Assembly: GCA_034422795.1 (NCBI GenBank)
Contig: DAOUJK010000006.1
Span: 1,662 to 65,661, forward strand
DNA from: Dehalococcoidia bacterium
Lineage (GTDB): Bacteria > Chloroflexota > Dehalococcoidia > Lucifugimonadales > Australimonadaceae
Reading direction: 5' to 3'
Length of the DNA stretch: 64,000 nt
Numbering within the stretch: position 1 is the first letter of the stretch; each line of letters starts with the position of its first letter. The position numbers were made by a program, and so were the translations under genes. The notes beneath the pieces are model-generated. The model worked only from the letters and a program-made list of their open reading frames with translations. It was not told the DNA's origin and did not search any database. Of this stretch, positions 1-64,000 are shown in pieces.

Positions 1-2
1 AG

Positions 3-566
3 CGAGGCACCGCCTACTACAAGCCGGACCCGATACCGGACGACGTCGTGGACCAGATACTGGAGGCGGCGACGCGCGCGCCCAGCGGCAGCAACCGCCA
101 GCCGTGGCGGTTCATCGTGGTGCACGACCGCGAGGTGAAGCGTCAGCTGGGCGAGCTGTACCGCGAGGGACAGCACCGCGCATCGGGATCACCGTCGACT
201 CGGAAGGCGGAAGAGGAGCCCGTTCACTTCAGCGTCGGCATGGAGGACGTGCCTGTGCTGGTGATGGTCTGCGTGGAACGCTGGGATATGAGGGGATTCG
301 AGGTATACCGCGGCGCCTCCATCTACCCGGCGGTGCAGAACCTCATGCTCGCCGCGGCGGCGCACGGCATCGGCACGCGTCTCACGACGATCTGGCAGCA
401 CTGCTACGAGGACGTGGCGGCGCTGCTGGGCGTGCCCAACGACTGGGCGATGATGGCGCTCATCCCGATGGGCTATCCGGCGCCACCGGACCACCTGGGC
501 GGCAGCCGCCGCAAGCCGATCTCCGAAGTGACGTTCATCGACAGGTGGGGGAACGCGGAGGCGTAG
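3..566 (+). CDS. nitroreductase family protein (5' end outside window)
   Basis: Frame is open from the window edge. The RAPSGSNRQPWRFIVV signature is typical of FMN nitroreductases. TAG stop at 564-566. Confidence 0.8.
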   Translation, partial: RGTAYYKPDPIPDDVVDQILEAATRAPSGSNRQPWRFIVVHDREVKRQLGELYREGQHRASGSPSTRKAEEEPVHFSVGMEDVPVLVMVCVERWDMRGFEVYRGASIYPAVQNLMLAAAAHGIGTRLTTIWQHCYEDVAALLGVPNDWAMMALIPMGYPAPPDHLGGSRRKPISEVTFIDRWGNAEA

Positions 567-578
567 GAGGGGCGCACC

Positions 579-1721
579 CTACTCCGCCATGGCGGCGGCG
601 ACGGTCTCGACCTCTTCGAGGAGCGCGTCGAGCATGTCGGCCTCCTCAACGATGCGCGCCTTCTGGCCCTTGCGGAAGATGATGGCGCGGCCGTTGCCGG
701 CGGCGATGCCCACGTCCGCGTCCTTCGCCTCGCCGGGGCCGTTCACCTCGCAGCCCATCACCGCGACCTTCACGGCGGTGTCCATGCCCTTCAGCATCTC
801 GTCGACGGTGTTGGCGAGCTTGCGGATATCCACGTCGGCGCGTCCGCAGGAGGGGCAGGCGACCATCTGGACGCCCTTCTTGCGGAGGTCCAGCGCCTTG
901 AGGATCTCGTAGCCGACCTCAACCTCCTCACGGGAGTCGTCGCTGAGCGAGACGCGGATGGTGTCGCCGATGCCGTCGTAGAGGAGCGTGCCGAGGCCGA
1001 TGGCGCTGCGTATGGAGCCGGAGCGGGCGGTGCCGGCCTCAGTGATGCCGAGATGGAAGGGGTACGGCACCATCTTCGCGAGCTTGCGGTACGCCTCGAC
1101 GGTGGTGTCGATGTCGTAGGCCTTGAGCGAAATCTTGATGAGGTCAAAGTCGAGGTCCTCGAGCAGTTGTATCTCCCAGAGGCCGGTGGCGACCATGTGG
1201 TCGACGACGGAGACCTCCTCGCCCTCGCCGGAGGCCGACGAGCCCTTGACGAGGCGGTTGACGCCGTCGGCGTGGCGGTGCTGGCCTCGCGTGACGCCTA
1301 TCGCGCCGACGGGGGGCAGGCTGCCGAAGTTGACGCCGATGCGGATGGGGGTCTGGCGGGCCTTCGCCTCCCGGACGACGGTACGCACCTTCTCGGCGTC
1401 GCGGATGTTGCCGGGGTTCAGCCGGAGGCAGTCGACGCCCTGGTTGAGGGCTTCGAGCGCGAGCTGGTAGTGGAAGTGGATGTCGGCGACGATGGGGATG
1501 GAGACCTGGCGCTTGATGGCGCCGAGGGCCTGCGCGGCCTCCATGTCCGGCACGGCGCAGCGGATGATCTCGCAGCCGACCTCCTCGAGGCCGTGGATCT
1601 GCGCGACCGTGGCCTCGACGTCGCGGGTGTCGGTCTTGGTCATGGACTGGACGCTGACCGGGGCGTCCCCGCCGATCTTGACGTCTCCCACCCACACAGG
1701 CTTGGTTACGCGGCGTGCCAT
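579..1721 (-). CDS. ispG: 4-hydroxy-3-methylbut-2-enyl diphosphate synthase (IspG/GcpE)
   Basis: MARRVTKPVWVGDVKIGGDAPVSVQSMTKT... is a canonical IspG N-terminus, with C-terminal CPSCGR and GCxVNGPGE Fe-S motifs. I chose the ATG at 1721; the longer ORF to 1925 runs into a repeat array. Confidence 0.93.
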   Translation of the reverse strand: MARRVTKPVWVGDVKIGGDAPVSVQSMTKTDTRDVEATVAQIHGLEEVGCEIIRCAVPDMEAAQALGAIKRQVSIPIVADIHFHYQLALEALNQGVDCLRLNPGNIRDAEKVRTVVREAKARQTPIRIGVNFGSLPPVGAIGVTRGQHRHADGVNRLVKGSSASGEGEEVSVVDHMVATGLWEIQLLEDLDFDLIKISLKAYDIDTTVEAYRKLAKMVPYPFHLGITEAGTARSGSIRSAIGLGTLLYDGIGDTIRVSLSDDSREEVEVGYEILKALDLRKKGVQMVACPSCGRADVDIRKLANTVDEMLKGMDTAVKVAVMGCEVNGPGEAKDADVGIAAGNGRAIIFRKGQKARIVEEADMLDALLEEVETVAAAMAE

Positions 1722-1767
1722 GCTCGGCTCCTCAAGTTGCTGCGACCATGATACACCCGCCGGGCAA

Positions 1768-2166
1768 CCCTCACCCCCAGCCCCTCTCCCAGAGGGCGAG
1801 GGGAGCAAGCAGGGCGACCACGAGGGTCGTCCCTCCTTCAGACAACCCGAGAGGATGCCGCGCGCGAAGGCACGGGCTGTGCTCGGCATGACGGGCCTCC
1901 TCGCGTCCCCACCGAGGACCCTCACCCGCCGCGCTATCGCGCGACGACCTCTCCCCTAGGGAGAGGTGGGATACAGCAGAGCAACCACGAAGGTCGTCCC
2001 TCCATCTAACCCGGAGAGGATGCCGCGCGCGAAGGCACGGGCTGCGCTCGGCATGACGGGCCTCCTCGCGTCCCCACCGGCTCACCTCACCCGCCGCGCT
2101 GTCGCGCGACGACCTCTCCCAGAAGGAGAGGTGGGATACGTCGTTCCTGCGGAAGCAGGAACGACG
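1768..2166. repeat. intergenic repeat array: ~167-bp unit duplicated in tandem, three copies of a ctctccc..gagagg hairpin motif, and a terminal 12-bp-stem hairpin
   Basis: gcgaccacgagggtcgtccctcc at 1814 recurs as gcaaccacgaaggtcgtccctcc at 1981, giving a period of 167. gaggatgccgcgcgcgaaggcacgggctg.gctcggcatgacgggcctcctcgcgtccccacc occurs twice. cgtcgttcctgc-ggaa-gcaggaacgacg lies at 2139-2166. Confidence 0.85.
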
Positions 2167-2224
2167 TGAAGGGGCGCCCACCAGGGGTGCCTCTACACCA
2201 GCCAAGTGCACGGGACTGACGTGG

Positions 2225-3505
2225 TCATGCGAAGAGGCGCTGGATGTCGTTGACGGAGATCATGACTATCGCGGCGATGAGCATCGCGAAGCCGGCGACG
2301 TGGACGAAACGCTCTTTCTCCGGCGCGAGGCGGCGTCCGCCGCGCACGATCTCGACCAGCACGAACGCGATGCGCCCGCCGTCCAATGCGGGGAAGGGGA
2401 TGAGGTTGATGATGGCGAGGTTGATGGAGAGAAGCGCCGTCCAGAGGATGAGCGGGCTGATGCCGGACTCGGCCACGTCGCCCGTCATCTGCGCGATGCC
2501 GATGGGGCCCGCAACCTCGATGGAAGACGACCCCGCTATCCACCGGGAGACCTCGTTCCGGAAGAGCAGGAGTATCTCCCCGATCTGGGTGAAACTCGCC
2601 CGGAACGCCGACAGTGGACCCATAGAGCGGGTCTCTTCCGGGTATGCGGTGACGGTGAGACCGTCGAGCGCGTCCTCGTCGGGCGGCAGTTCCAGCGTGA
2701 CGATGCGGCCCCCTCGCAGCACTTCCACCGGCACCGGCCGGCCGGGCGACTCCTGCAGAGCAGCAGCAAGGGCCGACGGGGGGCTGTCCTCGTGCAGCAC
2801 GCGCCTATCGCCCACCGTGAGGAGGAGGTCGCCCGGCAGCAGGCCGCTCCCTGCAGCCGTCGAACCGGAAGCAACCGATACGACGGTCAGCCGGGCGTCG
2901 GTGAGGAAGATGCCGACGGCGCCCTGTCCTTCCGGCGGGTCGACGCGCGCCTCCGGGATGCGGAGCGCGACGAGCCGTCCGCGACGCTCGACCGTCCATG
3001 CGGTGTCGGCGCCCAGTCTCAGGTTGATGGCGATGAGCAGGTCTGAGGAGTTGTCGATACGCCCGCCATCCGCCTCCCGGATGAGGTCTCCCGGCTGCAC
3101 TCCCGCCAGCTCAGCAGGCGACCCCGGCGCGACGCTCAACACGGCCACGTCCGTCACCGGCACGGGCTGTGGGGTCATGAATACGACAGTGAGCAGAACG
3201 ACGGGGAGCACTGCGTTCATGGCGGAGCCCGCGCCGAGGATGAACAGCCGTTGCCAGGCGCTCTTCTCCGAGAAGCTCCCGGGCAAGGTGGAGGCCTCCT
3301 CGCCGAGCATCCGCACGAAGCCGCCGAACGGCAGCAGGTTGAGCGAGTACGTCGTTCCGCCACGCGTGAAGCCGAGTACGCGGGGCGGCAGACCGACGCC
3401 GAACTCCAGCACCCGCACCCGGGCGAGTCTCGCGGCGAAGAAGTGCCCCAGCTCGTGGACGATGACGAGGGAGCCGAGAACGACGAGGAAAAGAAGGACG
3501 GACAT
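2225..3505 (-). CDS. rseP: RIP metalloprotease RseP/site-2 protease (M50 family, PDZ domains)
   Basis: HELGHFFAAR zinc motif at the N-terminus, a central PDZ-like region, C-terminal LNLLPFPALDGG-type motif (NLIPFPALDGGR). Sits in conserved dxr-rseP-ispG synteny. Confidence 0.9.
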   Translation of the reverse strand: MSVLLFLVVLGSLVIVHELGHFFAARLARVRVLEFGVGLPPRVLGFTRGGTTYSLNLLPFGGFVRMLGEEASTLPGSFSEKSAWQRLFILGAGSAMNAVLPVVLLTVVFMTPQPVPVTDVAVLSVAPGSPAELAGVQPGDLIREADGGRIDNSSDLLIAINLRLGADTAWTVERRGRLVALRIPEARVDPPEGQGAVGIFLTDARLTVVSVASGSTAAGSGLLPGDLLLTVGDRRVLHEDSPPSALAAALQESPGRPVPVEVLRGGRIVTLELPPDEDALDGLTVTAYPEETRSMGPLSAFRASFTQIGEILLLFRNEVSRWIAGSSSIEVAGPIGIAQMTGDVAESGISPLILWTALLSINLAIINLIPFPALDGGRIAFVLVEIVRGGRRLAPEKERFVHVAGFAMLIAAIVMISVNDIQRLFA

Positions 3506-3520
3506 GGCGCGAGCGGAGGG

Positions 3521-4645
3521 TCAGGCCACGCCGGCCGCAGCAGCCGCCTCGCGGCGCGCCCACGCGTCGGCCTCGAGCACGGCCTCGGGGGTCGAGGCGT
3601 CGAACGGCTCGTGCCGGTCGAGAACGCTTTCGACGATGCGGTGGATGTCGCCGAAGCCGATGCGCCCATCGAGGAAGTAGTGAACGGCCTCCTCGTCGGC
3701 GGCGCTCAGCACGGCGGGATAGGTCTGCTCCCTGCGTCCGGCCTGCACCGCAGTAGCGAAGCAGGGGTAACGCGCGGGGTCCAGCGGTTCGAACGTGAGC
3801 GACGGCCAGGCGAGCGGGTCGTAGCGCGGCAGGTTGCCGTTGTCGAGGCGGGCGGGGTAGGCCAGCGCCGCCTGGATGGGCAACCGCATGTCCGGCGGAC
3901 CCATCTGCGCCTTCACCGAGCCGTCCGCACACTCGATCATGGAGTGGATGACGCTCTGCGGGTGGACAACGACGTCGATGCGGTCGAACGGGATGTCGAA
4001 GAGCCAGCGACTCTCGATGACCTCGAAGCCCTTGTTCATCAGCGTGGAGGAGTCGACGGTAATCTTGCGCCCCATGACCCAGGTGGGATGCGCGAGCGCC
4101 TCCGCGGGGGTGACGCCGGCGATCTCGTCCAGCGGCCGCGTGCGGAACGGGCCGCCCGAGGCGGTGATGATGAGCCTGCGCACCGGCTCCTCCTCGCCGC
4201 GCATGCACTGCCAGATGGCGGAGGGCTCGCTGTCCACGGGCAGGAGCGGCGCTCCGTGCTTCTCGGCGACGCGGGTGACGAGCTCGCCCGCCATGACGAC
4301 GACCTCCTTGTTGGAGAGCGCGACGGCCTTGCCCGCGCGGAGCGCGTTCAGCGTGGGGACGAGGCCCGCACGGCCCGTCGTCGCGACCATCACGAGGTCG
4401 ACGTCCGGATCGACCACCATCTCCTCGGGCGGCACGAGCGACGCGCCGTCTCCGGCAACGGTCTCACGTCCCTCCTCCGACCAGACCATGCGGGGCTTGA
4501 ACCCGGCGACCTGCTCGGCGAGCAGCCCGAGGTTGCGCCCCGCCGACAGCCCCGCAACCCGGAAATCGTCCGGCAGGGCGCGCACGACGTCGAGCGTCTG
4601 CGTGCCGATGGAGCCGGTGGAGCCGAGTACGACGATGTTCTTCAT
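3521..4645 (-). CDS. dxr: 1-deoxy-D-xylulose 5-phosphate reductoisomerase
   Basis: MKNIVVLGSTGSIGTQTLDVV NADPH-binding N-terminus; Dxr-like over the full length. Confidence 0.95.
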   Translation of the reverse strand: MKNIVVLGSTGSIGTQTLDVVRALPDDFRVAGLSAGRNLGLLAEQVAGFKPRMVWSEEGRETVAGDGASLVPPEEMVVDPDVDLVMVATTGRAGLVPTLNALRAGKAVALSNKEVVVMAGELVTRVAEKHGAPLLPVDSEPSAIWQCMRGEEEPVRRLIITASGGPFRTRPLDEIAGVTPAEALAHPTWVMGRKITVDSSTLMNKGFEVIESRWLFDIPFDRIDVVVHPQSVIHSMIECADGSVKAQMGPPDMRLPIQAALAYPARLDNGNLPRYDPLAWPSLTFEPLDPARYPCFATAVQAGRREQTYPAVLSAADEEAVHYFLDGRIGFGDIHRIVESVLDRHEPFDASTPEAVLEADAWARREAAAAAGVA

Positions 4646-4665
4646 GATGCGACTACGTTTCGTCT

Positions 4666-5019
4666 TCAGTAGATGCCGCCCGCGCGCTGCTGCTCACGGA
4701 TGTACAGGATGATCTGCTCCAGTTCCTCGTCAGACACCCCCACTATAGGCGGCATATCTCCAAAGAACCAGTGATGGGAGGGGACGCCGTTGCGCACCGC
4801 ACGGCGGATGGAGTCGTCGTTGTGATGTCCCGGCACGTACAGCCGGTGGACGAGCGGCGGGCCGCTCCCCGTGCCCAGCGCACCCGCGCCGTGGCAGGTG
4901 GCGCAGTTGGCGTCGAACCGTTCCCTGCCTTTCTCAACGTCTCCGCCTCCACCGCACGCCAGGGCTCCCCCCAGAAGCAGGAGCGCCACCATTCCCAGAA
5001 CCGCACGTTGCCTGTTCAT
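4666..5019 (-). CDS. small c-type cytochrome, probable lipoprotein
   Basis: Signal peptide with lipobox-like LGGALAC; single CATCHG heme-binding motif. ATG at 5019 is preceded by GAGG; an alternative GTG at 5031 overlaps the cdsA stop. Confidence 0.75.
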   Translation of the reverse strand: MNRQRAVLGMVALLLLGGALACGGGGDVEKGRERFDANCATCHGAGALGTGSGPPLVHRLYVPGHHNDDSIRRAVRNGVPSHHWFFGDMPPIVGVSDEELEQIILYIREQQRAGGIY

Positions 5020-5027
5020 TTTGCCTC

Positions 5028-5710
5028 TCACCAGACCCTCGACGCATAGTAGACGAGAGGGAACACCGGCAGAAGGCTGTCCAGGCGGTCGAGCAGGCCG
5101 CCGTGGCCGGGGATGAGTCGTCCGGAGTCCTTCGCGTCCGCCATGCGCTTCATCTTCGATTCGAGCAGGTCGCCTGCCTGCGCCAGGACGCCAACGCCCA
5201 GCCCCAGTGCGAGCGCGGGGAGGAGGCGCGTCTCTATCTCACCGAGGAGCGCCACGAGCGCGGCAGCAGCGGCAGCGGCGCCGACGAGGCCTCCTATCGC
5301 GCCCTCCCACGTCTTGCCCGGCGAGACGGACGACGCCAGCTTGCGGCGTCCCATCGCCCTGCCGACGGCGTAGGCGCTGGTGTCGGTCGCGAACGTCACG
5401 AGGAACGCCAGCGCGGTCCATTGCAGACCGGCGTCGCCGAGGCGCATGGCGATGAGCGCGGCGAACGGCAGGGCGACGTACGCGACGCCGCCGACGGCAA
5501 ACGCGCCGTCGAGCAGGATGGGACCGGCATCGCGCAGCGTCCGGGCGCGACGGAGCAGGTCCAACAGCTCGCGGAGGGCGATCAGTGCGGCGACGATGGC
5601 GACGGCCGCGAATACAGGCCCTCCGGCCCAGAGCACGAGGAAGAGGAGCGGGAGGCCGACCGCCGCGCTGGCGACACGGAGGCGCAATTCGCTCCGCGGA
5701 CGAGCGCTCA

Positions 5711-5711
<1 letters not shown>
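5028..5711 (-). CDS. cdsA: phosphatidate cytidylyltransferase
   Basis: Polytopic membrane protein with the C-terminal signature GDLLESKMKRMADAKDSGRLIPGHGGLLDRLDS. Its ATG overlaps the uppS stop (TGATG). Confidence 0.9.
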
Positions 5712-6451
<740 letters not shown>

Positions 6452-6458
6452 GAGCGGC

Positions 6459-7034
6459 CTAGACCTCCATCAGCTCGGCTTCTTTCTTGTCGTTCACCTG
6501 GTCCGCCCTGGCGACGTGCTCGTCCGTGATCTTCTGAAGCTGGTCCTGTTCACGGCGGAGCTCGTCCTGGGAGATCTCTTTGTTCTTCTCGAGGCCGCGC
6601 AGGTGGTCCAGCGCGTCGCGGCGGACGTTCCGGATGGCCACGTGGGCGTCCTCGCGAAGCCGGTGCAGGCGCTTCACCATCTCCTGCCGCCGCTCCTGGG
6701 TCATCATGGGGATGGGCAGGCGGATCACCGTGCCGTCGTTACTGGGCGTCAGGCCCAGGTCGGCGCGCATCAGCTCCTTCTCGATAGTACCGAGCGTCGA
6801 CCTGTCGAACGGCTGAACGACGAGCAGACGGGCGTCGGGGGCATTGATGGTGGCAACCTGGTTGAGCGGCATGGCCGTGCCGTAGAGCTCGACCCGGATG
6901 GAGTCGAGCATGGCGACGTTGGCGCGCCCCGTGCGGATGGTGTCTGCCTCGTGGCGGAGCACCTCGACGGACTTGTCCATCCGCTCCGCCGCATCCATCA
7001 GGATGAGTTCAACTTCTTCGTTCGTCTCTGCCAT
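6459..7034 (-). CDS. frr: ribosome recycling factor
   Basis: Typical Frr length (191 aa) and sequence; conserved pyrH-frr-uppS synteny. Confidence 0.95.
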   Translation of the reverse strand: MAETNEEVELILMDAAERMDKSVEVLRHEADTIRTGRANVAMLDSIRVELYGTAMPLNQVATINAPDARLLVVQPFDRSTLGTIEKELMRADLGLTPSNDGTVIRLPIPMMTQERRQEMVKRLHRLREDAHVAIRNVRRDALDHLRGLEKNKEISQDELRREQDQLQKITDEHVARADQVNDKKEAELMEV

Positions 7035-7066
7035 GGTGCGAGCCTCTTGCCCCTTGTCCTCCAGGG

Positions 7067-8322
<1,256 letters not shown>

Positions 8323-8350
8323 TGGTTACCTCGCTTCTCGAATGAAGTGC

Positions 8351-9256
8351 TTACTCTTGTTCGCCCTGCGTGACGTCTGCCGGCGGGACCTCAATCTCTG
8401 CCGGGACCTCAGTTTCCGGAGCAGAGCCGTCGTCCCCGGAAGCACTCTCCGCGTCGTCTTCGAGAACGGGTTCCGCTTCCACCGGTTCGTCCACTACCTG
8501 GCTGTAGCCGCCGCGGGACGAGAGCCACTCGTTGTGTCCCGCCTGGGCGGAGCGAGCGATGTGGCCGGAGATGAGCCTGATGGAGCGTATCGCGTCGTCG
8601 TTGCCGGGGACCGGCCAATCGATGTCCGCGGGATCGCAGTCGGTGTCGACGAGGGCGATGATGGGGATGCCCGCGCGCTTGGCCTCGGCGACAGCGATGT
8701 TCTCACGGCCAACGTCAACGATGAAAAGCGCGCCGGGGAGGGAGGTCATGTCTTTGATACCGCCAAGGTAGCGGTTGAGCTTCTCAATCTTGGCGTCGAG
8801 CTTCAGCGCTTCTTTCTTCAGGAGGCGGTTGAACTCGCCGCGGGCCTTCCGCTCCTCCAGGTCCACGAGATGATCGATGCGCGTCTGGATGGTGGTGAAG
8901 TTGGTGATGGTGCCGCCGAGCCAGCGCTGGTTGATGTAGTACTGCCCGGCACGGACTGCTTCTTCCTTCACGGACTCCTGGGCCTGCTTCTTGGTCCCCA
9001 CCATGAGGATGCGCTTGCCGGCGGCAGCGACTTCCGTCGCGAACGCGCACGCTTGCTCCAAGAGCTCCATCGTCTGTTGAAGGTCCACGATGTGGATGCC
9101 ATTCCGCTGGGCAAAAATGAAGCGCCGCATCCGGGGGTTCCACCTGTGCGTCTGATGGCCGAAGTGGACGCCTGCCTCCAGCAGCGCTCGCATACTGAGT
9201 GACTCGTCCCCCTGAGGCGCAACCTCACGGGGCGCGTCGGACTGTATCTGTACCAT
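8351..9256 (-). CDS. rpsB: 30S ribosomal protein S2 with acidic C-terminal extension
   Basis: LLEAGVHFGHQTHRWNPRM S2 signature; rpsB-tsf synteny. Confidence 0.95.
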   Translation of the reverse strand: MVQIQSDAPREVAPQGDESLSMRALLEAGVHFGHQTHRWNPRMRRFIFAQRNGIHIVDLQQTMELLEQACAFATEVAAAGKRILMVGTKKQAQESVKEEAVRAGQYYINQRWLGGTITNFTTIQTRIDHLVDLEERKARGEFNRLLKKEALKLDAKIEKLNRYLGGIKDMTSLPGALFIVDVGRENIAVAEAKRAGIPIIALVDTDCDPADIDWPVPGNDDAIRSIRLISGHIARSAQAGHNEWLSSRGGYSQVVDEPVEAEPVLEDDAESASGDDGSAPETEVPAEIEVPPADVTQGEQE

Positions 9257-9380
9257 GGGACCTGCCTTTCTGTCGGTCTAAGAGATGTCCACGAGGCTCG
9301 ACATTCCCCGTGGTTGCGCCGGAGCGCTGCCCGATTGTAGCACAGTGGTATAGCGCCGCACACAGGGCGGCGCCGGGTGC

Positions 9381-9947
9381 GTGCTATATTGGCCTCGCCC
9401 GGGCATATCGCCTGGGCGGGAGCGGACGATAACAGTGGACTACGCAAGCCTCATCCGGGCGATACCAGACTTCCCGCAGCCCGGCATCCTCTTCCGCGAC
9501 ATCACGCCGCTGCTGGGCGACGGCGAGGCGTTGCGCGCGGTGGTGCAAGACCTCGCCGCGCCGTTCAAAGAGCAGCGCATAGACCGGGTCGCGGGGATCG
9601 AGGCCCGTGGGTTCCTCTTCGGCGCGCCGCTCGCGGTGGAGCTGGGCGCGGGGTTCGTTCCGATGCGGAAGGAAGGCAAGCTGCCCCACGAGACGTTCTC
9701 AGCCCAGTACGAGTTGGAGTACGGCGACGCCGCCATAGAGCTGCACCAGGACGGACTGCAGCCCGGAGACAACGTTCTGCTCGTTGACGACGTGCTCGCA
9801 ACCGGAGGGACGATGGCAGCGGCGGTGGAGCTCGTGCAGCAGACGGGAGCGAACGTTGCGGGCATCTTGACACTCATCGAACTCACGGCGCTTAACGGCC
9901 GGGCCCGGCTGCCCGGCCACGACGTGGTCGCGCTGATCCGCTACTAG
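9381..9947 (+). CDS. apt: adenine phosphoribosyltransferase
   Basis: IPDFPQPGILFRDITPLL and VLLVDDVLATGGT PRPP-binding motifs. The start is uncertain: GTG at 9381 or in-frame GTG at 9435. Confidence 0.9.
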   Translation: MLYWPRPGISPGRERTITVDYASLIRAIPDFPQPGILFRDITPLLGDGEALRAVVQDLAAPFKEQRIDRVAGIEARGFLFGAPLAVELGAGFVPMRKEGKLPHETFSAQYELEYGDAAIELHQDGLQPGDNVLLVDDVLATGGTMAAAVELVQQTGANVAGILTLIELTALNGRARLPGHDVVALIRY

Positions 9948-9960
9948 CTCCGTCGGCGAT

Positions 9961-9990
9961 TTGACACGCCGAGAAGCGCACACGGACAAT
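9961..9990 (+). promoter_or_regulatory. candidate sigma-70-type promoter upstream of the thiolase gene
   Basis: TTGACA (9961-9966), 18-nt spacer, GACAAT (9985-9990), about 30 nt before the ATG at 10020. Confidence 0.3.
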
Positions 9991-10019
9991 CCGCCCAAGT
10001 ACGAACGGGGGAGCGAACT

Positions 10020-11204
10020 ATGCAGGACGTGGTGATCGTAGGCGGCGCCCGGACGCCCGTGGGACGGTTCGGAGGCGCCTTCAAGGACATCCTGGCGTCG
10101 GACCTCGGCGCCGTCGCCATCAGAGCGGCCGTCGAGCGCGCGGGCATCCGCCCGGAGGACGTCGACGAAGTGATCATGGGCAACGTACTCCAGGCCGACG
10201 AGACGGGCTACACCGCCCGGCGCGCAATGCTCAAGGCAGGGCTGCCCGACCACATCCCCGCGATGACTGTGAACCGGGCGTGCTCATCCGGGCTGGAGGC
10301 CATCAATCTCGCGGTGCAGGCCATCGCCACCGGCGAGTCGGAGGTCGTCGTCGCGGGAGGCGCGGACAGCATGAGCCGCGTGCCCTATCTCATGCGGGGC
10401 GTCCGGTTCGAAGGACCGCGCATGGGCGATTACTCCGTTACGGACGGCCTCACCCTGGGCCTGAGCTGCCCCATCTACGACTACCACATGGGCGTCACGG
10501 CTGAGAACGTAGCAGACCGCTTCGAGGTAAGCAGGGAAGCGCAAGACCAGCTGGCGGTGAGCAGCCACCAGCGCGCGGTCCACGCGCAGGGAGAGGGCTA
10601 CTTCGACGCGCAGATCGCGCCGGTGAGCGTCCCGCAGCGGCGGGGAGACCCCGTAACGGTGTCGCAGGACGAGCATCCCCGCGCGGACACGACGCTGGAA
10701 GGACTGGCCAAGCTGCGCCCGGTGTTCAAGGAGGGCGGCACCGTGACCGCCGGCAACTCCGCCGGCATCAACGACGGCGCCGCTGCGGTCGTCGTGATGT
10801 CGCGGGAGCGCGCGGAGGCGGAAGGGCTGACGCCCCGGCTGCGCTGGGTGGGTCGCGGCGTCTCCGGGGTCGATCCATCGGTGATGGGGATAGGGCCGGT
10901 GCCGTCCACGCGCAAGGTGCTCGAGAAGACAGGTATGGCGATAAGCGACCTCGACCTCATCGAGCTGAACGAGGCGTTCGCGGCGCAGGCGCTCTACGTG
11001 ATGCGCGAACTGGACATGGACCAGGAGCGGACGAACGTCAATGGCAGCGGCATCTCCCTCGGCCACCCGGTAGGCGCAACCGGCGCAATCATGACCGTGA
11101 AGCTCATGGAGGAGCTGACGCGCACGGACGGGCAGTTCGGGCTCGTGACGATGTGCGTTGGCGGCGGACAGGGCGTCTCGACCGTATTCGAGCGGCTCAA
11201 CTGA
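10020..11204 (+). CDS. acetyl-CoA C-acetyltransferase (thiolase II)
   Basis: [12 protein letters not shown] active-site Cys, [15 protein letters not shown] and C-terminal CVGGGQG thiolase motifs. Confidence 0.9.
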
Positions 11205-11263
11205 CGAGCGCTGACGCCGCCGCTCCCTGACCGGTCCCACAAAGCGTCTCCGGCGAGCGGCGC

Positions 11264-11292
11264 TTGACAGGCCCCATCGACCCTGCTAGTGT
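11264..11292 (+). promoter_or_regulatory. candidate sigma-70-type promoter for rpoBC
   Basis: TTGACA (11264-11269), exact 17-nt spacer, TAGTGT (11287-11292), located upstream of rpoB. Confidence 0.4.
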
Positions 11293-11452
11293 TAACCGGA
11301 CGTATCAGATGCTGTTCACCGCGCCTGAGCATCAGAAGCCCCGAAACCCCTAAAGCCTTGTTACAGAGGTCTGGCGTTGCATATCCGCCGGGCCTCTTTC
11401 CGTGTCTCCGAGAATCCGTAGTTCGCGCGCTGCGAGGAGGTCCCAGCCAGCA

Positions 11453-14400
11453 ATGACATCGCTCATGCCCCGTGTCAACCGCGCCCCGATGCATCCCGTA
11501 AAGTCCTACGCCCGCACGCACCAGGTACTGGAGCCTTCCAACCTCGTCAATATCCAGCTCGAGTCGTTCGATGCGCTCAAGACGACCGGCATCCGTGAAG
11601 TGCTGGACGAGATCAATCCGGTGCAGGACGTTACCGGCAACCGGTTCGAGCTGCGCTTCGGGGCGCACTCGTTCCGCGAGCCCCGCTACTCGGAAGAGGA
11701 GTGCCGCGCGCGGGAGGTAACCTACGAAGCGCCTCTCTACGTCACGGTCGAGTTGGAGGTGAAGGAGACCGGCGAGGTCAAGGAGCAGACGCTCTTCTTC
11801 GGCGACATCCCGATGATGACCTCCACCGGTACTTTCGTCATCAACGGCGCCGAACGCGTCGTTGTGAGCCAGCTGGTGCGTTCGCCCGGGGCCTACTTCA
11901 CGCGCGTGCAGGACCCCAGCACGGGCCGCAACGTCTCCTTCTCGAAACTCATCCCCTATCGGGGCGCGTGGCTGGAGTTCGAGACCAGTCCCCGCGACGT
12001 GATCTCGGTGAAGATAGACCGCAAGCGCAAGTTGCCCGTCACCACGTTCCTCCGCGCCATCGGCTACAAGACCGGCTTCGCGACGGACCAGGAGATACTC
12101 GACCGGTTCGCCGACGTGGACGACGACCCTGAGCACCCCTACATCCGCACGACGCTGGAACGCGACACGGCGGTGCAGAACGAGGCGCAGGCGCTGATGG
12201 AGGTCTACCGCAGGCTCCGCCCCGGCGAGCCTCCCAGCGCGGAAAGCGCACGCACGCTGCTGGACAACCTCTTCTTCAACCCCCGCCGCTACGACCTGGG
12301 GCGGGTCGGGCGGTACAAGATGAACCGCCGCACCGGCAAGGACGTGCCGCAGGACAGCCGCACCCTCACCGCAGAGGACATCATCGAGATGATCAAGATG
12401 ATGATCCGCATCAACAACGGCGCGGCCAACCCTGACGACATCGACCACCTGGGAAACCGCCGCGTCCGCGCAGTCGGCGAACTCATCATGAACCAACTGC
12501 GCGTGGGCCTGCTCCGCATGGAGCGCGTGGTCAAAGAGCGCATGACGATCCTCGACCAAGGCGAGGCCACGCCCAGCGCCCTCATCAACATACGCCCCGT
12601 GGTCGCCGCGGTGCGCGAGTTCTTCGGGGGCTCCCAGCTCTCCCAGTTCATGGACCAGACGAACCCGCTGGCGGAGCTCACGCACAAGCGCCGTCTCTCC
12701 GCGCTTGGCCCGGGCGGACTCTCCCGCGAACGCGCCGGGTTCGACGTACGGGACGTGCACTACTCCCACTACGGCCGCATCTGCCCGATCGAAACCCCGG
12801 AAGGCCCGAACATCGGCCTGCTCGGCTCTCTTGCCACCTACGCCCGCCTCAACGACTACGGCTTCATCGAGACGCCCTACCGGAAAGTGCTGAAGGACAT
12901 CTCCAGCAAAGACCCGGATATCCAGGGCCGGACCGTCACCGCAACGGTGACCGGAGACGACGGCAAGGCTATCGTCCGCGCGAACCACGTCATCTCTGCG
13001 AACGCCGCGAAGAAGCTCGCCGCGCTCGACGAGCGCATGGTTGCCGTGCAGCCCTATGTGTCCGCCGATCCGGATGAGGTGGTCTACCTCCCCGCCGACG
13101 AGGAGGACAAGTTCGTAGTCGCGCAGGCCAACTCTCCCATGGACAACAAGTTCCAGCTGCTGGGGGAACGCGTGGAGTGCCGCGTTTCGGAGGACTACCT
13201 GATGGAGCCGCCTGAGCGCGTGGACTACATGGACGTCGCGCCGATACAGATAGTCAGCGTCTCCACCGCCCTCATCCCGTTCCTGGAGCACGACGACGCC
13301 AACCGGGCGTTGATGGGCTCCAACATGCAGCGCCAGGCGGTCCCGCTCATCAAACCGGATGCTCCACTGGTGTGCACCGGCATGGAACAGCGCATCGCAC
13401 GCGACTCGGGACAGATGGTGCTCGCCAAGGCCACGGGAGTGGTCACTTCCGTCACGGGCGAGGTGGTTGTTGTGAGGAGCGACGACGGCAAGGAACAGAC
13501 CCACGTGCTGCGGAAGTTCATCCGCTCCAACCAGGGCACGTGCCTCACGCAGCGGGCCATCGTCTCTGTCGGCGACGCCGTAGCTGAGGGAGACCCGCTC
13601 GCCGACAGCTCTTCCACGCAGGAAGGCGACCTCGCGCTGGGCCAGAACGTGCTCTGCGCCTTCATGGCCATGGAAGGGTACAACTTCGAGGACGCCATCA
13701 TCGTCTCTGAGAACCTCGTGCGCGACTCCAAGTTCACGTCCATCCACATCGAGCGGTACGAGGTCGAATCACGCGACACGAAGCTGGGTCCCGGCGAGAT
13801 CACGCGGGACATCCCAAGCGTCGGTGAAGACGCACTCCACAACCTGGACGAGGAAGGCATCATCCGGATAGGCGCGGAGGTAGGGCCCGGCGACATCCTC
13901 GTCGGCAAGGTAACGCCGAAAGGCGAGACTGAGCTGACGGCCGAGGAGAAACTGCTGCGCGCCATCTTCGGGGAAAAGGCCCGCGACGTTAAGGACACCT
14001 CTCTCCGCGTCCCCCACGGTGAGCGCGGCAAGGTCATCGACGTGAGGGTCATGTCGCGGGATAACGGAGACGAACTCTCCCCCGGCGTGAACAAGCTCGT
14101 GCGCGTGTGGGTCGCTCAGACCCGCACCCTCTCCGAAGGCGACAAGATGGCCGGACGCCACGGGAACAAGGGCGTCGTCTCCCGGATCATGCCGGTGGAG
14201 GATATGCCTTACCTGCCGGACGGCACTCCCGTGGACATCATCCTCAACCCCATAGGAGTGCCCTCCCGCATGAACCTGGGGCAGGTGCTGGAGACGCACC
14301 TGGGCCTGGCCGCCCACAAGTTGCGTTTTCGCGCAGCGACCCCCGTATTCGACGGCGCGACCGACGCGGACATCCGCAACGCCCTTGCCCGAGCGTGGCT

Positions 14401-15340
14401 CTTGGAGCGCGCAGGAGCGCCCGGCAGCGACCTCGACACGTCCGAGGGCTACGAACCGGACTGGGCAAGGGCCCGCGCGTGGGTCGCCGAGCGTGGCTAC
14501 GACGCAGACCGCGCATTCGACGACACGGACCGCGACTCCAACTACGCTTCCTCGATAGGACTGCGGCTCTGGCTTGACGACCTCGCAGAGACGTACGAGG
14601 AGGCAACGGGCGAGCAGCTGGACATGGGGGACGAGTCGTTCGACGCTCTGTACAGCGAGGCGCTGCGCGTGGGACGTGTGCTCAACGCCGCCGCTCCGGT
14701 GCTCGGCAAGTCGGTGCTCTACGACGGCCGCACCGGTGAGCCGTTCAACAATCCGGTCACCGTGGGCTACATCTACATGCTCAAGCTCATACACCTGGTC
14801 GAAGACAAGATACACGCACGGTCCACCGGCCCTTACTCCCTCATCACGCAGCAGCCGCTGGGGGGTAAGGCACAGTTCGGCGGACAGCGCTTCGGGGAGA
14901 TGGAAGTGTGGGCGCTGGAAGCCTACAGCGCGGCCTACAACCTCCAGGAGATGCTCACCGTCAAGTCCGACGACGTGGTCGGGCGCGTGAAGACCTACGA
15001 GGCCATCGTGAAAGGCGAGGAGGTCGTGCAACCCGGCGTGCCGGAGTCCTTCAACGTGTTGCTCAAGGAACTGCAGAGCCTCGGCCTCGCTGTGGAACTC
15101 CGGTACGAGGAGGACCAAGGCGTCGTCTCCTCCCGGTTCACCTACACCGGTGAGGAGGAAGAAGAGGACGAACTGGAGGCCGTCGCGCCGATCCCCATCG
15201 AGCCTGTCGCGCCGTCCTGGGAAGCGGACTTCGCGCCCCTGGAAGAGCCGGACGGGGACGTGGCCACGAACGTGCGGATAGACCTGGGCGCTTACGCTCG
15301 CAAGGCCTCCGAGGAAGAGAGCGAGAGCAACGGGGACTAG
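11453..15340 (+). CDS. rpoB: DNA-directed RNA polymerase subunit beta
   Basis: RpoB-like over the full length (e.g. [26 protein letters not shown]). Start is ambiguous (GTG 11402, ATG 11453/11465/11489). Acidic C-terminal tail. Confidence 0.97.
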
Positions 15341-15421
15341 CGGCGCACCCGACCTCAGGCCGGGAGCGCGGAGTGACGAACAGCGAAGCGGGGCACGCGC
15401 CCCGCAGGAAGAGCGACCAAC

Positions 15422-19756
<4,335 letters not shown>

Positions 19757-19827
19757 CCGGCTTCCATGCCGGGGCCACGCTGGCGGGTATCACAGGACCG
19801 GCGTCGGACTACGAAGGCTGGACAGGC

Positions 19828-19858
19828 AAAGGGGCGCCTCGTGAAGAGGCGCCCCTTT
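19828..19858. terminator. bidirectional intrinsic terminator between convergent rpoC and ctaB
   Basis: Perfect 13-bp stem aaaggggcgcctc / gaggcgccccttt with 5-nt loop gtgaa. A/T runs flank it on both sides. Confidence 0.7.
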
Positions 19859-19888
19859 CGTATCGCGCGGGGTTGAAGCGCGCGCCTG

Positions 19889-20761
19889 CTATGCATACCA
19901 GGGCAGCATGGGCTCGATCGCAAGGGTGGCGAAAACGAGCGCCAGGTAGAGCAGCGAGTACTTGTACGCGGTGAGCGTCGCCTCAGCGCTGCCCCCGCGG
20001 AGCAGCGGCCACGACAACCGCAGCCAGACCGCGCTGAGGAAGGTCGTCACGACTCCAAAGGTCAGGCCGCCGTAGCCTGCGGCGAGCGGCAGCCAGGCCA
20101 TCGCAGCCAGAAGAGCGACGTAGAGCAGCACCTGCCTGGCCGTATCGCGCCGCTCCGCCACCGCGGCCAGCATCGGAACGTTTGCAGCGGCGTAGTCCTC
20201 ACGCAGCAGCATGGAGAGCGTCCAGAAGTGAGGCGGCGTCCAGAAGAACACGAACGCGAACATGTACAACGCCAGGGCTGTCACCTCGCCGGAGACCGCA
20301 GCGGCCCCGATCATGGGCGGGAACGCTCCCGCTGCTCCGCCGATCACGATGTTGTTCCAGGAGCGCCGCTTCAGAAGCATCGTGTAGACCAATACATAGA
20401 CCGCCGCCGCCGCCACGGTAAGCAAAGCCGCCAACGCGTTCGCCCCCAACGCCATCAGCACCGTCGCGACCGCCACGAGTCCTGTTCCGATGAGGGCGGC
20501 GCTCCGCGCACTCATCTGTTCAGAGGGGACCGGGCGCACCCTGGTGCGTCGCATGACGGTGTCTATGTCTGCGTCCAGGCTCTGGTTGATAGCGTTCGCG
20601 CCGCCCGCGGCCAGCGCTCCCGCGACGATGACGGTCAGGAGCACCAGCCCGTCAGGCGCGGCTTCAGCCTCCCTCCAGGCCCCTGCGGCCCCCGTGACCA
20701 CAAGCAGCGCAACGATGCGCGGTTTGCACAGGGCCGTCACCCGGCGGAGGAACGGCGCCAT
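19889..20761 (-). CDS. ctaB: protoheme IX farnesyltransferase (heme O synthase)
   Basis: UbiA-family polytopic protein (NQSLDADIDTVMRRTRVRP motif). The ATG at 20761 forms an ATGA overlap with the ctaA stop. The longer ORF to 21157 overlaps ctaA and is rejected. Confidence 0.9.
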   Translation of the reverse strand: MAPFLRRVTALCKPRIVALLVVTGAAGAWREAEAAPDGLVLLTVIVAGALAAGGANAINQSLDADIDTVMRRTRVRPVPSEQMSARSAALIGTGLVAVATVLMALGANALAALLTVAAAAVYVLVYTMLLKRRSWNNIVIGGAAGAFPPMIGAAAVSGEVTALALYMFAFVFFWTPPHFWTLSMLLREDYAAANVPMLAAVAERRDTARQVLLYVALLAAMAWLPLAAGYGGLTFGVVTTFLSAVWLRLSWPLLRGGSAEATLTAYKYSLLYLALVFATLAIEPMLPWYA

Positions 20762-21639
20762 CAGCGGTCCCGTCCGAGGAGGGCGAAACTCCATTGCGCC
20801 ACCACGGCCCACCAGACGGCGGCGGCCAGTCCGAGGTGCATGATGCGCAGCTCCTGCGGCAAGCGGAGCCAGACCGCGCTTACGCCCACGGTGAACTGCG
20901 CCGCCGCCAGCAGCGCCGCGATGACGCTCACCCAGAAGGCCCAGCCTCCGATGCGGCGCGCCTGCCAGGCAGTCCACACCAGCGCCAGAAGCAATGCCGT
21001 TGCCGCCGCACGGTGCACCAGATGCACCCACGCGGCCTCTGTGCTGCTGCGCGCGTCGCACAGCGGCAGGCCGGGGCAGCCGGGGCTGTGCCCGGTCCCC
21101 ACGATGGTCCCTCCGGCGAGCACGACGAACGCCGCCGCGATGACGAGCGCACGCCACCGCCTCGCGTCCGGAGGAGGCGAGAGGCGCACATCGAGCGCTC
21201 GCACCGCTCCTCCGGTGAGGAGCGCCAGCGTCAGGAGTGAGAACGTGAGGTGCGCCAGCCGCACCATGCTATGGAGCTCGGTGAGCACCGTGATCCCGCC
21301 CAGCACGGCTTGAACGAGGATCGCCACGAGCGCCCAGACCAGCAACCGCGAGGTCAGCCGGTCATGCGCGCGAGCGCGGAAGGCGAGCGCGGCTGAGGCC
21401 GCTACCACCAGCATCGTCACGCCCGCGTAGACGCGGTGGCCGAACTCGATGGCGGTTGCACCCTCGATCTCGGGGACGAGTACGCCTTCGCAGAGGGGCC
21501 AGTCCGGGCAGCCGAGGCCGGAACCGGAGACGCGCACCCAGGACCCGTACGCGATGAGGCCCACCGTGAGCACGGACGCCACGAGGGCGAGCCATCCGGC
21601 ACGGCGGATTTCCGCCGCGCGTGACCCTTCCGCCGCCAT
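20761..21639 (-). CDS. ctaA: heme A synthase (COX15/CtaA family)
   Basis: Multi-TM protein with SGSGLGCPDWPLCEG and a second GCPGLPLC motif, plus conserved His residues (FGHRV, LVHR). Start chosen at MAAEGS. Confidence 0.85.
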   Translation of the reverse strand: MAAEGSRAAEIRRAGWLALVASVLTVGLIAYGSWVRVSGSGLGCPDWPLCEGVLVPEIEGATAIEFGHRVYAGVTMLVVAASAALAFRARAHDRLTSRLLVWALVAILVQAVLGGITVLTELHSMVRLAHLTFSLLTLALLTGGAVRALDVRLSPPPDARRWRALVIAAAFVVLAGGTIVGTGHSPGCPGLPLCDARSSTEAAWVHLVHRAAATALLLALVWTAWQARRIGGWAFWVSVIAALLAAAQFTVGVSAVWLRLPQELRIMHLGLAAAVWWAVVAQWSFALLGRDR

Positions 21640-21643
21640 CCGC

Positions 21644-21847
21644 CTACGCCGCTCCGTAAGACATAACCACGAGGAGCCCGATGAGCCCCGCAGGCAGCAG
21701 CGTCCAGACCACCTCGGCTGCCCGGCTGCCCACGATGCCACGCGAGGAGTCCCGACGAACGCGCATGCGCAGCGCCGTGACGATGATGGCCACTTCGGCC
21801 AGCGCCATGAAGCTGACGACTATCCAGAATCCTGCGTGGGGTGTCAT
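21644..21847 (-). CDS. 67-aa two-TM protein resembling the membrane hairpin of cytochrome c oxidase subunit II
   Basis: MTPHAGFWIVVSFMALAEVAIIV...AEVVWTLLPAGLIGLLVV. The second helix resembles the LEIxWTxxP motif of CoxII. No cupredoxin domain. Lies directly upstream of ctaA. Confidence 0.45.
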   Translation of the reverse strand: MTPHAGFWIVVSFMALAEVAIIVTALRMRVRRDSSRGIVGSRAAEVVWTLLPAGLIGLLVVMSYGAA

Positions 21848-21975
21848 GTCAGGCGATGCGAGCGCGCGGGCGGTCCTCCCTTGCCCCGTCGCGTCCACTC
21901 TATGGTAGCGTAAGCTGGCTGCCGCCGCCATGTCCCCTGGCCGGGATGGACGGCGGCACAACGAGGAGGTGGAGG

Positions 21976-22746
21976 ATGGCTGTACAAGAGGAAGAGTTCG
22001 ACCTGCCGGTGGACGAGGGCGCGATGGCCGTCTTCCTCTACGAGCCGGAGGATGCCGGACCGCTGCCGTCCATCATCATGGTCCACGACGCCAACGGCCT
22101 GACCGTAGAGGCGCGAGAGCAGGCCATGTGGCTGGCGGGACAGGGCTATACCGTCGCCGCGCCCGACGTGTTCCACCGAGCGGGACGGCTGCTGACAACC
22201 GCCGCACTCGGCGGCGGGCCGGACGCAACGCTGCGGATCCGCGCAGACATGACCAACGATGGTCACAGCTCGGACGTCGCGCGACTCGCGGCGTTCCTGC
22301 GGGAGCGGCCGCGCAGCGACGGGCGCGTGGGGCTCACCGGGTTCTGCCTCGGCGGACGCATCGCGTTCCTGGGCGCGACGCTCGGCGGGGTTGTGGACGC
22401 AACGGTGGCGTTCTACCCCACGCGCCTGTTGGAGTCGGACCCGGCGGTCCCCGGCTCGCCGTGGCCGGTCCATGGCGCAGGCAGCGTGACGAACCCGCTG
22501 CTCATGTTCTTTCCCGCGCTGGACGGCTTCAACCCGTACTCGAACGTTCAGGCGATCAGGGCCGCATTCGAAGACGCGGCAGACCACGTCAGGGCTGCCT
22601 GGGTGGAGGACGCCGACCATGGCTTCGCGCAGCCCGCGAGCGCAGCGCACCACCCGGAGCGGGCGGCACAGTCGTGGGAAGAAGCGCTCGCATTCTTCGA
22701 CCGTCACCTCCGGCGGGCAGCGTCGCCCGCCGCGCGCGGAGCATAG
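21976..22746 (+). CDS. dienelactone hydrolase family protein, paralog 1 (most divergent)
   Basis: GGAGG RBS before the ATG. GFCLGGR nucleophile-Cys motif and DADHGF His motif. Confidence 0.85.
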   Translation: MAVQEEEFDLPVDEGAMAVFLYEPEDAGPLPSIIMVHDANGLTVEAREQAMWLAGQGYTVAAPDVFHRAGRLLTTAALGGGPDATLRIRADMTNDGHSSDVARLAAFLRERPRSDGRVGLTGFCLGGRIAFLGATLGGVVDATVAFYPTRLLESDPAVPGSPWPVHGAGSVTNPLLMFFPALDGFNPYSNVQAIRAAFEDAADHVRAAWVEDADHGFAQPASAAHHPERAAQSWEEALAFFDRHLRRAASPAARGA

Positions 22747-22791
22747 GCCGGAACGTACCGCTCTCCCGGTCGCCGAGAAAGGAGCAGCCAC

Positions 22792-23550
22792 ATGGACACG
22801 ATAGAACAGGTCATCGACATAGAGACGGCGGACGGCCCCATGGCCGTGCCTACCTCCCGGCCCGTGGAGGGCGGAACGAGGCCCGCGGTCATCGTCGTCA
22901 TGGGGAGTCCGGGCGTGAGCCCCAACATCGTGGGGATCGTCGACCGTTTCGCGCAGGAGGGGTACGTGGCTGTCGCACCGGACCTCTACCATCGCGCCGG
23001 CAGGCTGCGCTACGCCACCGTCGAGAAACGCCAGGAGATGCAGGGAGAACTCCGCACCAACGGCTTCAGCGACGCATCCATCGACATGGACGTGCAAGCC
23101 ACGATCGACTATCTGCGCCGCGACCCCGATGTCGGCGTGATCGGCATCACAGGTTTCTGCCTCGGAGGGCGCGTGTCGCTGCAGTCGGCGATACGCATAG
23201 GCGGGTTGTCGGCGGCCGGCATCTTCTACGGCGGCAACATGTTCCCCGGCGACGACCAGCCGGAGGCGTTCTCTGCCATACGCGAGTCCGGGACACTTGC
23301 CGTGCCGGTCATAGGCTTCTTCGGCGAGGAAGACCGGAACCCCACGGCCGAGGAGGCGCGCTCGCTGGACGCGCACCTGACGGACCTGGGGAAGGAGCAC
23401 GCCTTCTACTACTACGAAGGAGCGGGCCATGCATTCTTCAACGACGACTCTCCCGGTTTCCGTCCCGGACCGGCAGCGGACTCCTGGGAGAAGATCCTCG
23501 CGTTCTTCGACCGCCACCTCCGGCGTGCTGCATCGCCCGCCGTACGCTGA
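22792..23550 (+). CDS. dienelactone hydrolase family protein, paralog 2
   Basis: MDTIEQVIDIETADGPMAV..., GFCLGGRVS, GEEDRNP, GAGHAFF. Highly similar to paralogs 3 and 4. Confidence 0.88.
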   Translation: MDTIEQVIDIETADGPMAVPTSRPVEGGTRPAVIVVMGSPGVSPNIVGIVDRFAQEGYVAVAPDLYHRAGRLRYATVEKRQEMQGELRTNGFSDASIDMDVQATIDYLRRDPDVGVIGITGFCLGGRVSLQSAIRIGGLSAAGIFYGGNMFPGDDQPEAFSAIRESGTLAVPVIGFFGEEDRNPTAEEARSLDAHLTDLGKEHAFYYYEGAGHAFFNDDSPGFRPGPAADSWEKILAFFDRHLRRAASPAVR

Positions 23551-23595
23551 GCAGGGCCGGACCAGCCTCCGACCCGGGCAAGAAGGAGCGCCCGC

Positions 23596-24336
23596 ATGGA
23601 CACCACGGAAGCAGTCATCGATATAGAAACGGCAGACGGACCGATGGCCGTGGCCACCTCCCGCCCTGTGGAAGGCGGAACGCGGCCCGGAGTCATCGTG
23701 ATCATGGGAGGGACCGGAGTAACCCCCAACATCGTGAGCATCGTCGACCGCTTCGCCCGTGAGGGGTACGCGGCCGCCGCGCCGGACCTCTACCACCGCG
23801 CCGGCAGGCTGCGCACCATCCCGGCCGAGAAGCTGTGGGAGATGCGCGACGAACTCCGCGCCAACGGCTTCAGCGACGCGTCCAACGACATGGACGTGCA
23901 GGCCACCATCGACTATCTCCGCAACGACCTCAACGCAGGCCCCGTAGGCATCGTTGGCTTCTGCCTCGGCGGGCGGGTCTCGCTGCAGTCCGCGATCCGC
24001 GCCAGCGGGTTGTCGGCGGCCGCCGTCTTCTATGGCGGGTTCATGTTCCCCGGCGACGACCAGCCGGAGGCGTTCTCCGCCATGCGCGAGTCGGGGACGC
24101 TTGCCATCCCGGTCGTTGGCTTCTTCGGGGAGGAGGACCAGAACCCCACACCGGAGCAGGCGCGGATGCTGGACGCGCACCTCAGCGACCTCGGGAAGGA
24201 GCACGCGTTCCACTACTACGAAGGCGCGGGTCATGCGTTCTTCGGCGACGACTCTCCCAGCTACCGTCCCCATGCAGCGGCGGACGCCTGGGAGAAGACG
24301 CTCGCGTTCTTCGACCGCCACCTCCGGCAGGTATAA
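23596..24336 (+). CDS. dienelactone hydrolase family protein, paralog 3
   Basis: MDTTEAVIDIETADGPMAV..., GFCLGGRVS, GEEDQNP, GAGHAFF. Confidence 0.88.
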   Translation: MDTTEAVIDIETADGPMAVATSRPVEGGTRPGVIVIMGGTGVTPNIVSIVDRFAREGYAAAAPDLYHRAGRLRTIPAEKLWEMRDELRANGFSDASNDMDVQATIDYLRNDLNAGPVGIVGFCLGGRVSLQSAIRASGLSAAAVFYGGFMFPGDDQPEAFSAMRESGTLAIPVVGFFGEEDQNPTPEQARMLDAHLSDLGKEHAFHYYEGAGHAFFGDDSPSYRPHAAADAWEKTLAFFDRHLRQV

Positions 24337-24388
24337 TCGCGCTTCGCCACTACCGCACTCCCGCCGATACCGCACTCCCGCCATTACC

Positions 24389-24415
24389 GTCATTCCCGCG
24401 AAGGCGGGAAACCAG
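24389..24415. repeat. dispersed hairpin repeat (gtcattcccgcg-N-cgggaa.ccag family)
   Basis: gtcattcccgcgaaggcgggaaaccag. Related copies at 26956-27004 and 51506-51551. Confidence 0.7.
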
Positions 24416-24487
24416 CCCTCTGTCGTGCGGAGGTGGAGCGAACAGAACAGCGCGCATCAGCGCACGCAAGCACGAAGGAGCACTCGC

Positions 24488-25222
24488 ATGGACACGATAG
24501 AGCAGATGGTCGACATAGAGACGGCGGATGGGCCGATGGCAGCGCCGACGTCGCGCCCCGCTGACGGCGGCGCGCACCCGGCGGTGATCGTCGTCCAGGA
24601 AGTGTTCGGCGTGAACGCGAACATCGAGGGCATCGTGCAGCGTTTCGCGCAGGAGGGCTACATCGCCGCAGCGCCGGACCTGTACCACCGCGCCGGAAGG
24701 CTGCGCACCATCCCCTACGACAAGCTGCAGGAGATGCGGGAGGAGGTGCGGGCAGGCGGCTACGGCGACGCGTCCATCGACATGGATGTCCAGGCCACGA
24801 TCGACTGGCTGCGCAGCGACCCGAACGTCGGCGCGATAGGCATCGTGGGCTTCTGCCTCGGCGGGCGGGTCTCGATGCAGTCGGCGATACGCGCGAAGGG
24901 ACTGTCGGCCGCAGCCATCTACTACGGCGGGTTCATGTTCCCCGCGGACGACCAGCCTCAGGCGTTCTCCGTGATCCGCGAGGCCGAAGCGCTCTCGGTC
25001 CCGGTTGTGGGCTTCTTCGGTGAGGAGGACCAGAACCCGACGCCGGAGCAGGTCAGGACGCTGGACGAGCACCTCACCGCCCTCGGCAAGGAGCATGCGT
25101 TCCACATCTATGCGGGCGCGAACCACGGCTTCTTCTGCGACGAACGCGCCGGACACCGTCCTGAAGCGTCGGCGGACGCGTGGGAGAAGACGCTTGCTCA
25201 CTTCGCCAAGCACCTGAGTTGA
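24488..25222 (+). CDS. dienelactone hydrolase family protein, paralog 4
   Basis: Internal ATG of the listed ORF 23954..25222, preceded by GAAGGAG. MDTIEQMVDIETADGPMAA..., GFCLGGRVS, GEEDQNP, GANHGFF. Confidence 0.85.
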   Translation: MDTIEQMVDIETADGPMAAPTSRPADGGAHPAVIVVQEVFGVNANIEGIVQRFAQEGYIAAAPDLYHRAGRLRTIPYDKLQEMREEVRAGGYGDASIDMDVQATIDWLRSDPNVGAIGIVGFCLGGRVSMQSAIRAKGLSAAAIYYGGFMFPADDQPQAFSVIREAEALSVPVVGFFGEEDQNPTPEQVRTLDEHLTALGKEHAFHIYAGANHGFFCDERAGHRPEASADAWEKTLAHFAKHLS

Positions 25223-25270
25223 TGCGGGAGCCCTCTGCTCCCTGCAGACGAGTGGTGAGCGAACGACTAC

Positions 25271-25461
25271 CGTCATTCCGAGCGAAGCGCAGCGGAGTCC
25301 GCGCTTCGGCGCACGGGACCCTCTCGGGAGCCCTTCGACAAGCTCAGGACGAGCGGGCCTGCACTCCCGAGCATTCCCCGAGAGATGTTTCGACTCCGCC
25401 TCCGGCTACGCTCAACATGACAAGGCATAGACCGGCTACGCTCAACATGACAAGGCATAGA
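25271..25461. repeat. composite of dispersed intergenic repeat families ending in a perfect 30-bp tandem duplication
   Basis: gtcattccgagcgaagcg; ccttcgacaagctcaggacgagcgg (25332-25356); gagatgtttcgactccgcctccggctacgctcaacatg (compare 50075-50114); ccggctacgctcaacatgacaaggcataga occurs twice at 25402-25461. Confidence 0.8.
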
Positions 25462-25474
25462 GAGGAGATGGGAC

Positions 25475-26866
25475 ATGGCCGACGCGTATGACGTCATCAT
25501 CATCGGAGGCGGGTCCGCCGGCGAGAACGTCGCTGGACGCACGGCGCCCGCCGGGCTCAGCACCGCCATCGTAGAGGCGGAGCTGGTTGGGGGCGAGTGC
25601 TCGTACTGGGCATGCATGCCCAGCAAGGCGCTCCTCCGCCCCGGCGAGGCGCTCGCCGCCGCCCGTCGCGTGCCTGCCGCGCGAGACGCAGTCACCGGCG
25701 CCGTGGACCCCGTGCGCGCACTGCGCGCCCGCGACGCCTTCGCAAGCCGCTGGAACGACGACGGGCAGGCGCAGTGGGTCGACTCCGTCGGCGCGACGCT
25801 CATCCGGGGCTGGGGGCGGCTCGCGGGCGAGAAGCGCGTCGTAGTGGAGATGGCCGACGGCAGCGGCAGCGTCGAACTGGAGGCGAACAAGGCCATCGTG
25901 CTCGCCACGGGGTCCACCGCGTTCGTGCCGCCCATCGAGGGGCTGGCCGAGGCCGAGCCGTGGACGAGCCGGGAGGTCACGTCGGCGAAGAGCGTGCCGG
26001 AGAGCCTCATCATCATCGGCGGAGGTGTCGTCGGGCTGGAGATGGCGCAGGCGTGGAAATCGCTCGGCACGGCCGAGGTGACCGTGCTGGAGCGCCGAAC
26101 GCCCGAGGACACGCCCCTGTTCGAACCGTTCGCGCTGCGGGCGGTCGTCGACTCGCTGGAGGCGCAGGGCGTCGTCTTCCGGTTCGGGTGCGTCGTTGCC
26201 TCGGCGGCCCGCATGAGCGACGGCGTGAGCGTGACGATGGACAACGGCGAGACGCTGCACGCGCAGGAGCTGCTCGTGGCGGCGGGGCGCACCGGCGTCG
26301 TGGACGGCGTCGGACTGGAGACGGTGGGCGTCGACGCGCAGCGGTACGTGCAGGTGAACGACCACCTGCAGGTGGAGGGCGTGGACGGCGGCTGGCTGTA
26401 CGCGGTGGGCGACGTGAACGGGCGGGCGCTGCTGACGCACCAGGGCAAGTACCAGGCGCGGCAGGCGGGCGACCACATCCGCGGGCTCGACGCCTCAGCC
26501 TGGGCGGACAACGGCATGGTGCCGGCGGTGGTGTTCACGGACCCGCAGATCGGCAGCGTGGGGCTGACCGAGCGGGCGGCCCGCGAGCGCGGCCTGAATA
26601 TGCGGGCCATCGAGATGGGCTGGCCGGTCGCCGCGGCGCCGCTCCACGGCGAGCATTTCAGCGGCGGGGTGAAATTCATCGTGGACGAGGACCGGCGCGT
26701 GCTCGTCGGCGCGACGTTCGCGGGGCCGGAGGTCGGCGAGCTGACGCACGCGGCGACCATCGCCATTGTGGGCGAGGTGACGCTCGACCGCCTCTGGCAC
26801 GCGACGCCGTCGTTCCCGACGCTGAGCGAGGTGTGGCTGCGCTTCCTGGAGGAGTACGGGTTGTAG
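25475..26866 (+). CDS. class-I pyridine nucleotide-disulfide oxidoreductase (dihydrolipoamide dehydrogenase/mycothione reductase-like)
   Basis: YDVIIIGGGSAG FAD motif, redox-active GGECSYWACMPSK disulfide, C-terminal HATPSFPTLSE His-Glu dyad region. Confidence 0.85.
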   Translation: MADAYDVIIIGGGSAGENVAGRTAPAGLSTAIVEAELVGGECSYWACMPSKALLRPGEALAAARRVPAARDAVTGAVDPVRALRARDAFASRWNDDGQAQWVDSVGATLIRGWGRLAGEKRVVVEMADGSGSVELEANKAIVLATGSTAFVPPIEGLAEAEPWTSREVTSAKSVPESLIIIGGGVVGLEMAQAWKSLGTAEVTVLERRTPEDTPLFEPFALRAVVDSLEAQGVVFRFGCVVASAARMSDGVSVTMDNGETLHAQELLVAAGRTGVVDGVGLETVGVDAQRYVQVNDHLQVEGVDGGWLYAVGDVNGRALLTHQGKYQARQAGDHIRGLDASAWADNGMVPAVVFTDPQIGSVGLTERAARERGLNMRAIEMGWPVAAAPLHGEHFSGGVKFIVDEDRRVLVGATFAGPEVGELTHAATIAIVGEVTLDRLWHATPSFPTLSEVWLRFLEEYGL

Positions 26867-26900
26867 GCGAGGGCCGCTGCCTGGTATAGGGAAGTCCCTT

Positions 26901-27039
26901 CCCGTCGTTCCTGCACAGGCCCGCGCCTTAGCGCACAACCTCGCAGCCATCCCTCGTCATTCCCGCCTCCCTCGTCATTCCCGCGTAGGCTGGAATCCAG
27001 TGACCCCGTGCCACCCGCTCATCCTGAGCTCGTCGAAGG
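26901..27039. repeat. cluster of dispersed repeat-family copies at the left edge of island 1
   Basis: 26901-26950 is the reverse complement of 50015-50064. Doubled gtcattcccgc hairpin repeat at 26956-27004. ccgctcatcctgagctcgtcgaagg at 27015-27039 is the inverted partner of 31897-31921. Confidence 0.75.
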
Positions 27040-27244
27040 GTCATGGTGAGCCTGTCGAACCACGCGCTACCACCGACAGCCGCCGTTGGGGTATAGTTCC
27101 CTGTTGCTAGGACCTGACCCTCGCCGAGAGCAAAGAAGGCGCGGAACACGATAGGCACAAGTGGGGATGCCACGCCCCCTTGTCATTCCGCGCTGGTTGG
27201 GTCCTAGCAAATCCTGCCTTGTGCCAGGCAAGGGGGCACCTGCG

Positions 27245-28759
27245 ATGGCCGACCATCCGTACCTCTCCGGCAACGCGCTCGTCTGCGACGACAACATCAA
27301 CGCGCTCCGTGAACTGCCGGAAGAGTGCATCGACCTGATCTACCTCGACCCGCCGTTCAACTCCAACCAGTTCTACGTCGCGGCATTCGGCGACAAGGGG
27401 ATGGTGGCGCAGCAACTGCGGGACATCTGGCGCTGGACGGTGGCCGCGCAGAACGCGTTCGACGGCATACCGCGCGGCCAGTTGCGAGACACGCTTCGGG
27501 GGATACGACTCCAAGCCGGAGAGAAGTCACCGATGGCAGCGTATGCGGTGTTCATGGGGACCCGCCTCACGGAGATGCGCCGTGTGCTCAAGCCGACAGG
27601 CAGTATCTATCTTCACTGCGACTGGCACGCCAATGCATACCTGAGGATTCTCATGGATGCGGTATTCGGCATAAGACAACATCGCAACGAGATAGTGTGG
27701 TGCTACACAGGGCCAAGCAACACCAGAAGCTGGTTTCCCCGCAAGCACGACACGATATTGTTCTACGCTAGGAGCAACGCAGCCTTGTTTAATCGAGACG
27801 ATGTTCGCGTCACATACAAGGGACTGCATGTTCAACATGAGTACGAAGGTGGAGGCGGTATCGGAGGGAACCTGACTCCGAGCAACATCGACCAGTACAT
27901 AGACCGAGGTAAGGTTCCCGAGGATTATTGGATAGAAGACCGTGATGGCATGACACCTGTAGCACGATTGCACGGGGAGCGTCTCGGTTATCCCACGCAG
28001 AAGCCCCTGGCCCTCCTCAATCGCATCATCACAGCCTCGTCCAACCCGGGCGACCTCGTGCTCGACCCGTTCTGCGGGTGTGGTACTGCCGCCGATGCGG
28101 CAGTCTCACTTGGCAGGAAGTACCTGGGCATCGACATCAGCGGCATCGCGGTGCGCGTCATGCAGCAGCGGCTGGAGTCGCGCGGGTCTGCCGTCGCGCC
28201 GGTGGTCTACGGCCTGACGTGGGACGAGTTCGAGTGGGATGAGTTCGAGAAGCGGGCGCTCGCGCAGCGCGACGAGGTGGAGGACGGGATACCCGGCTGG
28301 GCGTGGGCAGAGGACCGGGTCGCGGCGCTGCTGAACGCGGTGCCGAACGAGCGGAAGTCAGGCGACGGCGGGGTGGACGCGCGCTACTTCGGGGCGATGG
28401 ACATCGAGAAGCACGAGGGAATCATCGTTCCAATCCAGGTGAAGATGCACCGCACGCACTCGGTGGGGCGTCCCGACATGGACCGGCTGCTCGGCACGCA
28501 GACAGCGATGCAGAACCGTGGGCTGCACGCGCCGATGTCGATCATGGTGAGCCTGTACCCGCCGCCGGATTCCCTTCGGGTGTTCGCTGCGGAGCAGGGC
28601 CGCGTGACGCTGACGACGAATGAGGGTACGGCGGAGTACCCGCGCATGCAGGTGCTGAGCGTCGAGGAGATGCTGCGTCACGGAGAGCGCCCGAAGCTGC
28701 CGCCGGTGGACCCACGGTCGCTCGTGGGTGACACGCAGGACAAGATGCTGATTCTGTGA
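27245..28759 (+). CDS. beta-class N6A/N4C DNA methyltransferase fused to a C-terminal Mrr-like (PD-(D/E)xK) restriction endonuclease domain
   Basis: Motif IV LIYLDPPFNS precedes motif I LVLDPFCGCGTAA, which is the beta order. The C-terminus has GDGGVDA...IVPIQVKMH...VGRPDMDRLLG, resembling the Mrr catalytic core. ATG at 27245 chosen. Confidence 0.85.
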   Translation: MADHPYLSGNALVCDDNINALRELPEECIDLIYLDPPFNSNQFYVAAFGDKGMVAQQLRDIWRWTVAAQNAFDGIPRGQLRDTLRGIRLQAGEKSPMAAYAVFMGTRLTEMRRVLKPTGSIYLHCDWHANAYLRILMDAVFGIRQHRNEIVWCYTGPSNTRSWFPRKHDTILFYARSNAALFNRDDVRVTYKGLHVQHEYEGGGGIGGNLTPSNIDQYIDRGKVPEDYWIEDRDGMTPVARLHGERLGYPTQKPLALLNRIITASSNPGDLVLDPFCGCGTAADAAVSLGRKYLGIDISGIAVRVMQQRLESRGSAVAPVVYGLTWDEFEWDEFEKRALAQRDEVEDGIPGWAWAEDRVAALLNAVPNERKSGDGGVDARYFGAMDIEKHEGIIVPIQVKMHRTHSVGRPDMDRLLGTQTAMQNRGLHAPMSIMVSLYPPPDSLRVFAAEQGRVTLTTNEGTAEYPRMQVLSVEEMLRHGERPKLPPVDPRSLVGDTQDKMLIL

Positions 28760-28772
28760 GGGGGCTCGACAG

Positions 28773-29237
28773 TCACGAATCCCTTACGTCCATCCCCATG
28801 CTAGCTCGCTTCATGCTTCGGAATGACCGATGTTCTTCAGGCTTGATATAACGCCATGACTGAGGGACGACGAAGCGTTGGAACCGATGCCGCAATATGG
28901 CGAGACTCATTGGATTAGCGTACTGCCAAACCTCTTTGATCTCTAGGGCATATGCAACAGATTGTCCCTTATAGTAAGCATCGAAACCCTGCCTATCGAT
29001 TCCGGCAGAACCAGCCACGGCCTGCCAAACTTCATCCGGGGTACCAGTCCAGACTTCCCCAGCCAGGAAACCACCTTGCAGTTGCATGACAGGGCTAGTA
29101 ACGTAGATGAGCACCTCACGCCCTTGTATGTGCGTCATGGGGCGTCGCCGAAGCTCCATTCTTTTTCTGCCATCAAATATCAAGCCTGAGTAGTAAGGCT
29201 TTAGGGAGATGAGCAGGGGTGCCATCGATGTAGTCAT
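28773..29237 (-). CDS. stand-alone ASCH (PUA-like fold) domain protein
   Basis: LLISLKPYYSGLIFDGRKRMELRRR...VLIYVTSPV...VPQSWRYI matches the ASCH/COG4933-type pattern. Its ATG overlaps the upstream stop (ATGA), with GGAGGA inside the upstream gene's end. Low GC. Confidence 0.8.
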   Translation of the reverse strand: MTTSMAPLLISLKPYYSGLIFDGRKRMELRRRPMTHIQGREVLIYVTSPVMQLQGGFLAGEVWTGTPDEVWQAVAGSAGIDRQGFDAYYKGQSVAYALEIKEVWQYANPMSLAILRHRFQRFVVPQSWRYIKPEEHRSFRSMKRASMGMDVRDS

Positions 29238-31243
29238 CACTCCTCCGGAAATCCGAGTTGGAAGAGTTTGCTGAAGGTTGATTGCGGTATCTTCACAGGC
29301 CATTGAAAGACTGCGGCGATATTGTCTTGGGAAAACGCTGAGCGAATTTCCTTTAGTGTTATTCCTTTCTGAAAAGGAAAAGTGTGCGAAAAGCGCAGGG
29401 CCATGAGATTTCTGGACACATCTTGCTTGCACATGGTATACAAGTCATTCCATTCTAATGTCCCATACCTTCTAAACTTCTTATAGAGTTCCTTAGGCGT
29501 GTCGACTATGACCTCATCAAGGCGTGAAACTGCGACGATTTCCTTAGGATTTCCGCTGACGTACCACAGTATTCGGCCTGGAGCTTGAATCAACTTCGGA
29601 GAACGGCCTGAGCGGTAGTAGACGTTGGTCCAACGGAGCAGAACATTCTGATCACCTCCGAATAGATCACGGCTGGACTGCTGCCTGTCGAAAAGGTTCA
29701 GGGCATATCCTGGCCGAATCGGTATTACGTAATAATTCTGATCGACTCTAGAAACCAGCGGAGAACAATGCGCTTCAATTTCTAGAGAATCCATCTTCTC
29801 GTAGACAGGCAACGACTCTGGCGATAAAGCGCCGATCTGCAAGAGCGTTTGGTCTTTGTCGAAGTAGTTTGTAAAACAAAACCTCACATACGCATCGCCG
29901 CATTCAGTGAATCCCATTTCAGAGAGACCTTGAATCAACTCAGGCGATAAAGCAGAAGGCTCAAGTTTGACCATAGCTAAATTCCTTCGCATAGCCTGGT
30001 AAATGAGATCTGAAACGATGAACCGCCCGAACAGCGAGAGATCAACGGAAGACGCCACTCTACCTAAACCTACTGTCAGCGTTCGTAGACTAGCATGGCT
30101 CAGGATTCGGAGCGCAACAGGTTCCGTCCCTGACCACAAGACCTCTACTTCGCTGGACGAGTCGGCCAAGGCCGCTTCGACCTTCACGCGTAGTTGACCA
30201 ATCCGCTCTCCTGATTGGAATTGCCTGAGTGGAATCCTAGGGAGTTCGTTAGCCGTCAAAGCTCGCCAAACTAGGCCAAGTCCGGCAACATAGTCAGGTA
30301 CCGACTCCTGACTATCAGAAAGTTCCCTCAGCCGGAGGAGGAGCTCAGCAGGACGCAAGAGTTGGAGGCCTGTTACCTGTTCAATCTGTTCTGCTTTTCT
30401 CAGCAAGGGCTGGTCTCTCGTCACAAAGAAACGCACGTCAGACGCTCCGGCTTTTGCGAGATGATTGATATCGGACACCTGGCTCTCAGTGCCACTGGGT
30501 AGAATCTCTCTCAATGGTGCGACAAGGTTTTCAGCTGAGATTGGGTCATGGCGTATGTCAGGGAATTGGCTAGCCCTTATTCTAGCGCTGTTGCGCTCGC
30601 TTGCATTGGCGTTCCGGTTGATTTCAGTCAGTAACTCATCGGTTGTCCAGATATTCAGTGAATCGACGAATAAATCCGAGAGTAAGGCTTTCGAAGGCAA
30701 CGTGCTTTCGTTGTCCGGTTCATTGAAGTCGAAGAATATCTGGGCGTCTATGACGACATCAAGGATATCTTCCGAGATATTTGCCCTAAAGAGCGCTAAC
30801 TGGTCATCAGATGCTACAACCAGACGCCACCGAGTAAGGAGATGCCCTTCTCTCGACCGGCCGGGTTTTTCGCCAACCGGCACGAAGCCAAATTTAGGCC
30901 ACATCTGGTGCGCAGGAAAGTCATTCCGGCAATTGAGCCTGATAACTTTCTGCGTAGTAACGGTGGCTTTCAGCGCTTCAATGAGCCCTTTAGCAATGCC
31001 CTGCCCTCTGAACCCTTCCGCTACACAGAGATGAGCGATGCGAAAGCGATCATGGTAAGCCGCATAGAGGAGATATCCTGCGAGTTCGCCATCCTCTGTC
31101 CTTGCTCCAAGCACATTCGCATCTTGGACATGCTTTTCAAGAACAACTCGAGGGAGAAAGCCGATTGTCCCGCTATTCTGTTTCATCAGGGCGTCGATCG
31201 CATCAACGTCAGCTACCTGTAGTTGCGAAATCTCTATCGCCAT
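29237..31243 (-). CDS. 668-aa multidomain protein: N-terminal GNAT acetyltransferase, PIN-like domain, degenerate GNAT-like middle region, C-terminal ASCH-like domain
   Basis: GNAT motif A in HLCVAEGFRGQGIAKGLIEAL. PIN-like VVIDAQIFFDF...DINHLAKAGASDVRFFVTRDQPL. C-terminal YYVIPIRPGYA...ILWYVSG...IVAVSRLDEV resembles the downstream ASCH protein. About 48% GC. Confidence 0.8.
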   Translation of the reverse strand: MAIEISQLQVADVDAIDALMKQNSGTIGFLPRVVLEKHVQDANVLGARTEDGELAGYLLYAAYHDRFRIAHLCVAEGFRGQGIAKGLIEALKATVTTQKVIRLNCRNDFPAHQMWPKFGFVPVGEKPGRSREGHLLTRWRLVVASDDQLALFRANISEDILDVVIDAQIFFDFNEPDNESTLPSKALLSDLFVDSLNIWTTDELLTEINRNANASERNSARIRASQFPDIRHDPISAENLVAPLREILPSGTESQVSDINHLAKAGASDVRFFVTRDQPLLRKAEQIEQVTGLQLLRPAELLLRLRELSDSQESVPDYVAGLGLVWRALTANELPRIPLRQFQSGERIGQLRVKVEAALADSSSEVEVLWSGTEPVALRILSHASLRTLTVGLGRVASSVDLSLFGRFIVSDLIYQAMRRNLAMVKLEPSALSPELIQGLSEMGFTECGDAYVRFCFTNYFDKDQTLLQIGALSPESLPVYEKMDSLEIEAHCSPLVSRVDQNYYVIPIRPGYALNLFDRQQSSRDLFGGDQNVLLRWTNVYYRSGRSPKLIQAPGRILWYVSGNPKEIVAVSRLDEVIVDTPKELYKKFRRYGTLEWNDLYTMCKQDVSRNLMALRFSHTFPFQKGITLKEIRSAFSQDNIAAVFQWPVKIPQSTFSKLFQLGFPEE

Positions 31244-31670
31244 CGTCTAACTGCTGCCTGCCTGAGATGCTACTTGCCGGATGCTACCACCGGTTGTCGT
31301 CTGGCCTGTATCTATTTGGGTTACAGCCTATGTTGTGTCTGTGGATGCCAGTGCCCGTGCAGGATAGCGACGGTAGGCACTACGGCGAAAGAGGCTGATG
31401 TCACACACCCGAGCGGCTCGTTGCTCACGAGGGACGCCCTTACACCTGACGGGGTGCCCCACCCCTCTTGCCCACCGCATGGCCCGTCCGCGCTCTCTGG
31501 GTTCCAGCGGACGCTGGAATGACGAACCCATCCTGTCCATCGATATTGATTCCCTGATCCGTGACACGCGCTCCTTTCGCGGTCGCGCCCTGACCTCGTA
31601 CGCTGGTCGGTGACGGCGCGCTGCCCCGGCTCTGGGCCCCAGGGTACGCGGGGCGTCCGCAGGAGTGGCG

Positions 31671-31720
31671 TGGCCCACTTTGGCGCACCTTGGCGCACTT
31701 TGGCGCACTTTTCGCGACCT
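31671..31720. repeat. five tandem 10-bp units (consensus TGGCGCACTT), helically phased
   Basis: tggcccactt tggcgcacct tggcgcactt tggcgcactt ttcgcgacct, contiguous, inside a 730-bp non-coding gap. Confidence 0.85.
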
Positions 31721-31863
31721 CCCCGCGGGGTTTCACGCCTGCGCTGGGGACATGGAGAGGAGGCGAGAGAAGGACAACTCGGGACACGGGTCCCCGGGAG
31801 GCGCACCCGGTTGCACCCGGCATGACGGGTCCGGTGCCAGAGGCCGGGTCGCAGGAGTGGAAA

Positions 31864-31889
31864 GTTACCAATTGTTACCGAATGTTACC
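31864..31889. repeat. three GTTACC boxes at exact 10-bp spacing
   Basis: GTTACC at 31864, 31874 and 31884 (gttaccaatt gttaccgaat gttacc), about 85 nt upstream of menB. Confidence 0.8.
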
Positions 31890-31971
31890 CCCAGGTCCTT
31901 CGACAAGCTCAGGATGAGCGGCGTGGGTCGCCTCCCTGTTGCCGCAGGGGGCGGGCGCGTAAACTGCCGAC

Positions 31972-32769
<798 letters not shown>

Positions 32770-32840
32770 GGGAACGACACGATTGGCCTATACTGCTGAA
32801 CGTGGCGCCCGCACCGGGCAGTCACGCGGAGGGCAGGCGG

Positions 32841-33131
32841 ATGGCAGGCATGGTGGAACAATCGAGCGGAGCGAACAGCGCGGGGTCCTTCCCCGTCGAC
32901 GAGAAAGCCTGGGCGCAACACGATGCCGACCGGGCATGGCTGGAGGCCCACCGCGCCGAGTTGTACGGGCGGTATCCGGAGCACTCGATAGCCGTTTACA
33001 AGGGCCGGGTCATCGCAGCGAGCCGTGACCAGGAGACGATGATCAACGAAGCGTACCGGGTGGCGAAAGGGCATATCGGATACGTCGTGGTGGACTACCT
33101 GCGTAGCCCCGACGAGGTGCTCGTGCTCTGA
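32841..33131 (+). CDS. small hypothetical protein (DUF5678-like pattern, tentative)
   Basis: Only the last 96 codons of listed ORF 31665..33131 do not overlap menB. ATG at 32841 is preceded by GCGGAGGG. ...YPEHSIAVYKGRVIAASRDQETM... resembles DUF5678-type small proteins. Confidence 0.55.
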   Translation: MAGMVEQSSGANSAGSFPVDEKAWAQHDADRAWLEAHRAELYGRYPEHSIAVYKGRVIAASRDQETMINEAYRVAKGHIGYVVVDYLRSPDEVLVL

Positions 33132-33183
33132 GCCCACTCCCGCATGCCCCGTTCCCACGCGCCTGCTTGTGTATCCTTCTCAC

Positions 33184-34092
33184 ATGACCGTCACGCCTGC
33201 GCCGCAATCGAAGCTCGTCTCCTGGTTCTGGGCGGCGCGACCGTTCTCGCTGTCGGCGTCGATCGCGCCGGTGCTGGTGGGGACGGCGCTCGCGGCGACG
33301 GTCGACACGCTCAACTGGCTGCTGTTCGCGCTCGCGCTGACGGGGTCGGTCGCCATCCAGATCGGCACGAACCTCACGGACGAGTACTCGGACCACCGGA
33401 AGTCCGGCAGCGAAGGGAAGTTCCTCGCTCCGCACAAGGTCATCCAGCGCGGGCTGCTCTCGGAGCGCGCGGTGGCGCTGGGAATGGCGGCGGCGTTCGG
33501 CTACGGGGTCGTCGCGGGGCTGATCATCGTCGCCCACGTGGGCTGGCCGATCCTCGCGGTGGGGCTGGCGAGCGTCGCGGCGGCGTACCTGTACGCGGGC
33601 GGGCCGAAGCCGCTGGGGACGCTGGGGCTCGGCGAGCCGGTGGTGTTCGTGTTCATGGGGCCGCTGATGGTGATGGCGTCGTACTACGTGCAGCAGGAGG
33701 CGCTCACGTGGGCGTCGTTCTCCGTCTCGTTGCCGGTCGCGTTCATCGTCACCGCGATCCTCGTCGTGAACAACATCCGCGACGTGGAGGAGGACCGGGA
33801 GGCGGGGAAGCGGAGCCTGGCCACCGCCGCCGGGACCCGGGTGGCGACGTGGGCGTACGCGGCGTTGCTGGCGGCGGCGTACGTGAGCATCGCGGGCGCG
33901 GCGCTCGGCGGGGCGGTCAGCCCCTGGGCGCTGCTGGGGATCGCGCCGCTGCCGTGGGCCGTGAGCGCTGCGCGGGCGTTGTTCACGGCAGCGGAGCGTC
34001 CCGCGATGAACCGGCTGCTCGTGCGGAGCGGCAAGCTGCACGGGTGGACCGGGCTAGCGCTTGCGGCGGGGCTGTACGCGTCGAGTCTGTGA
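33184..34092 (+). CDS. menA: 1,4-dihydroxy-2-naphthoate polyprenyltransferase
   Basis: UbiA-family membrane protein: WFWAARPFSLSASIAPVLVG, NLTDEYSDHRKS and NNIRDVEEDREAGKRSLA motifs. ATG at 33184 (alternative GTG at 33169). Confidence 0.9.
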   Translation: MTVTPAPQSKLVSWFWAARPFSLSASIAPVLVGTALAATVDTLNWLLFALALTGSVAIQIGTNLTDEYSDHRKSGSEGKFLAPHKVIQRGLLSERAVALGMAAAFGYGVVAGLIIVAHVGWPILAVGLASVAAAYLYAGGPKPLGTLGLGEPVVFVFMGPLMVMASYYVQQEALTWASFSVSLPVAFIVTAILVVNNIRDVEEDREAGKRSLATAAGTRVATWAYAALLAAAYVSIAGAALGGAVSPWALLGIAPLPWAVSAARALFTAAERPAMNRLLVRSGKLHGWTGLALAAGLYASSL

Positions 34093-34119
34093 GGGACGCA
34101 GGCGCAGGCTTGCACCTGT

Positions 34120-34150
34120 TATACGTATGCCGTTACAGTGTATACGTATA
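34120..34150. promoter_or_regulatory. candidate VapB operator: two ATACGTAT palindromes about 20 bp apart
   Basis: tATACGTATg at 34120-34129 and TATACGTATA at 34141-34150, 20-50 nt upstream of the antitoxin ATG. TTGCAC at 34109-34114 may be a -35 box. Confidence 0.4.
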
Positions 34151-34169
34151 GCAAGGCTGGAGAGACAGA

Positions 34170-34412
34170 ATGAAGAGCAAACTCACCATCACCGTGGACT
34201 CGGAACTCATCCCGGCGGCCAAACGCTACGCGCGCTCGAAGGGGGTGTCGCTCTCGGCAGTGATCGAGCAGGTGCTGCGCGAGGCGACCGCGAAGAACGA
34301 GCCAACCTTCGCAGAGAAATGGCTAGGCGCGTTTCAACCGGCACATCACGTCAAGCCGGAACTCCTGGACGACCCACGCTACGACTACCTCGCGCGCAAG
34401 TACCTGAAGTGA
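34170..34412 (+). CDS. type II antitoxin (VapB-like, RHH-type N-terminus)
   Basis: 80 aa. N-terminal beta-strand/helix pattern KLTITVDSELIPAAKRYARSKGVSLSAVIEQVL. Its stop overlaps the PIN gene start (GTGA). Confidence 0.7.
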   Translation: MKSKLTITVDSELIPAAKRYARSKGVSLSAVIEQVLREATAKNEPTFAEKWLGAFQPAHHVKPELLDDPRYDYLARKYLK

Positions 34413-34816
34413 TACTCCTCGACACCGATGTTCTACTGGACGTAGCCCTCAGGCGGCAGCCCCATGCCACGACGGCGGTTGAACTGCTCAATCGCTTCCA
34501 ACGCGGCGAGGAGAGGGTGTTCCTAGCCTGGCACACCGTCTCCAACCTCTTCTATCTCATCGCACGCGAACGAGAAGCGGCTACTGCCCGGGATTTCATC
34601 CTGGAGCTCATCCGGTTCGTCCAGATCGCCCCTACCAGCACCGAGGCTATCCGATACGCCGCATCGCTTCCGATGGATGATTTCGAGGATGCGATGCAGG
34701 TGGCTGCGGCGCGGGCATGCGGGGCGGAGTACATCGTCACGCGGAACCTGAGCGACTTCGAACGCTCCCCTATCCCCGCGCTCACTCCACAGGAGGCACT
34801 CGCCCGGCTGCGCTGA
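34409..34816 (+). CDS. vapC: PIN-domain toxin VapC
   Basis: VILLDTDVLLD..., ...DDFEDAMQVAAA..., YIVTRNLSDF carry the PIN acidic residues. GTG start overlaps the antitoxin stop. Confidence 0.85.
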   Translation: MILLDTDVLLDVALRRQPHATTAVELLNRFQRGEERVFLAWHTVSNLFYLIAREREAATARDFILELIRFVQIAPTSTEAIRYAASLPMDDFEDAMQVAAARACGAEYIVTRNLSDFERSPIPALTPQEALARLR

Positions 34817-34879
34817 TAGTGGCTGTCCCACCCGCTTCTCGCGTTGACCGTGTGCACGCGCACGCCTAGACTCACTTCC

Positions 34880-36961
34880 ATGTCCATCTACCGCTACTCC
34901 CGATGGGACGGATCGCAGGACGTCGCCCTCCCCACGACCGACGACCTGTTCGACCGCCTCTCCGAGCAGATCCTGCAGGGCGACGACCTGCGCGGGGCGC
35001 TCAACCGGATGATGCGCTACGGCATGCGGGGCGAGGGGCAGCGCGGCCAGGGACTGCAGGAGCTGCTCGAACGGCTCCGCGACGCCCGCCAGCGCAACCT
35101 CGACCGCTACGACCTCTCGTCCATCTTCGACGACATCCAGGAGCGGCTCGACGCCATCGTCGACAAGGAGCGCTCGGGCATCAACCAGCGTCTCGACGAG
35201 CTGGCGCCGTCGTCCGACGGCGACGCGCAAGGCGGGAGCGGGCAGGACGGCGAAGGCGAAGAGGGCCAGGGCCAGCCTGGAGGGAGCGGGGCGCCGCCGG
35301 ACGAGTTCACTGACATGCTGCGGCAGATGGCGGACCGTCATCTCAACCAGTTGGACCGGCTGCCGCAGGGCGCGGGCGGGCGCATCAAGCAGCTGCGCGA
35401 CTACGACTTCATGGACAGCGGTGCGCGCGAGGACTTCGACGCGCTCATGCAGGAGCTGCAGCAGCAGTTCCTCCAGCAGTACTTCCAGGGGATGCAGGAG
35501 AGCCTCCAGAACCTGACGCAGGGCGACCTCGCGCAGATATCGGAGATGGTGCGCGACCTCAACGAACTGGTGAAGCAGAAGCTGCAGGGCGACGACCCGG
35601 ACATCAGCGACTTCATGAACAAGCGGGGACACATGTTCCCGCCGGGCATCGAGACGTTCGACCAGCTGATGGAGTACATGTCCAACCAGATGGCGCAGAT
35701 GCAGTCGCTCATGAACTCGATGACGCCGGAGATGCGGCGCCAGCTCGAGGAGATGATGGACGGCCTCCTGCAGGACAACCGCCTCGCGTGGGACCTGTTC
35801 GAGCTCGGCATGAACCTCGAGCGGATGAACCCGGACAGCTTCCCGGACAACGACTTCCGGCTGTTCGGCGACGAGCCCGTCACTCTGCAGCAGGCGCTCC
35901 AACTGATGGGCGACCTGAACGACATGGAGGAGCTGGAGCAGCAGTTGCGCCACGCGCTCCGCACGAACGACGCCACGAACATAGACGCCGACGACCTCGG
36001 CAAGGTGCTGGGCGAGGAGGCGCGACAGTACGCGCAGGAGCTGCAGCGCCTCACGAAGGAGCTGGAGGAGGCGGGGCTGATCCGCAAGCGCGGGCAGAAC
36101 GGCTGGGAGCTGACGCCGCAGGCGATGCGGAAGATCGGCGACAAGGCGCTCACCGACATCTTCAACCGCATCCGCGGCGGCGACATCGGCGACCACAACC
36201 GCGAGAAGAGCGGCGTCGGCGTCGAGATCACGGACGAGACGAAGCGGTGGGAGTTCGGCGACCCGCTCCACCTGAACACGCTCAAGACGGTGAGCAACGC
36301 CGTGCTCCGCGAGGGGCCGGGAACGCCCGTGCGCATCAGGCCGGACGACTTCGAGATAGACCGCACTATCGCGCAGACGCGCGCCTGCACGGTCATCGCC
36401 ATCGACATGAGCTACTCGATGTTCTGGGACGGCGCGTTCCAGGCCGGCCAGCGCGTCGGGCTGGCGCTCGACACGCTCATCCGCTCCAAGTTCCCGAAGG
36501 ACCAGGTGACGGTCGTCGCGTTCTCCTACTTCGTGCTGCCGCTCCAGCCGCACATGCTGCTCGACACGTACTGGGTGGAGTTCGGCGGCGGCACGAACTT
36601 CCAGGAGGTGCTGCGCCAGTCACGGCAGATCCTCGGCAGGCAGGGCGGCACGAACAAGCAGATCATCCTCATCACGGACGGCGAGCCCACCACGTACAAC
36701 TGGACGGAGAGCGACCTGCGCGCGAACTACGGGCGGCGGGGCGGCGGGCTCGTCGAGGCGACGATGCGCGAGGTGATGCGCTGCACGCGCGACAACATCA
36801 CCATCAACACGTTCATGCTGGACCAGAGCCCTTCGCTGCTGCGGTTCGTGCAGCTGATGACGAAGATCAACAAGGGCCGCGCGTTCATCTCCAGCCCGCA
36901 CAGCCTGGGCTCCTACGTCGTCGCGGACTACGTCTCGAACCGGAACAAGGTCATCCGGTAG
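34880..36961 (+). CDS. large von Willebrand factor type A (VWA) domain protein
   Basis: N-terminal MSIYRYSRWDGSQD, long Q/E-rich helical middle, C-terminal VWA with MIDAS-like VIAIDMSYSM and ILITDGEPT. Confidence 0.8.
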   Translation: MSIYRYSRWDGSQDVALPTTDDLFDRLSEQILQGDDLRGALNRMMRYGMRGEGQRGQGLQELLERLRDARQRNLDRYDLSSIFDDIQERLDAIVDKERSGINQRLDELAPSSDGDAQGGSGQDGEGEEGQGQPGGSGAPPDEFTDMLRQMADRHLNQLDRLPQGAGGRIKQLRDYDFMDSGAREDFDALMQELQQQFLQQYFQGMQESLQNLTQGDLAQISEMVRDLNELVKQKLQGDDPDISDFMNKRGHMFPPGIETFDQLMEYMSNQMAQMQSLMNSMTPEMRRQLEEMMDGLLQDNRLAWDLFELGMNLERMNPDSFPDNDFRLFGDEPVTLQQALQLMGDLNDMEELEQQLRHALRTNDATNIDADDLGKVLGEEARQYAQELQRLTKELEEAGLIRKRGQNGWELTPQAMRKIGDKALTDIFNRIRGGDIGDHNREKSGVGVEITDETKRWEFGDPLHLNTLKTVSNAVLREGPGTPVRIRPDDFEIDRTIAQTRACTVIAIDMSYSMFWDGAFQAGQRVGLALDTLIRSKFPKDQVTVVAFSYFVLPLQPHMLLDTYWVEFGGGTNFQEVLRQSRQILGRQGGTNKQIILITDGEPTTYNWTESDLRANYGRRGGGLVEATMREVMRCTRDNITINTFMLDQSPSLLRFVQLMTKINKGRAFISSPHSLGSYVVADYVSNRNKVIR

Positions 36962-37026
36962 GGGGCGGTCGGCTGGGCCTGCGGGACCGCGCTTCAGCGG
37001 CCCCAGCCCCGGAGATGGGGGCGTTA

Positions 37027-38454
37027 CTACGGCGCGCAATGTTCGATGCGAGGCAGGTCGCCGGGCTGCGCCGGAAGCCTGATCTCGATGCCAGCGACGC
37101 TTGCATCGTCTACGATCACCTCGAACGCCCGGCGGCGGTCAGTAGTGATTCCGCCGGAACCGTCGTACCAGCCAACGAACGTGCACCCTTCCCCTGGAGC
37201 ATAAACGTCCAGGGTAAATGACCCATTCGGAACCCTTACAGCGAACTTGCCGTCAGCCCCGGTCCTGCCGAACCCCGACGTTATTCGCTCTCCCTGCCAG
37301 ACCCACAGACCTATATCCGCCAGTGGTTTCCCGGCAGGCCCGGTCACAACTCCCTGGACCAGTGAGTGCAGTGGGGTATCGACGGTTTCGTGGCAGGAAG
37401 CCGAGACTACTCCATCTCCGAAGACTTCCTGGATCAGACCGGCAAGCACCGGGTCGTATTCCTCCAGTTCAGAACGGGTATTGATGTGGTTGTGGATCGG
37501 GCCGGGAGGGTCGTTCAGCCCGAACCAGGACTGCACGCCTTCAGCCCAATACTCGTCGGGGTTCGTTCCGGCGTAGGTGTCTGCCCACAGTCCGGCACGG
37601 AGAGCGTCCTCGTAGGCTGCTTCGAGCCTGTCGCGGAACTCCCGTCCTCCGGTCTGAAGTTCGATGCCCATGTTGAGCACCCCATGGGCAAACTCGTGAA
37701 CGACTATGTCCTCATACGGGAAAACGTCATTCTCGTAGCACAGGAGGTTCTCCTCGGCAACGACCACAACAGGAACGGCGAACGTTGGACCAACACCACC
37801 GCCACGTACTCTATCATCCCAGTACGAGCCGTCAAAATGGCTGAACTCCGGAAGTTCGGTCAACCCCGCGCCTTCGGCCATGATTGCAACTCGAACGCCC
37901 TGCTCCACCATGGTTGTGAGAACGTCCGGCCTCTCCTGGAGCATCTCTTCAATGATGGAGCGGGTCTGATACAACGCAGCGTCGGGCACTGCGGAGGAAG
38001 CTACGATCGGGAGGCCGCCTACGTCCAGATACTTCCGGTAGAACGAGTCCAGGCCAAGAGCAGCGGGAGGAGGAGGCAACGGTGGTATAGGCGTTGCCGT
38101 CGGCGTTGGAGTTGGTCTCGGTGTGGGCGTGGCGGTCGGCGTCGGAGTGCTGGTAGGCCTTGGTGTGGGCGTCGGCGTCGGTGTTGAAGTCGGCGTTGCC
38201 GTTGGGCTAGGCGTCGGCGTCGCGGTGGGTATGGGGGTGGGTGTCGGCGTGGCCGTCGGCGCTGGTGTGGCGGTGGGTGTCGGCGTAGCAGTCGGAGTTG
38301 CCGCCGGCGCCACCGTCGGAGTGGGAGAAGGGACCGCCGTTGGCGACAGTGCCGGCGGCGCTGTCGGCTCCGGCTGTGAGCACCCAGCAGCAAGCGCGAG
38401 CAGGGCCAGCGCCCCGGCACTCAGGCTCAGCAGGTTTGCGATGGGTCCCGGCAT
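37027..38454 (-). CDS. secreted lipoprotein, putative zinc metallopeptidase (HExxH) with Pro/Thr-rich linker and C-terminal carboxypeptidase-regulatory-like domain
   Basis: Signal/lipobox MPGPIANLLSLSAGALALLALAAGC, (PTxT)n linker, IVVHEFAHGV motif. Confidence 0.8.
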   Translation of the reverse strand: MPGPIANLLSLSAGALALLALAAGCSQPEPTAPPALSPTAVPSPTPTVAPAATPTATPTPTATPAPTATPTPTPIPTATPTPSPTATPTSTPTPTPTPRPTSTPTPTATPTPRPTPTPTATPIPPLPPPPAALGLDSFYRKYLDVGGLPIVASSAVPDAALYQTRSIIEEMLQERPDVLTTMVEQGVRVAIMAEGAGLTELPEFSHFDGSYWDDRVRGGGVGPTFAVPVVVVAEENLLCYENDVFPYEDIVVHEFAHGVLNMGIELQTGGREFRDRLEAAYEDALRAGLWADTYAGTNPDEYWAEGVQSWFGLNDPPGPIHNHINTRSELEEYDPVLAGLIQEVFGDGVVSASCHETVDTPLHSLVQGVVTGPAGKPLADIGLWVWQGERITSGFGRTGADGKFAVRVPNGSFTLDVYAPGEGCTFVGWYDGSGGITTDRRRAFEVIVDDASVAGIEIRLPAQPGDLPRIEHCAP

Positions 38455-38503
38455 CTCCGTCCTTCCCGTACGTCGTGTCAGACTAGGTCTCGAACCGGGC
38501 GTC

Positions 38504-41500
38504 CTATTCCTTCTTCTCCTCGTCCTCGGCTGTGCGCTCCTCGGCGCTCTCTACCGCACTTTCATCAGTGACATCTTCATCGGCTTCCTGTTCCTCACCC
38601 ATGGCTGCGCTCTCTTCCGTTGTGTCCCCGGGTACGTCTTCTGCTGCAGTGTCCTCTGCGGTCTCCGCCGCGGTCTCCCCGGTTCCCGGACGCTGGGCAT
38701 GAGGACCGGCGGCTCCTCCTGCGGCGACGGCTCCGGGCCGCCGCCAGATGCGCAATGCGATCGCTCCTCCAACGACAGCCACGCCCAGCAGCGTCAGCAA
38801 CAACGCCTGGGGTCGCATGCCGCCGATAACGACACCGATCGTCCGGTCCGTGATCTCCAACATCTTGGCCGCCAGTATGGCGTCTACCCGTTCATCTCCC
38901 TGGGCCTGGGCCGCTTCCGCGACCGCATCAGCGTGGGCGCCGGACACTGCGCCACTCGGGACAGCGGCGATCAGAGTGATCAGGAGCACTCCCAACGCCG
39001 CGGCCAGGAGGACGCCGCCCGCCCAGCCGAGTCGCCCAGCCCACGAACGTCCCCCGAGGAAGCCGGCGACGACGACCAGCACGAGCGACACCGCAAGCAG
39101 CAGCGGCCCCATTACCCGCAGGCGGTTCAGCCAGCTTCGCCCCAGGTCCAGGACCTCCTGGGAGTCAGCCGAGTCCGGGCCCGCAATGGCCTCCAGCAGG
39201 TCTTCCTCTGTCCACGCCCAGCCCTCGCTGAACCCCTCGCGCACGACGTCCACGCCGTCCAGCAGCCCGGCCTCTCCCAGCGCATTCCGCAGGTCCTCCT
39301 CGGTGACGGTCCAGCCGTCCCGCATGGCTTCGCGCACCTCGGTAACGAGGTCCTCGTCCTCGGCACCCTGGGTTGATTCGGTGATGTCCTGGTGCGTGAA
39401 GGTAAAGTCGTCAGGGGCCATATCGTGGATGGCTGTGCTCAGCAATGTTTCAACGTCAACACCCGAGGCCCCGAGGAAATCGCCGGCTGTGAAGCCCTCT
39501 CGCCGGCACAGGTCCACTGGGTTGCCTTGCGCCAGCGCCCGCGCTTGGGCAGGGGTGCACTGGGGCGCAGCGGCCAGGAGGTCCGTGTATCTCTCCTCTA
39601 CGGTTGCGGCAAGTATCCCCACGGCAGCATCCGTGGGTTCCAGCAGGCTCACGGTCAGCTGGAACTCGTCGCCTCGGCCGGAGACATAGCGCGCCACGGC
39701 GTCCACCACGTCCCGGGTCTCGGTGTGAAGCCACTCCGAGGTGATTGCCGCGTCGATGGCCTGCCGGATCTCCCCCTGGGAGACCACAACGTCAAACGGC
39801 AAGGTCACGTCCGCAGTCACGTACTCTTCCAGGGTCGGCCCCAGCACCTCCTGTCGTACGTAGCCCGACAGGTCGGCGCGGTCCAGGATGGCGGTCAGCT
39901 CTTCCTCCAACGCCGGGGCGCGTTCGGAGAAATCGAAAGTGAAATTGAAGGAATCGCTGCGGCCCGTAAGGTAGGCGGCCAGGGCCTTGGACACCCCTGC
40001 CTGTTGTGACCGCAGGAATGATGGCGTCGCCACCCGCTCAAGGGACTCCAACGCTTCATCCGTGGTAAGCCGGATGCCCAAGGGCAGGTCCTGGCCGCTC
40101 AGCCTTTCCTCGACGGCCTCCGGCGCCTTCTCCTCAATGAGCCATTGGTGGAGGTCCACACGATCCGTGAGCGCGACGATGGCGGACTCGGCCGCTTCGG
40201 TCCGGTCGACGAGGCTGATCGTGAGTGTGAAGGAATCGGACTGGTCCAGCAGGTACGGCCCCAGGCTGTCGATCGTTCCTTCCACCTGCTCCTGCAGCCA
40301 CTCTGGCGGCAGTGCGTCCCGGAAGCTAGTCACCACAGTGCCGGCGTCCAGGTTGAACGCAGATGGCAACCCATCGCCGCTGCCCAGCTGTTCCTCCACG
40401 GCGGCGGGGAGAAGCTCGTCGTACAGGGAGTTGTAGATGTCGGCGCTTCGTAGCTGCTCCTCGTAGAAGTCGGAAGAGAGGACCGTGGTGGAGGTCTGCG
40501 ACGAGATCAGCGCCAGCGTGAGCACGGGCACAAGCACAAGCGCGAGCACGACAGCGAACGCCCGCCTGCAGACCATTGTCCGTCTGTTGCGAGGAGAGGA
40601 TGAACCCGCCGCTGCGCTCACCCCAGCGTCCCCGGGTGCGTCTTCCACTGCGCTCGCCTCTGCTGCGTGCTCTGGGGTCTCCGCCGCGCTCGCCTCGCTT
40701 TCCTCTGTGCTCTCTGCCGCTTCCTCCTCTCCTGCGCTCTCTTCCGCGTCCTCCGTTGCGGCGGCCCTGCGGCGTCGGCGCATCAGGAGGAAGAAGGCCG
40801 CAGCCCCCGCCACCAGCACGGCGATGGCCCCGACAGCCCCCAGCAGCGCGATCGGCGGGCCATCGCCCAGTCCGGCGGGCGCCGCTTCAGGCGTAGGCGT
40901 CGGTGTGGGCGCAGGCGTGGCCGTTGGCGTTGGCATCGCCACGGGAGCAACGGCGGGCGGCGGCGTGGGCGTGGCCTCAGGCGCAGGCGCACCTGCCTCT
41001 TCCCGCACCGCCTCAAGCACAACCTGCACTACGATGACCGTGAACGTCGCGAACCTGCTCACCGGCGCAGTCAGCGCCGCGCCCCCGCTATCGTCCAGCG
41101 ACAGCGCGGCGGGGAGCTCCGCCCACTCCTCACCGGGACCGTCGCGCGTCAGGACGGGGAGGCCATCCATCTCGTGCAGGCTGGTCAGCAGCGGCGCTCC
41201 GCCCACCGCCGTCACCTGATCGGCGGGCAATTGGAAGATCAGCGCTGCCGGAGCGTCCAACAGCGCGTCCGTCTCAGCGTTGCCTTCCGCGTCGAACAGG
41301 TCGACCGTGACGCACGGGAGGTCGAGGCCGGACGCCGCGCCGTCGTAGGAGCACGATTCCTCGTCCTCCTCGGCGTATACACTCACGCCGAACGGAGCGG
41401 CGCGCGAGCCTGCGGGGAAATCGAGCGTCACCGCGCCGTCGTCAGACCGCACCTGCGTCGCCGTGGAGGCTTCGACGCGGTGCACCACCGGCGCAGGGGT

Positions 41501-44500
41501 CGGCGTGGCCACTGGGGTGGGCGTAGGCGTCGCCGTGGGCCTTGGCCGGGGCGTCGGCGTTGGCCGGGGGCGCGGTGTTGCCGTCGGCGTCGGAGTGGGG
41601 GTTACCACGGTCACGTCCGGCGGGACCGGAAACGGAGGAGGCTCATCCGTGGGGTCCCCACGCGGTACAACCGTCGGCGTGGGAGTAGGGGTGTGCGCGG
41701 GCGTTGGAGTCGGCGTGGGAGTGGGCGTAGGCATCAGGGCCGGCGTAGGAGTAGGCGTAGGCACCTGCTGCTGGGGCAGGGTCTGAGCAGGGGTGGGCGT
41801 GGGCGCCGGCTCGGCCGTAGCCGTCCCGGTGACGGAGATGTGCAGCAATGGGGTACACTCCTCGCCCTCCAGTGTGGTCAGCGTCGCCGCGGGGAGCGCC
41901 GCGAACGCTTCCAAGGCGGCCCTGTTCGCGGTCCAGACGTCCTCGCGGAAGAGCTCGTTCCACTCCCGCCGCAGGAGCTCCTCCGTTGCTCGTTCCCGCT
42001 CGTCCTCCGTCTTCGTCGTATCGAAGGCGATAGTGAGCAGTTCCCCGAACACCTCTTCAGCGAAGGCCTCAATCTCATCCGAGAACGAATCTCCGGCGGG
42101 ACGCGCCTGGGATGCGCCGCTCACGACTCTCAACGCTTCCACGTTGGCGTTGTGGTACGTCGCAAGCTCCGGCAGCGGAACGATCTGGCGGTAGCTCTCC
42201 ACGACGCCGTTCAGGGCCGTCGCAAACGCGCCCCACGTGACGTCGGAGCCGCCGAGCGCTGCGGTGGCCGAACCGAACGCCGACCCGCACTGCTGCGCGT
42301 ATGCTTCGAGAGACAACGCGGCGCTCGAGGCGGGTGTCGGTGTAGGTGTCAGCGTGGAGGCAGGGGTCGGCGTAGGTGTCAGCGTGGGGGCAGGGGTCGG
42401 CGTAGCCGTCGGCGCAGGGGTCGGCGTAGGTGTGGGCGATGGCGTCGGGGTTGGTGTCGAGGTAGGAGTAGGCGTCGCGGTAGGTGTCGGGGTAGGCGTG
42501 GCGGCCTCCTGTGTCGCCCGGGCCGTGCTCCTGCGCTGATCGGCAACGCTTATGCCAAGACCCTTGAGCGCCGGGGACTGGCCGGATGTACCGAAGTCCC
42601 ATACGTCGCTGTCCCATGCGGCGTAGATCCCGGCGTCGGACGTGGGCGACTGCAACTCGCTGGTCGTCTTGCCGTCGCCGCCATCGCTATCAGACTGGCC
42701 GGATTTCTGGGTGTCCCAGTAGCTGGCTGTTATCGTTCCCTCGTAGTTGTCGCCCACCAGCCCGCCGACTGAATCTTCCCCGGACACCGCCCCCGTTGCG
42801 TAGCTGGCTGTTATCGTTCCCCTGTTGTTATCGCCCACCAGTCCGCCGACTAAATCTGTCCCGGACACCGCCCCCGTTGCGTAGCTGGCTGTTATCGTTC
42901 CCCTGTCGTTATCGCCCACCAGTCCACCGGCGCCCTCTTCGTTCCCGGACACCGCCCCCGTTGCGTAGCTGGCTGTTATCGTTCCCCTGTCGTTATCGCC
43001 CACCAGTCCACCGACCGACGTCAAGCCGGACACGGAACCTGTGACATAGCTCCCACTGATGAGGGAGTCCTGGGTGTCGTAGTCGCTGGATTCGGCCCGG
43101 CCTGTACTCCCAGCAAGCCCTCCCACATCGCCTTCGCCTTTCACGACGGCGCCTTCGAGTCCCAAGTTGCGTATCTCGCCACCCCAGACCTTGCCGAAGA
43201 GTCCAACGTTGTTGCTTCCGGAGCGGTCGATGTACAGGCCCGAGATAACGTGGGAATTGCCCTCGAACACAGCATGGAACGTAGCGAGGAACGGTGCGTC
43301 CCCGTCTTCGTCGTATCCTCTTCTGACGCTCTCTCCGTCTACAATGGGCTCCCATCCCGCACCGTCGTTCCAGTAGGTATCGCCGGCGATGTCGGTCCTG
43401 CCGTCGCCGTTGGTGTCGAAGTCCAGGTTGGTGGTCAACTCGTATCCCTTGCAGCCTGGGGGCGGGCAGCCCATACCGGTCTCCGCGTGGGGGAATGCCG
43501 TGTCGTATCCTCCAGTCCACCTGCGATCAGTCCGCCACCTACCGATCCTGTCGTTGGGGAGTGCCGCCTCGTAGGGGGTGTCCCTCCACGTCGTGGGAGA
43601 GCCGTCGCCGTCGAGGTCGTATCGGATGGCGTCCAACTGGGCAAGGCTGGATATGTCTATGAGGAGGTCGTTATCCGCGTCGTAGTCAATCGCGCTCGGG
43701 TCGTAGACGATGACCGGATACTCGGACGAGGTACCGAAATCCCACACATCGTTTCTGTCGCCGTCGCCGTCCAGGTCCAGGTCCCAGGCGAAGTAGATGC
43801 CGTCGTAGTCGGTGGGCGACTGCAACTCGCTGGTCGTCTTGCCGTCGCCGGCGGCGCTGGTGGACTGGCCGGATTTCTGGGTGTCCCAGTAGCTGGCTGT
43901 TACCGTTCCGCTCCGGTAATTGCCCACCAGCCCGCCGACGAGACTGCTCCCGGACACTGCGGACACCGCCCCCGTTGCATAGCTGGCTTCTATCGTTCCG
44001 ATCTGGGTGTGGCCCACCAGTCCGCCGATCTCCGATAAGCTCCCGGACACCGCCCCCGTTGCGTAGCTGGCTGTTATCGTTCCAGTGTTATAGGCCACCA
44101 GTCCGCCGACGAAATGGCGTCCTGACACCGGCCCCGTTGCATAGCTGGCTTCTATCGTTCCAGAGTTACTGCCCACCAGTCCGCCGGCGTTATCTCTCCC
44201 GGACACCCTCCCCCTTTTTGCATAGCTGGCTGTTATGGTTCCAGAGTTACTGCCCACCAATGCCCCAACTCTGTAGGAGCTGCCAGTGATCTCTGCGTCG
44301 TGCAGCCCCACGTTGCGAATCGTTCCCGATCTGCCGACTACGCCGAACAGTCCAACGTGGACCGATCTGTTGATGAACAGGCCCGAGATGGTGTTGCCGT
44401 TCCCCTCGAACGTGGCCGTGAACTGCGCGTCCTCAGTCCCGATGGGCTCCCAGCCCGCGCCCGTGTTGTACGGGGAAACGCCCAGGTTTATGCTGGCGGT

Positions 44501-44785
44501 CAGTTCGTAGCCGGTGCAGCCTGAGGACGGGCAGCCCATGCCGGTCGCCGCATTGGGAAACGCCGACGAGTAGTCGGACGCGTTCGCCGAAGCGGGCGTG
44601 CCGTCGCCGTCCAGGTCCCAGCGGATGGCGTTCAGCTGCGCCGCGCTCGCGACCTCGATCAGGCCGTCGTCATCGGCGTCGTAGTCGGTGGCGCTCTGCG
44701 CCAGCGCGACCGCACAGGCCGCCAGGGCCAGCAGCAGCGCGAGCGCTCCGCTCAGGCTCAACAGGTTTGCGATGGGTCTCGGCAT
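38504..44785 (-). CDS. ~2100-aa GLUG-repeat cell-surface/membrane protein
   Basis: Signal MPRPIANLLSLSGALALLLALAAC. Two blocks of DYDADxDxLIxxxSxAQLxAIRxDLDGDG followed by many GGLVG...GTITASYATGAVSG (GLUG-type) repeats. PT-rich linkers, about 5 TM helices, acidic C-terminal tail. Start could be 44785, 44812 or GTG 44833. Confidence 0.85.
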   Translation of the reverse strand: MPRPIANLLSLSGALALLLALAACAVALAQSATDYDADDDGLIEVASAAQLNAIRWDLDGDGTPASANASDYSSAFPNAATGMGCPSSGCTGYELTASINLGVSPYNTGAGWEPIGTEDAQFTATFEGNGNTISGLFINRSVHVGLFGVVGRSGTIRNVGLHDAEITGSSYRVGALVGSNSGTITASYAKRGRVSGRDNAGGLVGSNSGTIEASYATGPVSGRHFVGGLVAYNTGTITASYATGAVSGSLSEIGGLVGHTQIGTIEASYATGAVSAVSGSSLVGGLVGNYRSGTVTASYWDTQKSGQSTSAAGDGKTTSELQSPTDYDGIYFAWDLDLDGDGDRNDVWDFGTSSEYPVIVYDPSAIDYDADNDLLIDISSLAQLDAIRYDLDGDGSPTTWRDTPYEAALPNDRIGRWRTDRRWTGGYDTAFPHAETGMGCPPPGCKGYELTTNLDFDTNGDGRTDIAGDTYWNDGAGWEPIVDGESVRRGYDEDGDAPFLATFHAVFEGNSHVISGLYIDRSGSNNVGLFGKVWGGEIRNLGLEGAVVKGEGDVGGLAGSTGRAESSDYDTQDSLISGSYVTGSVSGLTSVGGLVGDNDRGTITASYATGAVSGNEEGAGGLVGDNDRGTITASYATGAVSGTDLVGGLVGDNNRGTITASYATGAVSGEDSVGGLVGDNYEGTITASYWDTQKSGQSDSDGGDGKTTSELQSPTSDAGIYAAWDSDVWDFGTSGQSPALKGLGISVADQRRSTARATQEAATPTPTPTATPTPTSTPTPTPSPTPTPTPAPTATPTPAPTLTPTPTPASTLTPTPTPASSAALSLEAYAQQCGSAFGSATAALGGSDVTWGAFATALNGVVESYRQIVPLPELATYHNANVEALRVVSGASQARPAGDSFSDEIEAFAEEVFGELLTIAFDTTKTEDERERATEELLRREWNELFREDVWTANRAALEAFAALPAATLTTLEGEECTPLLHISVTGTATAEPAPTPTPAQTLPQQQVPTPTPTPALMPTPTPTPTPTPAHTPTPTPTVVPRGDPTDEPPPFPVPPDVTVVTPTPTPTATPRPRPTPTPRPRPTATPTPTPVATPTPAPVVHRVEASTATQVRSDDGAVTLDFPAGSRAAPFGVSVYAEEDEESCSYDGAASGLDLPCVTVDLFDAEGNAETDALLDAPAALIFQLPADQVTAVGGAPLLTSLHEMDGLPVLTRDGPGEEWAELPAALSLDDSGGAALTAPVSRFATFTVIVVQVVLEAVREEAGAPAPEATPTPPPAVAPVAMPTPTATPAPTPTPTPEAAPAGLGDGPPIALLGAVGAIAVLVAGAAAFFLLMRRRRRAAATEDAEESAGEEEAAESTEESEASAAETPEHAAEASAVEDAPGDAGVSAAAGSSSPRNRRTMVCRRAFAVVLALVLVPVLTLALISSQTSTTVLSSDFYEEQLRSADIYNSLYDELLPAAVEEQLGSGDGLPSAFNLDAGTVVTSFRDALPPEWLQEQVEGTIDSLGPYLLDQSDSFTLTISLVDRTEAAESAIVALTDRVDLHQWLIEEKAPEAVEERLSGQDLPLGIRLTTDEALESLERVATPSFLRSQQAGVSKALAAYLTGRSDSFNFTFDFSERAPALEEELTAILDRADLSGYVRQEVLGPTLEEYVTADVTLPFDVVVSQGEIRQAIDAAITSEWLHTETRDVVDAVARYVSGRGDEFQLTVSLLEPTDAAVGILAATVEERYTDLLAAAPQCTPAQARALAQGNPVDLCRREGFTAGDFLGASGVDVETLLSTAIHDMAPDDFTFTHQDITESTQGAEDEDLVTEVREAMRDGWTVTEEDLRNALGEAGLLDGVDVVREGFSEGWAWTEEDLLEAIAGPDSADSQEVLDLGRSWLNRLRVMGPLLLAVSLVLVVVAGFLGGRSWAGRLGWAGGVLLAAALGVLLITLIAAVPSGAVSGAHADAVAEAAQAQGDERVDAILAAKMLEITDRTIGVVIGGMRPQALLLTLLGVAVVGGAIALRIWRRPGAVAAGGAAGPHAQRPGTGETAAETAEDTAAEDVPGDTTEESAAMGEEQEADEDVTDESAVESAEERTAEDEEKKE

Positions 44786-44875
44786 CTCCGTCTTCCTCGC
44801 GTTGTCGCGCATCGGTTCACTTTCCGCGTGCACTCCATAGCAACATCATCTTGCGGCAGGCGCGGACACGGTCCA

Positions 44876-46648
44876 TCAGCATGGAGGCAGTCCATCGGCA
44901 AACACATTCGCCCTGCTATGCAAGTCCCCAGGGATGCAGCCACTCAACCGGTTACCGCCCAGGATGAGCCATTCCAGGTTGGCGAGGTTTGCCAACTCCG
45001 GCGGTATGGGTCCGCTCAACTGGTTATCGCTGAGGTCCAGTTTTTCCAAGTTGATGAGGTCGCCCAGTTCCGGCGGTATAGGTCCGCTCAACCGGTTATC
45101 GCCGAGGTCCAGTATCTTGAGGTCGGTAAGGTTGCCCAGTTCCGGCGGTATCGATCCGCTCAATCCGTTGTCATTGAGGCTCAAGTGGATCACTCGGTTA
45201 TCGCTGACCCCTACGCCGTACCAGTAACCATCGTAGAGCCTAGCGTCGTTGAGCCAGCCCTCTTTGTCGTCCGCCCCGTAGAGCCCCACTTTCTCCGTCC
45301 AGTTTGGTCCACCTGTGGCGTTGTAGAGGGCAACCAAGGCCTCCAGGACTGTTCTGTGAAAGAGAAGGAAGGGCGACAGGTCGAAAGGAGCCCCCGTCTC
45401 GCCGTCGGAGAAGACCCACTGCAGCCCGACTGCATTCTCAGGCGGCGCTTCGTATGCCGCGAAGTAGTCAGCCTCAGCGCCAGGAGAGAAAGCGTCACCG
45501 AAGTTTCCCGACCAGCCGCAGGAACTTCTTCCGTACCGCAGACCTTCCCCATCCTCAAGGGTCGCGTGTACGTCGCAGTCCGGCGGCTCCGGTAAGACGT
45601 TGCCGCCGGCATTGCGGACCAACGCTCGCACGGTGAGCGAACCCTCCCCGGGGTAGGCATCCGTCACTGCCACCTCGAAGTCGCCGACGCGCACGCTCTC
45701 GCCGGGGGAGAACGTGCCTAGCAGGACAATGTCTGGAACTGCCACTGCCAACGTGTAGCTGCCGACCCCAGAATCCCGGCCCCTCACCGTAACGGAGTAA
45801 TCACCCGACTCAGAGGCCCTCCAGGCGAACTTCGATGACAGAGGGTCGTTCCGGGCCAGCACCTGCCCACCCTCGCGGGAAGCGCGCAGCAGAGACACCT
45901 CAGCGCCGGGCAGGGTGTCAAGCACCACATTTACCTCGTAAAGCTGGCCCTCTTCCGCAGTGAAGATGAAGAAGTCTGAGTCATATTCATAGTCCACAAT
46001 GCCTTCAACAGGCACTCCTACAGTTACGATAGTGGCGCCATCAACGTCGTGTGCTTGCGCATGATCGTCGGGGACGCCTTCCGGATCAATGCAACCGGCT
46101 GCCGCCATCTGTCGAACTACATCGTAAGACATCCGGCTGACGATGCTCTCTATCTCTGCTTCGTCCGCTTCAAGGTCCCCGGCAAGAACCAGGAATACAG
46201 AGAAATCTATCTCTTCGTCCTGGGGAAGCGCATCGAGAGCGGCCTTGAACTTCTCGTAGGCCGCCACGTTTGCATTGTGCCATTCGGCGGCCTCGGCGGG
46301 TGGAGCCAGCGAGGACATCCTGTCGATTACCTCTCCCAGGGAAGCCGAGAAGTCCCCATAGGTCTCCGGCTCTTCGCCGCCTCCAAACGATTCACAGTTC
46401 AACTGCAGGAGGTAGTCGTCAAGTGACAGCGCAGCGCCCGCTGGACCGGGTGCCTCCGTCGGTGCGGACGTCGCTGTTGCGGCAGGCGTTAGAGGGGCTG
46501 CCACGGTGGCTGCTGGCGTGGCGGTGGGCGCCGCAGTCGGCGCAGGCTGCGAGCACCCCGCCAGGAGCAGCGCGAGCAGAACGAGTGCCCCGGCACTCAG
46601 GCTCAGCAGGTTACGATGGTTCCTCGGCATCCCCGGTGTCTTGTCCAT
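44876..46648 (-). CDS. lipoprotein with PPC-like domain and C-terminal plant-type leucine-rich repeats
   Basis: MPRNHRNLLSLSAGALVLLALLLAGC lipobox. DYEYDSDFFIFTAEEGQLYEV is PPC-like. Four 24-aa LxxLxLxxNxLSGxIPPELGxL repeats encoded by 72-bp DNA repeats at about 44930-45215. Confidence 0.85.
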   Translation of the reverse strand: MDKTPGMPRNHRNLLSLSAGALVLLALLLAGCSQPAPTAAPTATPAATVAAPLTPAATATSAPTEAPGPAGAALSLDDYLLQLNCESFGGGEEPETYGDFSASLGEVIDRMSSLAPPAEAAEWHNANVAAYEKFKAALDALPQDEEIDFSVFLVLAGDLEADEAEIESIVSRMSYDVVRQMAAAGCIDPEGVPDDHAQAHDVDGATIVTVGVPVEGIVDYEYDSDFFIFTAEEGQLYEVNVVLDTLPGAEVSLLRASREGGQVLARNDPLSSKFAWRASESGDYSVTVRGRDSGVGSYTLAVAVPDIVLLGTFSPGESVRVGDFEVAVTDAYPGEGSLTVRALVRNAGGNVLPEPPDCDVHATLEDGEGLRYGRSSCGWSGNFGDAFSPGAEADYFAAYEAPPENAVGLQWVFSDGETGAPFDLSPFLLFHRTVLEALVALYNATGGPNWTEKVGLYGADDKEGWLNDARLYDGYWYGVGVSDNRVIHLSLNDNGLSGSIPPELGNLTDLKILDLGDNRLSGPIPPELGDLINLEKLDLSDNQLSGPIPPELANLANLEWLILGGNRLSGCIPGDLHSRANVFADGLPPC

Positions 46649-46886
46649 GTGCTTCCTTCTCTTTTCGTAGGCCCCCGAGCAAAGCGGGGACGCGCCGGGA
46701 GGAGTGCGCGTCCCCGCCTGCAGGGGCCTGTGCGTTCTCTGAACAGTCCGTCGCGGGTGCGCAGGCTGTTCAGACTGTCGCGCCTCAGGTCGAAGTCGTC
46801 TCCGTGCTCTTCCTCGTCTTCCTGAAGAGGCGGGCCACAAACCGGCTACGCGGCGCGAGGGTCCGGGCCGGCTCCGGGGGTGCCCC

Positions 46887-47636
46887 TCAACCTGTCGCTC
46901 TCCCTGCAGAACCGCGCCGGGTGAAGAACAAGATGGCGACAGCAGCCAGGGCGATGACCGCTACGGCTGCAGCCGCGCCGATGGCGATTACCGGCAGTCC
47001 GCCGCCTGCGGTGGAGCGGGCAGTCAGCTGGAGCGCTTCGGTGTGGTCGGAGTCAAGGTCGATCTGCCAGACCAGTTCGCTGTTCTCGACACGGTCAGCG
47101 TTGTGCTCGGCGATCTCTCCAGGGAGCTTGGCGCGCACTCGGAACCACCCGTCTGCAAAGAGCGCTTCCGATATGCCAAAGTCTGCTGCGGAGCCGTCGT
47201 CTTCCGAGACAGGAGGGACAGTCATGGAGAAGCGCCAGTCGCCATTCTCGTCCTGGCTGATATCGGGCAGATCGACTTCTGTTCCACCTTCCTGATTCCA
47301 CTCGGCCAGGATGGGGCGGACCTCGGCGTAGTCGGTGAACGGCAGGGTCATGACAAAGCCGGTGTAGCCGTCCTCGCTGTATTCACGGACCTCAGACCCC
47401 GGTGGGCCCTGTGGCAGGTCCGCCGTGTCCATCGAGGTTCCTTCCATGGAATTCATGAGTGCCGTGAACTCGTCGCTGATGCCAACGGTGTATCCAACGA
47501 CGCCCGACCCGTCCTCGTTTACCACGAACGACATCTCGATGCGGAAACATCCTGTCGTCAGCAGAACGGCAAGCGGCAGCAGTAACGCCCAGCCGAGCAT
47601 GCTGCGCAGGGTTGTTCCACTCTGTGCCCTCTTCAT
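46887..47636 (-). CDS. lipoprotein with C-terminal TM anchor (LppM/DUF3153-like, tentative)
   Basis: AAGGAGGG RBS before the ATG at 47636. Lipobox LLTTGC and a C-terminal hydrophobic helix followed by basic residues. Confidence 0.7.
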   Translation of the reverse strand: MKRAQSGTTLRSMLGWALLLPLAVLLTTGCFRIEMSFVVNEDGSGVVGYTVGISDEFTALMNSMEGTSMDTADLPQGPPGSEVREYSEDGYTGFVMTLPFTDYAEVRPILAEWNQEGGTEVDLPDISQDENGDWRFSMTVPPVSEDDGSAADFGISEALFADGWFRVRAKLPGEIAEHNADRVENSELVWQIDLDSDHTEALQLTARSTAGGGLPVIAIGAAAAVAVIALAAVAILFFTRRGSAGRATG

Positions 47637-47817
47637 CTCCAAACCCTCCTTTCGCTGATGCGTACGTTCCGCCGTTCGGGATATTGGCACCTCCCTTTAC
47701 GGGCTGTAAGGTTCGTTCGCACCCTGACCAGCGAGGTACCTTTACACCTGTCGCATAGAGAGCCATTCCATCTACCGTCCCCTTGAACGGACCCACACAG
47801 CATGAGAGGACCTGCGC

Positions 47818-49053
47818 TTGCGGACCACCACCACGCACGATCCCGTTGACGAGCCCCGCCGGCTTCCCGACCGGACAGGTGCGGACGACCTGCTGTATGG
47901 GGTAAGGGTCGCCGTATGGGTGCGCTATTTCGTGCTGCTCGCATGGTTCGCGCAGATGAACTACCGCCCCAACTTTGCCGACCCCAACTATCTCCCGAAC
48001 ACGCTGTTCGCCACGACGATGCTGGTGCTCAACGGCTACGTCCACTACCGGATCCTGACCGGTCGAACGGTGACATGGCGCTGGATGCTCACACTCAGCG
48101 TGATGGACGCAATCATGCTCACTGCAGGCCTCGCTGTCTCCAGCAGTTTTCAGAACTCCTTCTTCGTGCTCTACTACCCCGCCCTCGCCATGTTCGCCGT
48201 CGTCTTCACGTCCTCCCGGCTCAGCTTCCTGGGGGTCACGCTCACAGCAGTGGCGTACGCGACCATGAGCCTGCTGGTGGAGCCGGTCGTGGACTTCGAG
48301 ATCAAGGAGGAGAAGATCCTGTTCACCCGGATCGCCGTCATGTATGCGGTCGTTGGAGCAGTCAATCTCGTCTCCCGGTTTGAGCGAATCAGGAGAAGGG
48401 AGGTTGTCGAACGGGAACGGGAGCTCCAGCGGGAACGAGTAGAGCTCTCGCAGACCATCCACGACACCATCGCGCAGTCCACCTACATGATCGGCATCGG
48501 CATAGAGACCGCCATCGAACTGGCGGACGATCGAGAGGGGAAGAGCCGCGACGAGATACTCGCCAAGCTGTACGCCGCGCATGCGCTGGCGAAGTCGACG
48601 ATGTGGGAGCTGAGACACCCCATCGATGCAGGCCCTCTCTTCGAGGGACGGGAGCTGAGCCGGGTGTTGAGGTCGCACACCTCGACGTTCGCCACGATCA
48701 CGTCGATCCCGGCAGAGATGGTCCAGTCAGGCCGTGAGCCTCCGCTCCCCGCCCTGACGCGGCGGCTGCTCTTCTCCGTAGCTCACAACGCGATGACCAA
48801 CGCGTTCCGGCACGCACAGGCGAGCAAGGTCACCGTATCCCTGGACTTCGAGGACGACGGTCTGCGGATGTCGATATCGGACGACGGCGTCGGCCTGCCC
48901 GAAGGCTATGCGGAGCGCGGCCACGGCTTCAGGAACATGCAAGCGGACGCCCAGCGGATGGGAGGCCACCTCGAAGTGGTCCTTGGCGAGCCCGGACGCG
49001 GCACGACCGTAACGTGCGTGGTCACGTATGGCGCGCACGATGGAGGGACGTAA
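47818..49053 (+). CDS. membrane sensor histidine kinase (HisKA_3/NarX-type)
   Basis: About 5 N-terminal TM helices, H-box SQTIHDTIAQSTY, HATPase_c (NAFRHA, DDGVGLP, GHGFRNM). Start uncertain (TTG 47818 or GTG 47920). Confidence 0.85.
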   Translation: MRTTTTHDPVDEPRRLPDRTGADDLLYGVRVAVWVRYFVLLAWFAQMNYRPNFADPNYLPNTLFATTMLVLNGYVHYRILTGRTVTWRWMLTLSVMDAIMLTAGLAVSSSFQNSFFVLYYPALAMFAVVFTSSRLSFLGVTLTAVAYATMSLLVEPVVDFEIKEEKILFTRIAVMYAVVGAVNLVSRFERIRRREVVERERELQRERVELSQTIHDTIAQSTYMIGIGIETAIELADDREGKSRDEILAKLYAAHALAKSTMWELRHPIDAGPLFEGRELSRVLRSHTSTFATITSIPAEMVQSGREPPLPALTRRLLFSVAHNAMTNAFRHAQASKVTVSLDFEDDGLRMSISDDGVGLPEGYAERGHGFRNMQADAQRMGGHLEVVLGEPGRGTTVTCVVTYGAHDGGT

Positions 49054-49712
49054 TGGGGCCGGTCACACAAACCAGGGTGATGATCGTGGACGACCACGAG
49101 ATCATGCGGGACGGTCTGCGCGAGGTGCTGTAGCGGTCCGGCGGCTTCGAGGTGGTGGGCGAGGCCGGGGACGGCGAGGCCGCCGTAAGGGTGGCCCGGA
49201 GTCTCAAGCCCGACGTGATCGTCATGGACGTGATGATGCCGCTCAAGAACGGCATAGACGCCTGCCGCGAGATATCCGAGGCACTGCCGGACACGAGCGT
49301 GTTGATCCTCACTGCCGCAACCGAAGAGGATGCCGTGGTGGAAGCGGTCGCCGCCGGCGCCGTGGGCTACCTGCAGAAGTTCTCCGGCAAGAAGGCGCTG
49401 CTCCGCACCGTCCGCGACATTGCGGATGGCGAGTACCGCATACCCGCCAGCGTGATGGGGCGCGTGTTTGCCGAGATCCGTGCGTCGGCCCGGCGAGAGA
49501 AGGCGCCGAAGCCCGGCGGACTTACGGAGCGGGAGCGAGAGATCCTCACGCTGTTCGCGCAGGGGCTGTCCTACGCGAAGATCGCCGAGGCGAGGGGCAA
49601 CCAGCCGGTGACGGTACGGAACGCCATCTACGGCATCCAGGACAAGCTCGGGATCGGGACGAAGCAGGAGCTGGTGGTCTGGGCAGTGCGGAACGGCTTG
49701 CTGGATGGGTGA
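49053..49712 (+). pseudogene. NarL/LuxR-family response regulator interrupted by an in-frame TAG at 49131-49133
   Basis: MGPVTQTRVMIVDDHEIMRDGLREVL-TAG-RSGGFEVVGEAGDGEAAV...DVIVMDVMMP... reads as a continuous receiver domain across the stop. C-terminal LTEREREILTLFAQGLSYAKIA HTH. The ATG overlaps the kinase stop (TAATG). Confidence 0.7.
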
Positions 49713-49717
49713 GAGGG

Positions 49718-49891
49718 CTACCGTCCGTACCGGACGTACCAGTAGACGAACAGCGCCATCGCCACCGCGATGATAGCCAGGCTTGCGACGGCGAACGCCG
49801 AGTTCACCAGCACGCCGAGGCTGTTGAGGACGACGGCGATGATGACGAAGATGAACACCACGCCGACCAGTCCGGCATCCTCACGCTTCAT
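49718..49891 (-). CDS. 57-aa two-TM hypothetical membrane protein (below the ORF-track cutoff)
   Basis: Manual translation gives MKREDAGLVGVVFIFVIIAVVLNSLGVLVNSAFAVASLAIIAVAMALFVYWYVRYGR. GGAGAGGAGGAAG RBS upstream of the ATG at 49891. Confidence 0.45.
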   Translation of the reverse strand: MKREDAGLVGVVFIFVIIAVVLNSLGVLVNSAFAVASLAIIAVAMALFVYWYVRYGR

Positions 49892-49951
49892 CGCTTCCTC
49901 CTCTCCTCGGTGAAGGCTGTTCCACCTGCCCCAGACCCCACCTCCGCAGTA

Positions 49952-50114
49952 CCCTCTCCCTAACCCTCTCCCCTTGTAGAGAGAGGGGACCAGACACCCG
50001 CTGCCTCACCCGTCCGGGCTGCGAGGTTGCGCGCTAAAGCGCGGGCCTTCGCAGGAACGACGGGGGGCGCTTCCGAGAGATGCTTCGACTCCGCCTCCGG
50101 CTCCGCTCACCATG
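49952..50114. repeat. composite of dispersed intergenic repeat families
   Basis: ccctctccc..gagagggg hairpin (49952-49990). 50015-50064 is the reverse complement of 26901-26950. 50075-50114 is related to 25382-25420. Confidence 0.75.
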
Positions 50115-50123
50115 GCACGATCG

Positions 50124-50954
50124 TCAGCGGCCCGGGAAGTCCGGGGGGCGCTTCTCCCTGAACGAGCGCACGCCTTCCAGGAAGTCCTCGCTCGCCTCGA
50201 CGCGGTCGAGCGCCCGCAGGCGATCTTCCGGCACCTGGTCGGCAGCGCCGAACTCCAGCAGGTCCCGTATCACCTGCTTGTGCGTGCGGTGCGACACCGG
50301 CGACAGCGACGCGATCTCCTCCGCAAGCGCTCGCGCCTCTTCCATGAGTGCGCTGTTCTCCACGACCATGCTCACGATACCGGTGACGAAAGCGCGCGGG
50401 GCCGGGACCATGCGTCCCGTCAGCATGAGGTAGGCGGTGTCCCCGGGCCCCACGAGGCGCAGCAGGCGGTCGATGTGCCCGTGCGACACGCCGATACCGC
50501 GCTTCGCCGCGGGGAGGCCGAACTGCGCGTCCGCCGAGGCGATGCGCACGTCGGCACAGAGAGCAAGCTCCAGCCCCCCGCCGAGGCAGTAGCCGCGTAT
50601 CGCTGCGATGGTGGGCTTGGAGAGCGCGTTCAGCGCGTCGCACGCGGCGTGCACGGCCTCCCTGTAGTTGCGCGCGCGGTCAGGGGTGCTGCGCGTCTCC
50701 TCGAAGTCCTTGATGTCCGCGCCCGCCGAGAACGCCTTCTCGCCCGCGCCGGTCAGCAGCACTACGCGCACCGTGTCGTCGGCGTCCAGCCCGGCGAACA
50801 GCGTCGGCAGGCGCACCCACATGTCGTAGGAGATGGCGTTCCGCTGCTCCGGGCGGTTCAGCGTCAGCGTCGCGACGGCGCCGTCGCGCTCGACGAGCAA
50901 CTCCCTCTCCCTTGAGTACTCCTGCGTGGTGCTCATCGTATGTCTCACCCCCAT
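50124..50954 (-). CDS. enoyl-CoA hydratase/isomerase family protein
   Basis: Crotonase pattern LTLNRPEQRNA, GAGEKAFSAGADI, GYCLGGGLELAL. Confidence 0.88.
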   Translation of the reverse strand: MGVRHTMSTTQEYSRERELLVERDGAVATLTLNRPEQRNAISYDMWVRLPTLFAGLDADDTVRVVLLTGAGEKAFSAGADIKDFEETRSTPDRARNYREAVHAACDALNALSKPTIAAIRGYCLGGGLELALCADVRIASADAQFGLPAAKRGIGVSHGHIDRLLRLVGPGDTAYLMLTGRMVPAPRAFVTGIVSMVVENSALMEEARALAEEIASLSPVSHRTHKQVIRDLLEFGAADQVPEDRLRALDRVEASEDFLEGVRSFREKRPPDFPGR

Positions 50955-50984
50955 CCTGACCTTCCCCCATCAAGGGGGAAGGGA

Positions 50985-51440
50985 TCAGAGCGGCGCGTCC
51001 GCTGAGTCCGCCGCTCTGGCGCGCAGGCAGTCGAAGAAGCGGTCGATCTGCGTCTTCGCCACGGTGCCCATGAGGCGCTGGCCGACGCGCGCGAGCACGC
51101 CGGTGACCTGCACGTCGCCCTCGAAGCTCAGTCCCGTGGCCGCGCCGTCGTCCGCGAGCGCGAGCGATCCGCTGCCCCTGATCTCTGTTCGTGCGCCGGA
51201 GCCCTCGACCGTCATGCGGTACGACTCCGGCTCGACCACGTCCGTGATGGCGAGCGTGCCCCTGTACGAGCCGGAGACGATGCCGACACGCACCGAGAGC
51301 TCGATCTCGTAGCGGTCATCGCCGAGGGGCGTGAACGCGCCGACGCCGGGGATGCACGCACCAACGGCTGCCGTATCCATCAGCGTCTGCCACAGGCGCT
51401 CCCTGGGTACGTCGAACCGGTACGCTCCGCTCAGTTTCAT
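50985..51440 (-). CDS. coxG: SRPBCC-fold CoxG family protein
   Basis: MKLSGAYRFDVPRERLWQTLMD...; CoxG-like length and pattern; lies near the cox genes. Confidence 0.8.
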   Translation of the reverse strand: MKLSGAYRFDVPRERLWQTLMDTAAVGACIPGVGAFTPLGDDRYEIELSVRVGIVSGSYRGTLAITDVVEPESYRMTVEGSGARTEIRGSGSLALADDGAATGLSFEGDVQVTGVLARVGQRLMGTVAKTQIDRFFDCLRARAADSADAPL

Positions 51441-51505
51441 GCGTCTCTTCCCACGGGTGCTGCGTCCACTATAGCAGCGCGGGCAGATCCGTCATGCCCC
51501 TTCCC

Positions 51506-51551
51506 GTCATTCCCGCGCTTCAGCGCGCCACCGGCGGGAATCCAGAGTGAC
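51506..51551. repeat. dispersed hairpin repeat (gtcattcccgcg...cgggaatccag family)
   Basis: gtcattcccgcgcttcagcgcgccaccggcgggaatccagagtgac. Confidence 0.7.
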
Positions 51552-51639
51552 CGGGCAGCGCACACGGCGGGGTGGCGGCGCGGAGAAGGGAGGAGCCTCC
51601 ATCACAGGAATGGACACAGCGGAAGATACTGTAACAGCC

Positions 51640-51668
51640 TTGACCGAAACGAAATGGGGTTCTAGTGT
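51640..51668 (+). promoter_or_regulatory. candidate promoter of the low-GC orphan gene
   Basis: TTGACC (51640-51645), 17-nt spacer, TAGTGT (51663-51668). This is the same -10 hexamer as the rpoB candidate. AGGAGAG RBS before the ATG at 51704. Confidence 0.4.
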
Positions 51669-51703
51669 ATACCGTGTTGCCCAAATGACAGGAGAGAGAA
51701 ACG

Positions 51704-53443
51704 ATGCCGTCCGAGGAAGACAAGCAAACAAGGATGCTCACTAGCATCAAGGAAGGCATCGAACAGATTGAGGGGATAGTCAGGGAGTGCACGACTCGGA
51801 GTGTCGTCCACCGATGCTTCTTAGAGCAAGGCGATCCTAGACCAGACCTGCACTCCCCTGCGAAGCAGATAGCGTTCTTACTCGGGCTGATGCTCGCCAC
51901 AGATGAACCTGTTCAGGGTAGAGAATTCAACGACAGCGATTGGCGTAAGGTGAAAGAATCGCTCCACAACATATTTTATGCATACATCAGTAGATATTCT
52001 CCAGATGATAAACAATTCAGAGAGGAACCAGCGGACTGGCATAGGAAAAGAGAAATTGCTGTGCTTGCCTTTACTGATTATTTTCAGAAGACTATGCTAG
52101 CGACACCTGAAGACATAGCTGAACTCATTCGCCTGTACATTGTGCCCTATGATGATCAGTTGTCTCAAGATTTTGGAATAACCGCTTCCGACGCATTGAC
52201 CGTAGCAGAAGGCATTATACATGGAATCCAAGAAAGATTTGAGGCGAACTACCTAGCCACACCAGAAGAAAGATTGGCATGCCTTACAATAAGACTTGAA
52301 GATATTGTCAGTTCCTACGGCATGGCAGGCACCAATTTCTGGAACCTGTTCGCAATTGGACGTGGAGAAGGTGAGTCACTTCAGTACCCTACTGACAAAA
52401 GCGTTGTGGAATATAAACCTTGTATTCGATTATCCGGCGGCACCGCTTTTAGCGGGACGATGCAAGATATGCTTTTGGCAATACTATCTAGGAGTGAGAG
52501 TTGCTTGTCTAGCGGAGACAGGAAGGAAAACTATTTCCGCCACCGTGCTCAGGTGCTCGAAGACCAAGCTGCGTCTATGTTCGTCCGGCTTCTAGGCCCA
52601 GGTACTCAAGTCTACCGGAATTTATTCGAGACCTCAACGCACCAACAGGAACACGATTTAGTGATTGTACACAAGGATATCTGTCTGTTCGTCGAGGCCA
52701 AATCAGCTCCTCCAGACGAACCGTTTCGAGATCCGGAAAGGGCATTTACCCGCTTGCGCCGAAGCTTCCGATCTGACACTGGAATTCAGAAAGCATACAA
52801 TCAGGCACTTAGAATGATGAACGCCTTAAAAACCAAGGAGACTTGTGTGCTATATGACCATCAAGGCCAGGAAGCGTTATCGTTATCTAGTGCAATACTA
52901 GACAAGGCGTTCTGCGTTTGTGTGACCAGAGATAATCATGGCCCGGTCGCAACTTGTCTCTCTTTTCTATTGGAGAAGGAGGAAACTGATCCTTACCCAT
53001 GGGTGATCAGCACATTAGACTTACAGAATATCATTGAAGTTTGGCAATATTACAAATGGGGAGCGAAACAACTGAAAGCATTCTTGAAATACCGCATACA
53101 ATTACATACTTCGCTCTTTGGGGACGACGAACTGGATTATGTCGGCGCGTATGTCCGCAATTGCGGTTTACACCACTTCGTCGCACCTCAGGAACTTCCG
53201 TTGCCCATTAATCCGAGTTATTCCAACTTGTTCGATTGGATTCATAACCACTTATTCCGAGATGCACCACTGTTTAGAACGTATCCGGTTTATCCGGAAC
53301 CTGACGATGTGCAGAAGTTTCTCCAGACAGGCATATCAATCTTCTCCAACAGTCTGGGGCATCGGCGCATTAAGGCAGGGCGAAACGAGGCTTGCCCCTG
53401 CGATTCAGGTGTTAAGTTTAAACGATGCCATGGCATGCTCTGA
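51704..53443 (+). CDS. orphan 579-aa protein with a PD-(D/E)xK/NERD-like nuclease motif and a C-terminal SEC-C zinc motif
   Basis: EHDLVIVHKDICLFVEAKS matches D...ExK. C-terminal RNEACPCDSGVKFKRCHG is a SEC-C motif. Strongly AT-enriched codon usage. Confidence 0.75.
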   Translation: MPSEEDKQTRMLTSIKEGIEQIEGIVRECTTRSVVHRCFLEQGDPRPDLHSPAKQIAFLLGLMLATDEPVQGREFNDSDWRKVKESLHNIFYAYISRYSPDDKQFREEPADWHRKREIAVLAFTDYFQKTMLATPEDIAELIRLYIVPYDDQLSQDFGITASDALTVAEGIIHGIQERFEANYLATPEERLACLTIRLEDIVSSYGMAGTNFWNLFAIGRGEGESLQYPTDKSVVEYKPCIRLSGGTAFSGTMQDMLLAILSRSESCLSSGDRKENYFRHRAQVLEDQAASMFVRLLGPGTQVYRNLFETSTHQQEHDLVIVHKDICLFVEAKSAPPDEPFRDPERAFTRLRRSFRSDTGIQKAYNQALRMMNALKTKETCVLYDHQGQEALSLSSAILDKAFCVCVTRDNHGPVATCLSFLLEKEETDPYPWVISTLDLQNIIEVWQYYKWGAKQLKAFLKYRIQLHTSLFGDDELDYVGAYVRNCGLHHFVAPQELPLPINPSYSNLFDWIHNHLFRDAPLFRTYPVYPEPDDVQKFLQTGISIFSNSLGHRRIKAGRNEACPCDSGVKFKRCHGML

Positions 53444-53597
53444 CCGGCCAGCAGTCCTCTGCTCGCACAGAGACTACGCAGGGCATCCAGAAGATAGGCC
53501 CCGCCTGATCCCCCCCTGGCGTTCGGGCTGCGGCCTCGGTTGTTTCTGTGACACACGCCCGTTGCGCGGACGCCACACCCCTCCCTACGATGGTTGC

Positions 53598-55121
53598 ATG
53601 ACTACGCAACCCGCTCCCGTGACCGACAACTCCATACCGCTTGACGTCCTCTCGCCGCAGGACGCCGCCTACCTCGCGCGCCTCACCCACGCCCTCCGCT
53701 GCGGCGTACCCGGCTGCGAGTGTGCAGACGGCCCCATGGTCCACTGCCCCTCCCACAGCCACGCCGAGGTCCCCACCCTCACCATCGCCTGGGACGAACG
53801 CCGCGAATGTCTCTCCTTCCAGTGCCTCGTCTGTCCCCCGTTCCGCATCTTGGACGCCCTCGCGAAGCGCGGCCTCGCGCCCGAAGGGGAGTTCTACAAC
53901 TCCGGCGCCGCGCAGGCGGCAGGACTCCAGCCCTTCAGGTTCCTCATCCAGCAGCCGCAGGACTGGCTCTGGCCCAACCGCATCCCCATCGGCAAACTCA
54001 CCCTCATCGCCGGCTACCCCTCCTCCGGCAAGACCTCCATCGCCCTGGACATCGCCGCCCGCGTCTCACGCGGCGCAGCCGCCCCCGATCAGCCCGACGC
54101 CGCGTTCCCCTCCGCGCCCGTCGTCCTCGCCCTGCTCGACGACAACCCAAAGGCCGACGTCCTCCCCATCCTCCGCCTCTTCGGCGCGGATCTCGACCGC
54201 GTCTACCTCGCAGACCTCCTCTCCCCCACGCACCCCGCCGACTACTACCCCGACGACCCGCCCGACGACGATGACGACGGCCCGTACTCCTTCGAAGACG
54301 ACGACGATGAGGACGACGATGACGTCGAGTACCTGTTCGACAACGACGGCAACGAGATAACTGTTCCCCGCCGCAAGCCGGTCGGCGTGAAGGCCCCTGT
54401 TCGGGACCCGTTCTGGACGCCCGCCACCTCCGGCTCGAAACTCACCGCGCCCTGGCCCCGCCTTGACAAGGTCATGGGGCGGCTCGCCAACTACCTTGCC
54501 GAGGGGAAGGCCGCCCTCCTCGTCGTCGACCAGGTCGAAGACCTCGCCGCCATGCACCGCACCCACGTCGCCACCGTCCTCGGCATGCTCAAGGCCCTCG
54601 CCGCGCGCTCGGGCGCTGCCGTCGTCGCCCTCGCCCACAACCCCGCGCAGAACTACCCCCGCGCCGTCACCGCCATGCAGAACCGCCTGCCCCTTGCCTC
54701 CGTCGTCTTCACCACCGCCGTCGTCGGCCCCGGCAACCGCCGTTTCCTCGTACCCCTCCGCCCCGCCATGAGCGACGACGCCCCCGCCATCCCCTTCGTC
54801 CTGCCCCCGCAGGACGCCGTCGCCGTCGCCTGGCGCAAACCCATCCTCCCCGTCCACTTGGACGCCCTCGCCAAGCCCCGCCCCAACGACGGAGCAAAGG
54901 TCCGCGCCGCCCAGTCGCTCCTCGTGCGCGCCCTCGCGGGCGGCCCCCGCCCCGCCGCCGAGATCGAGCGCGAGGCTGCCCTCTTGGGCGTCTCTAGGGC
55001 TACTCTGGTCCGCGCCCGTGCGCTCTGCAAGGTCAGTACCTTCCGCGTCAGCACGCCCGGGGTCCCCAGCGGCGCCGGTGCATGGCACTGGTCGTTGCCC
55101 GCGGAAGTTGTGAACGAATGA
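53598..55121 (+). CDS. RepA-like AAA_25 P-loop ATPase with N-terminal CHC2-like zinc finger and poly-Asp insert
   Basis: [16 protein letters not shown]...FQCLVCPP is zinc-finger-like. Walker [43 protein letters not shown] insert. C-terminal HTH-like [18 protein letters not shown] at 53598; the ORF extension to 53118 overlaps the previous gene. Confidence 0.8.
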
Positions 55122-55228
55122 GATGGTTGTTGCCTTGCTGCCCGGAAGCAGGCCGTGGCCTTGGAAACACCCTTCACAAGGAGAACAAGGATGTCAGAAT
55201 GGACTTCCCCGTCACTCGTGAAATTCGG

Positions 55229-55269
55229 GAACAAGGAGCTCAACGCAGCCCCCCGTTGAGTCCTTGTTC
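55229..55269 (+). promoter_or_regulatory. strong stem-loop (16 bp, one bulge) downstream of the AAA_25 gene and upstream of coxS; no U-tract
   Basis: gaacaagga-g-ctcaacg / cagccccc loop / cgttgag-tccttgttc. Confidence 0.4.
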
Positions 55270-55408
55270 GGAAGCGCCCCACTCCCGCCGATTGACAAAC
55301 CCGTCCTGTCAGATACCCTTCCCGCGCAAGGCGCACGCGTGTGCAGGGCGCAACGGCGCACGCGGCAATCCCCAAGCGCGACCTGACGGTCGAGGGAGGA
55401 GGTCGACT

Positions 55409-55882
55409 GTGGCAATTCCTGTCGAGATCATCATCAACGGGAAGGCCCGCGCCGGAGAGGTGGAGGAGCGGCAGTTGCTCGTCCACTTCATCCGGGAGAA
55501 CGCCGGGCTGACCGGAACGAAAGTGGGGTGCGACACCAGCCAGTGCGGCACGTGCACCGTGCAGCTCGACGGCGTCTCCGCCAAGGCGTGCACGGTGCTC
55601 ACCGTGCAGGCATCCGGCTCCTCGGTCACGACGATCGAGGGCATCTCCGACGGCGTGGACCTGCACCCGCTGCAGGAGGCGTTCTGGAACAACCACGGGC
55701 TGCAGTGCGGCTTCTGCACGCCGGGCATGATCATGGCGGCGAGCGAGTTGCTTCGCAAGAACCCGTCCCCCACGCGGGAAGAGATACGCCACGGGTTGGA
55801 AGGGAACATCTGCCGCTGCACCGGCTATCAGAACATCGTCAGCGCCGTCGAGGACGCCGCGAAGTCGATGGGAGGGAGGTAA
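55409..55882 (+). CDS. coxS: aerobic-type CO dehydrogenase/xanthine dehydrogenase family small subunit, [2Fe-2S]
   Basis: GTG start after [21 protein letters not shown] and CGFCTPGMI...CRCTGY iron-sulfur motifs. Confidence 0.92.
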
Positions 55883-55885
55883 GCC

Positions 55886-58240
55886 ATGACCACACGGATA
55901 TTCGGTTCCGGCATCCGCCGTCGTGAGGACCCACGGCTCATCACAGGCCGCGCGTCCTACACCGACGACATCAAGCTGCCGGGGACGCTCCACGCGGCGA
56001 TCCTCCGCAGCCCTTACGCTCACGCGAACATCAAGTCGGTCGACGCCAGCGGAGCGGCATCGCAACCCGGCGTCGTCGCCGTCTACACCGGCGCGGACAC
56101 GGACGGTGTGCTGAACCCGCTCCCCTGCGCGTGGCTGATCCCCGGCTCCGACCTGAAGACCCCTGCCCACCCGCCCGTCGCGAAGGACAAGGTCCGCTAC
56201 GTCGGCGACGCCGTCGCGGTGGTCGTTGCGGAGTCGCGGTACCAGGCGGAGGACGCGCTGGAGCAGATCGCGGTCGACTACGAGCCGCTGGACGTCGTCA
56301 TCAACCCGAAGGCTGCGGCACAGGACGGCGCGCCGCAGATCCACGACGACGTTCCGAACAACATCGCCTTCACATGGGCGGTCGCCGGCGGCGACGCGGA
56401 CGCGGCCTTCGCAGACGCGGCGGTCACCGTCAGCGACACCATCACGCTCCAGCGGCTCATCGCGAACCCGATGGAGCCGCGCTCGGCGCTCGCCCAGTGG
56501 AGCGCGGCGACCGGCGAGCTGACGCTCTGGAACACGTCGCAGAACCCGCATATCGCGCGGTTCCTCACCTGCGTGGTGACCGGCGTGCCGGAGCACAAGA
56601 TACGCGTCATCGCGCCCGAGGTCGGCGGCGGGTTCGGGAGCAAGATCCCGTACTACGCGGACGAGGCCATCACTGCGTTCTGCTCGATGAAGCTGGGCGT
56701 CCCGGTGAAGTGGACGGAGACGCGCAGCGAGAATTACCTCATCACCACGCAGGGCCGCGACCACATCGAAGAGGTGGAGATGGCCGCCACCAGCGACGGC
56801 GTCATCACCGGCCTCCGCACCACCGTCTACGCGGGCCTGGGCGGCTACCTCTCGACCGCGAGCCCCGGCATCCCCACCATCCTGCACGGGCTGATGTACT
56901 CCGGCCCGTACAACATCCCCAACATCAGCGGGACGGTCTACGGCGTGTTCAACAACGGCTGTCCGGTGGACGCCTACCGCGGCGCCGGACGCCCGGAGGC
57001 GACGACGCTCCTGGAGCGCCTGGTGGACCTGGTCGCCGCCGCGGTCGGACAGGACCCGGCGGAGGTGCGCCGCAAGAACCTCATCCCGAAGTTCGAGAAC
57101 GGCCACGACGTGGCCACCGGCATCACCTACGATAGCGGCGACTACGAGTCCGCGTTGGACTCCTGCCTGAGCGCGGCGGGCTACGAGGCGCTGCGCGCTG
57201 AGCAGGCCCAGGCGCGGGCGGAGGGCCGCTGCGTCGGCATCGGCGTCTCCTCCTACGTCGAGATATGCGGCCTCGGCCCATCGCAGGTTGCCGGCGCCGT
57301 CGGCTTCCAGGGCGGACTGTGGGAGAGCGCTATCATCCGCTTCTACCCCACGGGCAAGGTTAACGTCATGGTCGGCTCATCGCCGCACGGACAGGGTGAA
57401 GAGACCACGTTCGCCCAGATCGTCGCGGGCGAGGTCGGCGTGGACGTGGACGACGTGGAGGTGCTCCACGGCGACACGGACAACACCCCGATGGGATGGG
57501 GCACGTACGGCAGCCGCACGACGGCGGTGTCCGGCGCGGCGATCGCGGTGGCCGCGCGCAAGATCAAGGAGAAGTCGCGGGCGCTCGCAGCGCACCTGCT
57601 CGAAGCCGCGCCCGAGGACATCGAGTACGAGGACGGACGCTTCTTCGTGCGTGGGTCGCCCGACCAGCACAAGACGATCCAGGACATCGCGCTCATGGCC
57701 AACGTCGCCTGGAACATGCCTGAGGGCATGGAGCCGGGGCTGGAGGCGAGCGCGTTCTACGACCCGCCCAACTTCACCTACCCGTTCGGCGCACACGTCG
57801 CCGTCGTGGAGGTGGACCCGGAGACGGGCCACATCGACCTGCAGCGCTACGTTGCAGTGGACGACTGCGGCGTGCAGATCAACCCGATGATCGTGGAGGG
57901 GCAGGTGCACGGCGGCGTCGTACAGGGCGTCGGGCCGGCGCTCTGGGAAGGCGCGGTCTACGACGACGACGGTCAGCTCGTGACGGGCTCGATGCTCGAC
58001 TACGCGCTGCCCCGCGCGGACCTGCTGCCGGAGATCGAGGTCCACTCCAACACGACGCCGTCGCCGCACCACCCGCTGGGCGTGAAGGGCATCGGCGAGG
58101 CCGGCACCATCGCGTCCACGCCCACCGTCTACAACGCGGTGATGGACGCGCTGCGCCCGCTGGGCGTTACCCGCGTGGACATGCCGTTGACGCCGGAGAA
58201 GGTCTGGCGCGCGATCAACGACGCACGGAACGGAGGCTAG
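55886..58240 (+). CDS. coxL: molybdopterin-binding large subunit, CoxL-like (form II type, AYRGAGR motif)
   Basis: Aldehyde oxidase/xanthine dehydrogenase a/b hammerhead and Mo-binding domains. Active-site loop VDAYRGAGRPEAT rather than the form-I VAYRCSFR. Confidence 0.92.
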   Translation: MTTRIFGSGIRRREDPRLITGRASYTDDIKLPGTLHAAILRSPYAHANIKSVDASGAASQPGVVAVYTGADTDGVLNPLPCAWLIPGSDLKTPAHPPVAKDKVRYVGDAVAVVVAESRYQAEDALEQIAVDYEPLDVVINPKAAAQDGAPQIHDDVPNNIAFTWAVAGGDADAAFADAAVTVSDTITLQRLIANPMEPRSALAQWSAATGELTLWNTSQNPHIARFLTCVVTGVPEHKIRVIAPEVGGGFGSKIPYYADEAITAFCSMKLGVPVKWTETRSENYLITTQGRDHIEEVEMAATSDGVITGLRTTVYAGLGGYLSTASPGIPTILHGLMYSGPYNIPNISGTVYGVFNNGCPVDAYRGAGRPEATTLLERLVDLVAAAVGQDPAEVRRKNLIPKFENGHDVATGITYDSGDYESALDSCLSAAGYEALRAEQAQARAEGRCVGIGVSSYVEICGLGPSQVAGAVGFQGGLWESAIIRFYPTGKVNVMVGSSPHGQGEETTFAQIVAGEVGVDVDDVEVLHGDTDNTPMGWGTYGSRTTAVSGAAIAVAARKIKEKSRALAAHLLEAAPEDIEYEDGRFFVRGSPDQHKTIQDIALMANVAWNMPEGMEPGLEASAFYDPPNFTYPFGAHVAVVEVDPETGHIDLQRYVAVDDCGVQINPMIVEGQVHGGVVQGVGPALWEGAVYDDDGQLVTGSMLDYALPRADLLPEIEVHSNTTPSPHHPLGVKGIGEAGTIASTPTVYNAVMDALRPLGVTRVDMPLTPEKVWRAINDARNGG

Positions 58241-58243
58241 GCC

Positions 58244-59110
58244 ATGTTTCCAGCACAGTTCACCTATCACCGCGCAGGCTCGGTAGCCGAAGCGGTGCAA
58301 CTGCTCTCCAACAACGAGGGCGCAAAGATACTGGCGGGCGGGCATAGCCTCCTCCCGCTGATGAAGCTGCGGCTCGCGGCGCCCGCCGTCCTCGTGGACA
58401 TCGGACGCATCGAGGCGCTCAAGGGCATCTCCGCGAGCGGCGGCGGCATCACCATCGGCGCGCTGACGACGCACGCTGAGATCGCCTCGTCCGACCTCGT
58501 CCGGCAGCACGCCCCGGTGCTCGCCGAGGCAGCCGCGCTCGTCGGCGACCCGGCGGTGCGCAACCGGGGCACCATCGGCGGCAGCGTCTCCCACGCCGAC
58601 CCGGCGTCGGACCAGCCGACCGTGCTCACGGCGCTGGGCGCGACGTTCAACGTAACGGGGCCGGGCGGCGACCGCGGCATCGCCGCGGCGGACTTCGCCA
58701 CCGGCCTGCTGGAGAACGCGCTGAACGACAACGAAGTGCTGACGAGCATCTCGGTGCCGTCGGTCCCGTCCGGCGCGGGCTCGGCGTACGTCAAGTTCTC
58801 GCACCCGGCGTCCCGCTACGCCGTGGTCGGCGCTGCCGCCATCCTGGCGGTGAGCGGCGGGACGTGCTCGTCGGCGAGCGTTGCGGTCGGGGGCATCGAG
58901 ACGACGCCCGCACGGGCATCGTCCGTCGAGGCGGCGCTGGCGGGTTCCGACCTGAGCGAGGCGGCGCTGGACGCCGCTGCCGCGGCAGTCGGGGGCGACT
59001 TGAACGGCGACCCGATGGGCGACGTGTTCGCTTCCGCCGAGTACCGCAGGGCTATGGCGTCGGTCTACGTGCGCCGGGCGCTCGGCGCCGCAGCGTCCAG
59101 GGCGGGCTGA
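58244..59110 (+). CDS. coxM: FAD-binding medium subunit (CoxM-like)
   Basis: ILAGGHSLLPLMKLR and RNRGTIGGS FAD-binding motifs. Confidence 0.9.
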   Translation: MFPAQFTYHRAGSVAEAVQLLSNNEGAKILAGGHSLLPLMKLRLAAPAVLVDIGRIEALKGISASGGGITIGALTTHAEIASSDLVRQHAPVLAEAAALVGDPAVRNRGTIGGSVSHADPASDQPTVLTALGATFNVTGPGGDRGIAAADFATGLLENALNDNEVLTSISVPSVPSGAGSAYVKFSHPASRYAVVGAAAILAVSGGTCSSASVAVGGIETTPARASSVEAALAGSDLSEAALDAAAAAVGGDLNGDPMGDVFASAEYRRAMASVYVRRALGAAASRAG

Positions 59111-59136
59111 CCGCCCCGCTCTAGGGCGAGGGGCGA

Positions 59137-59192
59137 CCCTCACCCGCCGCGCAAGCGCGTCGACCTCTCCCATGGGGAGAGGCGAGAGGGTC
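59137..59192. repeat. dispersed repeat (ctcacccgccgcgc...gacctctccc..gagagg family)
   Basis: ccctcacccgccgcgcaagcgcgtcgacctctcccatggggagaggcgagagggtc. Related to 1919-1970 and 2085-2140. Confidence 0.7.
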
Positions 59193-59230
59193 CTGCCTGC
59201 ACCAGCATCCCCGCACCAGAGGAGAGAGGA

Positions 59231-60169
59231 TTGGACGAAACGCGCACCGGCCCCGTACCAGCTTCTGTCGACGAGCTGCAGCAGGCGCTTCGCGGCGAGA
59301 TGTACGTCGCCGACCGGGCGCTGGCGATGTCGGTCTACCTCGCGCTGACGCTGAAGCGCCCGCTGTTCCTCGAGGGCGAGGCGGGCGTCGGCAAGACGGA
59401 GGTCGCGAAGGTGCTGGCGTCGGCGCTGGGCGCGCGCCTCATCCGGCTCCAGTGCTACGAGGGGCTGGACGTGAGCCAGGCCGTCTACGAGTGGAACTAC
59501 TCCCGCCAATTGCTGCACATCCGGCTGCTGGAGGCGTCCGGCAACGTCGACCGCACGGCGGCGGAGCGCGAGCTGTTCAGCGAAGAGTTCCTCATCAAGC
59601 GGCCGCTGCTGCAGGCGCTCGACGGGAGCGAGGGTCCCGTGGTGCTCCTGATAGACGAGCTGGACCGGGCCGACGAGGAGTTCGAGGGCTACCTGCTGGA
59701 GATGCTCTCCGACTTCCAGATCACGATACCGGAGGTCGGCACGTACACGGCGGACGAGCCGCCGGTCGTCGTCATCACGTCGAACCGGACGCGCGAGATA
59801 CACGACGCGCTCAAACGCCGCTGCCTCTACTACTGGATCGACTACCCCGACCTCGACAAGGAGACGCAGATCGTCCGGAGCAAGGTGCCGCAGGCGTCGC
59901 AGCGGCTCGCGGGACAGGTCGCCGCGTTCGTCCAGGAGCTGCGCGGCACCGAGCTGTACAAGGTGCCCGGAGTCGCGGAGACGCTCGACTGGACGGCGGC
60001 GCTCGTGAGCCTCAACGAGACCGAGCTGAGCGCGGACGTGATAGACGACACGCTCGGCATCATGCTGAAGTACCGGGAGGACGTGCAGACGGTGCGCGGC
60101 GAACAGACGCGTGCGCTGCTGAACCGCGCGATGCACCGCGGCACGCAGCGCGGGGGCAGGCGTGGCTGA
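59231..60169 (+). CDS. coxD: MoxR-like AAA+ ATPase (CoxD-like)
   Basis: Walker A LEGEAGVGKTEVAKVLA, Walker B VLLIDELDRADEE. TTG start directly after GGAGAGAGGA. Confidence 0.88.
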   Translation: MDETRTGPVPASVDELQQALRGEMYVADRALAMSVYLALTLKRPLFLEGEAGVGKTEVAKVLASALGARLIRLQCYEGLDVSQAVYEWNYSRQLLHIRLLEASGNVDRTAAERELFSEEFLIKRPLLQALDGSEGPVVLLIDELDRADEEFEGYLLEMLSDFQITIPEVGTYTADEPPVVVITSNRTREIHDALKRRCLYYWIDYPDLDKETQIVRSKVPQASQRLAGQVAAFVQELRGTELYKVPGVAETLDWTAALVSLNETELSADVIDDTLGIMLKYREDVQTVRGEQTRALLNRAMHRGTQRGGRRG

Positions 60170-60193
60170 CCCCGGCGAAGCCCCCTTGTTGTC

Positions 60194-61531
60194 ATGCTGA
60201 GCGAAGCCGAAGCATCTCTCGGGGAGGACGGCTACATCCTCGGCAACCTCCTCCTCTTCGGACGGCTGCTCCGGCGGCTCGGCCTCGACGTGCACGTCGG
60301 GCGGATGCTGGACGCCGTCCGCGTGCTGGAGGACATCGGCCTCGAACGCAAGGGCGACGTCCGCGCGGCGCTGCGCACGCTGCTCGTGCACCGCAGGGAC
60401 GACCTCCCGCTGTTCGACGAGGCGTTCGACGTCTTCTGGCGTCAGCGCAAGGACAGCACCTCGACGATGGACCTGCGCTCGATGGGCGAGCAGCGCCGCT
60501 ACCGCAGGCCGTCCGCCGGGCCGCCCGCACCGGGAAGGGAGCCGGACGATTCAGCTGAGCCCGCCGACCCGGACGAGAGCTTCGACCGCGTCGACCTCAC
60601 CCGCACGTTCAGCGCGCGGGAGGTGCTGCGGACGCGGGACTTCGCGGAGTTCACGCCGGAGGAGATGCTGGAGGCACGGCAGTTGATGGCGTCGCTCCGG
60701 TGGGACCCCGGTCTCCGGCGCACGCGGCGCAAGGAGGCGGGGCGAGGGCCGGGGCTGGACGTGCGCCGGACGTTGCGCCACAACGCGCGGTACGGCGGCG
60801 AACTCGTACGGCTGGAGACGCGCCGCCGCAAGGAGAAGCCCCGCAGGCTGGTGGTGGTCTGCGACGTGAGCGGCTCCATGGAGCGCTACACGCGGATGCT
60901 GCTGCACTTCATCCACAGCCTCTACGCGGGGCTGGACAACCGCATCGAGGCGTTCCTGTTCGCCACGCGGCTCACCCGCATCACGAAGCACCTGGGCCAA
61001 CGCGACATCGACCGCGCCGTCTCGGAGGTCGCGAAGGCTGTGCCGGACTGGTCGGGCGGCACCCGCATCGGCGACGTGCTCAAGGAGTTCAACTTCCGCT
61101 GGGCGCGGCGCACGCTGGGCTGGGGCTCCATCGTGCTCATCGTGTCGGACGGCTGGGACCGCGGCGAACCGGAGCTGCTGGGCCGCGAGATGGCGCGGCT
61201 GCAGCGCAGCTGCAACCGGCTGATATGGCTGAACCCGCTGGCAGGCAACGAAGACTACGAGCCGCTGACGGTGGGGATGCGGGCCGCCGCGCCGTACATC
61301 GACGACCTCCTGCCGGTGAACAACCTCGCAGCACTGTTCGATCTCGCAGAGCACCTGAACGGCCTGTCGCAAGGCCGCCCGGTGCGCCGCCAGCACACGT
61401 CGCGCCCTGCCGAGGAGGAAGCGCCGGTTGCCGCTGCCCCGTCGCCTCAGCAGCGCTCATGGCACGCGGATGCGAACCCCACGTTCCGGCATCCGATGTG
61501 GGGGAAGGGCGAGCCGGGGAACGGGGCGTAG
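60194..61531 (+). CDS. coxE: VWA domain-containing CoxE-like protein
   Basis: VVVCDVSGSMERY MIDAS motif, VLIVSDGWDRG, WLNPL. Follows the MoxR ATPase as in cox clusters. The start lies inside a dispersed repeat copy, so the N-terminus is uncertain. Confidence 0.85.
   Translation: MLSEAEASLGEDGYILGNLLLFGRLLRRLGLDVHVGRMLDAVRVLEDIGLERKGDVRAALRTLLVHRRDDLPLFDEAFDVFWRQRKDSTSTMDLRSMGEQRRYRRPSAGPPAPGREPDDSAEPADPDESFDRVDLTRTFSAREVLRTRDFAEFTPEEMLEARQLMASLRWDPGLRRTRRKEAGRGPGLDVRRTLRHNARYGGELVRLETRRRKEKPRRLVVVCDVSGSMERYTRMLLHFIHSLYAGLDNRIEAFLFATRLTRITKHLGQRDIDRAVSEVAKAVPDWSGGTRIGDVLKEFNFRWARRTLGWGSIVLIVSDGWDRGEPELLGREMARLQRSCNRLIWLNPLAGNEDYEPLTVGMRAAAPYIDDLLPVNNLAALFDLAEHLNGLSQGRPVRRQHTSRPAEEEAPVAAAPSPQQRSWHADANPTFRHPMWGKGEPGNGA
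61472..61528. repeat. copy A of a ~57-bp direct repeat (3' end of coxE)
   Basis: acgttccggcatccgatgtggggg (61481-61504) is identical to 62118-62141. The flanks gcgaac... and gcgagcc.gggaacgg are also shared. Confidence 0.85.
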
Positions 61532-61534
61532 GTT

Positions 61535-61762
61535 CTACCGGCCAACTATCCTGTCGTATTCAGCATGGGTGCCGACCCACACCCAGATAAAGTCGCCTCC
61601 CTCCTCCACTGCAAGGGCACGATAGGAGCGGCCGACTCTTGCCGACCAGAGACTGCCGACCTTATTGAAACGGAGGGATGGGTGGCCCGGATTCTCTTTG
61701 AGAAGACTGAAGTTCCGTCTTGCAGTCCTCTGCGCTCCTTCAGGCAGCCGGTCAAAGTGCAA
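61535..61762 (-). CDS. RelE/ParE-superfamily toxin (start codon unclear)
   Basis: ...FSLLKENPGHPSLRFNKVGSLWSARVGRSYRALAVEEGGDFIWVWVGTHAEYDRIV matches the RelE/ParE-like pattern. No ATG or GTG lies near the antitoxin stop; TTG at 61762 is the best candidate. Confidence 0.6.
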   Translation of the reverse strand: MHFDRLPEGAQRTARRNFSLLKENPGHPSLRFNKVGSLWSARVGRSYRALAVEEGGDFIWVWVGTHAEYDRIVGR

Positions 61763-61788
61763 CCAGAAGTCAAGCGTGGTGCCGTGCG

Positions 61789-61989
61789 CTACAGGTCTTC
61801 CAGTGTGCCCTGTCCTTTGGCTTCCCTGACCTGAGACAAGAGAAAGTCCAGCTTGCCCGCGTCTGAATCCGCCTCGATCTGCCGGTCCCACTGTTCCCAG
61901 TCGTACTCGTCGAGCCAGCGCATCAACTCGGCGTAGTCGGACTTGGTGAGGCTTACGATCGCCTGCTGGATCTCGGTTAGGCTTGACAT
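61789..61989 (-). CDS. putative antitoxin (addiction-module component)
   Basis: 66-aa acidic helical protein immediately upstream of, and overlapping the frame of, the RelE/ParE-like ORF. Confidence 0.6.
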   Translation of the reverse strand: MSSLTEIQQAIVSLTKSDYAELMRWLDEYDWEQWDRQIEADSDAGKLDFLLSQVREAKGQGTLEDL

Positions 61990-62102
61990 GGCTCACGCTC
62001 CCCTGCACCGGAAGTGGTAACCGCTTCGCAACGCTCCACCCATGCTCTTCACGTTAAGCGCTCCCGCCAAGCTTGACAACTACCGGATGGCGGTCGTGGC
62101 GC

Positions 62103-62165
62103 GCGAACGCGGACCCTACGTTCCGGCATCCGATGTGGGGGTCGCAGCGAGCCAGGGAACGGCGG
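62103..62165. repeat. copy B of the ~57-bp direct repeat
   Basis: gcgaacgcggaccctacgttccggcatccgatgtgggggtcgcagcgagccagggaacggcggg. In the coxE-equivalent frame it encodes ...DPTFRHPMWG... Confidence 0.85.
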
Positions 62166-62233
62166 GTGAATAGCACCGCGCCGCTACGCATCGGCCAAGC
62201 GGTTTCTGATATGATTCTGTCAGGAGAGCCGCG

Positions 62234-62719
62234 ATGGTGAGCGGGATCGAAGAACCCATCAGCGCCGACGCCACCCCGGACGAGCGGCGCGCCAAACACG
62301 TTGCCCGCGTGGACGGACTGCTCGCCCACGCGGAAACGCTGCTGCGCAAGAACCCCATGACCGGCGCCGACAGGCTGCAGGTGTCCGAGAAGATATGGGG
62401 GTCGGTCACGCACACGCTGAAGGCGATCGCCGCCGCGAGGGGTTGGGTCTTTCACACGGCGCGCGCGACTGACTCCATGAGGGCGTATCTTAGGAATCAG
62501 TCGGGGGACAGGCGGATCAACGAACTGTTCGGGTACGTCCGTTCACTCCACGAGAACTTCTACCAGGACCGTTACGGTAAGCAGTACCTCCGCGACGGAG
62601 TTGCCGCTGCCCGCGAGCTCAACCAGCGATTGTGGGCGGCGGCGGACTCGATCCCGCCGGACGCTGAGCCGCCGAACGGGCTGGTCCCGATCGAACAGCA
62701 TCCTCACGCCGAGGGGTAA
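62234..62719 (+). CDS. helical protein resembling the PaREP1 family (tentative)
   Basis: CAGGAGAG RBS. ...QVSEKIWGSVTHTLKAIAAARGW...SLHENFYQD... resembles the PaREP1 ASEKxWGA...KA.A...G...LHxNFY pattern. Confidence 0.55.
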   Translation: MVSGIEEPISADATPDERRAKHVARVDGLLAHAETLLRKNPMTGADRLQVSEKIWGSVTHTLKAIAAARGWVFHTARATDSMRAYLRNQSGDRRINELFGYVRSLHENFYQDRYGKQYLRDGVAAARELNQRLWAAADSIPPDAEPPNGLVPIEQHPHAEG

Positions 62720-63801
62720 AACCCCTTGTCGTACCAGGAGGTGAGGTCGCTGCCGAACCACTCGGTGGGGATCTCGGTGCCGACGCCGGCCTCGACCGCC
62801 TTGCGGTAGATGAGCGCCCCCGCCGCGGCCATCTGGATGCCCATGCCGGTGCTGTTCTTGTAGTAGACGATGTCACCGGGCTGCGCCTCCAATGCGGTCG
62901 TGCCGGCCACCACCTCCCCAAGCGTGCAGATCCTGTCCCACGACACCAACCCCTGCTCGATGGGGTCGAGCAGCTCGACCTGGTTGTTCGAGTAGACGCT
63001 GTCCCTGTCGTTGATGCAGATGAACGCGCTGCGGGCGAACGTCGTGTCGTCCACCTCGGACTTCTTGAAGTTGGCGTCGCTGTTCTGCAGCGAGATGACG
63101 AACTGCCCCGGCTCCAGCCAGTCGCCGTCGAATACCGGCTTGCCGCTCACGTACCCCGCGTTCGTCGCGCAGCAGACGATCTCGGTGCCCTCCATCGCCT
63201 CGCGCGGGTTGTCGACGGGCGTCACCTCGATCTCCAACTGCTGCGACATCTCGCTGGCGAACTCCTCGCGGTGCTCCTTCGTGGGGCTGTAGACCTTCAC
63301 GCTGCGCACCGGACGCACGAGCACGAGCGCCTCCAGGTCCGTCCGCGCCAGCTTGCCGCTGCCGAACATGCACACCGTCTGCGCGTCCGGCGGCGCGAGG
63401 TACTTCGCCGCGACGCCCGATGTCGCGCCGACCCGTACCCCCGACAGGTAGAACTCTTGGATGAAGGCGAGCGGCCGCCCGGTCTGCATGTCGATCAGGA
63501 CGATGAAGCCCCAGTTGCGGTTGTCGTACCTGGGCGAGCGCTCGCCCTGCGCGTTCGGCCTCGTGCTGCGCGCGCTCCCACCGATGCGTATCGCGGCGGT
63601 GTCGTACGACGGCGTCGTGCCGATGTGGATGTTGGAGCCGTATCTCACGTTGGGGTCGGTGGTGGGGCTGATGTAGCGGATGCGGGGGATGTTCACGGCG
63701 CCGCTGAGGGCGTGGTCGCGGTAGGCCGTCTCCATCGCCTCGAGGCAATCGGCCATCGGATGTACCCGCGCAACGTCTTCGTCACTCAGCACCAGCGTCA
63801 T
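62704..63801 (-). CDS. ornithine cyclodeaminase/mu-crystallin family protein
   Basis: AGGAGGAA RBS before the ATG at 63801. MTLVLSDEDV...AMETAY N-terminus, FGSGKLA Rossmann motif. The ORF extension to 63996 is rejected. Confidence 0.85.
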   Translation of the reverse strand: MTLVLSDEDVARVHPMADCLEAMETAYRDHALSGAVNIPRIRYISPTTDPNVRYGSNIHIGTTPSYDTAAIRIGGSARSTRPNAQGERSPRYDNRNWGFIVLIDMQTGRPLAFIQEFYLSGVRVGATSGVAAKYLAPPDAQTVCMFGSGKLARTDLEALVLVRPVRSVKVYSPTKEHREEFASEMSQQLEIEVTPVDNPREAMEGTEIVCCATNAGYVSGKPVFDGDWLEPGQFVISLQNSDANFKKSEVDDTTFARSAFICINDRDSVYSNNQVELLDPIEQGLVSWDRICTLGEVVAGTTALEAQPGDIVYYKNSTGMGIQMAAAGALIYRKAVEAGVGTEIPTEWFGSDLTSWYDKGFYPSA

Positions 63802-63818
63802 GCGTTCCTCCTGTGTGA

Positions 63819-64000
63819 TCAGACGTGCTGGTCCACCAGCACCGGGTTGCCGTCCGGGTCGATCGCCACGAAGCTCGCCGGTCCCGTGCCGCTCTCGTCC
63901 GCTTCGCTCACCAGCTGCACGCCCCTCGCCTTCAGTTGCCGCTGCAACTCGCGCACGTCCGTGAAGGCGCCCAGCGGGCGCGCCTGGCTGTCCCAACCGG
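63819..64000 (-). CDS. VOC/glyoxalase-family protein, C-terminal fragment (5' end outside window)
   Basis: Manual translation gives ...FTDVRELQRQLKARGVQLVSEADESGTGPASFVAIDPDGNPVLVDQHV followed by a stop. DPDGNxxxL is typical of the VOC fold. Confidence 0.55.
   Translation of the reverse strand, partial: GWDSQARPLGAFTDVRELQRQLKARGVQLVSEADESGTGPASFVAIDPDGNPVLVDQHV

Follow-up and report, generated by a model that had tools for sequence, protein, structure and literature searches.

Operons of the type "(PIN)-GNAT-EVE + ASCH" were described by Iyer et al. (2013, NAR) and by Bell, Wolf & Koonin (2020, BMC Biol). PADLOC-DB v2 lists this class as the candidate system PDC-M11 (M11A plus M11B). Plasmid operons that RefSeq annotates as "N-acetyltransferase" or "EVE domain" plus ASCH match PDC-M11A and PDC-M11B at E values of 1e-137 and 1e-50, and the one canonical operon that we inspected on a Pseudomonas plasmid has a separate GNAT gene after the ASCH gene. 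Our literature search found no experimental report on any member of the class. ZmASCH, an ASCH protein of Zymomonas mobilis (5GUQ/5GUS), binds ssRNA and cleaves it in a Mg-dependent manner (Kim et al. 2017). According to a 2026 preprint, ZmASCH deacetylates tRNA (ac4C) in vitro, and GKER-type ASCH proteins cannot remove ac4C from tRNA without the K/E/R octapeptide. ASCH ac4C deacetylases fall into GKER and GK[T/S]R octapeptide classes (GxKxx[E/T]xR, with an essential Lys plus Glu/Thr). ZmASCH had no activity on free ac4C and no in vivo effect in E. coli.

Here, we analyzed a gene pair in a 64-kb stretch of Dehalococcoidia DNA (the window). The initial annotation, made from the sequence alone, did not recognize the pair as any named system. 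This was incorrect, because the pair matches both PDC-M11 (M11B at E = 2.9e-30 and M11A at E = 3.4e-17) and the published operons. The pair is a variant of a candidate defense or toxin-antitoxin system that had already been predicted by computer, and it is very probably a distant relation of the "(PIN)-GNAT-EVE + ASCH" operons, extended by a further GNAT. Our main reading is that it constitutes one horizontally transferred conflict module (defense or toxin-antitoxin-like) of the PDC-M11 class with an extra GNAT, acting along the lines of the working model given below. We put the probability of this reading at roughly 0.55.

The gene pair and its island

The features of the locus are listed here by window position.

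27161..28759, plus strand: convergent neighbor, N6/N4 DNA methyltransferase plus Mrr_cat-like nuclease (Pfam)
28773..29237, minus strand: small gene, ORF of 154 aa counted from the ATG
29237..31243, minus strand: large gene, ORF of 668 aa, coordinates including the stop
29240..29246, minus strand: Shine-Dalgarno GGAGGAG of the small gene, within the 3' end of the large gene (sequence)
29240..29746, minus strand: C-terminal PUA-like domain, aa ~500-668 (AF2, Foldseek, hhalign, PADLOC)
29804..30298, minus strand: putative middle GNAT-like domain, aa 316-480 (AF2 topology, weak profile matches)
30314..30772, minus strand: PIN nuclease domain, aa ~158-310 (Pfam in relatives, invariant tetrad)
30809..31243, minus strand: N-terminal canonical GNAT, aa 1-145 (Pfam, Foldseek, PDB profile search)

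The GC content of the pair is 50.3% (large gene, 49.9%; small gene, 51.8%). That of the whole window is 65.5%, or 66.2% once positions 27001-31600 are removed, so the earlier estimate of about 48% versus about 68% was close enough. The large-gene stop (TGA, 29239-29237) and the small-gene start (ATG, 29237-29235) have one base in common (TGATG). As had been noted, the Shine-Dalgarno sequence of the small gene lies inside the end of the first gene (GGAGGAG at 29246-29240, minus strand). However, the junction is GGAGGAG-TGA-TG, with a 1-nt overlap, and not the ATGA that had been proposed. ATGA is the usual junction among the homologous loci (49/66), and an alternative small-gene start at 29240 (GTG) would give a 4-nt GTGA overlap. 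Starts and stops overlap in about 60 of 66 homologous loci. The Shine-Dalgarno sequence and an overlapping junction common to nearly all homologous loci bear out the proposed translational coupling of the two genes. A sigma-70-like promoter was not found within the island, an Rfam scan of the island gave no match, and the 64-kb window has no tRNA genes.

The pair and the methyltransferase gene share one low-GC island. The initial annotation had described this neighbor as a methyltransferase-nuclease fusion. Its methylase domain is clear (N6_N4_Mtase, E = 1.5e-43), and its C-terminal Mrr_cat-like domain falls just under the Pfam cutoff (20.2 bits versus 21; E = 6.7e-4). In L070 and L001, the closest relatives, only 3' remnants of this gene are left beside the pair. 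The remaining 78 loci that we surveyed lack it altogether, and it is not a conserved partner. Inverted repeats flank the 4.9-kb island (27015-27039 with 31897-31921 and 26972-27008 with 31489-31525). We considered these as possible ends of a mobile element. The same motifs, however, recur across the window as dispersed REP-like elements, and therefore they are not specific evidence of one. Elsewhere in the window there is an ordinary VapBC-like pair (34170-34816), and the wider flanks contain housekeeping and metabolic genes.

Domains of the two proteins and their relation to known systems

According to profile searches and an AF2 model (pLDDT of 76 for the full-length protein), the large protein combines a GNAT, a PIN, a putative GNAT-like, and a PUA/ASCH-like domain. 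The earlier four-domain parse was essentially right, with the GNAT-like middle domain as its weakest call, and the motifs quoted in support are all present (FRGQGIAKGL at aa 78-87, VVIDAQIFFDF at aa 163-173, and HLAKAGASDVRFFVTRD at aa 261-277). The N-terminal domain matches Pfam Acetyltransf_10/1/7 (E values of 1e-10 to 1e-8). Its acetyl-CoA motif is R79-G-Q-G82-I-A84, and among 68 sequences these positions are R or Q in 61, G in 60, and A in 64. The domain had been likened to the TacT/AtaT/ItaT toxins, but its nearest relatives are N-alpha-acetyltransferases. In Foldseek, Ard1/Naa10/RimI came out on top, and a profile search against the PDB found N-alpha-acetyltransferases (E = 4e-5). Aminoglycoside acetyltransferases were also among the best matches of these searches. 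There were no tRNA-acetylating toxin structures among the best 50 of 581 Foldseek matches (E ≤ 0.001) or among the PDB sequence matches with E ≤ 0.1. The distance of this GNAT from tRNA-acetylating toxins and cytidine acetyltransferases is an observation that we counted against the conflict-module reading.

The acidic tetrad of the PIN domain (D166, E203, D258, and D277) is invariant in 68/68 sequences. Because a profile search with this region against PDB sequences found nothing, its identity was established via Pfam matches in relatives. PIN or PIN_3 is matched by 8 to 9 of 33 family members, and two distant homologues score above the PIN_3 gathering threshold (P0211, 34.2 bits; P0242, 28.7 bits). 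Positions 2-155 of the PDC-M11A model also align with the PIN region in relatives. PIN domains are mainly RNases.

The middle domain is probably a degenerate GNAT-like fold, judging by its modeled topology. The order of its elements in the AF2 model is b1-a1-a2-b2-b3-b4-a3-b5-a4-b6, as in GNAT. Profile matches to GNAT structures were weak (1yvk, E = 0.07, improving to 0.006 when the profile was broadened; 1yx0, E = 0.1). A single-sequence Pfam scan of this domain found nothing relevant, and hhalign against the profile of the N-terminal GNAT detected no similarity. The domain has a degenerate acetyl-CoA loop, and the glycine-rich part of the loop is more so in the window protein than in distant relatives. 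The weakness of this assignment was also counted against the conflict-module reading.

Full-length Foldseek searches were swamped by matches to the N-terminal GNAT, and therefore we modeled the C-terminal domain separately (AF2, pLDDT of 83.5). The best match to this model was ZmASCH (E = 3e-9, TM of 0.8), followed by the AF2351 ASCH protein, THYN1/EVE (EVE/THYN1, 5e-5), and YTH. Aa 464-635 match positions 292-458 of PDC-M11A (PADLOC HMM, E = 3.4e-17), and the Pfam EVE and ASCH models did not match this region in a single-sequence scan. The initial annotation held that this segment has the same pattern as the downstream ASCH protein. The relationship is supported by hhalign against the small-ASCH family (E = 3.4e-5) and by the ZmASCH-like fold, but the GxKxxExR motif has been lost. 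Alignment and conservation revealed no Lys/Glu pair there, and the conserved core is instead rich in aromatic residues (W538, Y542, Y543, W560, and Y561). The domain is a predicted reader. Clustered at 50% identity, this domain of the variant has about 1,100 representatives, and a word-indexed search for homologues of the C-terminal 187 aa yielded same-family fragments only, with no new architectures.

The identification of the small protein as an ASCH protein was upheld by ZmASCH-type matches (5GUQ/5GUS: phmmer, E = 1.4e-9; family profile, E = 1.5e-21 over the full length) and by its match to PDC-M11B, also over the full length. ZmASCH itself is a PDC-M11B match (E = 3.3e-29). The GxKxxExR motif is intact (G23-R-K25-R-M-E28-L-R30), G23, K25, E28, and R30 are invariant in 33 sequences, and Y45, Q126, and S127 are conserved. 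These features are shared with ZmASCH, where the corresponding residues are Y47, Q127, and S128. The parent protein of ZmASCH is annotated as HTH containing, and in this it differs from the window protein, which consists of the ASCH domain alone. The sequence requirement of the ASCH N4-acetylcytidine deacetylases is thus present in the small protein and not in the fused C-terminal domain. This contrast lends some support to the earlier idea of the small protein as an eraser. A toxin-antidote mechanism with writer, reader, and eraser is plausible, if unproven. The inactivity of ZmASCH on free ac4C and its lack of an in vivo effect were a further observation counted against the conflict-module reading.

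The pair and PDC-M11 have in common the order of PIN, GNAT-like (probable in the window protein), and PUA-like domains, an adjacent ASCH gene, HMM-level homology of both proteins, and association with type I and other restriction-modification genes, COG2865, and SNF2 helicases. The small protein is homologous to ASCH genes beside annotated GNAT/EVE genes on plasmids, and in a full-length Calothrix homologue of the large protein, aa 356-696 give a single continuous alignment with the GNAT-EVE core of PDC-M11A. There are also differences. The window variant has an extra canonical GNAT N-terminal to PIN, it has neither the AAA_17 ATPase nor an HTH, it covers only about 35% of the M11A model, and the C-terminal model is nearer to ZmASCH than to EVE structures. 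Neither BLASTP nor profile-versus-single-sequence comparison (hhalign) gave significant similarity between the window protein and canonical plasmid GNAT-EVE proteins, and the PDC-M11A link rests on HMMs and intermediate sequences. This lack of pairwise similarity was likewise counted against the conflict-module reading.

Other systems are less closely comparable. The TacT/AtaT/ItaT/KacT toxins share the GNAT fold and acetyl-CoA motif, but here these are within a multidomain 668-aa protein, and the upstream RHH/HTH antitoxin is replaced by a downstream ASCH protein. Because the nearest relatives are N-alpha-acetyltransferases, chemistry of the GNAT toxin kind (alpha-amino acetylation) could still apply. 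VapBC has a PIN with the same canonical four acidic residues, but the PIN of the pair lies in the interior of a large fusion protein, and a VapB-type antitoxin is absent. With DarTG, the pair shares toxin-first order and a proposed logic only, in which an effector writes a nucleic acid mark and a cotranscribed partner with an eraser fold removes it. There is no homology, and the reversal is hypothetical in the pair. Searches of the pair with Pfam, PADLOC, and NCBIfam found neither an ADP-ribosyltransferase nor a macrodomain.

Distribution and genomic context

More than 500 full-length homologues of the large protein were found. We surveyed 80 loci, one of which is cut by a contig end. In all 79 assessable loci, the small gene is directly downstream of the large gene, and so the two are strictly syntenic neighbors across genomes. 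In P0271 (860 aa), the large protein and its ASCH partner are naturally fused. The spread is patchy, over about ten phyla at 38 to 71% identity, and carriers are mostly sponge-symbiont-type metagenome-assembled genomes. Cultured carriers include Calothrix PCC 6303 and Nostoc CENA543, both on plasmids, and Prevotella oral taxon 299. We found no relatives on IMG/VR viral contigs. The foreign base composition noted in the window is general, with the pair lower in GC than its flanks in 80/80 loci (median of 49% versus 59%). Insertion positions vary between genomes, and one copy splits a ccm operon beside an IS30-type transposase. The pair is real and was acquired horizontally.

The large gene is disrupted in 12 of the 79 loci that are not cut by a contig end. 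It was broken beside an intact small gene in 11 loci, and the reverse was found in none. We counted this asymmetry for the conflict-module reading, and against it that gene length alone would give rise to such an asymmetry with a chance of about 10% and that some of the frameshifts may be assembly errors.

The defense-type neighborhood that had been claimed holds in a good fraction of loci. Recurrent defense-type neighbors occur within 7 kb of the pair in 36/80, and restriction-modification genes are near it in 25/80. These recurrent neighbors include type I and type IIG restriction-modification genes, COG2865, and SNF2 helicases. On the Calothrix plasmid, the pair is in a defense island, with Dcm/Eco29kI genes on one side and McrBC-like genes on the other. 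A recognized defense neighbor is missing from about half of the loci, and this was counted against the conflict-module reading together with the housekeeping genes in the wider flanks of the window. In one locus (L081) the wider flanks are metabolic.

Proposed function and alternatives

In our working model, the large protein would be the effector. Its C-terminal PUA-like and degenerate GNAT-like domains would bind a nucleic acid substrate, for which tRNA or another RNA is the likeliest choice. The bound substrate would be acetylated by the N-terminal GNAT and could be cleaved by the PIN domain. Through translational coupling, the small ASCH protein would be made in a fixed ratio to the large protein. 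With its Lys-Glu-Arg motif, it might be an antidote or regulator that removes the acetyl mark and/or occupies the same substrate or the effector. The conflict-module reading draws on the match to PDC-M11, the strict pairing and natural fusion of the two genes, the conserved active sites, and the mobile, defense-like behavior of the loci, whereas the substrate, the direction of control, and any toxicity or anti-phage role of the pair are inferred. The proposed acetylation substrate is especially uncertain, because the N-terminal GNAT has protein N-alpha-acetyltransferases as its nearest relatives. The specific writer/eraser mechanism is tentative, possible rather than probable. A fuller version, which we consider unlikely, is a self-contained immune or addiction module on tRNA or other nucleic acid. 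In it, the GNAT would write an N-acetyl mark, the catalytically dead ASCH-like domain would read the substrate, PIN would cut it, and the free, catalytically competent ASCH would erase the mark and so keep the host alive.

The neighborhood and the folds also fit an unlikely alternative, in which the pair is a restriction-like module that senses modification. Both PUA-like domains would be specificity subunits that detect base modification in DNA or RNA entering the cell as an invader, PIN would be the sole warhead, the free ASCH would not be an eraser, and the GNATs would regulate (for example by auto-acetylation or metabolic acetyl-CoA input). The fold is nearest to readers of modified bases (ASCH, EVE/THYN1, YTH, and McrB-N), and the invariant core of the fused domain is rich in aromatic residues. 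Restriction-modification genes (type I or type IIG) and COG2865 often lie next to the pair, an association also reported for PIN-GNAT-EVE, and the Calothrix pair adjoins McrBC-like genes. HsdS-ASCH and HTH-ASCH fusions suggest DNA binding (Bell et al.). However, an invariant K/E/R in the free ASCH protein that is lost in the fused domain is unexpected for two mere readers, the acetyl-CoA motif of the N-terminal GNAT has been kept under selection, and PIN domains act mainly on RNA.

An acetylating GNAT might instead mark DNA. Iyer et al. (2013) proposed DNA base acetylation for GNAT-EVE proteins, and in the pair the GNAT would mark self or mobile-element DNA for self-protection or counterdefense, with the PUA-like domains targeting or reading the mark. 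Its standing as the prediction published for this class counts in its favor, as do the PIN-less GNAT-EVE versions common in prophages and the DNA methyltransferase neighbor in the window and many loci. We regard it as improbable, because we found no relative of the pair on IMG/VR viral contigs, RNA is favored by the ZmASCH data and by the invariance of the PIN tetrad, and this variant has no DNA-binding HTH. It is very improbable that the pair is a housekeeping set for RNA modification turnover (for example, one that writes and erases ac4C in tRNA) without a role in conflict. ASCH proteins have been reported as tRNA ac4C deacetylases, and the wider flanks in the window and L081 contain metabolic genes. 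Against this stand the patchy spread at 38 to 71% identity over about ten phyla, GC content that is always below that of the flanks, variable insertion sites with nearby IS elements, and a large gene disrupted in 12/79 loci. The GNAT is also not of the TmcA type, and a PIN nuclease would be hard to explain.

The PDC-M11 class is widespread, and the existence of cultured carriers makes experiments feasible. The free ASCH protein that keeps the motif and the fused domain that lacks it offer a testable division of labor between eraser and reader. Were the four-role module real, DarTG would have a counterpart based on acetylation, and bacterial ASCH deacetylases would gain their first biological context. 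The pair ties the claim of tRNA ac4C deacetylation by ASCH proteins to a possible physiological setting, and its spread across phyla in sponge-symbiont-type lineages is an example of defense gene exchange inside one community.

The gene pair and its domains

The pair consists of two genes on the minus strand.

29237-31243, minus strand: large gene, 668-aa ORF
28773-29237, minus strand: small gene, 154-aa ORF, downstream of the large gene

The low GC content noted in the initial annotation was borne out (49.9% and 51.8% in the large and small genes, against 66.2% for the window without the low-GC island, 27001-31600), and the three motif strings that it quoted are all found in the sequence. It had also described a coupled junction with an ATGA overlap. 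The Shine-Dalgarno sequence and translational coupling stand, but the window reads GGAGGAG-TGA-TG, with a single base shared between the TGA stop (29239-29237) and the ATG start (29237-29235), so the literal ATGA overlap is wrong here. Were the small gene to start instead at a GTG at 29240, the overlap would be GTGA. ATGA is the commonest junction among homologous loci (49 of 66), and the two genes overlap or nearly abut in almost all loci surveyed. Upstream of the large gene, the 728-bp intergenic region contains three overlapping 20-nt copies with 10-nt spacing (31671-31710), which amount to about four tandem copies of a 10-bp unit (TGGCGCACTT-like). No Rfam match or promoter-like site was found there. 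An 80-bp stretch (31528-31607) recurs adjoining the pair in L070, one of the two closest relatives, in the opposite relative orientation.

The proposed parse of the large protein into GNAT, PIN, GNAT-like and ASCH-like domains proved sound on the basis of Pfam, PIN matches in relatives, and structural models, with the middle domain the weakest. Pfam places a canonical GNAT at residues 37-137 (E 1e-10). In an AlphaFold2 model of the large protein (40 homologues as input, pLDDT 76), this domain resembles Ard1/Naa10/RimI-type N-alpha-acetyltransferases, among the matches listed. A GNAT family-profile search likewise led to N-alpha-acetyltransferases and returned no TacT/AtaT-type toxin at E ≤ 0.1. 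The window's large protein sequence alone gave no Pfam PIN match. PIN or PIN_3 was matched in 8 to 9 of 33 family members, distant full-length relatives score above the PIN_3 gathering score, and D166, E203, D258, and D277 do not vary across 68 sequences. The N-terminal GNAT and PIN catalytic centres both appear to be intact.

The middle domain (residues 316-480) is GNAT-like with moderate confidence. Its modelled secondary-structure elements are in GNAT order, and matches to GNAT structures were weak but repeated (1yx0, and 1yvk at E 0.07, or 0.006 once the profile was broadened). It had no Pfam match, and profile comparison detected no similarity to the N-terminal GNAT. Distant relatives keep R-V-x-x-G-x-L-G-x-T in this domain, and the acetyl-CoA loop of the window protein looks degenerate. 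The C-terminal region was modelled separately (pLDDT 83.5). Its best PDB match was the Zymomonas ASCH (E 3e-9, TM ~0.8), followed by another ASCH and then by EVE/THYN1, YTH, and McrB-N readers. It is distantly related to the family of the small protein (hhalign E 3.4e-5).

The small protein is, as initially assigned, an ASCH protein, of the type of Zymomonas mobilis ASCH (ZmASCH) over its full length (phmmer E 1.4e-9; family profile E 1.5e-21). Three ZmASCH residues that have been linked to RNA binding and cleavage (Y47, Q127, and S128) are conserved in it, and so is the ASCH octapeptide GxKxxExR, in which K25, E28, and R30 are invariant. According to a 2026 preprint, the Lys and Glu of this octapeptide are essential for tRNA N4-acetylcytidine (ac4C) deacetylation by GKER-type ASCH proteins. 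In that preprint, ZmASCH removed ac4C from E. coli tRNA in vitro, did not act on the free nucleoside, and had no detectable action in vivo. The fused C-terminal domain lacks the Lys/Glu pair at the equivalent place and has an invariant aromatic-rich core instead. Retention of GxKxxExR in the free ASCH, against its absence and the aromatic core in the fused domain, suggests that the free ASCH is catalytically competent and the fused domain binding-only. The idea that the small ASCH might be an eraser is strengthened.

Relation to PDC-M11

The initial annotation did not recognise the architecture as a named system, and that reading has to be withdrawn. In PADLOC-DB v2, the small protein matched PDC-M11B (E 2.9e-30), and the large protein matched the C-terminal part of PDC-M11A (E 3.4e-17). 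PDC-M11A models have a PIN at positions 2-155 plus GNAT-EVE. ZmASCH itself matches M11B. Operons in RefSeq that pair an annotated "N-acetyltransferase" or "EVE domain-containing protein" with an "ASCH domain-containing protein" belong to PDC-M11A/B (E 1e-137 and 1e-50). With reference to Iyer et al. [quoted passage not shown] They place these operons often beside type I restriction-modification systems and present them as predicted toxin-antitoxin or defence systems that are experimentally uncharacterised. Our literature search found no experimental study of the pair or the class. The candidacy of the pair as a toxin-antitoxin or defence system is sound, and the pair is a variant of a known, computationally predicted class.

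The variant differs from canonical PDC-M11 in several ways. Its large protein is very remote in sequence from canonical M11A, its family carries an additional canonical GNAT as an N-terminal fusion and lacks an ATPase and an HTH, and its C-terminal domain model resembles ASCH more closely than EVE. The only canonical operon that we inspected, on a Pseudomonas sp. CIP-10 plasmid (L084, 3377-6009), has a separate GNAT gene after the ASCH gene. Its four genes encode an ATP-binding protein, GNAT-EVE (352 aa), ASCH (138 aa), and the separate GNAT (198 aa). This GNAT can be likened to the one fused at the N terminus in the window's family, although BLASTP detected no similarity between them.

Linkage, surroundings and distribution

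The large protein has more than 500 full-length homologues, and its C-terminal domain occurs in about 1,100 representative clusters, mostly of 665-715 aa. A scan of species-representative genomes yielded 80 loci. The ASCH gene is immediately 3' of the large gene in 79, and the 80th ends at a contig edge, which upholds the linkage across genomes. In one homologue (P0271, 860 aa), the large protein and its ASCH partner are naturally fused, from which direct association of the two proteins is predicted. Pairing of the two genes is obligatory. The N-terminal GNAT is missing from some relatives.

Within 7 kb of the pair, recurrent neighbours were Eco57I/MmeI-type methylases (14 loci), FRG-TPR proteins (10), PLD-SNF2 helicases (9), HsdM (6), HsdS (5), AlbA2/HATPase_c_4 (COG2865; 5), HsdR (4), RES-domain proteins (4), large N6/N4 methylases (4), and AAA_21 ATPases (3). 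At least one was present at 36 of the 80 loci, and restriction-modification genes were present at 25. Convergent with the pair in the window is the gene for an N6/N4 methylase, whose Mrr_cat-like C terminus scores slightly below the Pfam threshold. The two closest relatives have no more than 3' remnants of it beside the pair, so we rejected it as a conserved partner. Other features of the window are as follows.

23596-24336 and about 24480-25222, plus strand: two tandem paralogous dienelactone hydrolase genes
27015-27039 and 31897-31921: inverted repeats, 25 nt, 96%
26972-27008 and 31489-31525: inverted repeats, 37 nt, 81%
34170-34816, plus strand: ordinary VapBC-like toxin-antitoxin pair
34170-34412, plus strand: its first gene, an RHH/DUF6364 (CcdA-like) protein, 80 aa
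ending at 34816, plus strand: its second gene, a PIN_3 domain protein (E 5e-18)

The N termini of the hydrolases are very similar (MDTTEAVIDIETADGPMA... and MDTIEQMVDIETADGPMA...). Both inverted-repeat pairs flank the 4.9-kb low-GC island, in which the methylase gene and the pair lie. However, we rejected them as island-specific ends because their motifs (GTCATTCCCGCG and CTCAGGATGAGCGG) recur at 24389, 25343, and 51506; they look like dispersed REP-like elements.

The pair is lower in GC than its flanks at all 80 loci and is found at differing genomic positions. In L001 (record L081), the other of the two closest relatives, the pair and an IS30-type transposase lie between ccmABC-like genes and ccmE, splitting the ccm operon. 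Public gene calls list nothing at its ASCH ORF (12004-12435), so the small partner can escape annotation. Cultured carriers of full-length homologues are Calothrix PCC 6303, Nostoc CENA543 (plasmid), and Prevotella oral taxon 299. On Calothrix plasmid pCAL6303.01, a Dcm/Eco29kI system and McrBC-like genes flank the pair.

The 80 loci are from Dehalococcoidia, other Chloroflexota, Latescibacterota, Poribacteria, Nitrospirales, Vicinamibacterales, Binatia, Alpha- and Gammaproteobacteria, and Verrucomicrobiales, which we take to be typical sponge-symbiont lineages. These relatives (38-71% identity) span about ten phyla that are characteristic of marine sponge microbiomes, including Poribacteria, Latescibacterota, Dehalococcoidia, Binatia, Nitrospirales, and Porifericomitales. 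This suggests cross-phylum exchange of the pair inside one habitat, with the sponge-phyla enrichment to be read knowing that the scan patterns were biased to close relatives of the query. Some relatives' MAG names (RHO3_bin and APA_bin) appear sponge-derived.

A candidate effector and its partner

In our preferred model, the large protein would be a nucleic-acid-directed effector that acetylates and/or cleaves its target, which is probably tRNA. Its main rival would have both PUA-like domains as specificity readers only, within a modification-sensing restriction-like module. DNA-base acetylation, as put forward by Iyer, and a housekeeping role are less likely, because the PIN tetrad is invariant, the ZmASCH data are RNA-directed, and the pair is mobile, patchily distributed, and sometimes pseudogenised.

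The large gene is interrupted by 1.3-2 kb at four loci (L043, L062, L068, and L073) and has frame changes or an internal deletion at eight (L023, L057, L063, L066, L071, L072, L075, and L076). Some of these disruptions may be long-read assembly errors. The ASCH gene is intact at 11 of the 12 loci, and the converse, a broken small gene beside an intact large gene, was never seen. This 11:0 asymmetry agrees with toxin-antidote logic but is weakly informative, because gene length alone yields it about 10% of the time. In the preferred effector model, the small ASCH protein would be an antidote or regulator of the large protein, acting via deacetylation and/or competition.
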